A stretch of 64,000 bases of DNA from the human T2T-CHM13v2.0 reference genome, Homo sapiens. The stretch lies in the NCBI RefSeq assembly GCF_009914755.1, contig NC_060927.1. One strand, 5' to 3'. A program made the translations under genes and the position numbers. Below are positions 1 to 64,000 of the stretch, in pieces; positions within the stretch are counted from its first letter, which is position 1; each line of letters starts with the position of its first letter. The notes under the pieces were generated by a model, which was given only the letters and a program-made list of their open reading frames with translations, ran no database searches and had not been told where the DNA came from.

Positions 1-255
1 GGTTGTGAGCTGAGACTCAGCCTCGACTGCCTGACACCCATGGGTTTTAGTACTTCCCATGTGGCTGCTTGAGCTTCTTTACAGTGTGATTGTTGGGTTC
101 TCAGAGTTAGTATTCCAAGAGGCAAGGTGGAAGCTGCAAATCTTGATATAATCTAGACTTGAACGTCTCCATAGTTTACTTTTGCTGCATGTGACTGTTC
201 AAATGAGTCACTGAGGCCAGCCTAGATGCATGGAGAGGGGAACAGACTCCACAGG
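1..255 (-). mobile_element. ERVL-MaLR LTR fragment (MLT1H/I/J-like)
   Basis: Motifs tggctgcttgagcttc, ggaagctgca and ggaggggaacagactccac typical of old MLT1 LTRs. Confidence 0.55.
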
Positions 256-339
256 TGGTCTGGAGGATCTCTCTGAGGAGATGATTTTGAAACTATTAAT
301 GTATCTTGAAGAATGATTTTAGTACCAACTAGGTAAAAA

Positions 340-628
340 GCACTAGGTAGGGCTTCTAGGCAGAAAGAACAACAAATGCCAAGGCCATGAGGAAGAAAAG
401 AACGTGGCATGACTGCAGGACAGTTTGTTGAAAGGCCACTGTGACTGCAGCACTGTGGGCTGGAGAAGCTTAGTGGTAGATGAGTTGAAAAGATAAGCAG
501 TGACTGGCTGACATAGCCCACATTAAGGAGTGCAGATTTTATTCTAAGTGCGGTGAGAAGCCCTTCAAGGATTTTTAAACAGGAGTGACATGATCTGATT
601 TACTTTTGAGAGTTTACATTGACAGCTA
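340..628 (-). mobile_element. L2 fragment
   Basis: gattttattctaagtg...tttaaacaggagtgacatgatctgattt matches the L2 3' region in antisense. Confidence 0.65.
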
Positions 629-875
629 TATTAGCTTGCTAGGGCTTCCGTAAAATAATACTACAGACTGGGTGACTTAAACAACAGAAATTTATTTTCT
701 CATAGTCTGGAAGCTGGAAGTCCAAAATCAAGGTGTCGGCAAATATGATTTCTTGGGGCTTCTCTCCTTGGCTTGCAGATGGCCACATTCTCACTGTGTC
801 CTCTCTGTGTGCACACATTTTCTCTGTGTGCATGCATCCCTGGATGTCTTTCTGTGTGTCAAAATCCCTCTGATC
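629..875 (-). mobile_element. MLT1A/B-like LTR fragment
   Basis: tattagcttgctagggct...cttaaacaacagaaatttatt...gctggaagtccaaaatcaaggtg. Confidence 0.75.
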
Positions 876-993
876 ACATATGCTGGCTGCTATTTGAGAA
901 GGCCATCCTCTGGCCAGCCTGGTCCTGGAATATTTCTGCACAATCTACCACTGGATGCAATGGTGCATAAAGTGGTTCATCTGTCTAAAGGGG

Positions 994-1347
994 TGTATTA
1001 GTCAGTTTTCATGTTGCTCATAAAGATATACCTGAGACTGGGCAATTTACAAAAGAAAGAGGTTTAATTGGACCCACAGTTCCACGTGGCTGGGGAGGCC
1101 TTACAATCATCGCAGAAGGCAAGGAAGAGCAAGTCACATCTTATGTGGATGGCAGCAGGTAAAGAGAGCTTGTGGAGGGAAACTCTCCGTTTTAAAAACC
1201 ATCAGATCTCATGAGACTTATTCACTGTCACAAAAACAGTAGAGGAAAGACCTGCCCCGATGATTCAATTACCTCCCACTGGGCACCTCCCATAACATGT
1301 CGGAATTCAAGATGAGATTGGGGTGGGGACACAGCCAAACCATATCA
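994..1347 (-). mobile_element. THE1 (THE1A-like) solo LTR
   Basis: Complete TG...CA element tgtattagtc...acagccaaaccatatca, 354 bp; imperfect 5 bp TSD agggg/aaggg. Confidence 0.9.
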
Positions 1348-1693
1348 AAGGGCTAAAGAAAAAAATATCCCTTATTTTAACCTCTACTTTCCCCTTACCC
1401 TATCCTCATGCAATGGACTACCTAAGAGGTGGGGAAGGGAAGATTTGCCAATTACTACCAAGGGAGTTAAAAACTTGAAAGCAGCAAAAGAGGAGTATTT
1501 TTGATGTTCAGGTTTTCTTAAGCAAGGCCACATTGTGCTCAGAATAAATTATACAAGACAGAAGGAGAGAAAAGTTATAGGCTAAATACTATTTATCTAG
1601 TAGGGGTGAGGTTGGGAAGATAGAGTTGGAAGAACAATATCATCAGGGTCTTAGGGAGTGAAGTTTCTCTGGCACACACACAAGACAGAACTT

Positions 1694-2170
1694 TGGTGGT
1701 TTAAAATATGTCCAAAAGTGCTTGGCAGTCCTCCTAATTTCCATCCCCGACTTGAGTGTGGGGCTGGACTTACTGATTTACTTCTAACCAGTAGATATAA
1801 TGAGACTGATCATGTATGACTTCCAAGACTAGATCATAAGACACACTTAAGCTTCCTTCTTTCTTAGGTCACTCATTCTGGGAAAAGCCAGCTGCCATGT
1901 CATGAGGATATACCAAACAGTATATGGAGAGGCCATATGGTGAGAAATTGAGGGCTTCCACCAACAGCCATGTGCTCCTCCTGCCCCAGTTAAACCTTCA
2001 GTTGACCATAGACCCAGCTGGCATCTTGACTGCAACTACATGAGAGACCCTAAGCCAGAGCCCAGCTATGTCTCAAATTCCTAATTCACAGAAATTGTGG
2101 AGATAGTAAATATTTTTTTTGTGTTAAGCCACTAGATTTTAGGGGTAATTTTTTGTGCTACAATAGATCA
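1694..2170 (+). mobile_element. MLT1F/G-like LTR
   Basis: tggtggtttaaaatatgtcc start; gccagctgccatgtcatgagg; ttaagccactagattttaggggtaattt end. Confidence 0.7.
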
Positions 2171-2931
2171 TTATTTGATTATTAGTGGGGGTGGGGAGAT
2201 AGAACAGGAAGAATCCATCATGAAGATTTTAGGAAGCAAAATTGCTCTAGCACATGACATATAACAGGTATCAACATTTCTTGCCTCTTCTGTCTACTGA
2301 ATTGAAACAAAATACTGGAGATAATCTACATATTATCTACAGAATTCTCATGGAACCAGAATTTCTGGGTCAAAAGATAACTCAGAGAGTTGAAAAATCT
2401 TCATTTTTTCCCATAATAGATAGGGAAACCTAGATTCAGAGAAAATAAGTGATTTTCCCGAAGTTCTTTTATCCAGTTTGGAGGAATCCTGGTTTAAGTT
2501 GTAGGCAACAGGCAAATTCGGAAAAGTTATTGATATCAGGAATTTCCAGCTGGCCTAGGTAATAATGTTTTCTGCACATCACCAATACTGAGGGTTCACA
2601 AACATATTTACAATAGCCAGGAGACAAAGCTGTCTGTGGAATTACAATTCAGTATCAATATGTAAAACTGATTTGTTGTTTGTTTAAGGAAAATTGTTGC
2701 AATCTTTCCTTAAGCAAGTTGTAAGTCCCCAAGACACAGAAAGTGTTGACTCATATTGAGCGGCTTCATGTAAACAATTGGTTTGCCATCTGACAACTCT
2801 AGCCTTCAAAAGGCCCTGGAATGCAAAGACTGGTTAAGGAAAACCTCTAGACTGGAGATGTCCCATGGAGGTTCCCCAGCTATTAAGCTTGTTCTTCAGC
2901 TCTTGAGAAGATTGCTTTTCTGAAACAATAA

Positions 2932-2988
2932 TTTTTTTGCCATCACTTTCAATGGCAAAAACTACAATTACTTTTACACCAACCTAAT
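2932..2988. mobile_element. MADE1 (Hsmar1 MITE), partial
   Basis: ttttgccatcactttcaatggcaaaaactacaattacttttacaccaacctaa followed by TA; one terminal inverted repeat (TIR) is largely missing. Confidence 0.85.
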
Positions 2989-3244
2989 AATAAGGGATGG
3001 TCTGACTTTATGGAGTCCTAGATCATTTCAATTTGGTGATGTTCAGGCTTTCTTAAGTTCCATGCCTTAAGCACTTTTTTTGAGCCAGCAAATAGACACC
3101 TTTATACCAATTTGATACCCAGAAATACTCAGGTAGAAGCTTCTTCAGAGACCTGCTCTAATTTCTCTAACCATCACCATCTTTTTATAAGTAGTAATAA
3201 GTAGTAATCTGGAGTTCTATAAACTTGACTTTTATACATCACTG

Positions 3245-3510
3245 TGCACAACCCAGCTTCTGTCCTCCTCTCCCACTCACTCAGGTACCACTGTGCCCCT
3301 TGATCACTCCACTCCAGACACATTGACCTTCCTTTTGTTCCTAAAATAAGACAGATTCTTTCCCATCTGAGATCCTTTCCATCTGCTTTTCTTTCCATCT
3401 GGAATATTCTCATCTCATGGCTCTTAGAATGGCAGTTTAATGCTCAGTGTTTCAATGTTCACGTATCAATTCAAATGACCCCACCTCTTAGAGAAGCCTT
3501 CCCTGTGTGG
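3245..3510 (+). mobile_element. L2 fragment
   Basis: ctccactccagacacattgaccttcc...tcttagagaagccttccctg. Confidence 0.65.
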
Positions 3511-3530
3511 GCACCCCTCCCTTTCCCATC

Positions 3531-3931
3531 TGTGACAGTCAGTTGTATGTGTCAGCATGGCTAGGCTATAGCTCCCAGTTATTCAATGGAGCACTAGTCT
3601 AGGTGTTTCTGGGAAGGTATTTTGTGGGTGTGATTAAAGTCCATAATCTTTCAGTAAGGAAAATTATTCTCCATAGTCTGGGTGGACCTGACCTAATCAG
3701 TTGAAAGGTCTTAAAACTAGAGTTGAGGTTTCTCTGAGGAAGATGAAATTCTGTCTTTCAACAGCAGATTCAGTTGTGCTCAAGACTTCCAGCCATCCTT
3801 CCTGATAGCCAGTTCTACAGATTTCAGACTGGCCTAGCCAGCTCCTATACCTGCTCAAGACAATTCTCTGCAATAAATCTCTTAATATATTCTACTGGTT
3901 CTTTTTCTGTGGTGGAGCCCTGTGTGATATA
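3531..3931 (+). mobile_element. MLT2 (ERVL) solo LTR
   Basis: tgtgacagtcagttgtatgtgtcagcatggctaggcta...gcaataaatctctt...ctactggttct. Confidence 0.75.
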
Positions 3932-3966
3932 ACTCTCCAGTTACACCATTTATTTTCTTAGTGCTC

Positions 3967-4920
<954 letters not shown>

Positions 4921-5964
4921 AATTTACCTTACTTCTTGTCCATCTCCCCATCTAGTCTGGAGGTTCCATGAGGATGGGGACCTTATATGTCAATTTCATG
5001 GCTATATCCCATTTCCTGAAACAATGTCTGGAAATGAAAAGGTCTTTAGTAGATATTTATTAAGTGAATTAATAAATGAATATATTATGTCACCTGTACA
5101 GTTATGCTTTCTGCCTTGAGAGGCCCGAATCACCCTTCACATGCAGAAATTGGGTTTCTGTTTTTCAACAGTTGAATCAGTGCTTCAAACGATGGCATCC
5201 GAGTGTGTGGTCTGTTGGCTAAGGGTTCCATTTTTCACATTGCTGTTGTTGTCTGCCCAGTAGAGTGTTGGTTTGTGTGATTATTTGACTATTTTAGGAG
5301 CTCATTGCTCTTATTATTTTGTAAAAATGAACGAAAATGGAAAAGCAAAAGTGCTGATAGTGGTGATAAGATTCTTGTCTCATAAACTTAGTATAATCAC
5401 ACCGCAAAATAAATCACAAGACAAGCCAAATGCAGCAGATCTTCAGCCCTGATCAGAAGCGCATAGAACGCAGGCTGCCTGGCTGTCGAATCATGCAAGG
5501 AGAAAAAGGAGCAATAATAAGAACATGCGTGAAATCCTAAGGCTCTGTCGCTGAGGACTGGTTACAGTGGAATTAGAAATTTTTTTCTTTCAGCATCTGG
5601 AGGCAGTAATCACTTTTAACAAGTGAATCTATTGTTTGATTTGGGGCATTGGCTTTTTGTTCTGCCTGCAATTTAAGGCACAGCTCAAGTGTCACCTCTT
5701 CCCTGAAGACTTTCCAGCTCCTTTTCCCCCAGCCCCACCCCTGAGAACTATTTTTTTGTTTTTTCCCCTGTGCTCCCAGGAGTGTGTTGTTTGAAACCAT
5801 TTTAAGTATGTGTTTTCACTCTCCTTTTAATTTTACTCACCTACTACAATTGTTTCCTCCTTTAAATAGCAAATTCCTTGAAAATAGGAAATGCTTTACA
5901 CTCCCTTCCTGCAAATATCCCAAACTCCGTTATAGGGAGCTCAGTGCTAGCGTGGAAGTTAATG

Positions 5965-6170
5965 TGGACTTGATGTTAAAAGCCCGGGTTTAGAACCCAG
6001 CTCTGCCCTTTGAAAACTTTGTGCCCTTTGATATACAATTGCATTCCTCTCCAAGGCTCAGTTTCCTCACCTGTCAAATGGGAACACAACTGTCTACTGA
6101 GAGGTTTATATGGGTTACTATTGGGGAACAATTGGAACTGTAAAATGCCAGCTCCGTGGAAGGTCTTAAT
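5965..6170 (+). mobile_element. MIR
   Basis: Core ctcagtttcctcacctgtcaaatggg. Confidence 0.7.
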
Positions 6171-6689
6171 GATGTCTAAGCAGAAACAATGATCAAACAT
6201 GTTGGTTGAATGAATGTCTTTGTTAGCTCGAAATCTCAAGAGTTGAAAAAGAATATCAAGATATCTCTATATAAGAATACAGAGTTTTTACATAGGCAAG
6301 AATGTCTCTGGATTCTGATGGAATAGGCCCCTCCACTCTAATCTCACCCTTCTACCAAGTAGGATTGAATCTATCTGCTCCTGAACAAATTCTGTCCCGA
6401 CCTGGCCCAATGCCTTAAGCCTTCACCATTACTCCTGTAGGCTGATACATTCTGTTCATTGTCTCTGGGCTGAAATCAGTGGGCCTCCAGACAGGCTTAG
6501 TAGGTCAAGTTGGGGTGAAGAAAAAGCAATGCATTTGGGGCCTGGCGGCAAAGCCTTCTACAGCCCTGCCACATACCACCTACTTGACCCCCAACCTCAA
6601 CATTCTGTAATTCAACCTTTCTTAGCTTCAGTTTTCTCATCTAGGAGTCATGCATGATAAGCACACCCTCTCTCACAAGATTACTAAGG

Positions 6690-6733
6690 CACAGTTTCTC
6701 AACCTCAGCACTATCAACATTCTGGTTAGATAA

Positions 6734-6788
<55 letters not shown>

Positions 6789-6940
6789 TAGGGAGACTAC
6801 CCTGTGCATTACAAGATGTTTATCAGCATCTCTATTCTCCAGCTACTAGATGCCAGTAGCACCTTCTACCGGTTGTGACAACCAAAAACATCTCCAAATA
6901 TTTCCTGGGAAACAAAATTGCCCATAGTCAGGAAACACCA
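6690..6940. mobile_element. MER20 containing a (TG)n tract, splitting a MIR
   Basis: cagtttctcaacctcagcactat...ttgtgacaaccaaaaacatctcca. Confidence 0.8.
6737..6788 (+). repeat. (TG)22 perfect microsatellite plus short imperfect extension
   Basis: Direct reading. Confidence 0.98.
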
Positions 6941-7259
6941 CAGTAAGGATTAAAATCAGTAATTCCTATGTGAGCCTTTGTAAATCTGAGAGCCCAATAC
7001 AAGTGTTAGTTTTAATTATTTTGCTCTGATTTCAGAGAAAATTAAATTTCCCTCTTCTGTGATTCCTTAGCACTTAAAAAATAATAACAGCTAGCAATAA
7101 TTGAATACTTGTTATGTGGTAGGCTCTGGTATTGTCTTATTTCGCACATAAGAAAACTAAGCCTCTGAGTGGCATGCCCAAGATTACAAGAGTAAGCAGT
7201 CAAGGCAAAATTTGAACCCACAATGTTTGTTCAATGAGTCTAAACCCATGCTCTCAACT

Positions 7260-7806
7260 TGCATTAGTTATTTATTGCTGTATAACAAATTATCACAACT
7301 TAGCAGCTTAAAACAGCATACATTTGTTTTCTCACTGTATCTGTAGGTAAGGAATCTGGGCACAACTTAGGAGGTCCTCTGAATAACTACAACCAAGGTT
7401 TTGGCCAGGACTGAGGTCTCATTTGAATGCTCAACTGAGCTACTTTCCAGTTCACATGGCTGTTGGCAGAATCCAGTTGTTTTTAGGTTGTAAGACAGAG
7501 CCTCAGGTCCCTACTTGCTGTCAGCTGGAGGTCACCCTCAGTTCCTTGCCAGTTGAGCCTCACTGTAGGATAGCTCACAACATGGCAACTTGCTTCAACA
7601 AGTCTAGCAAAGGAGAGAGACTGTTAGCAATACGGACATTGCAATTTTATGTAACATAATCATGGAAGTGACACGTTATCACCTTTGCTATATTCTATTG
7701 GTTAAAAGCAAGTTGCTTGGCCAACCCACCATCACACAGTGGGATCACAGGGGCAGACATACCAGGAGGTGAGGATCCTTGAGGCCATCTAAGAGTCAGC
7801 CTACCA
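7260..7806 (-). mobile_element. MLT1E/F-like LTR
   Basis: tgcattagttatttattgctgtataacaaatta...ggctgttggcagaatccagtt...gtcagcctacca. Confidence 0.75.
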
Positions 7807-7924
7807 ATCCATGCTGTCCTGCTTCCTGCTTAGCCCACTTATTACAAATGTGTAAGCCTCTTTCAGCTACTAGCCCAAGTGCTGTTTTTAGGGTTTTGTT
7901 TTTGCTTTGTAGATTGTCTGCATC

Positions 7925-8100
7925 TTCACAGGCTGCAATAACAAAATACCATAGAGTAAATAGCTTAAACAACAGACAATTCTTTCTCACATTTCTGGAG
8001 GCTGGGAGATTCAGGATCAAGGTGCCTACTGATTCATTTTTCTGATGAGGGCTCTCTTTCTGGCTTGCAGACAGACACCTTCTTGCTGTGTCTTCAGACA

Positions 8101-8142
<42 letters not shown>

Positions 8143-8248
8143 CACCCTTCCTCCCCTTGTAACGCCATGAATCTTGTGATGAGGGTTCTATGCTCATGAC
8201 CTCATCTAAATCTAATTATCTCCCAAAGGTCCCATCCCCAAATACCAG
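7925..8248 (-). mobile_element. MLT1A-like LTR with (GA)n at ~8104-8140
   Basis: ggctgcaataacaaaataccatag...atgacctcatctaaatctaattatctcccaaagg. Confidence 0.8.
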
Positions 8249-8279
8249 AGAGAGGGATGTTGATTCTTCTAGGATAGGC

Positions 8280-9091
<812 letters not shown>

Positions 9092-9497
9092 GGAATAAGC
9101 ATCTTTTTTATATACCTATCTTGGAACCTAAGCCAAGGCTTGGTACTTGGTAGGTCTCAGAAACTGTAGGCTGAGTGAATGAAAAACACATGCATAGGAA
9201 CAGAGGAAAAAGTTCCAAGAGATTGGGACCCAGGACTGGTAAACATTAAGGGGGGTTGTGGAGGCACTCTGAAATAAGGAAAATGGAAGTCTGCCTGAGT
9301 CAAGCAATATGACAGAAACATGGGCTTTGAAGTTCAATAAACTACACTGTTGAATCAATCTCTGCAAGCAGCATTTTCTCTCTTGCAAGTGGGAATATTG
9401 TTGATACCTGCCTCAAAGTGGTGTTGTGAGGACTGGAGAAGGTAATGCATGAAAGTCCCTCACATAGTTTATGTTTAGATCAGTGGATGGCAAAATC

Positions 9498-10965
9498 TGT
9501 ATTAGTCTCTTTTGCTGCTATAACAAATGACCACTATCGGAAGAACCAGCCCCAATATTTCAATGTAGGTTCTTTTCTATTTCCCCTAAGTGTTGGCCAG
9601 TCTGCGAAATAAAGAGAAAGAGTACAAAAGAGAGAAATTTTATAGCTGGGCCTCCGGGGGTGACATCACATGTCGGCAGGTTCCATGATGCCCCTTGAGC
9701 CACAAAACTGCAAGTTTTTATTAAGGACTTCAAAAGGGGAGGGGGTACGAATAGGGAGTGGGTCACAGAGATCACATGCTTCCTAGGGCAATAAAAGATC
9801 ACAAGACAAGTGGCAGAGCAAGATCACAAGGCCAGGGCGAAATCAGAATTACTGATGAGGTTCCATGTCCTGCTGGGCACACATTGTCATTGATAAACAT
9901 GTTAACAGGAAACAAGGTTAGAGAGCAGACAACTTGTCTGACTAGAATTTGCCAGGCTGGAATTTCCTAATCCTAGCAAGCCTGAGGGCACTGCAGGAGA
10001 CCAGGGCGTATTTCATCCCTTATCTTCAACCGCATAAGACAGACACTCCCAGAGCGGCCATTTTACAGACCTTCCCCTGGGAATACATTCCTTTCCCAGG
10101 TTTATTCCTTGCTGGGAAAAGAATTCCGCGATATTTCTCCTATTCGCCTTCTGCAAGAAGAGAAATATGACTCTGTTCTGCCTGGCCCCACAGGCAGTCA
10201 GATCTTATGGTTATCTCCCTTGTTCCCTGAAAATCACTGTTATCCTGTTCTTTTTTAGGATGCCCAGATTTCATATTGTTCAAACACACATGTTTTACAA
10301 ACAATTTGTGCAGTTAATGCAATTATCACAGGGTCCTGAGGTGACATATATCTTCAGTTTACGAAGATGATGGGATTAAGAGATTAAAGTAAAGACAGGC
10401 ATAGGAAATTATAAGAGTATTGATTGGGGAAGTGATAAATGTCTGTGAAATCTTCACAATTTATGTTCTTCTGCCACAGCTTCAGCCGGTCCCTCCATTT
10501 GGGGTCCCTGACTTCCCACAGCAGACGACAAACACAGTGGGCTTAAAACAATGTGAATTTATTATCCTATAGTTCTGGAATAAAAATACTGGGCTAAAAT
10601 CAAGGTGTCAGCCTATCTTCCTTTTGGAGGCTCTAGGGGAAAATCTGCTTCCTTGCTTTGTCCAACTTCTAGAGACTGCCGGCATTCCTTGGCTTGTGGT
10701 CCCTTCTTCCAGCTTCAAGGCCAGAAGTGTGGCATCTTCTCTTTTCTCTGACCTCAGCTTCCATCCTTACATCTTCTCTCTCTGATTCTGATGCTTCTGC
10801 TGATCTCTCACAAGGACTCTTCTGATTACATTGGGCCCACCAGGATAACCTCCCCATCTCAAGACCCTCAACATAATCACATCTGCAGAATTCCTTTTAC
10901 AGTGGAAAGTAATATATTCACAGGTTCCAGGGATTAGGATATGGACATCTTTGGAGGGCCATTAT
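9498..10965 (-). mobile_element. MLT1C/D-like LTR interrupted by MER11
   Basis: tgtattagtct...taacaaatgaccac, resumes at ~10530 (aaacacagtgggcttaaaacaa...ggattaggatatggacatctttgg). Confidence 0.8.
9535..10523 (-). mobile_element. MER11 (HERV-K11/HML-8) solo LTR
   Basis: Ends ggggtccctgacttcccacagca, the reverse complement of the MER11 5' end; ~990 bp; 6 bp TSD gaccac/gacgac typical of ERVK. Confidence 0.9.
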
Positions 10966-11104
10966 TATTATTATTATTTAATTTAAAAAGAGACAGTATC
11001 TCACTATATTGCCCAGGCTGGTCTTGAACTCCTGGGCTCGAGTGATCCTCTTTCCTCAGCCTACCAAAGTGTTGGGATTACAGGTGTGAGCCACCGTGCT
11101 GGCC
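10966..11104 (-). mobile_element. Alu monomer (FLAM-like)
   Basis: Single left arm in antisense; flanks ggagggccatt/ggaggccatt resemble a TSD. Confidence 0.85.
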
Positions 11105-11149
11105 TGGAGGCCATTGTTCAACCTGCAAAAATATGCTGTCTGTTCCCAA

Positions 11150-11780
11150 AGTTTTATGTCTATCTCAACTGCATTGACCCATTCTTAAAAACTCCCAACC
11201 CATTACAGCAATCAACCTGAATCCAAAATCTCATCTAAGTCTTATCAGGTCAAAAGTTTCATTTCTCATCACATAAATCATCGAATATAGGCATGGGTGA
11301 AGCTCTGGGTATAGTCCAGTGTGTGGCACAATTTCTCTCTATCTGTGGACCTATGAAGCTAGCAAAGAAATTATCTGCTCCCAAAATACAAAATGAAACA
11401 CACTCCACCAGGGTAACAGCACTCCCATTCAAAACGAGAGAAGAAGGAAAGAAAAAAAAGAGTCCCTGGTCCCAAATGTTTTCTAAATCCAACCAGAAAA
11501 ACTCCATTAGGTTTCAAGGCATGGCTCTCAGCTCTGCCTTCAGAGCCTATAAGGTCTGCTCTCACAGTCATCTTTCCTTCTTCATAAAGGGTAATACTTG
11601 TTTGCAGCTGTAGTTTCACCCACCTGTTTCCTGTCTGTAGAATTTTGGTGATCTGACAACCTTCTTTCATTTTGTTCTCTCTGTCCCTTTCAGGTCAAGC
11701 TGGCAGTGTTTTGGGGCACATACCATTCTTAAAAGCCTTGTGAGTTTCCTGCATATGTCACATGGACTCACTCCATTTGA
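11150..11780. mobile_element. MaLR-derived segment (subfamily uncertain)
   Basis: ctcatctaag...atgggtgaagctctggg...ttatctgctcccaaaatacaa...ctcccattcaaaacgagagaa resembles MLT1-associated sequence. Confidence 0.45.
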
Positions 11781-11785
11781 CCATC

Positions 11786-11984
11786 AGGCCAAATCAAACC
11801 TATTGCCTCTTTTTGTAAATGAAGTTTTATTGCAACACAGACACACCTACCTGTTCATTTACATATTGTTGATGGCTATTTACATGATATAACAGAGTGA
11901 AGGGTTGCAACAGAGACAGTGTGGCTCAAAAGCTGAGACTATTTACTATCTAACCCTTTTCAGAAAATGTTTGCTGATGACTGG
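11786..11984. mobile_element. MER58A (hAT-Charlie)
   Basis: ggccaaatc...tttgtaaatgaagttttattg...tatttactatct...aaaatgtttgctga. Confidence 0.8.
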
Positions 11985-13412
11985 CCCAGAGCCAAAACCC
12001 AAATAAGTAGTAGCGTTTAAACAAATGACAGGCTTGGGTGGGTTGCAAAAGCGGGGCCGCTTGGAGGTAGTGAATATTTCAGATGTTGTGCGGGAGGTGT
12101 GAGGAGAAAAGTGAGAAGCGGTGAGGGACGAAGGAAGAGGAAGTGAGAGCCATGGACTTCAGAAGTAAACTTGAACTTCTTGGCAAGTTACCTTGGAAGC
12201 CTGGGGCCAGGGTCATTAAGCAGCAAGATTACCATGAAGGAAAAGAGTGAACCAAAAGAAAGTAAGGGGAGAAATTCAAACTGGGCTCAATTGTGACAGA
12301 AAAGAAAAATCACACCTAGAGCAGTACACTGAGTCCCTTAGTATGCAAGAACCACATTGCCTCCTCCTCATCCTCCCTCTGAAAAGAAGCCCGCTGTGCA
12401 CACCTATGGGACAGCCTTTGCTTAATTCTATGTGCCAGCGGCAGCTTCCCAGTAAGCCTTCTCCCCTTTGCTTTTGCTCCGTGGAAATGAGAACACGCCA
12501 AGGGTGACGTTTGTGTGTGGGTTTTGGCGCTTTCACAAAAAGCTTCATTAGCCTTATTTAGAATATGATTGCTCCTTCAATCCCTGTGCATAAATGGATT
12601 TCAGGTGACCATGCCTGTCACAGGCCCCTGCTCGCCTGGTTACTGGCTTGAGGTATTCTTTGGTTTAAACAAAGCAGGACAAATAAAGAGCAAAGACCCA
12701 CTCAGGGCCCTAGATGTTCATAGAAACTGATTTCCCCTTAAAAAAACAGCTCACTGTGGGAGTTGTAAATAGGAAGAAATGAACCATTTAAGAGAGTCTT
12801 TGAGACTACTGCCTGTTGGAATGGAACCAGTTTGGGGTTTGGGGTGGAGGTGGCATGTCAAATTTGTGGTTACTTCCTAAACACACACAAACTGTTTCAA
12901 TATCTGATTTGAATATGCTACAACTGCCCCCTGCCAAAACCCTGCCCAGCAGTCTTTCTCCCCACAAACAGCTAAGCCAAGAACCCCAGGACAATTTGCT
13001 GTCTGTGCTGATAGACTATCTGGGGTTTCTAAAGCAGGCGATGTATTCTATTTCAGGAAATCAGACCAAATAAAAATCATTCCAATTAAAAAGTGCCACT
13101 GGGCAAGTAGAACAGCAAGTGCCCACCTCACACAAAACAGACCAACCACAAAGTGCAGGCTTTCATATATGTTGTTGATGGCAGAGTCACTGCCTTAGAG
13201 CCTCGAGTTTATTCAATGGGATAAAAGTTGCCTGGTAAATTGGGCTGAGAGGATTTTTTCCCAGAAGGCCATCACAAGGCATTTTGATGTACTTATCATT
13301 TACAAGAGCCTAGAGGAATCTAAAAGTGATTTTGATTTCAAATACTATAGAACCCAGTTATTATATAGCTTATTAATACTGAGCTTCAAATAACCATCAG
13401 ATATATTCTGAG

Positions 13413-13463
13413 ACACACACATATGCACACACATACACATACACACACATACACACACACACA
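13413..13463 (+). repeat. Imperfect (CA)n microsatellite
   Basis: Direct reading. Confidence 0.9.
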
Positions 13464-14595
13464 CCCTCTGTACAGGCTTGTAATATGAGGCCTGTGATGG
13501 TGATGTCTCATGTTATTTAGGGAGTCGGGTTCTAAATTTCTACAAAGATGAAAATTGTGTACAGTTAAAGGTGCATTTGGAAAATCCCTTCAAATGCCCA
13601 CTAGCACAGTGAGGTGCTTGCACCGTGAGAGGTAGGAAGTAAATCTGATTACTTCAGCTCTCACATGCCCCTTGCAGGTGAGGATGGGCAGAACCAACAC
13701 CATGTCAGCCCTCTTTTTCACTCTTCTTGCTGAGGGCATGGAGATGAATTCACTTTAGTTAACTGTATAGGTTATATAATTTCACCTTGATCAGCTCACC
13801 CCCAGGAGGGTTAGTCCTGTCTACAAATACAAAAGCCACTCGTGTCTTTTTTGTAGGAAAAATTCCTCACTACCTGGTAAGGAAGACCCTCCATTGTCTC
13901 AGCCACTAAAAACACTCCCAGTGTCTTCCATCCCTTTTTCTTCCCCTTTCTCTCCTAAAAAGACTGACTTTGGCTTTTGAAAATTGGTTAAACCTTCTCT
14001 CTCTCCCTCTTTTCTCTCTTTCTCATTAGCATTTCTAAGTGTAATGTTCAAAGCTTCCAATGGGGACAATGCCCTGAAATTTCAGACAGCTCCAAAGGAC
14101 TCCTTCCCACGCTGATGTAGGCACTTGAGTTTTGAATTAGCAATTTCCCAGCACAACCTGAATTCTAGAAGTTAGGTTACAAGTGGATTGATGAACTTTA
14201 TTATTCAGACCTTTTCAGTTAAAAGTGCCAGAAACCAACTCAAAGCTTAAGTAAAATGGGGAAGTTTTTTTGACTCATGCGAGTGAAAATTTGAATGTGG
14301 TATTAGCCTTGGGATGCTAGTGAATCGAATGACAAGGATCTCTTTTCCCTCCCCTTGCCTTCCTCTTTTCCACTGTCCCTTCCTCCCTCCCCATCTCTTC
14401 TTCCTTCCTTTCCCCCTTTCTCCCTCCCCTGCATAGACTTAGCTTCTCTTTTCTCTGTAGGTTGGGGCTGATTCCCTCTTACAAGAGGACTCCATTCATT
14501 TATGGGGTTGGGTGAACTGCATCCTTCACTCACATCATCACATCTTAGGGCCGTCCAAGGAAACAGTGATTTCTCTCTTCTGGTGCCCAAAGGTG

Positions 14596-15243
14596 TGTCA
14601 ACAAAAAGAGTCAAACTCTGTAAAATATTTGAAGAGATTTATTCTAGCCAAACATGAGTGACCAATGGCCTGTGACACAACCCTCAGGAGATCCTGAGAA
14701 CATGTGCCCAAGGTGGTTGAGCTACAACTTGGTTTTCTACATTTTAGGGAGACATAAGAAGATCAATCAATACATGTAAGATGTGTATTGGTTCGGTCTG
14801 GAATGGCAGGACAACTGGAAGCGGGGGCGCTCACAGGTCATAGGCAGATTCAGAGACTTTTTGATTGGCATTTGGTTGAAAGAGTTATTATCTAAAGACC
14901 TGGGATCAACAGAAGGAATGTCTGGGTTGTGATAAGGCATTGTAGACACCAAGGTTTATCATGTAGATGAAGCCTCAGGTGGCAGGCTGCAGACAGAATA
15001 GATTGTAAATGTTTCTTATCACACTTAAAACGTCTGTTCTATCAGTCTTAAGGTTGAGTTGATGTTAATGCTGGTCAGGTGAGCCTGAATTCCAAAAGGG
15101 GAGGACGGTTTGGTGAAGCATGTCTGACTCCCTCTTCCCATCATGGCCTGAACTAGTTTTTCTGGTTAACTTTGGAATGCCTTGGCCAAGAGATGGGGTC
15201 CATCAAAATGGCTGAGGACTTAGAATTTTACTTTTGGTTTATG
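14596..15243 (-). mobile_element. MER4-family (ERV1) solo LTR nested in an old MLT1 LTR (~14200-15400)
   Basis: gagtcaaactctgtaaaatatttgaagagatttattct...cttagaattttacttttggttta. Confidence 0.85.
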
Positions 15244-15427
15244 GATGAATCCCAGAGAAGGATTCTGATAGGCTGGTCTGGTCACAAGCTTCCTTAGCCC
15301 AGTCACAGGGTCTGAAGGGAGAAGACACTAGGATTGGGCAGACCTCGATCCCATGGCCAACCTTGTGGCTTACGGGAAGACTGAGGAGTTTAGCAGCCTG
15401 ACAGACACCATATAGCAGTATGCAGTG

Positions 15428-15724
15428 TGCCAGGCGTGGTGGCTCATGCCTATAATCCCAAAACTTTGGGAGGCCAAGGTGGGCAGATCTCCTGGAGTCA
15501 GGAGTTTGAGGGCCAACAAGGCGAGACCCCGTCTCTACTAAAAATAGAAAAAATAGCTGGGTGTGGTGATGCGTGTCTGTAATTTCAGCTACTCAGGAGG
15601 CTGAAGCAGGAGCGTCACTTGAACCCCAGAGGCAGGGGTTGGCCTGAGCTGAGATCACACCACTGCACTCCAGCCTGGGCAACAGAGTGAAACTCTGTCA
15701 ACAAAAAAAAAAAGAAGAAGAAGA
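15428..15724 (+). mobile_element. Alu
   Basis: Dimer with A/GAA tail; TSD agtatgcagtg on both sides. Confidence 0.95.
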
Positions 15725-16367
15725 AGTATGCAGTGACAAGGATTTTCCCAAAGAAAGATAAAGGGAGAGTGCAGGTACAAATGTAAAGAAGAAATAAGCA
15801 CTATGTGGAATAAACCACATATGTTCACCTCAGGGTCCTAAGAAAAATCAGAAAAAAAAAAAACAAAAAAACAAAAAAAAAAACAACAACAAAAAAACCA
15901 GACCATCTCACTCCTACCATCACACATTCAACCAAACATCCTAATGGGCCTGCAGCTCAAGCTGACCTTACCAGCACTGTGTATGATATTACCTTGCAAC
16001 TAGTAACAGTCTTAGCAACCGGCCCCAAATAGTCATCTCTGAGCAGTGATCCACAACTTGGAGAAGGCATGAAAACGAAGTTTCTCTGATTTGAAAATCT
16101 GCTCACTTTGTAAGTCAGGATTTTGCAAGTTTTCTAATTATAGTGGTTTACCCTTAAAGCCAAACAAAACCAAAAAAACCAATGCCATAATTGCGTGCAA
16201 TGCTTGAAGCAATTACTTTTGGCAGCTCCAGGCACCACCTCCGTTCTCCGTCATCCATCACAGTGTGGACTGAATGTCTGCAGAGCAAGCATTCTGCTGC
16301 CATTCCAGACCAAAGGTCATGCTAATGTCTCTGTCTGTTTTTTCTCTCTTTATCTTTCTTCTTCCCT

Positions 16368-16550
16368 CTTTTAAAGTCTGGTCCCTAGACAAGCAGCATC
16401 AGCATCTCCCGGGAACTTACTTGAAATGCAAATTCTTGAACCCCTTCCCAGACCTGCTGAATCTGAAAGAGAAAGTAGAGGTGGCAGCAACCTATATTTT
16501 CACAAGCCCTCGAAGTGATCCTGACGCACCCTCACGTTTGCTGAATCCCG
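16368..16550. mobile_element. MER5A
   Basis: ggtccctagacaagcagcatcagcatc...gaaatgcaaattctt. Confidence 0.75.
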
Positions 16551-16801
16551 CCTTATGTAATGCCCTATTGTCACACTGACCTCAGAGCTATGCACACATA
16601 TGCTTCCTCTTTTTGTTTCCTGCTCAGAAACTCCCCATGGTCCAGATAATAAATTACATACTCAGTTTAGTCATTCAAAGACCTTGGCAATCTCATTTTC
16701 CTAACTTATTGCTAATTAATATATTCATTGTTATGAATCTTATTTATTTATTGAGCATTTAGAATGAGCCAAACACTATGCAAGGTCCTTAATATACCTT
16801 G

Positions 16802-17187
16802 TGTATTAGTCAGTCCAGGTTGCCATAACAAAATACCATAGCCTGGGTGGTTTAAACAACCGGCATTTATTTTCTCACAGTTCTGGAGGCTGGAAGTCTA
16901 ATATTAAGGTGCTGGCTGATTCTGGTTCCGGTGAAGGCCCTCTTCCTGGCTTGTAGACAGCTGCCTTCTTGTGGTGTCCTTGTATGGTAAAGAGAGAGAA
17001 CTCTCTCTCTCTCTCTCTCTCTCTGTTTTTTCATCTTCTTATAAAGCCACCAATGCTATCATGGAGGCTCCTTTCCCTTGACCTCATCTAGCCTCAATTA
17101 CCTCCCGAGAGTCTTATCTCCAAATTCGACACATTGGTGGTTAGTGCGTCAACATATAAATTTGGGGGATATGCAGTTCAGATCATA
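16802..17187 (-). mobile_element. MLT1A0-like LTR with (CT)n
   Basis: tgtattagtcagtccaggttgccataacaaaatacc...cagttcagatcatag. Confidence 0.85.
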
Positions 17188-18110
17188 GTACGTTGATTTA
17201 TGTAAACCTTCCAACAAGCTGTGAGATAAGAATCACTGAGCCCATTGGCTGTTGAGGAAACTGAAGCTTAGAGAAGCTCGGGAAGCTGCCTAAGACCAAA
17301 GTTAGTAGGGGGTGGTGCCAGAGTCTAATCCTGTGGAGGCATTCTTCCTCCCACACAGCATCACTCCCACGACCTGTTCTCTCCGTTATCCATGGCTGCC
17401 CAGGTGTCCAGACGTGCCCCTGCCTTCCCTCCTGGACACCTTGCTCAAACCACCCCTAAACCTGGATCTCCTCTCTGCGCTCCTTTGTCTAAATGTATTG
17501 AGTCCTGGAAAACAAATCCATCTTCACTGGCTTCCCTGATGAGAATCATTTTCTTTTTCTTTTCTTTCTTTCCTTCTTTTCTCCTTTTTGCAGCAAGTTT
17601 TTCATTCCTTTTTTTTCTAACATTATTCTCAGGGCTCCTCTGTCCCTCCAAATTCTCTTTGCTCACCCCAGGCAGTACACGCCTCTCTAAGTTCCTTGCT
17701 AACTTCACTTCCAGTAGCTCAAGGGAGATCCCTATGGAGCATTATTGATAACAGTGATTATTAGTGTTTCTAAATATTTTGGAAATGTCCACCACATTCT
17801 AGTAACTACAGGTTTCTGCAGACACCCAAAGTCTTTTTTGGAAGGAGCTGATGACCCAGAGTCAGCAGATTGAAACTCAAAGCAAAAGGTTTATTTGGCC
17901 AACGGTTTTCAAATCCTTTCTGTCTCTCTCTTTCTCTCCCTTTTTTTTTTCCTTGTCCTTTTTCTTGTTTTTCTGTTTGTTTGTTTTAGGGATAGCAGAA
18001 TCAAATGAAGCAATGATAGAAAAAGGTAAGTTGGATGGAATAATGAGTGGTGCTCTCACTCCCAGTGGTCAGTTCTGATATCAGTATGACAACAGAGTAG
18101 TATATAAAGC

Positions 18111-18294
18111 AGAGGTTGGCAAACTGTAGCATGCATCACAATGACCTGGAGTGCTTGTGAAAGCACGATTGCTGCTGCACCCATTCCCTTTCAGATTGAC
18201 AAGAACTGGATGGGGCCCAAGAATATGCATTTCTAGTAAGTTTCCAGGTGATGTCAATACTGCTGGTCCAGGGGCCACACTTTGAGAACCACTG
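18111..18294. mobile_element. MER5A
   Basis: tgcatttctagtaagtttccaggtgatg...actttgagaaccactg. Confidence 0.8.
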
Positions 18295-18598
18295 ACCTAA
18301 AAGGCTTCCTTACCCTTGTTGGAGATTTAGAAATAGATGAGCATATATATGTATCACTGAGATGCTTTGGCTAGGGTATGAGTAAACCCACCTGAATGTA
18401 GTTTAGGCAGTAAGGCATCAAAGGAAGTCTGGAGGTAGTATCCATGGATAGCTCAGCCAATGACTGACTTCAATAAGGATTAGCCTCTCCCCGTCTTTCT
18501 GTCCTGCCATCCTCATCATGTTGGCTTTGTTCTTGGGCTTGTCTCTTCATTATTCCAGAAAGGCTGAAGGCTGCCACTGTTCCACGTATCACATGTGA

Positions 18599-18940
<342 letters not shown>

Positions 18941-19114
18941 CATGTATCTTTTTATTCAGGAGGAACAACTCTCCCAGAGGTGCCCAGAGGGTATTCCATT
19001 AAATCCCACTCGCTATAATAGTCATGTACCCACAGTTGCTGGCAATGGAATTACCATGATCTGGTGAGTCCAAGTGATATCCCCTTCCTGGGGCTGGGGA
19101 GGAGCCCTTTGCCC

Positions 19115-19695
19115 CTGTCTCCCTGGCCCACCAGCGGATTGTAGGGGAGGAGAGAGAACTGGCAGTGCAGGCTTACAGAGCATTGAAGCAGCAGCAGCTG
19201 CAGCTGCATGGGGAGCGACCCCACCTCACTTCCTGGAAGAAGCCAGAGCCACAGCTGTGATGCAGAGACCTGGGGCCTGGCCACACTCCTGGAAAACTGG
19301 CACCAGGAGCTGCCACACCTGGGTGGGGGAGAGGCAGGCAGATCCTTTTCTCTGGCCATGCTAGCAGCGTGGGGGTGAGGCCTCCAGGTACTCGTTCACA
19401 CGTTGGGCATCAGCGGGTCCACGTCTTGCAAGGGTTGAGTGCCCGATGGACTAGGGCCAGGGCCTGGTTGACGGTCAGCCTGTGGGGCCTGGGGTCACTC
19501 ACAGTTGTGTCTCTTTGTTCTGAACATCCATTCTGAGTCGCAGCCCAGGTACACCTTAGGAAGGGCTGGGTCCCATTACCCTGTCCCTGAACACCACTTA
19601 TTAAGACAGCTGATGACCCTGGCTCGCCTTGTGATGGAGGCCCCTGGGAGTCAGCAGAGCCGAGCACATAGCACACATCAGGCAGAGCAGGCCAG
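19115..19695 (+). pseudogene. CCDC137: Partial CCDC137 copy (C-terminal 46 codons plus proximal 3' UTR)
   Basis: 19120-19260 translates to SLAHQRIVGEERELAVQAYRALKQQQLQLHGERPHLTSWKKPEPQL*; aligns to 21566-22129 at an offset of ~2446. Confidence 0.92.
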
Positions 19696-22308
19696 AGATG
19701 GTCAACTCTTGAACTTAGCCAGCTAAAAGAAGGTGGGAAAGGTCCTTGGGGGAGGCAATTGACTGTGTCAGCCACAATCACCTACTCCTCCTTCTCTGCA
19801 GATCCCACTAGAGGAGAAAATAGACACAAGGGGGTGAGGGGAAGAAAGTATGGATCAGGGCTTCCTGGCATACTGCATCGAAGGATGCCTGCGGTGGACA
19901 TCTGCAACTTTTCCTACCCAGTGTCTGCCCCCTCCTTTCTCCTAACAGCACCCAATTTTCCTCTGGGGAACCACTCCACCCCGATTTGGGTGGTCTTGGT
20001 GGGTCAAGCAAGGTGCACTGACTTCACCTGTCCTTTCCCATCACCCAAGCTTGGCCAATCTGAGTTTCTATCCTGGGGATTTCAACCTTGAGCAAAACAA
20101 CACAAGAGCAGAAAACATTTGGAGAGGGCAGGTGTCCTCCCCTCTCTGGAAACAGGAAATAAGCATCCCCCACTTACAATCCTCCTCCTCCTCCTCTCCT
20201 CTTTTAGATATAGCATGTGCAGGTGCTCTGTGGGAAACTTTACATGCATGGTCTCAACTAATCCTAGCAACAATCTTACGGGTGACTACCACTACCTCCA
20301 TTTTACAGATGAAAAACCAAAGCTTCAAGAACTTTAAGGATCACAGAGCTAGTAACTGGTAGATCTTAGATTTGAATTTATACCTACCAGATTACGAAGC
20401 CCTGTTTTTCTTGTTCTCCTAGAATATGAGGAGAAAATGAGCCCTCCCCAGGCAGCACTGTGAAATGGCTGAAGGTCTTTTATCTTCTCTGTCCATATAC
20501 GTGGGAGTCTTAGCGCCTACACTGCTGTCTAATCTAGGCTTGTTAGAGCTGGGCAGTGTTTCACAATCCTCCCAGATAGCTGGCAGTAAGATGTAAATGA
20601 CACTCATAGGAGCCCTCACGGACAGCTACTTGGAGACAGTCTGTGTGTAATATGGATAGAAAAAGCACTGCTGATAGTATCTGAACCTCTGGATCTGGCA
20701 ATACCTGAAGTCCAGACTCCTGAACTTCATTTTTGCGTAAGTCAGTTTGAATTGGGTTTTATTGCTTACAACTGAAAAAGTTTTAGCCAGTGTTTCTTAA
20801 TCACTTTAAAAAATGGAGGAATGTGGAAGTGGCTTCGCTAGGGAAGCTTCCAGCGTGGGGATGGCACAAGCTGGAGGTGGGGCAGCGGTGCCCAGGGCGC
20901 CGGCGGGTCCTGGGAGTCCCCGGCGGGAGCAGCAGCCGGCAGCAAGTGCAGCTGCTGGGGAAGCAGTGCCCAGCCCCGTGGTCCAGGATTCACAGCAAAG
21001 AGGAGAAAGTGAATTGCAAGCCCAAAACCCAGGACAAACAGGAGATCCCCTTCCAGCTCCGGGAGATTATGAGGAGCCGCTGGGAGATGAAAAATCCGAC
21101 CGGTAACAAGAAGAGGAAGAAAGCGGCCCAGGTGGGCTTCAGAAAGACACTGGAAAAGGAAGCAAAGGGAGTGGAGCCCGACATTGCCGTCCCCAAGTTC
21201 AAGCAGAGGAAGGGGGAGTCCGACTAGGCCTTATCCAGCACATGCTATTCCTCAGCAAGAACCAGGCCACCCAGCAGCCAGAGGTCCAGGCAGCTCCCAA
21301 GGAGAAGTCTGAGCTGAAAAAAGCAAAAAAAGTGTTCCAGAAGCGACGACTAGATAAAGTCTGGCAGAAAAAGGAGGAAAAGATGGCAGACAGGCTGGAG
21401 CAGGAGTTGCTCCGAGACGCAGTGAAGTTTGGTGAGGTTGTCCTGCAGCACCCAGAGCTGACTACCAGGCCCCGGAGGAGCGTAAGCAAGGACCAGCCTG
21501 GCAGGAGATCGCAGATGCTGAGGATGCTTCTGAGCCCCCGAGGTGTATTCCAGCCTCTGACTGCCTCCCTGGCCTACCAGCGGATTGTGGGGGAGGAGAG
21601 AGAGTGGGCCATGCAGGCCTACAGATGTTGAAGCAGCAGTGGCGGCTGCATGGGGAGTGAGCCCCTCCCCACTTCCAAGAAGGAGCCAGAGCCACAGCTG
21701 TGATGGAGAGACTCGGGGCCTGGCCACGCTCCTGGGAAACTGGCACCAGGAGCTGCCACACCTGGGTGGGGGAGAGGCAGGCAGATCCTTTTCTCTGGCC
21801 ATGCTAGCATTGTGGGGTGAGGCTTCCAGGTACTCGTTCACACGTTGGGCATCAGCGGGTCCACGTCTTGCAAGGGTTGAGTGCCCGATGGACTAGGGCC
21901 AAGGCCTGGTTGACGGTCGGCCTGTGGGGTCACTCACAGTTGCATCTCTTTGTTCTGAACATCCATTCTGAGTCGCAGCCCAGGTACACCTTAGGAAGGG
22001 CTGGATCCCATTACCCTGTCCCTGAACACCACCTACCAAGACCGCTCATGAGGCTGGCTCGGTGTGTGACGGAGGCCCCCTGGGAGTCAGCAGAGCTGAG
22101 TGCAGTGCACATCAGGCAGAGCAGGCTAGGGGCAGGGAAGACGCACCTGGGGCAGGGCCAGTGGGCACATCTGGACCACCTGCGAGGGCTCTGCAGGGGA
22201 CCGTAACTACAGGCCAGTTGCGAGTGGTCCCCTGCAGAGGCTACCCACTCAAGGTTTGGTTGGGGTTGAATGTGATGACAGCACATACACCAAGAATGTG
22301 GGAACGGG

Positions 22309-22458
22309 GGCCGGGCGCGGTGGCTCACGCCTGTAATCCCAGCACTTTGGAAGGCTGAGGCGAGTGCATCACCTGAGGTCAGGAATTCCAGACCAGCCTG
22401 GCCAATATGGTGAAACCCTGCCTCTACTAAAGATACAAGGAACAAACAAACAAAAAAC
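22309..22458 (+). mobile_element. Alu left arm (AluS-like) inside the retrocopy 3' region
   Basis: ggccgggcgcggtggctcacgcc...ctctactaaagataca, then A-rich sequence; no right arm. Confidence 0.9.
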
Positions 22459-22711
22459 AGTGTTGTCACCTACATGACAGGGCTCTGAGAGAGCTGGGCA
22501 GGCCCAAAGTGGCTTGAGAAAGTAAAGGAAGGATCCTGGCCTGGGCTCAGGGTCACAGAGTGGGGCCCAGGGGGAGTTCCTGCTGAGGGCAGGGCCTTGC
22601 CAGGCTTCAGTCTTCATCCCGTGCCAAAGGAGGGAGAGCGCAGGCTGTCAGCATGTCCAGATGAGGGCAGAAGGGAGAGGCTTGAACCCAAGTCAGATCT
22701 AGCAATGGAGT

Positions 22712-22946
22712 CCGCCTGCCCAGCACCATTTGGGAAGTGAGGAGGCTTCTGCCCGGCCGCCCCACAGTCTGGGAAGTGAGGAGCGCCTCTGCCCAGCTTC
22801 CGCACCGCCTGGCAAGTGAGGAGCGCTTCTGCCCGGCCGCTGTGCAACCCTCCAGGTGTGAAGTGGCAGCCTTATGTGTGATCTTTCTGCCCTCCCCAAG
22901 TTTGTGTTTTCGACATTAAAGTTTACTTTTAAATTAAAAAAAAAAA
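22712..22946 (+). mobile_element. SVA2-type element: ~3 SVA VNTR units, unique 3' end and polyA
   Basis: Three tgg(g/c)aagtgaggag(cg)c(c/t)tctgccc units, then tgtgcaaccctccaggtgtgaagtggcagcc...cgacattaaagtttactttt instead of SINE-R. Confidence 0.8.
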
Positions 22947-23169
22947 TCACCCCCAAGAATTTTTAGACAATTTTTTTCTTTATTGTCTGTTCCCCTCACC
23001 ATGAAATTTTAGCACCGCAGATATACTCTGTATCTGTTTATGTACAGTATGTATATCTTTGCTTATACATGAAAAGAGTAATTTTCTTTTCATTCCTTCC
23101 AAGAATGAATGTTTTGCCTGGTTGGGATGGTATTGGCCCTGCTGAGATTGCATGGCCTTGACTAATGAA

Positions 23170-23630
23170 GATGACCCTCAATGATCTTCACCTCCTGGCA
23201 TTCATGCCTTCCCACATTTAATCAGGGCTAGCCTGTGTAGATGGTATACCATGGTGGAAATGATGATTTGTGACTTTCAAAGCTAAGTCATGAAGGCTTT
23301 CTAGCTCCTGTCTTGCTCTCTGCTTGTATGGTTCAGCCTGGGGGAAGCCAACTAGCATGTATGTCATCAGGACACTTAAGCAGCCTCTGCAGGGAAACTG
23401 AGGCCTCCTGCCAATAGCCAGCACTAAGCTGCCAGCCGTGTGAGTGGGCCATCTTGGAAGTGGATCCTCCAGCCCCAGTCAAGCCTTCAGATAGATGACT
23501 GTAACCTCATGGGAAGTCCAGAGTCTGGACCTCCCAGCCAGGCTGCTGCACAGGAACTGTGAAATGTAATAAATGACTCTTGTTTTAAGCCACTAAGCTT
23601 TGCCATGATTTGTTATACAACATTAAGTAA
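23170..23630 (+). mobile_element. MLT1F/G-like LTR
   Basis: gaaactgaggcctcctgccaatagcca...gccatcttggaagtggatcctccagccccagtcaagccttcaga. Confidence 0.75.
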
Positions 23631-23677
23631 CTATTAGGTTGGTGTAAGCGCTCTTCTGCATCATATATATATGGAAT

Positions 23678-23857
23678 GGCTGGGCACTGCCACTCATGCC
23701 TGTAATCCCAGCACTTTGGGAGGCCAGGGAAGGAGGATTGCTTGAGCCCAGGAGTTCAAGACCAGCCTGGGCAGCATAGGGAGACCAAAAAAGAAAAAAA
23801 AAAAACAAATTAAAAGAAAGAAGAAAGAAAGAAAGGAAGGAAGAAAAAAGAGAAAAG
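23678..23857 (+). mobile_element. Alu monomer (FLAM) with A/GAAA-rich tail
   Basis: Single arm ending gcatagggagacc. Confidence 0.85.
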
Positions 23858-24087
23858 AGTACATATGGAATGTACAAGTGGGGGCTGGGTATTGTATAGG
23901 TATGGCATAACAACAAAAGGTTTAGGAAATCTGAGAGATTCTATCAACATAGTGCAAGGCATGTTACAATAAACAGTAAATAGCTTGTTTAAAAAAAAAG
24001 CTAGTGAGAGAAATACTCCACCCCCACGTGAATTCAACAAACCTTTGCCATTACGTACTCTGTGGAAGGCACTGTGTGAGATACTTA

Positions 24088-24543
24088 ATATATTAGTGTC
24101 CTAGGGCTGCTGTGACAAAGGACCACAAACTGGGTGGCTTAGAACAACAGACATTTATTCTCTCGCAGTTCCTTCCTGGAGGCTGGAAGTCTGGAACCAG
24201 GGAGTCAGCAGGGCTGTGCTCTTTCTGAAGGCTCTAGGGGAGATCTGCTCCATGCCTTTTTCTGAGCTTCTGGTTTTGCCAGCAGATCTGGAGTTCCTTG
24301 GCTCATGCGAGCATCGTCACTGCAATCTCTGCTTCTGTGTTCTCCCTGTGTGTCTTCACATCATCTTCCTTCTGTGCCAGTCTGTGTCTGTCTCTCTTCT
24401 CTTGGATTAGGGCTCACCCTAATGACCTCATTTTAACTTGATTACATCTGCAATGACCCTATTTCTGAATAAAGTCATACTCACAGGTACTGAAGGTTAA
24501 GACTTCAGTACCCTTTGGTGGGTACACATTTGAACCCTTAACT
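24088..24543 (-). mobile_element. MLT1B/C-like LTR
   Basis: tattagtgtcctagggctgctgtgacaaag...taatgacctcattttaacttgattacatctgca. Confidence 0.85.
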
Positions 24544-25554
24544 AGAGATAGGTGAGAGAATCAGATTCATTCTTGACCTTTTATAATACAAACCATGCTG
24601 ACTAGAGACCCATGCATAACTAGCAATAACCCACATTGCAAGGGCAAGCACAATTTGGGAATGCCTCATGGGCAGAAGCGCAGTGTCACTAGCCTTCAGA
24701 GGATGTGTAGAATTTTGACAGTTGGAAGCAGGGCGGATGACATTCCAAACAGAAGCAGAGTGAGCAAAGGCAAGAAGGCCAGAAGGCAGAGGAACTCTTA
24801 AGGGCCGAGGAGCTGCTCTGCAGCTGAGCAGGAGTGAAGATTTGACAGCGAGGTTATTGCCAGGTGCAGGAGGTATTGATTGCTAGTCTAAGGAAGTTGC
24901 ACTAGATTCTTGGAACAGACACTATCAGTATCTGAGGTCAGGTGAAGGTGGGGAGTACGAGTCTGGGTGAGGCTGCTCCCATTCCTCAAGGGCAAGCCTC
25001 AGGAGAAGGCTGCAGATGTGAGCCTTTACCTGCAGCAATGCAGGCAGTGGCTTGGAAATGGGGGTAGAAAAAAGACCCCGTGGGATCTGGGTGGGGCACG
25101 CCAGCCTCAGCTACACTAGGGAAAATCCAGGTGCCTAGGTCTTGGAGCAGGTGGAATGAAGGACATAGAGATTTGGAGCCAGGTCTGGGCTGAAGTTGTG
25201 TGTCAGGGATTCATCCCAATACAGAAGATGTTAACAGCTGGTAGTGGAGGAGATCACTGAGACAAAGCATGAGGAGTTCAAAGACAAGGGCAGAATGAAG
25301 ATGGGAGTTGGAAGAAACTGAATTAAGGAGATCAGTGTGCCTGAACTCGTTTAATGAGGCATCTGCAGTCACTAGAAAATTACCACCAAGGGTGAAAGCT
25401 AGTGCCTTGGGGAGTTTCAATAAAACTTGTCCCCAAATCTTCAACATGCTTTAGGGGCAGGAAAAAAAATATCACACTGCTCCCACATGGCTGAGGTTCA
25501 TTTTAATAGGGGGCATTTGAGAGATACAAAGTCCTTACTCAAAAAAGTGACCAG

Positions 25555-26105
25555 GGTTAGTTGAGAGCTTGGGCTCTGGGGTTGGATGCTTAGATTTGGA
25601 TTTCAACTTTACCAATGTTTTAAGTGGGAGACTCTTACCAAGTTACTTATTGATTTGAGCCTCAATTTGTTCCTCTGTAAAAGATGAAGAATAACAGTAC
25701 CTATCTAAAAGAGTTGATAAGGAGATGCACTGGGATACTACATGTAAAGTGCTTAGGACAATACTGTGCTTTTAATAAATGCTGAATAAGTAATTGTCAC
25801 ATTTAGTCATGTACTATGGCCAATGGGGGTGGTATCTGTGGTTGGGCTGGAACTTAGGGCATCTCTCAAGTCACCTCCACAGTGCTAAAGAGCAGGAGCT
25901 CTGGAGCCAAACTATCTGATTTCCAATCTCAGCAATGCCACCTGCTAACTCTGAGACCCTGTGCCCTGGTTTTCTTATCTGTAAAATGGGGATGTAAATG
26001 GCACCTACTAATCCTGTGGGGTTGTTATGCACATTAAAAGAACCCGTGCATGTGATATGCTCAGAATGGTGCCTGACATGTAGTGAGTGCTCAAGAAGTG
26101 CTTAT
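25555..26105 (+). mobile_element. Two MIR copies (~25555-25790 and ~25880-26105)
   Basis: MIR cores and the 3' end cctgacatgtagtgagtgctcaa. Confidence 0.75.
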
Positions 26106-26934
26106 CATAATGATTACTACCCCTGCTATTCCTTCTTCTAAGCTCAGGCACAACAAGGGCCAACCTCACAACGCACACAGCTCCATCCAGTAAGCTAGGA
26201 TTCCCAAATGGAATGGTCACCAAAGATGTTACACCAGACAATTTGGACCTTAAGCGGAGAAGAAAATAATATATATTATTTGCTGCACGGCTCTAGCTCA
26301 CATCTCTGCGTGTGGGAGCCCGCATTTATCAGATGGTCTCTAGAGAAACTCCTCACTCTGCAAGGCTCTCAGTTGGGAGTGAAGCCCTGATTTTTACAGT
26401 AACTCACATAAACTCTGGGGTCCATGTCATTCAGTCTTTAAGCAATAGCCTGTCAGAAGAAGCACAGAGACAAAGCCTTAAGTTATCTCTGAAGGAGACT
26501 GAAGAGGCTCCCGTCCACCCGACCGGCCTTCTTTCTGTGGCTGGCAGCGGCCCTGGAAACTCTGACCCCTTGCTCTTTCTCAATTCTTCATTTTCAACTT
26601 TCTACTCCAGCTTTTGCAGACATTCAGGCTTCAGGGTCCCTGTCTTTGAAACCTATTTGTCTTCCTTCCCCCTTCCCAGACCTGTCTCTCTTCTTCATCC
26701 CCCTTCCCAGACCTCCTGATGCCACAGCACGAAGTCTTGGAATGGGCTGGCTGAACTGACCCTCATTAGAGGGCCACGAGGAGGAGGAACTGAAAGGTGA
26801 AGACAAAATTCCCCTTGGACATAGGGATACATTGGGGGCGAGGGAGGTGGGAGGCCCTTACCGTGCTCTTATCTCAAACCATGCTCTCTGCCTCTCATGG
26901 GCACCAGCTACACCCATCTCCTTGCGTGGCCCAC

Positions 26935-27305
26935 GTAGGCTGTGTGCTCTTCCAATCATCTGCCTTTACTTATACAGCTCCCTCTGCCGGAAATGTCCTC
27001 CCGCTCTTGTTACATCTCATTCTTCAAGTTTCAGCATAAACATGTCCTTTTCAGAGAAGCCTTTGCAAACCAACCTCTCCAAGTTGCCCCATTCCTCTCC
27101 CTGTTTTTCTCTCAGCATTCTCTTAGTTTGTCTTCCCTTTGTAGCATTTACTGTAACTGGTGGTTCTTTCATTTGTTTACTTTTTTTTTCTATCAGCCTC
27201 TTTAGAATCCAAGCTCCAAGTTCCATGAAAACAGAGACATTACAGAAGCATCCCCAGGGCTGGGCACTTAGTAGGGCTCTCAGTAAATAGTTATGAATAA
27301 ACAAA
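26935..27305 (+). mobile_element. L2 3' end
   Basis: tcagagaagcctt...ctcagtaaatagttatgaataa. Confidence 0.65.
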
Positions 27306-28445
27306 TAACGGAATGATTGTTTTACGTCTTCAACTCACGATCAGTGTGACTCTGGAACTCACTTAACCATTCTGGGCTTTATTCACGTCTAAAGGGATGG
27401 CAAAATTTGCTCTGACTTCCTCCAGAGGCGGTCATGAGGACCAGCCCCATAAGGCAACCACAAAACACCTCAAAATGCAAAAAGCTTTACTATGTAGAAG
27501 TATTAGTGAGCCTTAAAAGCTGAAAGTTTGAAAAGATGTAAACAGCACTGAATGGTGCATGTTGCTGTGTAGTAGGGTACATTTTGTTGGTGCATTCTCT
27601 TGTTTTGAGTTTTCACCCTTTTCACCCTGCCCTGACCCACAGTATTTCGGAAGGAGCACACCCAAGGGGTAGCGTGCAAGTAGGCAAATGATCTGCCACT
27701 AACTGCTGCCCCTCACCTACTGTCAGCTGCTGTCTACATGGACAGCAGCTTTCCAAGAAAAATATACATCACTCTCTACTGCTGGTCTGGCTTGTCATTA
27801 TCATATTGTTCAGCTCTAGCCCCATTATACATCCCTCTGACTGCAACTAAACGGTCCACAAGGCGGAAACCTCGCCTGGCCTTCCCAGAAAACAGGCAAG
27901 GTTTTGCAGAAGGGTGGAACTCTCTGCTGCCATCTCCACCCCAAAGCAGAAGAAAAACAACCTAAGCCCCCAGCCTGTCACACTACAGCTTGGCTATTAT
28001 TTAGCTGACTAAATGCCCCCTTTTCATATTTGCACCTGAAGTAACAAATCAATCTCATCTTCTTGCCAAGCGCTCTCCTGCCTTGTGATTAGCAGGCAGT
28101 GCTGAGACTGACAGAGAGGTGTGGGGGCCTGGGCTAACCCTCTTGCATCCTGTTCTAGCACCTGAAATTGATCTTGCTTCTTGCATTTCTCCTCTCCTTT
28201 CTTCCCCACTCATCTGTTTCCGACCCCACAAACTGCACTTATTTAGGGCTTGGGAAGACATGGCCATGTCCTTGATTTATTTCAAATGAGCGGAAAATCA
28301 ATAATCTAGATACATCCCCTGTGTGCCTGCTTGAATGTATCTTAATTTTGTCCCATCCAGGGAGGGTAGCACTGTCTGTCTGTATGCCTGCAGCATCCAC
28401 AGGAAAAAAGACTGGTGGATTACACCACTCCAGAATGTTCTGGAG

Positions 28446-28646
28446 CAGTACTGTCCAATAAACTTTCAGCAGTGATCAGGCTATTCTCTATCTGTACTGT
28501 CCAATATGGTAGCCACCAGCCAGTGACACGTGGCAATTGAGCAGTTGAAATGTATGTCGCTAGTGCAACTGAGGAGCTGAATTTTTAATTTAATTTAAAT
28601 CTAAATAACCTCCTATGGTTAATGGCTATGGTATTGAACTATGCAG
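28446..28646. mobile_element. MER3 (hAT-Charlie)
   Basis: ctgtccaatatggtagccaccagcc...tagtgcaactgaggagctgaattttt. Confidence 0.8.
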
Positions 28647-28677
28647 TCCTGGAGCAGGGCTTTTCAAACCTGTGTGA

Positions 28678-29040
<363 letters not shown>

Positions 29041-29389
29041 ATAAAAAGGAATGAGATCATGTCCTTTGCAGGGACATGGATGAAGCTAGAAGCCATCATC
29101 CTCAGCAGACTAACACAGGAAGAGAAAACCAAACACTGCATATTCTCACTCATAAGTGGGAGTTGAACATTGAGAACACATGGACACAGAGAGGGAAATA
29201 GCACACACTAGGGCCTGTTGAGGGGTGGAGGGTGAGGGGAGGGAACTTAGAGGACAGGTCAACAGGTGCAGCAAACCACCATGGCACACATATACCTGTG
29301 AAACAACCTGCATGTTCTGCACATGTATCCCCCCCCCCCCTTTTTTTTTTAGAAGAAATAAAATAAAAAACAAAACAAACAAAAAAAAT
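29041..29389 (+). mobile_element. L1 3' end (L1PA8-like), 5'-truncated, with A tail
   Basis: atgagatcatgtcctttgcagggacatggatgaagct...gagggaacttagaggac...gcacatgtatccc. Confidence 0.92.
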
Positions 29390-29512
29390 AAAACGCAGAT
29401 TCTGAAACAGTAGATCTGGGAAAGGGCCTGAGATTCTGCATTTTTAACAAGCTTCTCAAGGATGTTGATGCTACCAATCCCTGCTCCAGCCTTTGAGTAG
29501 CTGGGGACTGGA

Positions 29513-29690
29513 CTGTTGGTTCTCAAACTTGATTGCACACTGGGCTTCCCCGGGGAGCTTTAAAAAATACTGATGCTTGGGTCCCGCCTGAGTGACTCTG
29601 ATGTAATTGGTGAGGGTGCAGCCTGGGCATCTGGATTTTTTTAAAAGTCCCAAGAGGATTCTAGTCAGCAGCCTTGGCCACTCACACTGC
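29513..29690. mobile_element. MER5B-like
   Basis: ggttctcaaacttgattgcacactgg...gagctttaaaaaatactgatgc. Confidence 0.7.
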
Positions 29691-30278
29691 ATTGCAAATG
29701 ACCTAGTTAATGCTTTTTAAAATAACCCGTCATTGCAGAGAACAGAGCACTAGCTTTATACTAATCTCTGAAGGGATCTTATTGGTTCATGGCCAAACCT
29801 TCAGGGAGTTTAGACTGATTTTGCCCATCCTGACTAGAATGGAAGCAAGCTTTTTAAGGTCGATCCAATCAGAGCATGTGCAGCTCTGGAGATGGGGTGG
29901 GGTGGGGAGTTGGGAGGTCTGTAAGAATCATCCCAGGAGATATCCAGCCTATATCTGCCAGCTCTATCCTATCCCCAACCTGGGATTCTATGTCACTACA
30001 AAGCCGTACCTGTGCCAACCCCTCCTAGTCCTTCTACCAGAGACTAAAAGCCACACGGATTTCAGACCTTAGGCTTCTGGATCAAAGTTCCTGCATTTGA
30101 ACTCTAATTCTGCTGCTCATTAGGTTTGTAACTTGTACAAGTTACCTATACTATCTGGGCCTTGATTCTCTCATCTGTAAAATGGGAATACGTATAGTAC
30201 CTTTCTCCCAGACTTGTGTGAAGGTTGGCCTAGTTCCCAGCACTGTGTGACAGTTCTAAGTGTCATCTTTGTCATTAA

Positions 30279-30644
<366 letters not shown>

Positions 30645-30854
30645 TCCTTTTAGTTTCTTAATTAAGCCCACCATGCTCCTGTTCACCCAGCACCCTGGCA
30701 TATGCTGGTGTTTCCTGCACGATTTCCCTCTCCTTTAGGCTTACTTGATGCCTCCCAACTTTCCTTAGATCAGCCCAACTATCACTTCCCTTGGAAACTC
30801 TCTTTTCTCTAATCCTTCTCAGCCCACGCTTATTACCACTTAGTGTGGTCAATG

Positions 30855-31190
30855 TTTAATCATTCAATACACATTGTTTGAGCACCTACTATATCCCATG
30901 CATTGTTTTCTACTCTGGGAATTTTGTTCTCTGCAGAGAACAATAAAAGATTTTATGAAAAGAAAAATCTGTATTCTTATGAAGCTTACATTCTGGGAGG
31001 GATGGTCCATAAACAGAGAAGTATGCTAGAGAGAAAAAAAGAGCAGGAATGTTGACAGAGTGAGTGGCCAAGAAGGCCACAAGTGAAGAGGGATGATTGT
31101 GAAAAGGCCTAGAGGAAGTATGGAGGAAGCCAGGCAGACACCTTGCAGGGACAAGCATTCCAGGCAGAGGGAACAGCAAGTGCAAAGGCA
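30855..31190 (-). mobile_element. L2 3' end
   Basis: cattcaatac...tgagcacctacta; cattccaggcagagggaacagcaagtgcaaagg. Confidence 0.7.
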
Positions 31191-32689
31191 AAATTGCAAC
31201 ATCACATTTTGTGTAATCATTGGATTAATCTTTAATGCATCAACACAGATCACAAACTCTATGGCAGAGGGCAGGAATCATACTTTTTTGTTCTTAGCAC
31301 CCAGCTCCTTGGCATGTAGTTAGGCACTAAATATATGTGGAATGAATCCACTCACTGGGCATTCTGGAATTTCTAGAGAATGTATGCTGGGGATGGGGGT
31401 GGGGAGTGGTTTGTATTCACTCAAGAATCTTTCATCAGTATCAATACCTGTCACCTGTTGAAAATAACTGTGTCAGGAGAAAAATCTCTTGAAATGGAAT
31501 ACTATTCTTTTCTTTTTCAAATTTCCTTTAAATGATCTCCCTTCTACCCAGCCAGAGGGATCCATCACACTGGAGAGGATTAGGACTGTGTGGCAGGAAT
31601 GCAGAGAGGAAGAAAGAGCTGATGTTCAGATTTCAACTCCTGAAATAGGCACTCGAAGCCCATTTCCGAGAATTCAATAGGCATGAAAGGCAGTGCTTCT
31701 GATGTACAAAACTGGTGTTTGTGAAAGGAAAACATTTAATAGCTTTATAGAAATGGGTTTTTTCTTCCTCCATATGAAAAGGTAAGGCTGTGAAAGAGGA
31801 GGACACACATGTATCTATAAGAAATAGATTCAAAAGCAAGTAGATGCCGTAGGGAACCCAGACCAGCTGGGAGAGAGAAAGGTTGGAGGGGTTGGAGGGG
31901 TTGGAGAAGGGGGAGCTGCAGGGCCCTGGAAGGTCTCTCTGAAGCAAGGCTTTAAGCAGTGAGCAGTGGCCTAGACCACTTTATCAGTCAGCATCCCCAC
32001 CAACTGCTCAACCAAAGAGACTTCAGTGGGGGGAACTATTGACAAAGGTGTGGGCAGGGGAAAGGAACCAGCAAGGGAGGTTGAGGCACTCAGACACCAG
32101 CAACCATGGGAAGCCCTTATGTTCCTCAGCCTGAAGGGACAAGGGGAGCAGGGCCATAACTCTGATCCCAGGAGGAGCTGGCAGCGCTACTGCCTGAGCC
32201 ATGGTGCTGAGGCAGGGAGGGAATGGGAAAGGATTAACCCCACCTACCTCTTCTCCCACCCTCAGAACTCCCGAGGGCTCCTCCCCAAGACCAAGGCACC
32301 TAATGTATGGCAGGTCCTTTGGGATGCCCCACACCATGCCCCCTGGGTCTGCTTCTCATAAAGCTCAGACTCTCGCAACAGCATGCCACCTCAAGTGCAC
32401 CCACTTTCTGCTCAGGATCGTCCTTGAAGACAGGGAGCCCTCTCAGCCAGTGCATATGTGAAGCCCAGAAATGCAGGGCAGTGAAAGCCCTCACAGGCAG
32501 CTCCGGTTCTGTGGGGCCTGGGAGCTGATGGACAGATACTGCCCAGTGAATGGCTCCAGGCATCTTGTACCCATCTCAGAGGTCCTAGCAGAATCTTTGT
32601 CTCAGACAACATACCCTTAAATTGACTCTCCCTGCTTTCCTGTCCTCTTTCCCTGCTCCCTCGCTCCGAGTCCTGAGACCAGCTCTGCC

Positions 32690-33080
32690 ACAGGTTGGGT
32701 TCTCTGCAAGGAGACTCTGAGATGGAATATGGGGTGCAAGGTGTTTATCAGGGAATCAATGCCTGTGAAAGGAATGGGGAGGAAGTAGATTTGGGCAGAG
32801 GGAGAAGCTGAGATGTGATGCAGGGATGCAGGATCAGCCAAGCCTTGGGCAGCCCATCAGGTTGCTGGGAGCATGTCCTGAGTCTCCCATGGGATGAATG
32901 GCCAGGCTTCTGTGCCCCCATGCAGATGAGGATGTGGGCAGCCTAGGAGGGCGTGTTCCATGCTGTCTCTGTAGTTGAGGCAAATCCTGAAGGAGCCAAC
33001 AGGGGGGCAATCAGTCCCTCCTGGAAGGGGGGCCTGCATGGGGAGCTCCACATTCACCATAAGCTCCCCAAGAAACAGGC
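32690..33080 (-). mobile_element. LTR16-family (ERVL) LTR
   Basis: gactctgagatgga...gatttgggcagagggagaagctgagatgtgatgcag. Confidence 0.6.
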
Positions 33081-34129
33081 TGCCCTCACATCCTTTCTGG
33101 GGCTCTGCTTTTGGGAGAGCCCAGATAAAGACACTGGGTGAGGTACTGCCAGGGTCAGCGTCCCAGGGCACAGAGAGGATAGAGAAGGGCAGAGAACAGA
33201 TTTGGGGCTTGAGGGCAGCACATCCATTCAACAAGCACAGCTGACATCCAGTGCTGGAGGCCCAGAGGTGCCCAGTGTGTGCAAGACTGCCCTCCTGCCT
33301 CCTCACTGAGTGGACACCCTCCCCCTCTTCCAGCACTCAGAGGACCCCGCCCAGGAAAGCCTTCCTGCTTTTACTAGGGAGGAACAGAAACTGCTTGATC
33401 TCCCCGACAAGCGCCACCTGAGCTAGAGGGGAGTAAAATCTACCCTCATTTGGGGACCGTCTCATTTACATCTTTTACAACGTTAAACAGAAGAAAGCAT
33501 CACTTAGCAGGTGCCCACCCTGATATCCAGCACCACCCTTTGCATTTGCTGTGATTACCTCCTTTAACACAGGTGGAAAATGTGACTCAGAGAGGTTAAG
33601 TAACTTACCCAAAGTCACACAGCCAAAACCCAACAGAGCCAGGATTTAGAGACATTCTGATTGACTTCATATTCCATGTAGATGGCACTATGAGGCACTG
33701 TCTCAGAAAGTTTTCTGCACACGTATTCCCCCATCCTACTCCCCAAGGCAAAGCAGAAGGCTGGGCTCTGGGTTTTTCTGGCTTGGGATGCCTTAATCAG
33801 ACCTCCAGCCCAAGCCAGTTTTCAGCGGCTTCTCCCGCGTTCCCAGCCTGTCTTCAATCACGCCGCAGCAGCCCCTACCTTGTTCATCACCGGCTTTCCT
33901 TCTCGTGCCTCCTCTAATTTTGCTCCATATCCTTTATGATGAACCATTGCATGGAGGGTGATTTACAACCTCCACTCTCATCTGCCTAGGGTTTAAAAAA
34001 AAAAAAATAGAAGAATTAAATTGGATCAAGCGCTCCAAGATCCTGTCTCTGACTTCAGCCTCTCTCGTTTACCCAGTGATGCATCACGCTGTGTTCTAAT
34101 GGCTTCCTAATGGGCAACTTAATCTGTCA

Positions 34130-35000
34130 TTAAACCCACTCACCAAGCGCCCCTTGCCAGACTCCTCGGCCATTGGTCTGCTTGCTGAGCCACGGCGTCT
34201 GTGGGGTGGCCCCGTCCTCAGATTGGCAGGGGTTCTAAAAGGAAGCGTATCCTTTCGTCTGGGGTCCCAGGCTCAAATGCCGACGGGGCCAGAGAGGTAA
34301 GAAAGGTGAGCAGGGCTGGGGGCTGGGACTCTGCGGCCGTCTAACGGGCAGCCCCTGCTCGGCCCCCCTCATCGCTGACTTATGGGGATCTGGGCCCAGA
34401 ACTTCCCATTTCTTGACACAAGTCGGAGATGTAGAAGTGTATGTATAATCTTCCCCTTTTAAAAATGTCAGCATCTATTTAAAAACATTTTTTTTAAACA
34501 CTGGGCAGGCCAAATAAAACATGGCAGCCGGCAGCTTTGGTCCCCACTGTCAACTCCTTCTCAGAGAGACCCCGAGATACCCCCCTGTGCTGCTCCCAGT
34601 CCCGGAGATTTCCTACAGCTCTGCTCAGCACGGGTAAGAGAATAATAAATCGGTCACTTCACTATCCAATTAGCAGCTGTTGCTCCCCGCTGGAGGAAGA
34701 AAACAAACAGGAAGACCCTGCCCTGTTTTGTTTAGGATCAAACTCGCCTCTGTACCACCTACCGGAGGGACTCTGGGGTTTGAGTTCTGGGGACAAGCGC
34801 GTGCCCCTGCCTCCGAATGAGCTCCTTTTACGTGTGAGTCCTGGGCACAAAACCACAGCCACCACAAGCCGCGGATGCTTCCCCAGCGGGCCCCGCGAAG
34901 GGAAACTCCGTGCAGGGGCAAAGCTGAGTTTTGCAACCAGTGAGCGGGAGCCCGGGGGGCGTGGCCAGGCTGAGGGGATGCGTTGTCCTGGTAACCCGTA
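34130..35000 (+). promoter_or_regulatory. CpG-enriched promoter-like region with candidate first exon
   Basis: Non-repeat and CpG-rich versus background; ATTGG at 34172 and 34222; ttctaaaagg at 34233; donors GAG|GTAAGA (34297) and AAG|GTGAGC (34306). Confidence 0.5.
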
Positions 35001-35129
35001 ACTTCCAGAACCATCCATCCTCTGGGGACTTCCTCTATGGGGCTGAAGGGCTTTCTTTCAGTCTCTCCTCAAGCCCTGTCAACATCACAGCAACATATTC
35101 CCTTAAATTCCTGAAAAGGTGCCACACTT

Positions 35130-35362
35130 GAGAGGCAGTGTAGAGTGTGAACCCTGGAGCCAGACCACACAGGATTAGGTGAAAGGCACTTAGCTTCCGC
35201 GGGAGCTGGAGCAAGACATTTAACCCCTCCAGCCTCAGTTTTCTTATCTGTCAAGTGGAGATCATAGTTGTGCTGACCCTGAAGGTGAAGATTAAATCAG
35301 TTAACATACGTAGCACATCCCCTGTAGTTCCTAGGGCAGGGTAAGTGCTATGTAAGTGTCAG
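35130..35362 (+). mobile_element. MIR
   Basis: ctggagccagac...gcctcagttttcttatctgtcaagtgg. Confidence 0.7.
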
Positions 35363-36194
35363 GAATGGTAATAATAATTTGGGGGAGCATCCGCTGTCCT
35401 CTTAGCTCTGAGAGATAGAGGCTCATCAATCTATGGGATCTCACATTAAGACATAGTTGAGCTGTCTCTGGGATGCCAAACTCCTAGAGTTTATCACTTC
35501 CCCCCTCTCCATGTATTGTATCCTCTCCCCTCCATCAACTCTTTGGAACTGTGGAAAGTTCTACCCCTTTCCAAACCCAACTCCAACGATACTCCTTCAT
35601 ACCACACACAATGTTCTTCACCCTCCTCTGAACTCATTTTATGCTCTATTGGCACACACACAAGAGCACTTATCACCATTTGCCTTAGACAGTAGCTATG
35701 TGTGGATACGATTTATCTCACTGGAGACCGTGACCTCATCTTATTTTTTATATCCCCCGTCGCACTGTGTCTTCGACATAATAGGTGTTAAGTCAATATT
35801 TGCTAAAGATATGTTAAGTGAATAAATGAATTAGATTCCCTGAAACAACCAGGGAGATTCACCTGGAGGAAGTCTGAAGTTTGAGAGCTTAGAACTCTCA
35901 GAATGGACTTGAACTTGGCCAAGGAAATCTCAGGGGCTATCAATAATAAGCAATAATTATAATAAATAAGAAAATACTAGCATTTATTGTGTGTCTGCTG
36001 ACTGCCAGATGCTGCTCTAAACTATTGACACGGACTATTTTCTGGAATTTTCACACCTGTCTGGTGAGGTTTGTTCTACTTTTGTCATCTCACAATCCCA
36101 GCCAAGGATGCTGCAGTTTAGGGGAGTGGAGTAATGTTCCTAAGACACAGCTGGCCAGTGGCAGAGTACGGATTTGAACCAGGTAATTTGGTTC

Positions 36195-36600
36195 CCATGG
36201 AAGCAAATATTTGAGCGCATACACTTAATTAGGGAAGTGGCCCTAGGGAGCACTGGTAGGGGGATGAGGAAGTGAAACGGAGGGAAGGAAGTAGAGTGAG
36301 AGTTTGTTCACAAGCAGGTCATCTCTGTGTGCAATGAAGCTCATTCCCACTGGGGACTACGGGGAGACTGCAGAATAGAACCTGCCTCAGAGCCATCATC
36401 CCAGAGGCTAGGGAGCATGGGCATTTACCCAATTCCCTTCATCTTTGGTTGGGGCTGCTCTTGGGGACAACCCCAGGCACTTCCAGCCTGGCCAGTGCAT
36501 GGACTGAGCATGCTCCTGTGGCCAGAGACAGCCCCAGACAGAGTGACAGGTTTCTTCAGTAAGAAGCTGGTGTTGCGTACAGCAATGGTGAATGCCAAAG
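36195..36600 (-). mobile_element. LTR33-like (ERVL) LTR
   Basis: gaagtgaaacggagggaaggaag...ctcattcccactggggact...gggcatttaccc. Confidence 0.5.
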
Positions 36601-36701
36601 GCAGGAGATAGGGGGCCAACACCATCTTCTACATCAGGGGGCTGGTTCCAGAGGCATTCCTCTTTCCACCAGCCCGCAGTCCAGCTCTGCTCACAAACAG
36701 A

Positions 36702-37037
36702 TTCCTTCCTTCCCTCCCTCCCTCCCTCCCTCCCTCTCTCTCTCTCTCTCTCTCTTTCTTTCCTTCTTTCACAGAGTTTCACTCTGTCACCCAGGCTGGA
36801 GGGCAGTAGTGCGATTTTGTCTGCCTCCCGGGTTCAAGCAATTCTTGTGCCTCAGCCTCCCGAGTAGCTGGGATTGCAGGTGCCCCGCCACCATGCCCAG
36901 CTAATTTGTGTATTTTTAGTAGAGACAAGGTTTTGCCATGTTGTCCAGGCTGGTCTCGACCTCCTGAGCTCAAGCAATCCACCCATCTCGGCCTCACAAA
37001 GTGCTGGGATTACAGGCATGAGCCACCATGCCTGGCC
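36702..37037 (-). mobile_element. Alu with (CCTT)/(CCCT)/(CT) tail and internal deletion
   Basis: Antisense Alu from ~36770; pyrimidine microsatellite tail. Confidence 0.93.
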
Positions 37038-37519
37038 CAGAAAGCCCACACTTTCTGATGTTCTTGTCTGGGCAGCAGATGCCTCCTCTAGGCGCACTTT
37101 AGCCTATTTTTAGTCTCATTATTGTTTCCATAGCCTTGGTGTCCTATTTTGTACTCCTTAACACACACATATATATCACAAACATAAACTTCTACGGGGC
37201 AAGACCTCCCTTCTGGAGGAAGTAAGCAAAGCCTGGAAGGTTGAAGCACCTTGATGAGAACCACCTGGATGGCTCATGGCAGCGCAGTGGCCAGGCCTTA
37301 GCATCCAGAGAGTCAGACATGAGTTTTGTTTTATTTTTATGTATTTGTTTATTTGGGGGGTAAAAATATTGTCCTGTTGAACAGCCTGATGAATATTAGA
37401 AATGAGCTCTTATTGGTGAAATTTAAAAAATTCTCAAGACACATGGATGGGCTTAAACCTTTTGGAGCTGTGCCACATAGACATGCAGGTAGGTAGGCTG
37501 CTTCCCTAATACTGTTCTG

Positions 37520-37803
37520 TTTTTTTAGACGGAGTCTTGTTCTGTCACCCAGGCTGGAGTGCAGTGGCACAATCTCCGCTCACTGAACCTCTGCCTCCCG
37601 GGTTCAAGCGATTCTCATGCCTCTGCTTCCCGAGTAGCTGGAATTACAGGTGCACCACCACACCAGCTAATTTTTGTATTTTTAGTAGAGATGGGGTTTC
37701 ACCATGTTGGCCAGGCTGGTCTTGAGCTCCTGACCTCAGGTGATCTGCCCGCCTCGGCCTCCCAAAATGCTAGGATTAAAGGCGTGAGCCACTGCGCCCA
37801 GCC
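37520..37803 (-). mobile_element. Alu (AluS-like)
   Basis: TSD cctaatactgttct/cctaatactattct. Confidence 0.95.
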
Positions 37804-38677
37804 CCTAATACTATTCTGGCACATGGGTCATGGAAGAATAGAGAATAGCCCACCACGAAGCCCCATGCCCACTTCATTTCCCCTCCTGACTTTGCAGACA
37901 GCCCTCCTGCAGGCAGTATAGGCCAGAAGTGAAGAACTTGGAGAACAAACAGACCTGGGTCCAAATCCTGGTTGGATCTGCTATGAAGACCTTGGGTGAG
38001 TTATGAAATCACTCTGAGGTTTGGGCTTCTCACTAATAAAATGGGTATAAACAACACTATCTACCTGATAGGTTTGTTGTGGGCATTAAATAAAGTACAT
38101 GCACATAACACCAGGTACTGAGCCCAGCTGGAGACTGACCAGAGACAATTTGGTAGAGGACAACCCCAGGTTCTTTTGCAGTACGTGCAGAGCAGCCAGT
38201 GAAGAGGTTTGAGGTGCCAAGGGTTTGCCACTCTCTACATGGCTTTGTTTCTGAGCTTTAAAGAAAGGGACTCTCTACCACACACAGGAGGGCTTATCAA
38301 TTATTACTGTTTTAGCAAGCAGGCACAAAAACAGTTCACATGGCCTATTTTGCTGATTTTCTTAGGGTAAAGTCTACAGACTCCCCTGCATTCTTCTATC
38401 ATGTTCATGAAAACATGTGGCATGTCTCTCCAGGATTTAAGCCAATCCATATATTGTGAATGCCTTAATTTCACCAATGAGAGCCCATTTCTAATGTGCA
38501 TTGAGCTGGTCAACAGGCCAATACTTACACAGAGACATGCACACTCTCATATCTGACATTCTGGGTGCTAGTTAACAAAGCTTTCATTGTTACTCAAGAG
38601 GTGGGAAACAAGGACTTGCAGCAGTCAGCTCTAGAATAAGCTGTCTGGTCTTCCTTGAACCATTCATTCTTTCATTC

Positions 38678-39018
<341 letters not shown>

Positions 39019-39344
39019 TAGATTAAGCAAAATCAATATCACACTACCTATGCTGAAGGACTTTAAAGGAAAGCAGAAACATCCTAAGCCCAGAAGACAA
39101 TTAGCATTCAGTAACTGATAGCTCTTACTGTCGGGACAGGGCCATACCATATCACCACCTCTACTTGACCCTGACTCTCCAAACTGGATCTACTTTTATG
39201 AGGCACAGGCTAAATTGGTGAAAAAGCAAGCAACTGTACAATCTTCACTCAATTAGCACTTGCTGAGGCTGAAATAAAGAAGGTTTGTATTTCCTATGCA
39301 GCATGATTAGGAAAAAGGAGGAGTGGGGGGCGGAGGCTGTGATG

Positions 39345-39773
39345 AGCTACCGAAATCATCCTTAAGGAGAGAGGCACCTAGGCCCCCAGCTTCTGGGAGA
39401 GCTGCCTGCTGACAGCCCTCAGTTGTCAGCACCCTAGAGGATTGCCTTGGTGGAAGAGAGCTGCCTCATTGCCACTGTCACGCCTCCTTCCATGGAAGCC
39501 TGCATCTAATGACTGATTGACAAAAGGGTGTGGAGTCCCGAGCCTCTCAGCCTCAACTTGGATGACTCAGAAAGATATTCCCAGCAAAGAATTCCGTGTC
39601 GAGTGGGCTGAGACCTTCCTCATGACTACATTGTAGCTCAGTTTCTCCCTCTGCCCAATTTGACTTCCTTCCCTTCCCAATTCTCCAGATGTTGATTCCA
39701 TGAGAACTCCCTAATAAACCTCCTGCTCACTAATCTCCATCTTAGAGTGTGCTTTCTGGGGAATCTACCCTGC
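39345..39773 (+). mobile_element. LTR16-family LTR
   Basis: ctgacagccctcag...ttctccctctgcccaat...ctccctaataaacctcctgc. Confidence 0.65.
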
Positions 39774-39801
39774 AAAAAGGAGGGAAGGGAAAAGTTGAGC
39801 T

Positions 39802-40285
39802 TGTAGGGGAGGAACATGTTTTTCTCGACCCTAGTCGGATCCCTGGCTTCATCTGAAAATTAAATTGACAAAGGTTAACAGAAGAAGAGCATGTAATTTA
39901 TTTCATACAAGTTTTATGTGACACAGCAGCCTTTATAGGAAAATGAAGATTCCCCAAAAAAACAGTTAAACAGTTACCAGTTTGGGTAAGAGTGGAAAAT
40001 GGAAAACCATGATAGGAAAAAAGGATGTGGGCTACGAATAGTGAGCTGGGGACACTTAGCAAGGCCTGTTCATGTGGATTCCTCTCAGGGTTCCTCTGTC
40101 TTCAGAGAGAAGGATGCTCCTTGCTCCCGGTACAGGGAGGGGACCTCTCACATGAGGGGCTTATGAACTGCTTCCGGGAAGGTCAGAGAGTCCTTGCTGC
40201 ACCTGCTCTCTCTCAAATTCCTTCAGCTTTAAATATTCAATATGCCAAGGTGCCATATGTTGGAGTAGCGTGTTCTGAAGCTCCT
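39802..40285 (-). mobile_element. ERV1 solo LTR (MER31/MER67-group-like)
   Basis: tgtaggggagg...aattgacaaaggttaacaga...aatattcaatatgccaaggtgccata. Confidence 0.55.
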
Positions 40286-41047
40286 GAAGCTTCAGCACAA
40301 TGTATGTTATTCAGAATTCAGATCTGGGGCTCATGGAGGGCCAAGGATTGTGATTGTCTTAATAGCAGTGTGAGGACCACCTTTGAAGCCAGGTCCCCAA
40401 GGGTCAGCACATAGAGGATTTTATGTTTCCAAGCTTTTTCCAGTTAATAGCTAGCAGATGCCAGATTCAAACCTCAAGACAACTTGCCCCTGGAACCTGT
40501 CCCTTCTCAGTCTTCTTTCAAATATCTTCCAATAAACCAAGTGCTCAGGAACGAGGCTTCCAATGCAAATGGATTCTTCCATGCTCAGAGTAAAGCCGGG
40601 CTTTGGAGAGCCTTACAGCTCACTGGTTCAGACCTGATACTGTCAGATGAGGACACCAAGGCCTGGAATGGAGTATGGACAAATCCAAGGTCTAAATGAC
40701 TTTGTGGTGGAGCTGGGACACAGCCCCAGACCTCCCAGCTTTGTCTTGAATTTTCTGATTTATTCAGCTCCATCACATGGGAGTGGTGGGGCAAGGATAC
40801 TCAAAATCCCACCAGCCTGGGCAAAGGCCCTTTCAACAGTAATAACACCTTTTAGTGAGCATTTACTCTGTGGCAGGAGTCAGATTACACTCTTTGGCTT
40901 GTTTAAACCGTAATCTCATTGAATTTTTACAATTATCCAATACAAATAGATATTATACCCATTTTATAGAAGATGAATCAGACTCAGAGAGGTAACATAT
41001 CCAACAAACTGGTGGCCAGATTGAACATGAGGTCAATTTCACTTTAT

Positions 41048-41340
41048 CTTATTTTTTGAGACAAGGTCTCCCTCTGTTACCCAGGCTGGAGTGCAGTGGC
41101 ACAATCATAGCTCAATGCAGCCTCAACCTCCAGGTTCAAGCAATCCTCCTACTTCAGTCTCCCAAGTAGCTGGGACTACAGGAGCACGCCACCATGCTTA
41201 GCTAATTTTTTTATATTTTTTTATAGAGACGGGGTCTCACTATGTTGTTCAGGCTGGTCTTAACTTCTGGGCGCCAGCGATCCTCCTGCCTTGGCCTCCC
41301 AAAGTGCTGGGATTATAGGCGTGAGCCGCCACACCCACCG
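41048..41340 (-). mobile_element. Alu (AluJ-like)
   Basis: atcatagctcaatgcagcctcaacctcc; flanks share ttcacttta. Confidence 0.93.
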
Positions 41341-42059
41341 AGCCTGACTTCACTTTAGAGTTCCTCCTCTTCTCCACTGTAATTTACAGTCCTTAGTCTT
41401 TTTTTCTAACCCACTAAAGACTTTAGTCTCCTTGCTGGCCTTTCACCCCTCTGCTCCCTGTCACAACTACAAAAGAGGGGAAATGATGTGTCTTGTAAAC
41501 GAGTGTTTAGGACTTGCGGTAGCCCTTGAGATCAACATGTCTTGGATTCAAATCTTGACTCACTGCTTGCTAGCTCTGTCCCCTGTCTGAACCTCCAATT
41601 CTTCATTGGCACAATAAGCAGAAAACCTGTGATTATAAACCTTTCTATCCTGCTGGAGAAAAGGCTAGGCTCCTAGTTAGAGACCTTTCAGGCAATTCTG
41701 TTCCAATAAGTCCTCACTCATGGAGTTAGGAGTAAGGATGGTCTCAGGGTTGATAATGACTGCAGCAGTGGGAAGGGTGAAGGAGCAGGCAGGAAGGTGA
41801 CATTCGAAATATTCAACCAACTAATCACCATTGGCCTTGGCTCAGTTTTCCCATCTGTACAATGCGAATGAAGCTAACAGATCTGCCTCCTGAGGGTGTG
41901 ATGAGACTTGAGTGAGATAATGCCTGGGAAGTGCCAAGGCCAGGGCCCGGTACGTCACACATGATCAATGAATGGTTCTATTATTATCATCATCCCAGAG
42001 CTAGTGCCTTACAAGTCCTGAGTGTCACCCTCGGATCATGCCAAGAAACAGAAACATGA

Positions 42060-42390
<331 letters not shown>

Positions 42391-42945
42391 GTTTCTCAGA
42401 TTTTAGCATGCGTCGGAGTCACTTGGATACAGAGTCACCTTCATGGGTGCATGTTCAGTGTAGTCACACAGGGCTCCATGCGCAGAGGGCTCTCTGCTTG
42501 GCTTAGTGCCATGCAGTCACTGTCTTGAAAGTCTGAATTTCTGAATAAGGGATTGTGTATTTTCATTTTGCAGTAGCCCCTAAAAATTATGTAACCAGTG
42601 TTGTCTGGAGAACTTATTACAGCATAGATAACTGGCCCACCTCCAGATTTCTGATGTGGTAGTTCTGGAAGGTGGGCCCCTCAGATGTGCATTTCTGACA
42701 AGTTCACAGGTTGTGCTGGCACTGCTGGTCCATGGGCCACATTTTGAGAACCTGTATTGAGACTGTTGTTGTGAACACTGCTTATACATTAGAATTACCT
42801 GGAGAACCTAAAAAAAAGGCAAAATGCCTGGGATCTACCTTCACCCAATCAAATGGAATTGCTGTGAGTGCATTCTTGGCTTCAGTTGGTTTAAAAGCTC
42901 ACCAGGTGGTTCTAATGCACAGCGGGGGCTGCAAACCACAGGGTG
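42391..42945. mobile_element. Cluster: MER5A split by a MER91-like element (~42430-42604), followed by MER5B
   Basis: gtcacacagggctccatgcgcagaggg...ttcattttgca; tgcatttctgacaagtt...ggccacattttgagaac. Confidence 0.65.
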
Positions 42946-43323
42946 CGAGCAGAGAATCCTTGAACTTCCCTCAGGAAAAGAGTCCCCTGTGGGCATTACT
43001 TACCCACACAAACACCCCACCCTGTCCTAGAACCAGTGCTTTGGGGAATCTCCAGAGATGGGACAAGGAGGCTGTATGTTCAACAAGCACCTCAGATGAT
43101 CCTTGTCCTGCCACGATTCAGGAAAAACTGGTGCCTCCCACCATCCGGCCTACCACAAGTCCTAAACGCTCATTTGCAAGACACATCATTTTTCCCCTTT
43201 TGTAGTTTTGAGAGGGAGAAGAGGGGCGAAAGACCAGCAAGGAGACTAAGGTCCCCAGTGGGATAGAAAAAGAGACTAAAGGACTGTAAATTTCACTGGG
43301 GAAGAGGGAAAAAAGTGAAGTCA

Positions 43324-43405
43324 GGCTGAGTGTGGTGGCTCACACCTGTAATCCCAGCACTTTCGGAGGCCAAGGCAGGAGGATCGCTTGAACCCAGGAG
43401 TTGGA
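43324..43405 (+). mobile_element. Alu 5' fragment
   Basis: ggctgagtgtggtggctcacacctgtaatccc...aacccaggagtt. Confidence 0.85.
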
Positions 43406-43816
43406 CAGAGAACAGAGCTAGCAACTGGCGCCTGTACTTCTCAATCTTCCACGCACACAGGAAACACCTGGGATCTTGTTAGGCAGCAGATTCTGGTTCA
43501 GGAGGCCTGGAGTGGAGTCTAAGAATTTAGATTTCTCACCTGCTCCCAGAAATGCCACTGGTGCAGCGACCACAGTTTGAGAAACAAGAAGGTGATAGGG
43601 TGACTAAAATTTTGGTGAAGCAATCGCTGGTTGTCCTGTGAGAAAAGAAGCTGGTAAAAAAGGCCGTGTGCCCCAGCTTCTGTTTGTGTGTGAAGTGTTC
43701 ATTTCACCTTGAGGAAGCCAGATATTAGGGCTCGTTCTCAAAGTGGAGTCTGAGAAGTTCCAGTCATGCTATGGATAAGGAACTTGGCACGTGGCCGACA
43801 CTTATCCCGCAGAAGA

Positions 43817-44025
43817 GTTTTTTTTTTTTTTTTCTAATTTTAAAATCTATTTATTTATATGCTGAGACTGGGTTATGAGACTGGCTAATTTCTGTATTTT
43901 TGGCAGACATAGGGTTTTCACCATGTTGCCAAGGCTGCTCTTGAACACCTGGGCTCAAGCGATCCACCCGCCTTGGGTGGATTCCCAAAGTGCTGGGATC
44001 ACAAGCGTGAGGCACTGCACCCGGC
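43817..44025 (-). mobile_element. Atypical Alu monomer: left arm, linker, short non-Alu 3' segment and A tail
   Basis: Minus strand reads ...aaaaatacagaaattagccagtctcataacccagtctcagcatataaataaatagatttt...polyA. Confidence 0.85.
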
Positions 44026-44236
44026 CCTAGAGTAGTCCTTTTGCTTGGCCCATCAGAACATGGACCAGAGCCGTGGTTTCTGTTCCCGGTCCTCACACTG
44101 GCTGATGGTGAAACTCCAGACAAGGCCACTTCTCCTCTCTGAGCCTCCATCTGTGTACTGGTGAGATTGGCAGGATGTCTATTGGTCTACTTCACAGCTG
44201 CTTCTGGACGTCTCACTGTGAAGGTCCTTTGGATAA

Positions 44237-44838
<602 letters not shown>

Positions 44839-45119
44839 TGAGTAGGTGGAAGGCAGAGCACCCAGGTGAAGGGACAGGCACATGAACATGTGAACTCTAT
44901 TTAGGGGACAGCAGGGACCCAGGTCGGTAGGACGGGACATGGGAATGGATAATTCTAGGATCTTTTAGAACTGCAAGGCCCCTAACCAACCTATTCGTGC
45001 AGGGAAACAGAGGCTCTAAGTGAGGACATGTATCAGTAAAGCATCTTCAGTTACAGGTAATAGAAACGACAGTCCCAAGGAAGCCCGAAGCCTCGCCTAA
45101 GCTGGAGGTGGTTTTTTGG

Positions 45120-45720
45120 CAATTGAAATGACAAGCGCCTCGCCCACCTGTAGGCAGAGCAGTCGCCAGAAAACCTCCTTTGCCAGAGCACTGTCATAAA
45201 TTAATCTTTAATTTCCACCGCTGGGTCTGTGGCACAGCTAATCACGACCACTAATTGCATGACAAGCTTCTCCCTTTTCTTTTTATGTTTCCATATTAGC
45301 CTGTTTAGTATGCTTTGTGTCTGTTTATTTTATAGTCAGAAATACTTTTAATAGCCTAGTAAATTGAAAATGGACTTTACTACCATCTGACTTTACCAGA
45401 GTTTTACAACCACTCAATTAATGGTATAAGTAATCTTCCTTCATAATTAGATGGTTAGTAGCTTTGTCAGGCACTGCTGTTAACTAAATTAGTACTCAGC
45501 ATCCACCTAATCATAGTTTTGGGGGGCTCCAAATGGGAAACTTGCCAGCTTGGGGGCTGCCAGGATAGAGTGCCACGATTAGCTGGCTGTAAATACCGCC
45601 TGCAACTATATGGTTTAATATGGTGATAACGGGCATTTGTAGCTTACATAAATCTGAGCATTCCTGCTGACAGAGGAGAAATGGTTTTCCTTGGTTGCTA
45701 GGAAATAGAGTTAGTTCCTG
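45120..45720. promoter_or_regulatory. Candidate enhancer (homeodomain-motif-dense unique DNA)
   Basis: Repeat-free by eye; many TAAT/ATTA, TGTCATAAA, TGACA and an X-box-like GTTGCTAGGAAAT. Confidence 0.4.
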
Positions 45721-46564
45721 GGTCTCGCATGCTTCATTGGCTTCTCCCGGCAGCTGATGGATTCTCTACATGAGGGGAGAACAGCCCTTAGCCACCCAGA
45801 GTGAAGGTAGAAAGTATCAAATCCAGTTCCCCCCATGCACACACCAAGTGAGTCTACTCTGTGCGAGGTGATGCCTGTAGGATAGAGGCAGAAGGAGGAT
45901 GAAGTTAGATCTGTGCAGCATTGATGGTCTGAAGGCTGATTTTTAATGTCTGAAAACAATCACAATCTCTCATATGCCCAAGAATTTCTGCCAACTGTCA
46001 TACTTTGAAAGGAGACAGATTGTTTAAGTGCATGAGAAATTGGCAACTGGTAACATATAACCCAAGTGGTCCTATTTCCATATACTTACAGTAATTACAT
46101 CCCCCAAATATATTTCAGTATTTAACAAAAATTTAAGTTCCTTTAAAAAATAAATGTTCCTTGTTAGAAATAGTTTAACAACCCAAATATTTTCCATAAT
46201 TAAAATGCAAAGAAGACTGTATTTTCATAATGCAGGCACATTTGAGTGAAACTTCAGTAATTATCCAATCAGATTTCTGACACTCTCCTGAGTGTCCAGA
46301 GAGTAGATCCCAAACACTGACTAATGCTGCCATTCTATTTTTAAAACCTATATATCTGCCAGCTTTCTAAAACTTCTGAATTCTGACAACACTTGAAATT
46401 TGATTGAATAGTAGGTTCTTGAGACATCAAGAGGTGCTCAGCAGAGGTGTAAAAAAAGGGTCTTGTGGGAACAGGGAAAAACATATAGACCTATTTGGGC
46501 TGAGGGTGAGCAATGGTTTACCTGACTTTAATCGGGAAGTCAGTATTCTAGAAGGAAAATGAGA

Positions 46565-46760
46565 CTGGAGTTCAGATACTGCTGCTGCTCGTCACTAGCT
46601 GTGTGACCCTAGGCAACTTACTTAACCTCTCTGGGCCTGTTTCCTTCCTTGTAAAATGGGGATACTCTTTCTTCATAGAATTGTAGTAAGGATTGAAGGC
46701 AATGACAGAATGTAAAACACTTGGCAAACTGAGGGTTCGCTGCAGATCTGCAATAAATAT
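46565..46760 (+). mobile_element. MIR
   Basis: cactagctgtgtgaccctaggcaacttacttaacctctctggg...gtaaaatgggg. Confidence 0.85.
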
Positions 46761-47949
46761 TAGCTTCACTTCTTCCTTCTTTTCTCATTCCTTAAAACTC
46801 CCTACCCAGACTCCTTTTCTTTTTGTTCAGTTCAGCAAATGCTAGGTTCTACAGAAGACACCCCAAATAAGGTCCTATTTCCAGAGGCCTTCAGTCTCCT
46901 GGACTTTTAACTCCCTGCCCACCCCCCAACCCTGCCCAAATATCATAGTTGGAGGAGGAAATGTCTTTTCTAAAAGCTGTTTAAGGAGTCTATGAAGCTT
47001 CTGTTATGTGGACCTTCCTGAAATTTCCTCTGAAAGGCCTCCATACAATACCACTAGAGTAAACATAAAAGCAGAAATCAATTCCGTGGCTGAGGAGACT
47101 TAAAGTGATTTGAATTGTGAGCAGTTGACTGGTATTTATCCAGTCCTAGCAAAATGAGAATTATCTTGGTGGACACAACCTTTTCCATCACCAAAGGACT
47201 GATCTTTAATATTTAAGAAAAAAATTACTCTCTGGTCTTTATGGCAGTGTGGATGATAGAGGCAACAAAACATCCTGCTATTTGTAAGACAGTAAGGAAG
47301 GTCAGGAAGGTGTGAGGCTGGTTGGGAGGTAGCCTGGAGAGGTGGGCTCCGTGAGTCACTGTGAGGGGGTTACACTTTATCCTAAGGTCAATGGACAGCA
47401 CTAAAGGTATGAGAAGCCACAAGGTCAGAGATGTGACACAGTGACAGAGTAGGATGCAAGGACTAAGTTGGGCGGAGTTCAAAACTAAGGCTACGGACAG
47501 GGGGAGAATCCACCAGGGTCATCTTTTATAAGGTGCCTGCTGCATGGGGTGGGGGTAGCAGCTGACAGCACCACAGGACCAGATAGCTTAGGAGTGGGAG
47601 TAAATTGCCTGTAAACTCTGATGGGTATACCACTGTATCAGGCTGAACTGAGGAATGAGGCTGTATATGTGTAATTTATGTACCTGTTTGAATCCTGGGC
47701 TCTCAAATAAATTTAGCTCCTGGCCAACAGCCTGAGCACATGTGTTGGGCTGGAGGACTGCCATGGAGGACAACCAGAGTGGAAATTGAGAATGGATGAC
47801 GTGAAGTGCAATTGCTCTTTGGAGAAAAGCCACAGCCTACCTCCACCTCCCACCCAACAAGGTTTGGGGAGGTGATATCAGACAAGAGTTCTTGGGACAG
47901 AGCTTAGTTTCCCTCTAAAGTTACCTTGGTTTTTTTTCCAAGATCACAT

Positions 47950-48115
47950 CTACAAACTGCGTGAACTTGGGGAAATTAATCTCTCTGTAGCCTCAGTTTC
48001 CTTATTATAGAATGACAGTGATGAAACTACCTACCTTGTAGGTTGTCATAAGAATTAAATAACTCAATATATATGTGAAACACTTAGAACATAATCTGGT
48101 ACTTAGTAAACAGTT
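47950..48115 (+). mobile_element. MIR
   Basis: cctcagtttcctt...acacttagaac. Confidence 0.7.
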
Positions 48116-49424
48116 GTTCAGGATTAGCTGCTGTTATTACTATCACAGTGACTTCATGTAGCCATTGGACACTGTTCGTTCAACAACCATTAAGTGCCCA
48201 TCTTCTATAGGTTAGATGCCAGGGATACAAAGATAAACCATGCGTAATATTTATTCTCTAGGAACTCCCCAATATTTTCATTTTAAACTGGAGCCTTAAA
48301 TAATTTAACACAAAAATGAAGGAGAAACTTGAGAATTTCTTGCATTTTGGTAAAGCCAAGGAATGTATTGTGAGAGAAGACTTTTAGACAGGCAATTGTT
48401 GCTTTTTTGCCCCAAGTCCCAGGAATTTCACTCTATCCTCCCATCAACCCAATGAGATAGGAACTATTATTGCTGCTCCTGTTTTATAGACCAAAAAATA
48501 ATACATTGCTTTTAGTTACACAACCAATAGTTACACAACTAATAAGAGGCAGAGGTAGGATTTGAACCTATTATCCAACTCTGATGCTCAATCTCTAACC
48601 CACGGTATGTCATATTGTCTCTTAGGGTAATAAATGTGGGTGCAAGGCAAGTAGAAGCTGATGTAAATTGCAGCAAGACTAATTAAGGAAGGTATTTTTG
48701 AGAGCAGGGACCAAGACAAATGGGAGAGAGAGGGTCAGCCACGGAAAACGGTGACATCCTCCATAAGTTTAATATATTTTGTCTGGAGGCAAGAATTCAA
48801 TTCAATAATTTCTCCATATACAATACTGACTGAAAACCCGTTGGACACATGCCATTCTGCTTCTGCAGGGCCTGGAGTTAAGACATGTTCCTTGCTATGT
48901 TTGACCGGCCCTGGAAATCTTACAGTGCAAGGACACCTTCTTGCCAAATACTAAAGGAATGGAATGTTCTCCCTACAACTCACTGGACAGCTCTGGCCAT
49001 TGGGCAAGCTTTAAAATGCCAGCCATTGGAATGGTAATGAAGTGAGGTGCTTAAAAGCTTAGATCCTGGGGGTTCCGGTTGGTTGCAAGAAGGGACAGTA
49101 CCCCCTTTCCCACCGGGGTGATTGGAAATGTGTGAAGGTGGTTCTGGTTGTCCCAGTGACTGGGAGTTTCCATTGGCATTTAGCGGGCAGGGGCCAAGGT
49201 TGAAGAATATCCCATAATTTCCATGAAAGTCCAGCTCCAAATAAACTTAGTAACCCCACTGAGACTTTTTCACATTCCAAACTCTCCCCATAGTCGCTAC
49301 CTGGCCTTGTGACTGTGTTGATCAGCAGCAGACCCACTCTGACTATAGGGATGGAGACACAGAGCTACGTTTTTACCACTCCTGGACTCACTTTCCACCT
49401 AGAGCGAGATCAACCTCTTAGCCT

Positions 49425-49800
49425 CCGTATAAGTCCACCAGGGCTGCAACAACAAAGTACCACAGGCTGGGTGGATTACACAAGGAACATTGATTTTCTC
49501 ACAGTTCTGGAGGCAGGGAAGTTCAAGCTCAAGGTTGGTTCCCAGTAAGGGCCCTCTGGCTCTCTTCCTGGCTTGTAGGCGGCCATTATCTCTCTGCGTG
49601 CTCACAAAATCTCTTTGTGCATGCAGAGTAGGACAGGAAGAGAGGGAGAGAGGTGTGTCACTCTCTGGTGTATCTTCTTTTAAGGACACTAATCCTTAAA
49701 TGAAGCTCCTGTCCTCATGACCTCATCTAACCCCAGTTGCCTCCCAGAGGCCCCACCTCCAAATGCCATCAATGATGGGGGATACATTTAAATCCATAGA
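49425..49800 (-). mobile_element. MLT1A-like LTR
   Basis: gggctgcaacaacaaagtaccacaggctggg...taaggacactaatcc...ccccacctccaaatgccatc. Confidence 0.8.
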
Positions 49801-50889
49801 CGCCTCACTGGGAAGTCTGCATAATGGCTATTTGAATCCTGGAGAAAGGGCAAATTACTCTATACTTCCTTCGTGCAAAGTCAAGAGCTCAGGCTAAAGC
49901 GCATTTAACCGTAGGCCTCAGCCACAGAAGCAAATCGAGACCTTTTAGGAGAGAGGTATTGACAGCAAAAAGTCAGGCTCAGAGAATTATTCAGAAACAA
50001 CTAAAATGAGATGTCACTGGCATAAATTCTGATGGCTTTTCATCATGCAGTGTTAGCAGGACCACCTGAAGATCTAGCCCTGCAGTGCTGCTCATTTGCT
50101 TTCTAATTATTAAAAAGCTTCAAATGATGAATTTAAGAGCTTTTATTATGGGATTTCATGAAGTTTTTATTTGAGAAGAATGGGGTTTGGGTAGAGATTT
50201 CCAAAATCTATGGCTAGTGATGTCTTTTGAAGACTGCTGCTACGTTCTCAAAACTGAGGGCAGGGACTGTTTCTGTCTCCCTAGTTGGCCGTCGTATCCT
50301 GCAGATGAGTCTTGTCAATGAAACACAAGATTCTGCACCAAGAGAAGTGGCTCTTTTCTCTTTTTGAAACCCATGCCCCGTGATCTTACATTAACTTGGG
50401 TGTCTGCCCACATCTGTCAGAATTCTTTTGTTTTCAAATGACGGAGCCTCCATTCACATTTTCGTCAGCAGGAAATATAACGAATCGGCATGTCACAGAA
50501 AATCCAGAGGTACTTTGGCTTCGGGTACACCTGAATCCAGACATTTCAGCAGAGCTATCAGTGGGTACTAGTGCCTCTCTGCTTCTTTCCATCCCTCAGC
50601 TTTAATTTCATCGACACTGGTTTCATTCTCAGGGCAGGAGGACTGCCAGGTGTCCAGCTTGGCGCGGTGCTTAGTTTTTGTGATCTCAGGAGCAAGTGCA
50701 TCCTCCTAGATAGTGCTAACAAACGTTCCAGGGAAAACTGTGGTTGATCCAGGTTGCATTGGAGCCCTGAAGTGATCACTGTGTTGGAGGTGACAGTGCT
50801 TGAATCAGGTGTAAACTCCTAGGTCTTTTCTACCTAACCCTTACAACCTGAAATGAGGCTTGGGGAAGATGCTGTTAGGCCCCACCCAT

Positions 50890-51322
50890 TAGCCCTGACA
50901 CTCACTATTCCCGCATGCCTGGCTTCCTAGTGGAAGTACCCATGACTTGACCCAGGGGCTTCCTCTGGACAGAGGAGTAGGTGGCACTCATGCACAGGGC
51001 AGGGCAGAGGGTCAGGAAACAGCTGTCAATCAATGACATGTAGGAATTGATGGAAAAAGACTCCAGCTTCCTCAAAACCACCTCCCAGGTGGAACAACTC
51101 AAATATATGCTCTACCCTGCCTTCCAGAGGTCCCCAGCACAACTGAGCTCTAGTTGCCCACAGTGGCAACCTGCTCCCCAATACACCCTCTGATTGGCTT
51201 CTGTCTCTTCCCTGTTTCACTCTCCCACTCCTCTGCTGTGCATCCTGCAATTGTCTTCCAAATAAACTACTTGTAGTCAAATCCTTGTCGTCTGTATCTT
51301 CTGAAGGAATCCCAACTAAGTC
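50890..51322 (+). mobile_element. LTR33-like LTR
   Basis: agactccagcttcctc...gttgcccacagtggcaacctgc...ccaaataaactacttg. Confidence 0.6.
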
Positions 51323-51444
51323 AGGGATGCTGGGTTCTCAAGAAGTTTATGTCCACCAAACTGTCTGCAGGTGGGCCCTGCCATCATAGAGAGCACTTCT
51401 TACCTTAGGGCTGGGGTCCATGTTATTTTTAAAAGTATATATTT

Positions 51445-51855
51445 GAGAAGCATATGCCAAGATGGGATTAAATGTATACAGATTTTATTATAAAAAACAC
51501 TCATGAGAGAAAATCGAGAAGGGGCTGGAAGAGGTTGGGAGAGCTGTCAGACTACAGTGCAGGTCTAACTCTGTGTAAAGGAGAGAGGGAAGGAAGGTCG
51601 AGCAGATGTGCTCTAGAATGTGTGTAGTCCAAAGTTCACCAAGATGACTCGCTAAATTCAGCCATCAAAGGAGCTCACATCTCCCAGAAATGGGCCTGCC
51701 TCAGTTTTCCCACTTGGTCGTTGGCTGGGAGCAGCCTGTGGGGAGTGTGGCTTTGGTGCAAATGCAGGGATGGATCCAAGAGCACAGCAGCCAGGGCACT
51801 TGGCCAGTTAGGCTCCCTGTAGTCTGCAGGGCACATTCTCATGGGGGCCACACAT
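51445..51855 (-). mobile_element. LTR16/LTR33-group LTR
   Basis: gggagagctgtcagactacagtgcaggtct...ggctgggagcagcctgtggg. Confidence 0.5.
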
Positions 51856-51984
51856 ATTATAAGAATTCCCACACTTTCTCAGACTAAGGTGTTTGCCTCA
51901 CCTTTCTGAGCCTCAGAAAGCTTGTTGTGGGGCTCAAATAAGACCATATCTGTGAAAGCCAGTATTTAAAAAAATAGAATATGT

Positions 51985-52336
51985 GGCTGGGCATGGTGGC
52001 TCACTCTTGTGATCCTAGAGCCTTGAGAGGCCAAGGCAGGAAGATCACTCAAGGCCAGGGTATGAGATCAGCCTGGTGACATAGCAAGACCCTCGCTCTA
52101 CAAAAATAAAAAAAAATTAGCAGGGTGTGGTGGCATGTGCCTATAGTCCCAGCTACTCAGGAGGATGAGGTAGGAGGATCAGTTGAGCCCAGGAGTTTGA
52201 GGCTGCAGTGAGCTATGATGGCATCACTGCACTCCAGCCTGGGTGACAGAGCAAAATCCTGTCTTAAAATACATACATGTATATGTATGTGTTTGTATAT
52301 ATATGTGTGTGTGTGTATATATACATATATATATAT
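51985..52336 (+). mobile_element. AluJ with (TACA)/(TG)/(TA) microsatellite tail
   Basis: gaggctgcagtgagctatgat; TSD gaatatgt. Confidence 0.93.
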
Positions 52337-52824
52337 GAATATGTAATGAGAGCCAGTGGGATTCAGGCCCCAGGGACAACAGAAGCTTGTGGCATTAATG
52401 CTCCTGTAACAGAGAATTCTGGTCTGTGGGCAAAAAGGCAGTGAACAAAGCCCTGTTTGGATTCAGTGTCTCTCCTGCCTTCTGCAAGCCATAAAAGGCA
52501 ACACATTCTAAGTGTGGCAAAAATTTCCCATGCATTTTTTTTTTTTTTTTACCAGCGCTATGTACATTTGAAAGTAAATCTGATCAGATTAATCTCAGAA
52601 CCATTAAAACTGCTTAAAATCTGATCTTATAGAAGCTGTTTCAAAAATCTCCAATATCTTTTTGTGCATTTCTTTAGAGACAGAGTTGCCATTGTTTGCT
52701 AAGGGTAAGTGGAGTACATTTGGAATTCCCTCCCCTATCAGGAAGTTGTGCTTCCTGCCTGCAGAGCACTTCTCATTCCCAAGCCTGCTAGAGAGGTCCT
52801 CATAACTGCTCAGATAGTCTAGAT

Positions 52825-53082
52825 CAGGGGTTGGAAAACTATGGCCTGTGGGCCAAATCTGGCCTGCTGCCTCTGTTTATAAAAAAAAGTTTTATTGGAA
52901 GGCAGCTACACTCATTTGCTTATATATTGTCCATAGCTTTATGTATATGTTTGTATATGTTTATACATATGTCTATGGCTTGTACTACAGCAGAGTTGAG
53001 TAGCTGCAATATAGACCACATGATCTACAAAGTCTAAAATGTTTACTACCTAGTCCTTTAAGAAAAAGTTTACTGAACCCTG
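52825..53082. mobile_element. MER58 (hAT-Charlie)
   Basis: caggggttggaaaact...gtttactgaaccctg; exact 8 bp TSD gtctagat. Confidence 0.9.
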
Positions 53083-53398
53083 GTCTAGATAATTTCCAAA
53101 AGGCAATAAATAGGAGGGAAAGAAAGAGAATATAGGACAGGATAGAAGAAAAAAAAGAATATACAGTTAAAACATTTCTTAACCCTCATAGCAATGTAAT
53201 AAGGCTGACATGAAATAGGAGGAAATTGAAGCAAAGGCAGATAAATGGCTGGCTCAAGGTCATACAGTCAGCAGATAATGGAGCTAGGATTTGAACCCAT
53301 TTCTCTTTGACTCCAAAGCTCAGGATTTTCAACTTAGTCTGTTTGTAGAAGTCACTGTGTCAACAAGGAGTGGCCCCAACATGATTTCTTACCCCAGT

Positions 53399-53892
53399 TG
53401 TGATGGTTAACTTTGTGCCAACTTAACTGAGGCATGGGATGCCCAGATAGCTGTTTAAATATTTCTGCATGTGTCTGCGAAGGTGTTTCTGGATGAGATG
53501 AGCATTTGAATTGGTCGAACTGAGTAAAGGAGATCACTTTCACCAATGTCGGCGCTATCTTGCAGTCAGTTGAGGCAGAAGAAGGGTGAATTTGTTCTCT
53601 CTACTTGAGCTAGGACATCCATCTTCTTCTACACTCATCATCATCAGTGCTCCTGGTTTGGGGGTCTTTGAGACTTTCAGGCCTTCGGGACTCAGATGGA
53701 GACTTACACCATCAACTCTCTGGTTCTCGGGCCTTCCAACTTCACCACCGGCTCTCCTAGGTCTCCAGCTTGCAGACGGCAGATGGTGGGACTTCCCAGC
53801 CTCCATAACTGCATGAGCCAATACCTTATAATAAATCTCTCTCTATATATCACCTATTAGTTCTATTTCTCTAGAGAACCCAGACTAATATA
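53399..53892 (+). mobile_element. MLT2 (ERVL) solo LTR
   Basis: tgtgatggttaactt...tctagagaacccagactaatata; 5 bp TSD ccagt/ctagt. Confidence 0.88.
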
Positions 53893-54204
53893 CTAGTCAA
53901 ATAAAAATATTCTTTAATATGGACATTTTCTCAATATTATGTAAAATTTGAATGATAGCACTTTTAACTCTAAGAAAAGCTGTCTGCTTGCTGTATAAAC
54001 AATGCTCGAAAATAAGCCCATCATTGCTGTGATCTAATAAAGTCAACACTGTAGATCACTTACGAAGGAGTTGGAACTGTGATTCATAAAGACTACATCA
54101 CCTGTAACTAGGGCCATCTCTAAAAAAAAAAATCATTAAATGAATAAACTTTGCCTCAAAGGTCCTCATCTCTCCTTTTGGAAGGTCTCACAAATTACTC
54201 AATA

Positions 54205-54345
54205 TTCCTAGGTCTCAGTTTTCTCATCTGTTAAATGGGAATAATTAGAGTACCTTGCTCATAGGGTTGTTTTGAGGATTAAATGAGATCATCTACATAG
54301 AGTCTTGCTGTGGGCCGGGACATAGCGGGAGCTCAATAAGTGTTA
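54205..54345 (+). mobile_element. MIR
   Basis: ctcagttttctcatctgttaaatgggaataat. Confidence 0.8.
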
Positions 54346-55072
54346 TCACCTTCAGTCCCGAGCTGTCCCAGGTAATGTCCACCAGGACTTGCTTTTTATC
54401 ATAACATTCTCACATTTAGTGTTTTAGCTTCTGAAGCAAAACTTAAAAATTCTATGTTCTGTTCTCCCAAAGCTTCAATCTGTTTTCCACAAGCTATCCC
54501 AGGGGATGTGGGGAGGGAGATGAATGTATAGTCATTATTTCTAAAGACATATTATTCTCCCAGGGAAGACATTTAATAATGTACATGGGCCTGAAAGTTC
54601 ACCAGTTCTTCACACCCAAAATGTCCCAAGGAGAATTCCTACTCTTTCCCCGTAACCTGCTCTCTCCACCCCACCCCTAGGCGCCCAGTGATATCACCAC
54701 TCACCTGGGCTTGGACTGGGGAAGTGGCCCTTGACCATGCCCTCACTCATTCACCAGGTTCAGCCCCTTCCAAAGCCCTGCCTCTCTTCTCTTTCTGTGC
54801 CCCAAATTCCTGCCATTTTCTTGTACGAACTGTCATTCTCCATTTTCTAACTAGTAATCTCTAGTTTCCTCCTTTTTCCAATTAACCTGACCCAGACCTG
54901 TCAGATCCAATTCTGGCCAAGTCACTTCCTGTGCAGAAATCGTCCATGTTTCCCCAGGGCAAAAGTCCAAATACCTCAACCTGGTACCCAGGGTTCCTGC
55001 ACTGTGGCCCCAGCTTCCCTGGCTGGCCTTAACTCCATTGCCCATACTATGGTCAAGGGTGGTGTTTAAATA

Positions 55073-55513
55073 CAGTCATGCATTGCTGTAGGGATATGTT
55101 CTGAGAAATGTGTTCTTAGGCAATTTTGACACTGCAGTCAGTTGTAACGCAATGGTATGTACTTGTGTACCTAAACTTGGAAAAGGTACAGTAAAAGTAT
55201 GGTATAGAAGATGACAAAGAGTCCACCTGCATAGGGCCCTGACCATAAATAGAGCTTGCAGAACTGGAAGTTGCTGTGGGTCAGTGAGTGAATGTGAAAG
55301 TCTAGAACATTACTGTACACTACAGTAGACCTTATAAACACTGTACACCTGGGTGACACTAAGTTTATAAAAAATAAAATAATTGCACTGATACTATGAC
55401 AGCTGTGATCTCACTAGATAACAGGAATTTTCAGCTCCATTATAATCTTATGGGACCACTGCTGTATATGTGATCTGTCGTTGACCTAAATGTCTCTATG
55501 TAGTGCTTGATTG
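55073..55513. mobile_element. Tigger3-family DNA transposon (internally deleted)
   Basis: TA-flanked cagtcatgca...gttctgagaaatgtgttcttaggcaattt...tgcttgattg. Confidence 0.85.
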
Positions 55514-56304
55514 TATCTGAGAACCAGCCACAGGCACTGACCAACAGATAGGAAGTCAGCGGTGCCAGGCAGTACCCTTTCAGTTCCTGGTTCAGGAGAA
55601 GGTCTGATGGAGGATTCCTGGGGGAACAACGCTCTCTACCAACTATAACAGCACATTTCAACCCCTGATGAATATCAGACCTCCCTGTGGACAAACAGAA
55701 ATATTGGATACTTCCTTACCATGCCCTTTACACTCCTCTCTGTGCTTTTAAACCTGGCCCTTTCTTCATAGACCATCTTAATTGCCACTTTTCTCACACA
55801 ATGCCATAGAGAAGTCACCTTTCTCTGTTATTGTGAATTCCCATAGCGTGTCCCTAATGTACCTCTCTTAGGACACAGAACTTTTACATTACATTAGAGC
55901 TATTAGCATACATGTTGTATTTGCTTCTAGGATGATAACTTAGATCTACAAACTGACAACTCACAGGCTCAACTCAGCTTGCAGTGACTGGTGAAACCTG
56001 AAAGTATATATTTTTTAATGATAAATTTCAGACTTCGGATTTCAAAACTCTGTCTTTCTGGCTTCTTCTGAAGCACTGGCAAGCCTGGCCCCACTGGGCC
56101 TGTCTGCTCTGGTAGTTACAGTGGGCTAGGTCTGCGAAGCGGGTGCCCCACGCCCAGCTCCCAGAAGGGAAGCCAGCTCTTCGTTTCTCCACAATTCCCG
56201 CATGGCCTGTTTCACTCCTGCCGGATCCCTGTCAGCAGTGGAGTTTGCAGCCCTGCTGTAACAACTTTGAGGGCAGAAAGCATTCCTTACTAATCTTGGT
56301 TTGG

Positions 56305-56535
56305 TGTGATGATTAAAAGCACAGATATTGGGCCCAAACTATTTAGGGTCCTATTTAGTGCTGATGCTCACTAGCGTGTGGGCCTCGGCAAGGTACTTAT
56401 CCTTTCCTTGATCCGGCTTTCTCTTCTGTAAAATGAGGATAACAACATTGTAGTGCCTACTTGATAGTATTCTTGTGATGATTAAATGAGCTAATACATA
56501 TAAGGTGCTTAAAACAGTGCCTGGTAGGTAGCTAG
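56305..56535 (+). mobile_element. MIR
   Basis: ctgtaaaatgaggataac...attaaatgagctaatacatataaggtgcttaaaacagtgcctgg. Confidence 0.85.
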
Positions 56536-56797
56536 CCATCCAATGTCAGCTTCATCTACTAGTTGCAGTAGAGATGATAGAATATTCCTCACAGAACCTA
56601 GCATACATAGTAGGTATACAAACACATTTACTAAATGAATGAACAAATTACATATCATTTACAAAGTCCTCACAGAAACTGGGCTAACCCAGATGGCAGC
56701 CTGATATAATGGAATGCTCATCAATGTGGCTATCCTGGATCAATCAGTTGAGGGTCAAGAGGACATGATTCGGCTGTTTCAACTTTAACCTATCACA

Positions 56798-57094
56798 GGC
56801 TGGGAGCGGTGGCTCATGCCTGTAACCCCAGCATTTTGGGAGGTGGAGGTGGGTGGATTGCTTGAGCTTAGGAGTTTGAGACCAGCCTGGGCAACATGGC
56901 AAAAGCCCTTCTCTACAAAAATAAATAAATAAATAAAATTAGCTGGGTGCGGTGGTGAACCTGTAGTCCCAGCTACTCAGGAGGCTGAGGAGAGAGAACT
57001 ACTCGAGCGCAGGAGGTTGAGGCTGCAGTGAGCTGTGGTTGCACCACTGCACTCCAGCCTGGGTGACAAAGTGAGACCCTGTTTAAAAAAAAAA
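56798..57094 (+). mobile_element. Alu (AluJ-like)
   Basis: Dimer; TSD-like aactttaacct/aactttagcct. Confidence 0.93.
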
Positions 57095-57842
57095 CTTTAG
57101 CCTGTGAAAAGATATCTATATATGTATCCAAGGGAAAACAACAAAACAAAACATCAGGTTGAATGGTGGAGATTGTACGCTAATTATCCAAGTACACAAT
57201 TCTCAAAGTTCCAATAAGATTGTCTGAATTCCAGTCAAGGTCCTCCAAAACTTCTAACCAGAGGTGTTTGGGGACAATACGGCAGAAGAAAGGGGATGGT
57301 GTGGTCATAGCGTGGAAGTGAAGTGCTCCTGCAGAGACGTTCATTATTTCCACTGAGGTTGTATGTTCATTGGAATGGCTAGAGGAGGTTCGTTGATGGA
57401 AATTATGGGAGAATCAACTTTTTCTTCCTTGTACAAGACCTCTTCCAGGTACAACTCTCAGTCTACATCAATGACCATATACTAGTTGAAGGGACTAAGC
57501 AGTGATGAAGATAATAGCCACATTCCAATGCAGAGAAAACAGACATTCACTTCTAGAAACATCTAACTCTTCGCAATGTCTCTCAAAAAGAAAACGCCAT
57601 GGAACATAGTTGAGTACTCTTGGCCCTTATCCCTGAACCTATGGTGAGGGATTCTAATTCAAAAGTGATTTGCATCCCTATGGTGGATACCTTATGGATG
57701 ACGTTTAACTGAGCCTAAACCAGAGGAAAAGTACTCAGTAAAAGAAACTTTATCACCCTCACGAAAGGCCAACAGCTGGAAGATATTTTGTACCTATTCT
57801 AATTAAGGTAGATGCTTTGCTTTTCTTCTGGAATTCCTGCAG

Positions 57843-57998
57843 GAATGACCACGGGGAGAATGATGTCAGTAGATCATCATCTCCAGGCCAAGAGTTGTTC
57901 CTTCCAAAAACAAGACCCCAGAACTCCATCTAGAAGGGATCAGCCAAGACTTGGGCACCTTCGCCTGCAGGCCACAGTTCAGTTGTGTTAGAGGAGAG
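57843..57998 (+). other. Candidate internal non-coding exon (156 nt)
   Basis: Branch-like ttctaat, pyrimidine tract, tcctgcag| acceptor and GAG|GTAAGC donor in unique DNA; no transcript evidence available. Confidence 0.4.
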
Positions 57999-58586
57999 GT
58001 AAGCTGTGATGATTTTGAAAGCCGAGATCTGACGTGGCCTTAAATTCATGTGATAACAAGTTTCCAGTCCTGGATTTGGAAGATCTCCAAGGAAACTTCT
58101 TTCCAGAGCATCAAACGAAGCCAAGAGAGATTACGACATCTGGGACCAGCACTGAACATTTGAAGGTGATGATTGTTTAGGCAAGTGATTTACTGGTGAC
58201 CTGCAGGGAAAACAAAGTCAAGCAGAGAAGGGGACTGACGTGGCAGGCAGAAGCAGCCAGTGAAAGCTGGTGGTATGAATCATCAGTGGCCCCGAGCCAA
58301 AATAAGTACCTAAGAGTGAAGTAGAAGAGATTGGTGGAGGGGACAGGAGACCTGTGTTCTGGTCCCAACTTGGCCACTTATTTTCTGTGACCTTATATGA
58401 GAGGCTTTGCTGTTGAACTTTTTTTGTCTCCCTCTATAGCATAGAAGAGGAAGATTAGGTCTCAACATTCAAATCTCAAAAGCCTTCAGGGACCAGGCTG
58501 GAAACATCTATCATGAAGGAGATTGGGTGAGACAATAAAGAGGCAGGGAATGTGGGTGATTGCGGCTATCCAAAAGAGTATCCACT

Positions 58587-58898
58587 GCTGGGTATGGTAG
58601 GTCGCACCTGTAGTCCCAGTTACTTGGGAGACTGAGGTGGGAGGCTTGCTTGAGGCCAGCAGTTCAAGACCAGCCTGGACAACATAGCAAGACCTTGTCT
58701 TTAAAAAAGTAAAAAAAATATATATATATTAGCAGGATGTGGTCTCATGTGCCTCGAGTCCCAGCTACTTGCGAGGCTGAAGTCTGGGGGATCGCTTGAG
58801 CCCAGGAGTTTGAGGCTGCAGTGAGCTATGATTGTGCCACTGCATTCCAGCCAGGGTGACAGAGCAAGACCCTGTCTCCAGGAAAAAGTAAAAATGTA
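58587..58898 (+). mobile_element. AluJo-like
   Basis: Dimer; TSD aaaagagt(a/g)tccact. Confidence 0.93.
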
Positions 58899-59313
58899 AA
58901 AAAGAGTGTCCACTCCTGGCTAAAATCTTTCAGGTGCATTATTGCTAAAGTGCTGCATGATGAATGTGCCTCTGTTCTGACTTGGCCTGCAGACTGTTAT
59001 CTTATTCATCCATGGGAACCGAATGATGCCCAGGGCCACATATGGCCCTAAGCTTTTGGGTATCTGTGATCCTAAAATGGGTCCATCTCACTCTTAAATA
59101 CTAAGGACATGGGGCTGTAGCTTGTTTGGATGAAGAGCATGGGCTCTGCAGTAATGTGGGGTTGAGTCTTCTGCTCTGTCACTAACTAGGGGCCCATGTT
59201 CCACTGTTTGTGCTTCCAAAATTCAACAACTTTGAAAACCAAAAGATTTTCTGTAGGTTTACAGTCATTTGGTGGCAAAACTGACCTGAATTATTTAGAA
59301 AGATCATTTATAC

Positions 59314-59487
59314 CAGAGGTTGACAATTTTTTTTTCCCGTAAAGGGCCAGATAGTATTTTTGGCACTCAGCTCTACCCTTGCAGCAGGGAAGCAGCCATA
59401 AGAAGTGGGCATGGCTGTGTTCCCATAAAACCTGATCTACATAAACAGGTGGGATTTGGCCCACAGGGTGTAGTTTGCTGACTTCTG
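59314..59487. mobile_element. MER58A
   Basis: gtaaagggccagatagta...ggctgtgttcccataaaac...tagtttgctgac. Confidence 0.75.
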
Positions 59488-59579
59488 AAGTATACTATTT
59501 AGCACAAACAATTCAGACATTTTGCTATAGAAATATTAATGATTCTGATTATTGGGTGCTGTCCCAGATACCTCTGGGG

Positions 59580-60092
59580 TTATGGTAGACAGACTAATGG
59601 TCCCCAAAGATGTTTGGGTCCTAATCCCTAAAACCTGTGGATGTGTTACCTTACATGGCAATGGGAACTTTGCAGATGTGATTAAATGGAGGACCTTGAA
59701 GATGCAGAGGTGATCCTACTTTCTCTGGGTGATCACACCTTCCCCAGTGTAATCACATAGGTCCTTCTAGGAGGGGATGCAGAGTCAGAAACACACAAAG
59801 TTCAGATGCACAGGAGACGCTATGACAGTGGCAGAGGTTAGAGAAATGGAAGTTTGAAGATGCTGCGCTCCTGGCTTTGAAGATGGAGGGAGAGGTGTGA
59901 GCCAGGGAAAACACGCAGCCTCTAGAACCTGGAGAAGGCGAGGAAACAGATCCTCCCCTAGGGCCTTCAGGAGGAACACAGCCCTGCTCTCCTTGAGTTT
60001 AGACCTTCTGACCTTCAGAACTGTAAGACAATAAATCTGTATTAAGTCATTAAGTTTGTGGTAATTTTAACAGTAATAATAGAAACTAACAC
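59580..60092 (+). mobile_element. MLT1D-like LTR
   Basis: aatggtccccaaagatg...gaactgtaagacaataaatc...atagaaactaacaca. Confidence 0.88.
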
Positions 60093-62159
60093 AGAGGTAT
60101 AGTGACATATATGGTACATGCACTAAATTTCCTTTCTAAAACCTAAGATTTATGAATATGAAAACTTGTGAGCTGAAAGCTTTGGGTCAGATACTGGCTT
60201 GTGGATTTGTAGTGGCATGATCTTGAGCAAGATCATTCAGCTCCTTAAATCTCAGTTTCCCCATCAATACAGTGGGTATACAATCTTATCTTCCCTTATA
60301 AAGTCATTGAGGAGAGGATGGTGATGTTCCTTCCAGATTCCCCTTCAAGAAAGATGTGCGCAAACTGCAGTAGGCGCTCTTGGTAGGGAGTCTGCCTTTG
60401 GTATCAGCCCAGTAGGGGTTATCTCAGCTGTAGAACACCCTGAGGGGAATCATATCTATGTCAGCTCAGAGTTGAGTATATAGGGCCTGCCATTTCCAAA
60501 ATGCTGAGAACCAAGAGTCAGAATTTCCAGTTATCAGCAAACACTTCAGTCTAAACTTTAAAAATTGGGGAAGCTTGGTGGGTATTTCAAAATAGTTTGC
60601 TAAAGTCGTAGGAAATGCCCAGTCTTCCAGTATTTGGGTGGAGTTGTCCCTCTTGGTGTCCCTATACCCTTCTCACACTTAGTAAATAGTCTCTTTATTA
60701 AAATCTCCCCAAGTTCCCCAATTTAAGTCTGTCATTTGCTTCCTGCTGCAACCCCACTAATGTCAGTAACAATGAACTTTATTAAACATTTGCTGTAAGT
60801 CCTGCAAGCGCAGTGTCATTTACTCCTCGTGAGAATTCCGTGAAATGAGTGTTACTAGTCCAACTTATGGAAGATGAATCTAAAGCTTAAAGAAATTACA
60901 ATCACAGAGTTAGAAAATAACAAACGAGGAACTGAATCCCTACTGAATCCCTACTCCAGCTGTTTGAGTGCAAACTCTGATCTTAAGCACTATGCCATGC
61001 CACTGTGATGGATCATCAAACCTCCATTTCCGCAAAACTCGGCAGATCACTGAAATATTTTTAGAAACTGTTTTTCCCCCCAGCACCAAATAATGATACA
61101 AACAGATTAGTATCTGGTCTACACCGGATAAAAAATGATCAGTGTTATTGCTGACAATTTTCAGATGCACTCACTCCAAGCAGCCTTTCTTCATCTTTTT
61201 CTGAGAGGCTAAAAAAAAGTTTTGAATCTGTGAGATCTATAAGTGGTGGAGTGTGAGTGGGAGGGTGGGAGCAAGAGAGAGAGAGAATGAAAAAGGTCTA
61301 GACAGGCAGGTCATGCTTAAATATCAAATCACTCCCAGCCACGCTTTGGTCTTCAATAAGAGGGTGGCGGATGTACACATTGTGAGTGCTGACCTTTGAA
61401 ATCGAGAGCCAGCTTTTATAGACAGGATCTCAGCTCAGTCCAGCAGAGTGAGAGGCTACGTGCACTAGGGAATGAAATTTTTGTCTGCCAAATTAGACCA
61501 GCCAGAGACCCTTTATCTTTAAACTGGTGGTTCTATCAACCATAGTCCCCACTTAGTGCAGTCATAGATCTTTGTGGCCTCACATTTCCTTTTCAAAGCC
61601 TTCTTGAATATCTTGCACATACAGATGACCTTTAGACTCCATTTAGCAAGTTCTTAAATCTACCCTCATCCCACTGGGATCTGGGTTGGAATAGTGTGAA
61701 CTTTCCCATTAATTTCAGTGCAACTCATTGTCTCCATGAGGCTTCTCTGTTGCAGGCAACAGAATCCAACTCTGGCTAATCTAAGCAAAGAGAAACTTAT
61801 TGAAAATACATTAAGGGCTTGTGAAATTCTGGGGAGACTTGCACAATTTTTAGGGACTAGGTTTGACATGGATAGGAACTAAGGAAGCTTCACAGTATCA
61901 AGGAAGCAGAGAAGAGGGCTCCTCTCTGGAACCTGAAAGTCTGATCCAAATGCCTCTGACTCCACCATGAAAGGCTTCTAGCCAGTTCCTCCTTTTGTAC
62001 TGGGCATGACTCAAAAAGTGTACAGAGAAAGTGCCTGGGTGACTCAGCTGAGGCCTTATTCGCTCTCTCCCACCTCTTCCCAACTCCTTTCACCAACCAG
62101 AGTGGAGAACAGGGGATCTGGCTTTCCCAATTCAAAGTGGTAACCAAGAATTGCCCTCT

Positions 62160-62537
62160 GCAGAAGATGCTGTCAATACCCGTGTGTATCCTCTTGGCCT
62201 CCCCCGGAAGTTGCCTCTAGGTTTGCCTCTACACACATTGGTCATCTCTGTGGCCAGTGGGCTACCCTCAACCCACGAGGGCCAGGATTTGGAAGATCAA
62301 TAGCCCAGCATCCTTCACCCTCAGGAAGAAGTTCTGAAGTGTGTTCCACACAGTCTCTCAGTGCGACTGAGCCAAGTTGCCCACAGCAGTAATCTGTGCA
62401 TTAATGTCAATAAGGGACATTGGCTTCCTCCATTCCACGTTGCACTTCTTAGTGCTTCCTGAGCTCTCCTCCCAAATAAACCATTTGCACCTAAATCTCT
62501 GTCCCAAGATCTGCTTTAGGGGAACCCGTACTAAAAT
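62160..62537 (+). mobile_element. LTR33-like LTR
   Basis: gttgcccacagcagtaatctg...cctcccaaataaaccatttgcacctaaatc. Confidence 0.55.
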
Positions 62538-62794
62538 GTCTTAACCAGGCTCTATGCAAAAGGGTAGAGTCAAGTCCCCAGTAAGCAACTGGGCTGTTAT
62601 GAGGTAAAGGGAATTGATGATGAACAACCACAAATGTCAAATAATCACGCATCCATTAAAATGATAGCAACAAAAAATTTTAAAAAGATTTTTAAAAGGG
62701 GGAAAACCTACTTAAAACTTTTATTTTGCTACCTTGTTTTAAGATAAATAGAATAAGATCTTCCAGTTGTATGATCATGTCTTTTAGAAGTACT

Positions 62795-63295
62795 TGTATT
62801 AGTTATCTGTCACTGTATAAAATACTGTTCCAAAACATGGTGATTTAAAACCATAAACATCTATTATCTCACAGTTTTTGTGGGTCAGTTATTTGGGGAC
62901 AGCTTTGTCAGGAGGGTCTAGCATGGGGGCTCTTGTGAGATTAGAGAAAAGATGTCAGCTGGGGCTGAGGTCACCTGAAGTCTGGAAGATCTGCTTCCAA
63001 GCTGGTGTTCTCACATGGCTGTTGGCAGGAGGCCTCAGTTTCTCACCACATGGGCCTCCCTAAAGGAATGCTTGAGTGTCCTCCTGACACGGCAGATGGT
63101 GGCCCCGAGTGAGTGATCCAGGAAGAGCAGGAGGATGGAAGCTGTCTTTTGAGATCTAGCTTCTGAAGTCACATTATTCATTTCTGCAGAATCCAATTGT
63201 TTACACAAGTCAGCCCTATTCCAAGTAGAAGAGGACTCCATATGAGTGTAAATATCAGGAGGTGGTGAGTACTGGGGACCATTTAGAGGCTGGCA
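62795..63295 (-). mobile_element. MLT1F/H-like LTR
   Basis: tgtattagttatctg...ggctgttggcaggaggcctcagtttctcaccacatgggcc. Confidence 0.8.
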
Positions 63296-64000
63296 CAGTA
63301 CTCATCTTCTTCTACATCAGTCAGCTATTTTTGATGTCTTTATGAAACTGACTAATGAACAATTCTACTGTGGAGTTGAGTCAGGGACCCCCAACCCACA
63401 TCTACTAGGTCCACAACTAGATGCTTAGGGTAACAGTTTACTACGTAGCCAACATGTTCTCTGTTGTGAAAGTAAGGACATCAGTGCAGTGTATTTAACT
63501 TGTGCATGTGATTCTGGCCTTGAGTCTGAGAATAACCAAGTTGCCAGAGTTGGAACCAAAATGTGACTTGTGCTGGATAGACTTGTGTCTGGACAGACAG
63601 TCTCTCCCCTGCCAATTTTCTACCTCCTCCTCCACAGTGAACAGATCCTAAACTCTAGCGTGAAGTAAACAAAAGAGAGAAAATTCCTTTGTAAGCCCAC
63701 CAGAACCTAATAAAAACAGAGCCATATGCTGCAGAACCCAATCCGGAAATTCCAGCTTAACATAAAAAATATAAAATACCGTCCTCAATGTGCCAAGCTT
63801 TTATAAAGAAGATGAGTGACTCTGCCAACCCAAATAAGAGGGAAGGCCAAATGAGTTAAAGTGCCAAGCACATTTTAGAACTACCCTGCCCCCTCCAAAT
63901 CATAAATCCAATGTTAGTAGGGCCTGTGGAGAAGGGCCTGGAAGATTATCTTTCATGGCATTCTTTTTATTCACCAGGGCTTCATGTGCGTGAGTCTTAG

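What the first reader, a model, noticed from the sequence alone, without database searches (positions are those of the whole stretch)
20808..22947. CCDC137 retrocopy terminated by an SVA2-type module: gene-VNTR composite inserted as one unit
Seen: the insert starts 46 nt before the ATG, just after ttt|aaaaaat, and ends with SVA-type VNTR units, a non-SINE-R 3' tail, ATTAAA, an A-tract and aaaaaat. The flanks rejoin into one Charlie element, and the VNTR module has no separate TSD. Known: SVA2 (VNTR + unique 3' end) is the precursor of VNTR composites such as SVA and LAVA, which acquire 5' sequence from host transcripts. Inference: a spliced CCDC137 mRNA used an SVA2 polyA site and was retrotransposed whole, which amounts to an early whole-gene 5' transduction. 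The TSD is short and overlaps the A tail, so the split host element is the stronger evidence.
Basis: partly seen in the sequence, partly recalled or inferred. Interest (0 to 1): 0.7.

Follow-up and report, generated by a model that had tools for sequence, protein, structure and literature searches.

The report
Gene tail that spawned SVA2 repeats
This is an old broken copy of the human gene CCDC137 whose tail repeat also sits at the end of the living gene, and comparison with about 100 scattered copies of that repeat suggests the gene's end was likely the source of SVA2, the reported ancestor of the SVA jumping elements still active in people.

Summary
The insert is real: a spliced CCDC137 retrocopy (five introns gone, 89.5% identical to the parent) with a half Alu, about three 40-bp VNTR units, an SVA2-type tail, an A-tract and a 7-nt TSD, splitting an old repeat. 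The transduction reading fails: the chr17 parent ends in the same VNTR and tail, and an 'SVA' in that 3' UTR is in print (PMC3794087). The direction looks reversed. The chr17 module has no A-tail or TSD; dispersed copies are polyadenylated at staggered points along its sequence. Tails of 72 independent solo SVA2 form one nested ladder of substitutions, and the three CCDC137-linked copies sit on three rungs: this one old, a chr1 retrocopy middle, today's gene at the tip (7 of their 12 differences hit the 8 ladder columns, P about 9e-7). Best reading (0.7): the CCDC137 3' end was the SVA2 master locus, and this copy is a snapshot of it. Against: linked copies hold 1-3 units while solos reach about 70; the tree test is not significant (p 0.10-0.14); no primate orthologues could be read; key SVA2 papers were not available.

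The parts
20788..20807 (+). left part of an old dispersed DNA-transposon-like repeat split by the insert (family name not tested)
20808..20814 (+). left target-site duplication AAAAAAT after TTT; its last 2 nt overlap the start of homology to the parent
20815..20860 (+). CCDC137 5' UTR copy
20861..21703 (+). disabled CCDC137 coding copy: 754 of 841 bases identical to the 289-aa parent frame, four 1-nt indels, a 21-nt deletion, a stop at 21225
21704..22308 (+). unique CCDC137 3' UTR copy, shared with chr17 and (from 21934) with a chr1 retrocopy
22309..22460 (+). half Alu with A-rich end, also present in the parent UTR
22462..22712 (+). unique UTR between Alu and VNTR; 3 matches in the genome (chr3, chr1, chr17)
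22713..22840 (+). about three SVA2-type 40-bp VNTR units
22841..22935 (+). SVA2-type unique tail with ATTAAA at 22915-22920; carries old-rung states of the substitution ladder
22936..22947 (+). 11-nt A-tract and right TSD (22941-22947); tail added at the commonest cleavage site (36 of 74 copies)
22948..23120 (+). right part of the split old repeat
19119..19694 (+). CCDC137P2: second, 580-nt piece of last exon and 3' UTR, no A-tail seen, origin unexplained

Best explanation
The insert is a processed copy of CCDC137 mRNA whose VNTR and tail come from the gene's own 3' end, and that gene end was likely the master locus from which the dispersed SVA2 elements were copied. Shown: the parent carries the module without A-tail or TSD; dispersed copies end in A-tails at staggered points along the parent sequence and start inside the VNTR; their tails form one ladder on which this copy, a chr1 retrocopy and the parent take old, middle and tip positions. 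Inferred: a GC-rich minisatellite in the CCDC137 3' UTR was long and unstable in early catarrhines; L1 machinery copied its transcripts from the polyA end and usually stopped inside the array, giving solo SVA2; short or collapsed alleles gave the rare copies that reach the gene body; the array at chr17 later shrank to three units and SVA2 output ended. Whether the module was born at this locus or arrived very early and lost its insertion marks is not settled.
For: Parent collinear to the tail. Of 74 independent copies compared with chr17, 65 have at least 7 A in 10 right after the last templated base; end points run from +16 to +55 from the signal, 34 lie beyond +22 (two look misaligned); chr17 has at most 6 A in any 10-mer from +25 to +200. 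A TSD of 9 nt or more was called for 53 of 70 solos (3 calls look spurious) and for none at chr17 with 70, 300 or 600 nt upstream; the one shared 6-mer there is matched or beaten by 1240 of 2000 random stretches. Nine columns are nested in 72 solos with 0-3 violations per column pair; 13 of 17 held-out copies fit exactly, 4 break at one column. Seven of the 12 differences among the three gene-linked copies fall on the 8 common non-CpG columns with the same two states (hypergeometric P 8.7e-7), and one more is shared only by chr17 and one tip-rung solo. Divergence falls along the ladder, 3.4% at the old end to 1.2-1.8% at the young end, and the chr1 copy's private UTR changes (16 of 535) match its rung (2.7%). 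Starred branches separate this copy from the chr17 copy. The chr17 last VNTR linker matches young arrays best (1.00 against 0.90 for old).
Against: The linked copies have 1-3 units; solos have a median of 4.5 and reach about 70. Of 90 loci screened only chr3, chr1 and chr17 carry CCDC137 UTR upstream of the VNTR. Unit order is not shared between solos (mean z below 0 in all 9 group pairs), so inheritance of long arrays is not shown; this copy's two linkers do not prefer old arrays. At one ladder column chr17 has the old state where 20 of 20 insertion-bearing solos have the new one. The AU test does not reject one clade for the three linked copies (p 0.137; p 0.10). No copy carries chr17 downstream flank. 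No gene-linked copy exists for the oldest rung. The chr3 versus chr1 age order from UTR alone (21 against 16 private changes of 535) is in the expected direction but weak.
Confidence: 0.7

Rival explanations
1. Standard reading: one SVA2 inserted into the CCDC137 3' UTR, supplied the polyA signal and then sat passively; the window holds an ordinary later pseudogene and the shared substitutions are chance or recurrent mutation.
For: PMC3794087 treats it as an SVA in the UTR; the array is short like many truncated solos; AU test not significant.
Against: No A-tail or TSD at chr17 although even old-rung solos keep them; needs 7-8 parallel changes that copy the family ladder in order (P 8.7e-7), at columns that rarely recur.
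Confidence: 0.07
2. The true master was a paralogous locus or long-array duplicate of the CCDC137 end, now lost or not in this assembly, and chr17 was kept in step with it by repeated gene conversion.
For: Explains long solo arrays, the lack of UTR on solos, young unit types missing from today's chr17 array and the one discordant column.
Against: No such locus among the matches examined: 110 loci read of at least 135 tail matches, and the UTR next to the VNTR has only 3 matches. Needs conversion at several successive times, always from the current subfamily.
Confidence: 0.18
3. One reading: an SVA2 lying behind the gene captured the whole CCDC137 mRNA as a 5' transduction, forming an early gene-VNTR composite.
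For: The retrocopy and VNTR module share one TSD and one A-tail.
Against: The module is the parent's own annotated 3' end; there is no amplified CCDC137-VNTR family, only two independent retrocopies on different rungs.
Confidence: 0.05

Closest known systems
Processed pseudogene (CCDC137P1)
   Same: Introns lost, A-tail, TSD at a TTT/AAAA site, disabled frame; annotated by RefSeq at 20831-21829.
   Different: The annotation stops short; the insert runs to 22947 and keeps an old state of the parent's VNTR and tail.
[quoted passage not shown]
   Same: 40-bp units matching the published A unit; tail shared with at least 135 dispersed matches.
   Different: Here the module is the end of a gene transcript, not a stand-alone insertion; the passages read name no source locus for SVA2.
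LAVA 3' progenitor locus and PVA (PMC3606032, PMC5174737, PMC4432496)
   Same: A TSD-less genic locus supplies part of a VNTR retrotransposon.
   Different: Those loci gave a 3' module once; here the locus would supply the VNTR and tail themselves and act as master over the whole ladder.
Master-gene retroposons such as BC200 (PMC5753468 passage) and SVA 5' transduction groups such as SVA_F1/MAST2
   Same: One cellular locus feeding a retroposon lineage; host mRNA joined to a VNTR.
   Different: The proposed master is the 3' UTR of a protein-coding gene; no splice into an SVA and no Alu-like or hexamer domain.

Membership tests
Processed pseudogene | introns of the parent missing | tested here: met
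   five GT-AG introns absent
Processed pseudogene | A-tail at the parent's cleavage site and TSD at an L1-type target | tested here: met
   11 A at the commonest end point; 7-nt TSD, supported by the length of the rejoined host repeat
SVA2 | 39/40-bp VNTR units of the SVA2 type | tested here: met
   37 and 35 of 40 to the published A unit for the two full units
SVA2 | SVA2 unique 3' sequence | tested here: inconclusive
   no published tail consensus was available; the tail is shared by at least 135 dispersed matches with the described VNTR-tail-A-TSD build; one lies near a locus called SVA2 in PMC3362811, but no coordinate conversion was run
SVA2 | module bounded by its own TSD as a separate insertion | tested here: not met
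   TSD encloses the whole retrocopy; none at the parent
VNTR composites (SVA, LAVA, PVA, FVA) | 5' hexamer repeat and antisense Alu-like domain | tested here: not met
   upstream of the VNTR lies CCDC137 UTR with a sense half Alu
VNTR composites (SVA, LAVA, PVA, FVA) | amplified as a family with a fixed build | tested here: not met
   only chr3 and chr1 copies carry gene sequence plus VNTR
SVA 5' transduction | source is an inserted element downstream of a host transcript | tested here: not met
   source locus shows no A-tail or TSD
Master (source) locus of a retroposon | no insertion marks; sequence runs past all cleavage sites | tested here: met
Master (source) locus of a retroposon | subfamily changes form one lineage that the locus itself followed | tested here: met
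   ladder and three linked time points; one discordant column; AU test not significant
Master (source) locus of a retroposon | offspring carry flank of the locus (3' transduction) or its 5' part | tested here: inconclusive
   no downstream flank elsewhere; 5' UTR flank only in chr3 and chr1
Master (source) locus of a retroposon | locus holds the full internal structure of the offspring (long array) | tested here: not met
   3 units today against up to about 70 in solos; requires later collapse
Master (source) locus of a retroposon | orthologues track lineage-specific subfamilies; germline transcription | not testable with these tools
   no other primate genome or expression data was available
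Charlie/hAT element (host repeat) | match to a named consensus | not testable with these tools
   continuity across the site shown; no repeat library on hand

The most novel reading that the evidence does not exclude
The SVA/LAVA VNTR was born as a minisatellite in the 3' UTR of CCDC137; SVA2 elements are truncated retrocopies of that gene end, which served as the single master until its array collapsed, and this pseudogene preserves an early state of the birthplace of the hominoid VNTR retrotransposons.
Probability: 0.55. Interest if true: 0.9.

Novelty: new variant of a known kind. Interest (0 to 1): 0.76.

Why it matters
SVA elements are active in people and cause disease, and their central VNTR is traced in the papers read only as far as SVA2, with no source named. 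A named locus makes the origin testable in existing primate assemblies: one alignment of CCDC137 ends and SVA2 tails per species. It would also show a retroposon family run from the 3' UTR of an ordinary protein-coding gene, switched on and off by the length of a minisatellite, and it would turn a published example of an SVA donating a polyA site to a gene into the reverse.

Tried and rejected
Whole-gene 5' transduction: rejected, parent has the module. A 6-nt TSD at chr17: chance level. An alternative 6-nt TSD in the window (AATCAC on both sides): less likely, since the 7-nt choice restores the host repeat at the right length. Search for 3' transductions from chr17: 1 match, itself. A pattern for the far tail was mis-spaced and gave control-level noise (5 against 4); a shorter one was near background (117 against 49) and served only to pick three loci. 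Shared VNTR unit order among solos: not found. Tree tests of monophyly: not significant twice, the second with CpG columns dropped and the indel coded, chosen after seeing the first. The coding alignment used a wrong exon boundary and was redone. Rows left out of counts: 14 duplicates (segmental copies and the SPTLC1-linked family, one kept of each), one locus without the signal and one without the anchor; trees left out 20 of 90 and 22 of 109 rows, duplicated or truncated. Loci were chosen by similarity to the tail, so very diverged copies are under-sampled and divergence is biased low.

Full report
Observation. It joins six exons of a chr17 gene without five GT-AG introns; the parent frame is 289 aa and the copy is disabled; 1839 of 2055 aligned bases are identical. 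The rejoined flanks align as one old dispersed repeat across the junction in 3 of 4 related loci fetched (of 39 other matches). Its family name was not tested.

The parent has the module. The second-best genomic match to the VNTR and tail, and the only one of 40 scored that also covers the bases just upstream, is chr17:82590567-82590807, directly after the parent's UTR; one alignment covers window 21494-22939. PMC3794087 (passages and Results section) lists an 'SVA-F' in the 3' UTR of CCDC137 NM_199287.2. A second, 5'-truncated retrocopy on chr1:38.88 Mb ends the same way, with about one unit. So the insert is an ordinary processed pseudogene and the transduction reading fails.

Insertion or source? 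A 26-nt tail pattern has 135 matches against 0 for the reversed control. I read 91 distinct loci at length and 19 more around the tail. Solo copies are VNTR, tail, A-tract and TSD, starting at all phases inside the VNTR: a TSD of 9 nt or more was called in 53 of 70, 3 of them doubtful. The two full units in the window match the SVA2 A unit from the supplement of PMC4432496 at 37 and 35 of 40. The chr17 copy differs: no TSD by the same rule, no A-tract, and it runs on into single-copy, GT-rich DNA. The other copies leave the chr17 sequence at points from +16 to +55 after the signal (36 of 74 at +21, 34 beyond +22) and 65 of 74 then turn A-rich. The furthest one could also be slippage on its own TSD. 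This is what staggered cleavage of transcripts from a locus like chr17 would give. The same logic, absence of TSDs, is used for the LAVA progenitor locus in PMC3606032 (passages).

The ladder. In the 100-nt tail, nine non-CpG columns are nested across 72 independent solos, with 0-3 violations per column pair; 13 of 17 held-out copies fit exactly. Divergence from group majority falls from 3.4% to 1.2-1.8% along it, with 2.4% and 2.7% out of strict order in the middle. One master through time is the usual reading of such a ladder (established knowledge). The three copies whose link to CCDC137 is fixed by unique UTR sit on different rungs: this copy near the old end, chr1 on the commonest middle rung, chr17 at the tip. 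Seven of their 12 differences fall on the 8 common columns with the same two states (P 8.7e-7), and an eighth is shared only with one tip solo. A passive insertion would gather private changes instead. By hand, 8 characters favour the ladder placement and 1 opposes it (sign test, two-sided p 0.04). Likelihood trees put this copy and chr17 in separate starred sets but do not reject their grouping (p 0.137 and 0.10); the alignments have only 92-127 columns.

The difficulty. The linked copies have 1-3 units; solos have 0-49 within the stretches read (median 4.5) and one reaches about 70. No solo continues into CCDC137 UTR, unit order is not shared between solos, and unit types common in young solos are missing from today's chr17 array. 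The repertoire does shift with rung (best-match 0.835 young-young, 0.744 old-young), the inner units of chr3 and chr17 are not the same units, and the chr1 copy looks cut from the array's first bases to its last unit. I infer a long, fast-changing minisatellite at the source that later collapsed; PMC4432496 (passages) reports microhomology-driven expansion and contraction of these VNTRs, and PMC3287187 and PMC5174737 (passages) argue that the VNTR aids L1 mobilisation. A lost paralogue with gene conversion is the main rival.

Age. With a recalled primate rate near 0.1% per million years, 3-4% private change puts both retrocopies at roughly 30-40 million years and the youngest rungs at 15-20, close to the 18-25 million years given for SVA's origin in PMC3287187. 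A full Alu sits inside the chr1 copy only (AluS type by recall). These dates are inference.

What is in print. Searches for CCDC137 with SVA, VNTR, retrotransposon, polyadenylation or pseudogene gave one relevant paper, PMC3794087, which treats the element as an insertion. Searches on SVA2 and VNTR origin and passages of PMC4432496, PMC3287187, PMC5174737, PMC3362811, PMC5753468, PMC6139936, PMC4859970, PMC7353768 and PMC3606032 name no source locus; the four text supplements of PMC4432496 do not hold 'CCDC137'. Damert 2009, Ianc 2014 and a 2010 review were not held, Han 2007 was not looked up, and Repbase could not be read; they or their supplements may already state this, so novelty is uncertain.

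Verdict. As flagged, ordinary and partly known. As a dated snapshot that, with the chr1 copy and the parent, ties the SVA2 ladder to one gene end, it makes the origin of the SVA VNTR testable. Master locus 0.7; also the birthplace 0.55; interest 0.76.

Noticed in passing
L022 (chr9:28.16 Mb) and kin: L005, L010, L017, L049, L057, L059, L068, L120; source side L016 (chr9:104.27 Mb), L009: A real gene-VNTR composite family. Nine dispersed copies, 94-100% alike, join three spliced 5' exons of serine palmitoyltransferase 1 (PDB match E 2e-17) to an antisense Alu holding an antisense SVA2 of up to 31 units with collinear arrays. The three exons lie apart at chr9:104.275-104.282 Mb, 2.5 kb from the SVA2 in L016. 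One search found no paper on it.
   Followed up: partly
window 19119-19694: CCDC137P2 is longer than annotated: a 580-nt piece of last exon and UTR 2.44 kb upstream of the matching part of P1, 89% alike, no A-tail seen. It keeps 7 bases that P1 lost and has 21 private non-CpG changes of 480 (P1 12, parent 22), so it is old and not a recent copy of P1.
   Followed up: partly
L035 (chr1:38881364-38882620): A 5'-truncated CCDC137 3' UTR retrocopy with about one VNTR unit and a later full Alu inside; it holds no coding sequence.
   Followed up: yes
L064 and L105 (chr7:69108090-69110960): Solo SVA2 with about 70 units (2.8 kb), still truncated inside the VNTR and TSD-flanked.
   Followed up: partly
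L038, L075, L087: Three SVA2 tails are interrupted by antisense Alus at the T-runs near the polyA signal; in L038 the tail resumes after the Alu.
   Followed up: no
window 20730-20787: End of another old repeat directly left of the split element (2 other matches); resembles an MLT1-type LTR end by recall only.
   Followed up: no
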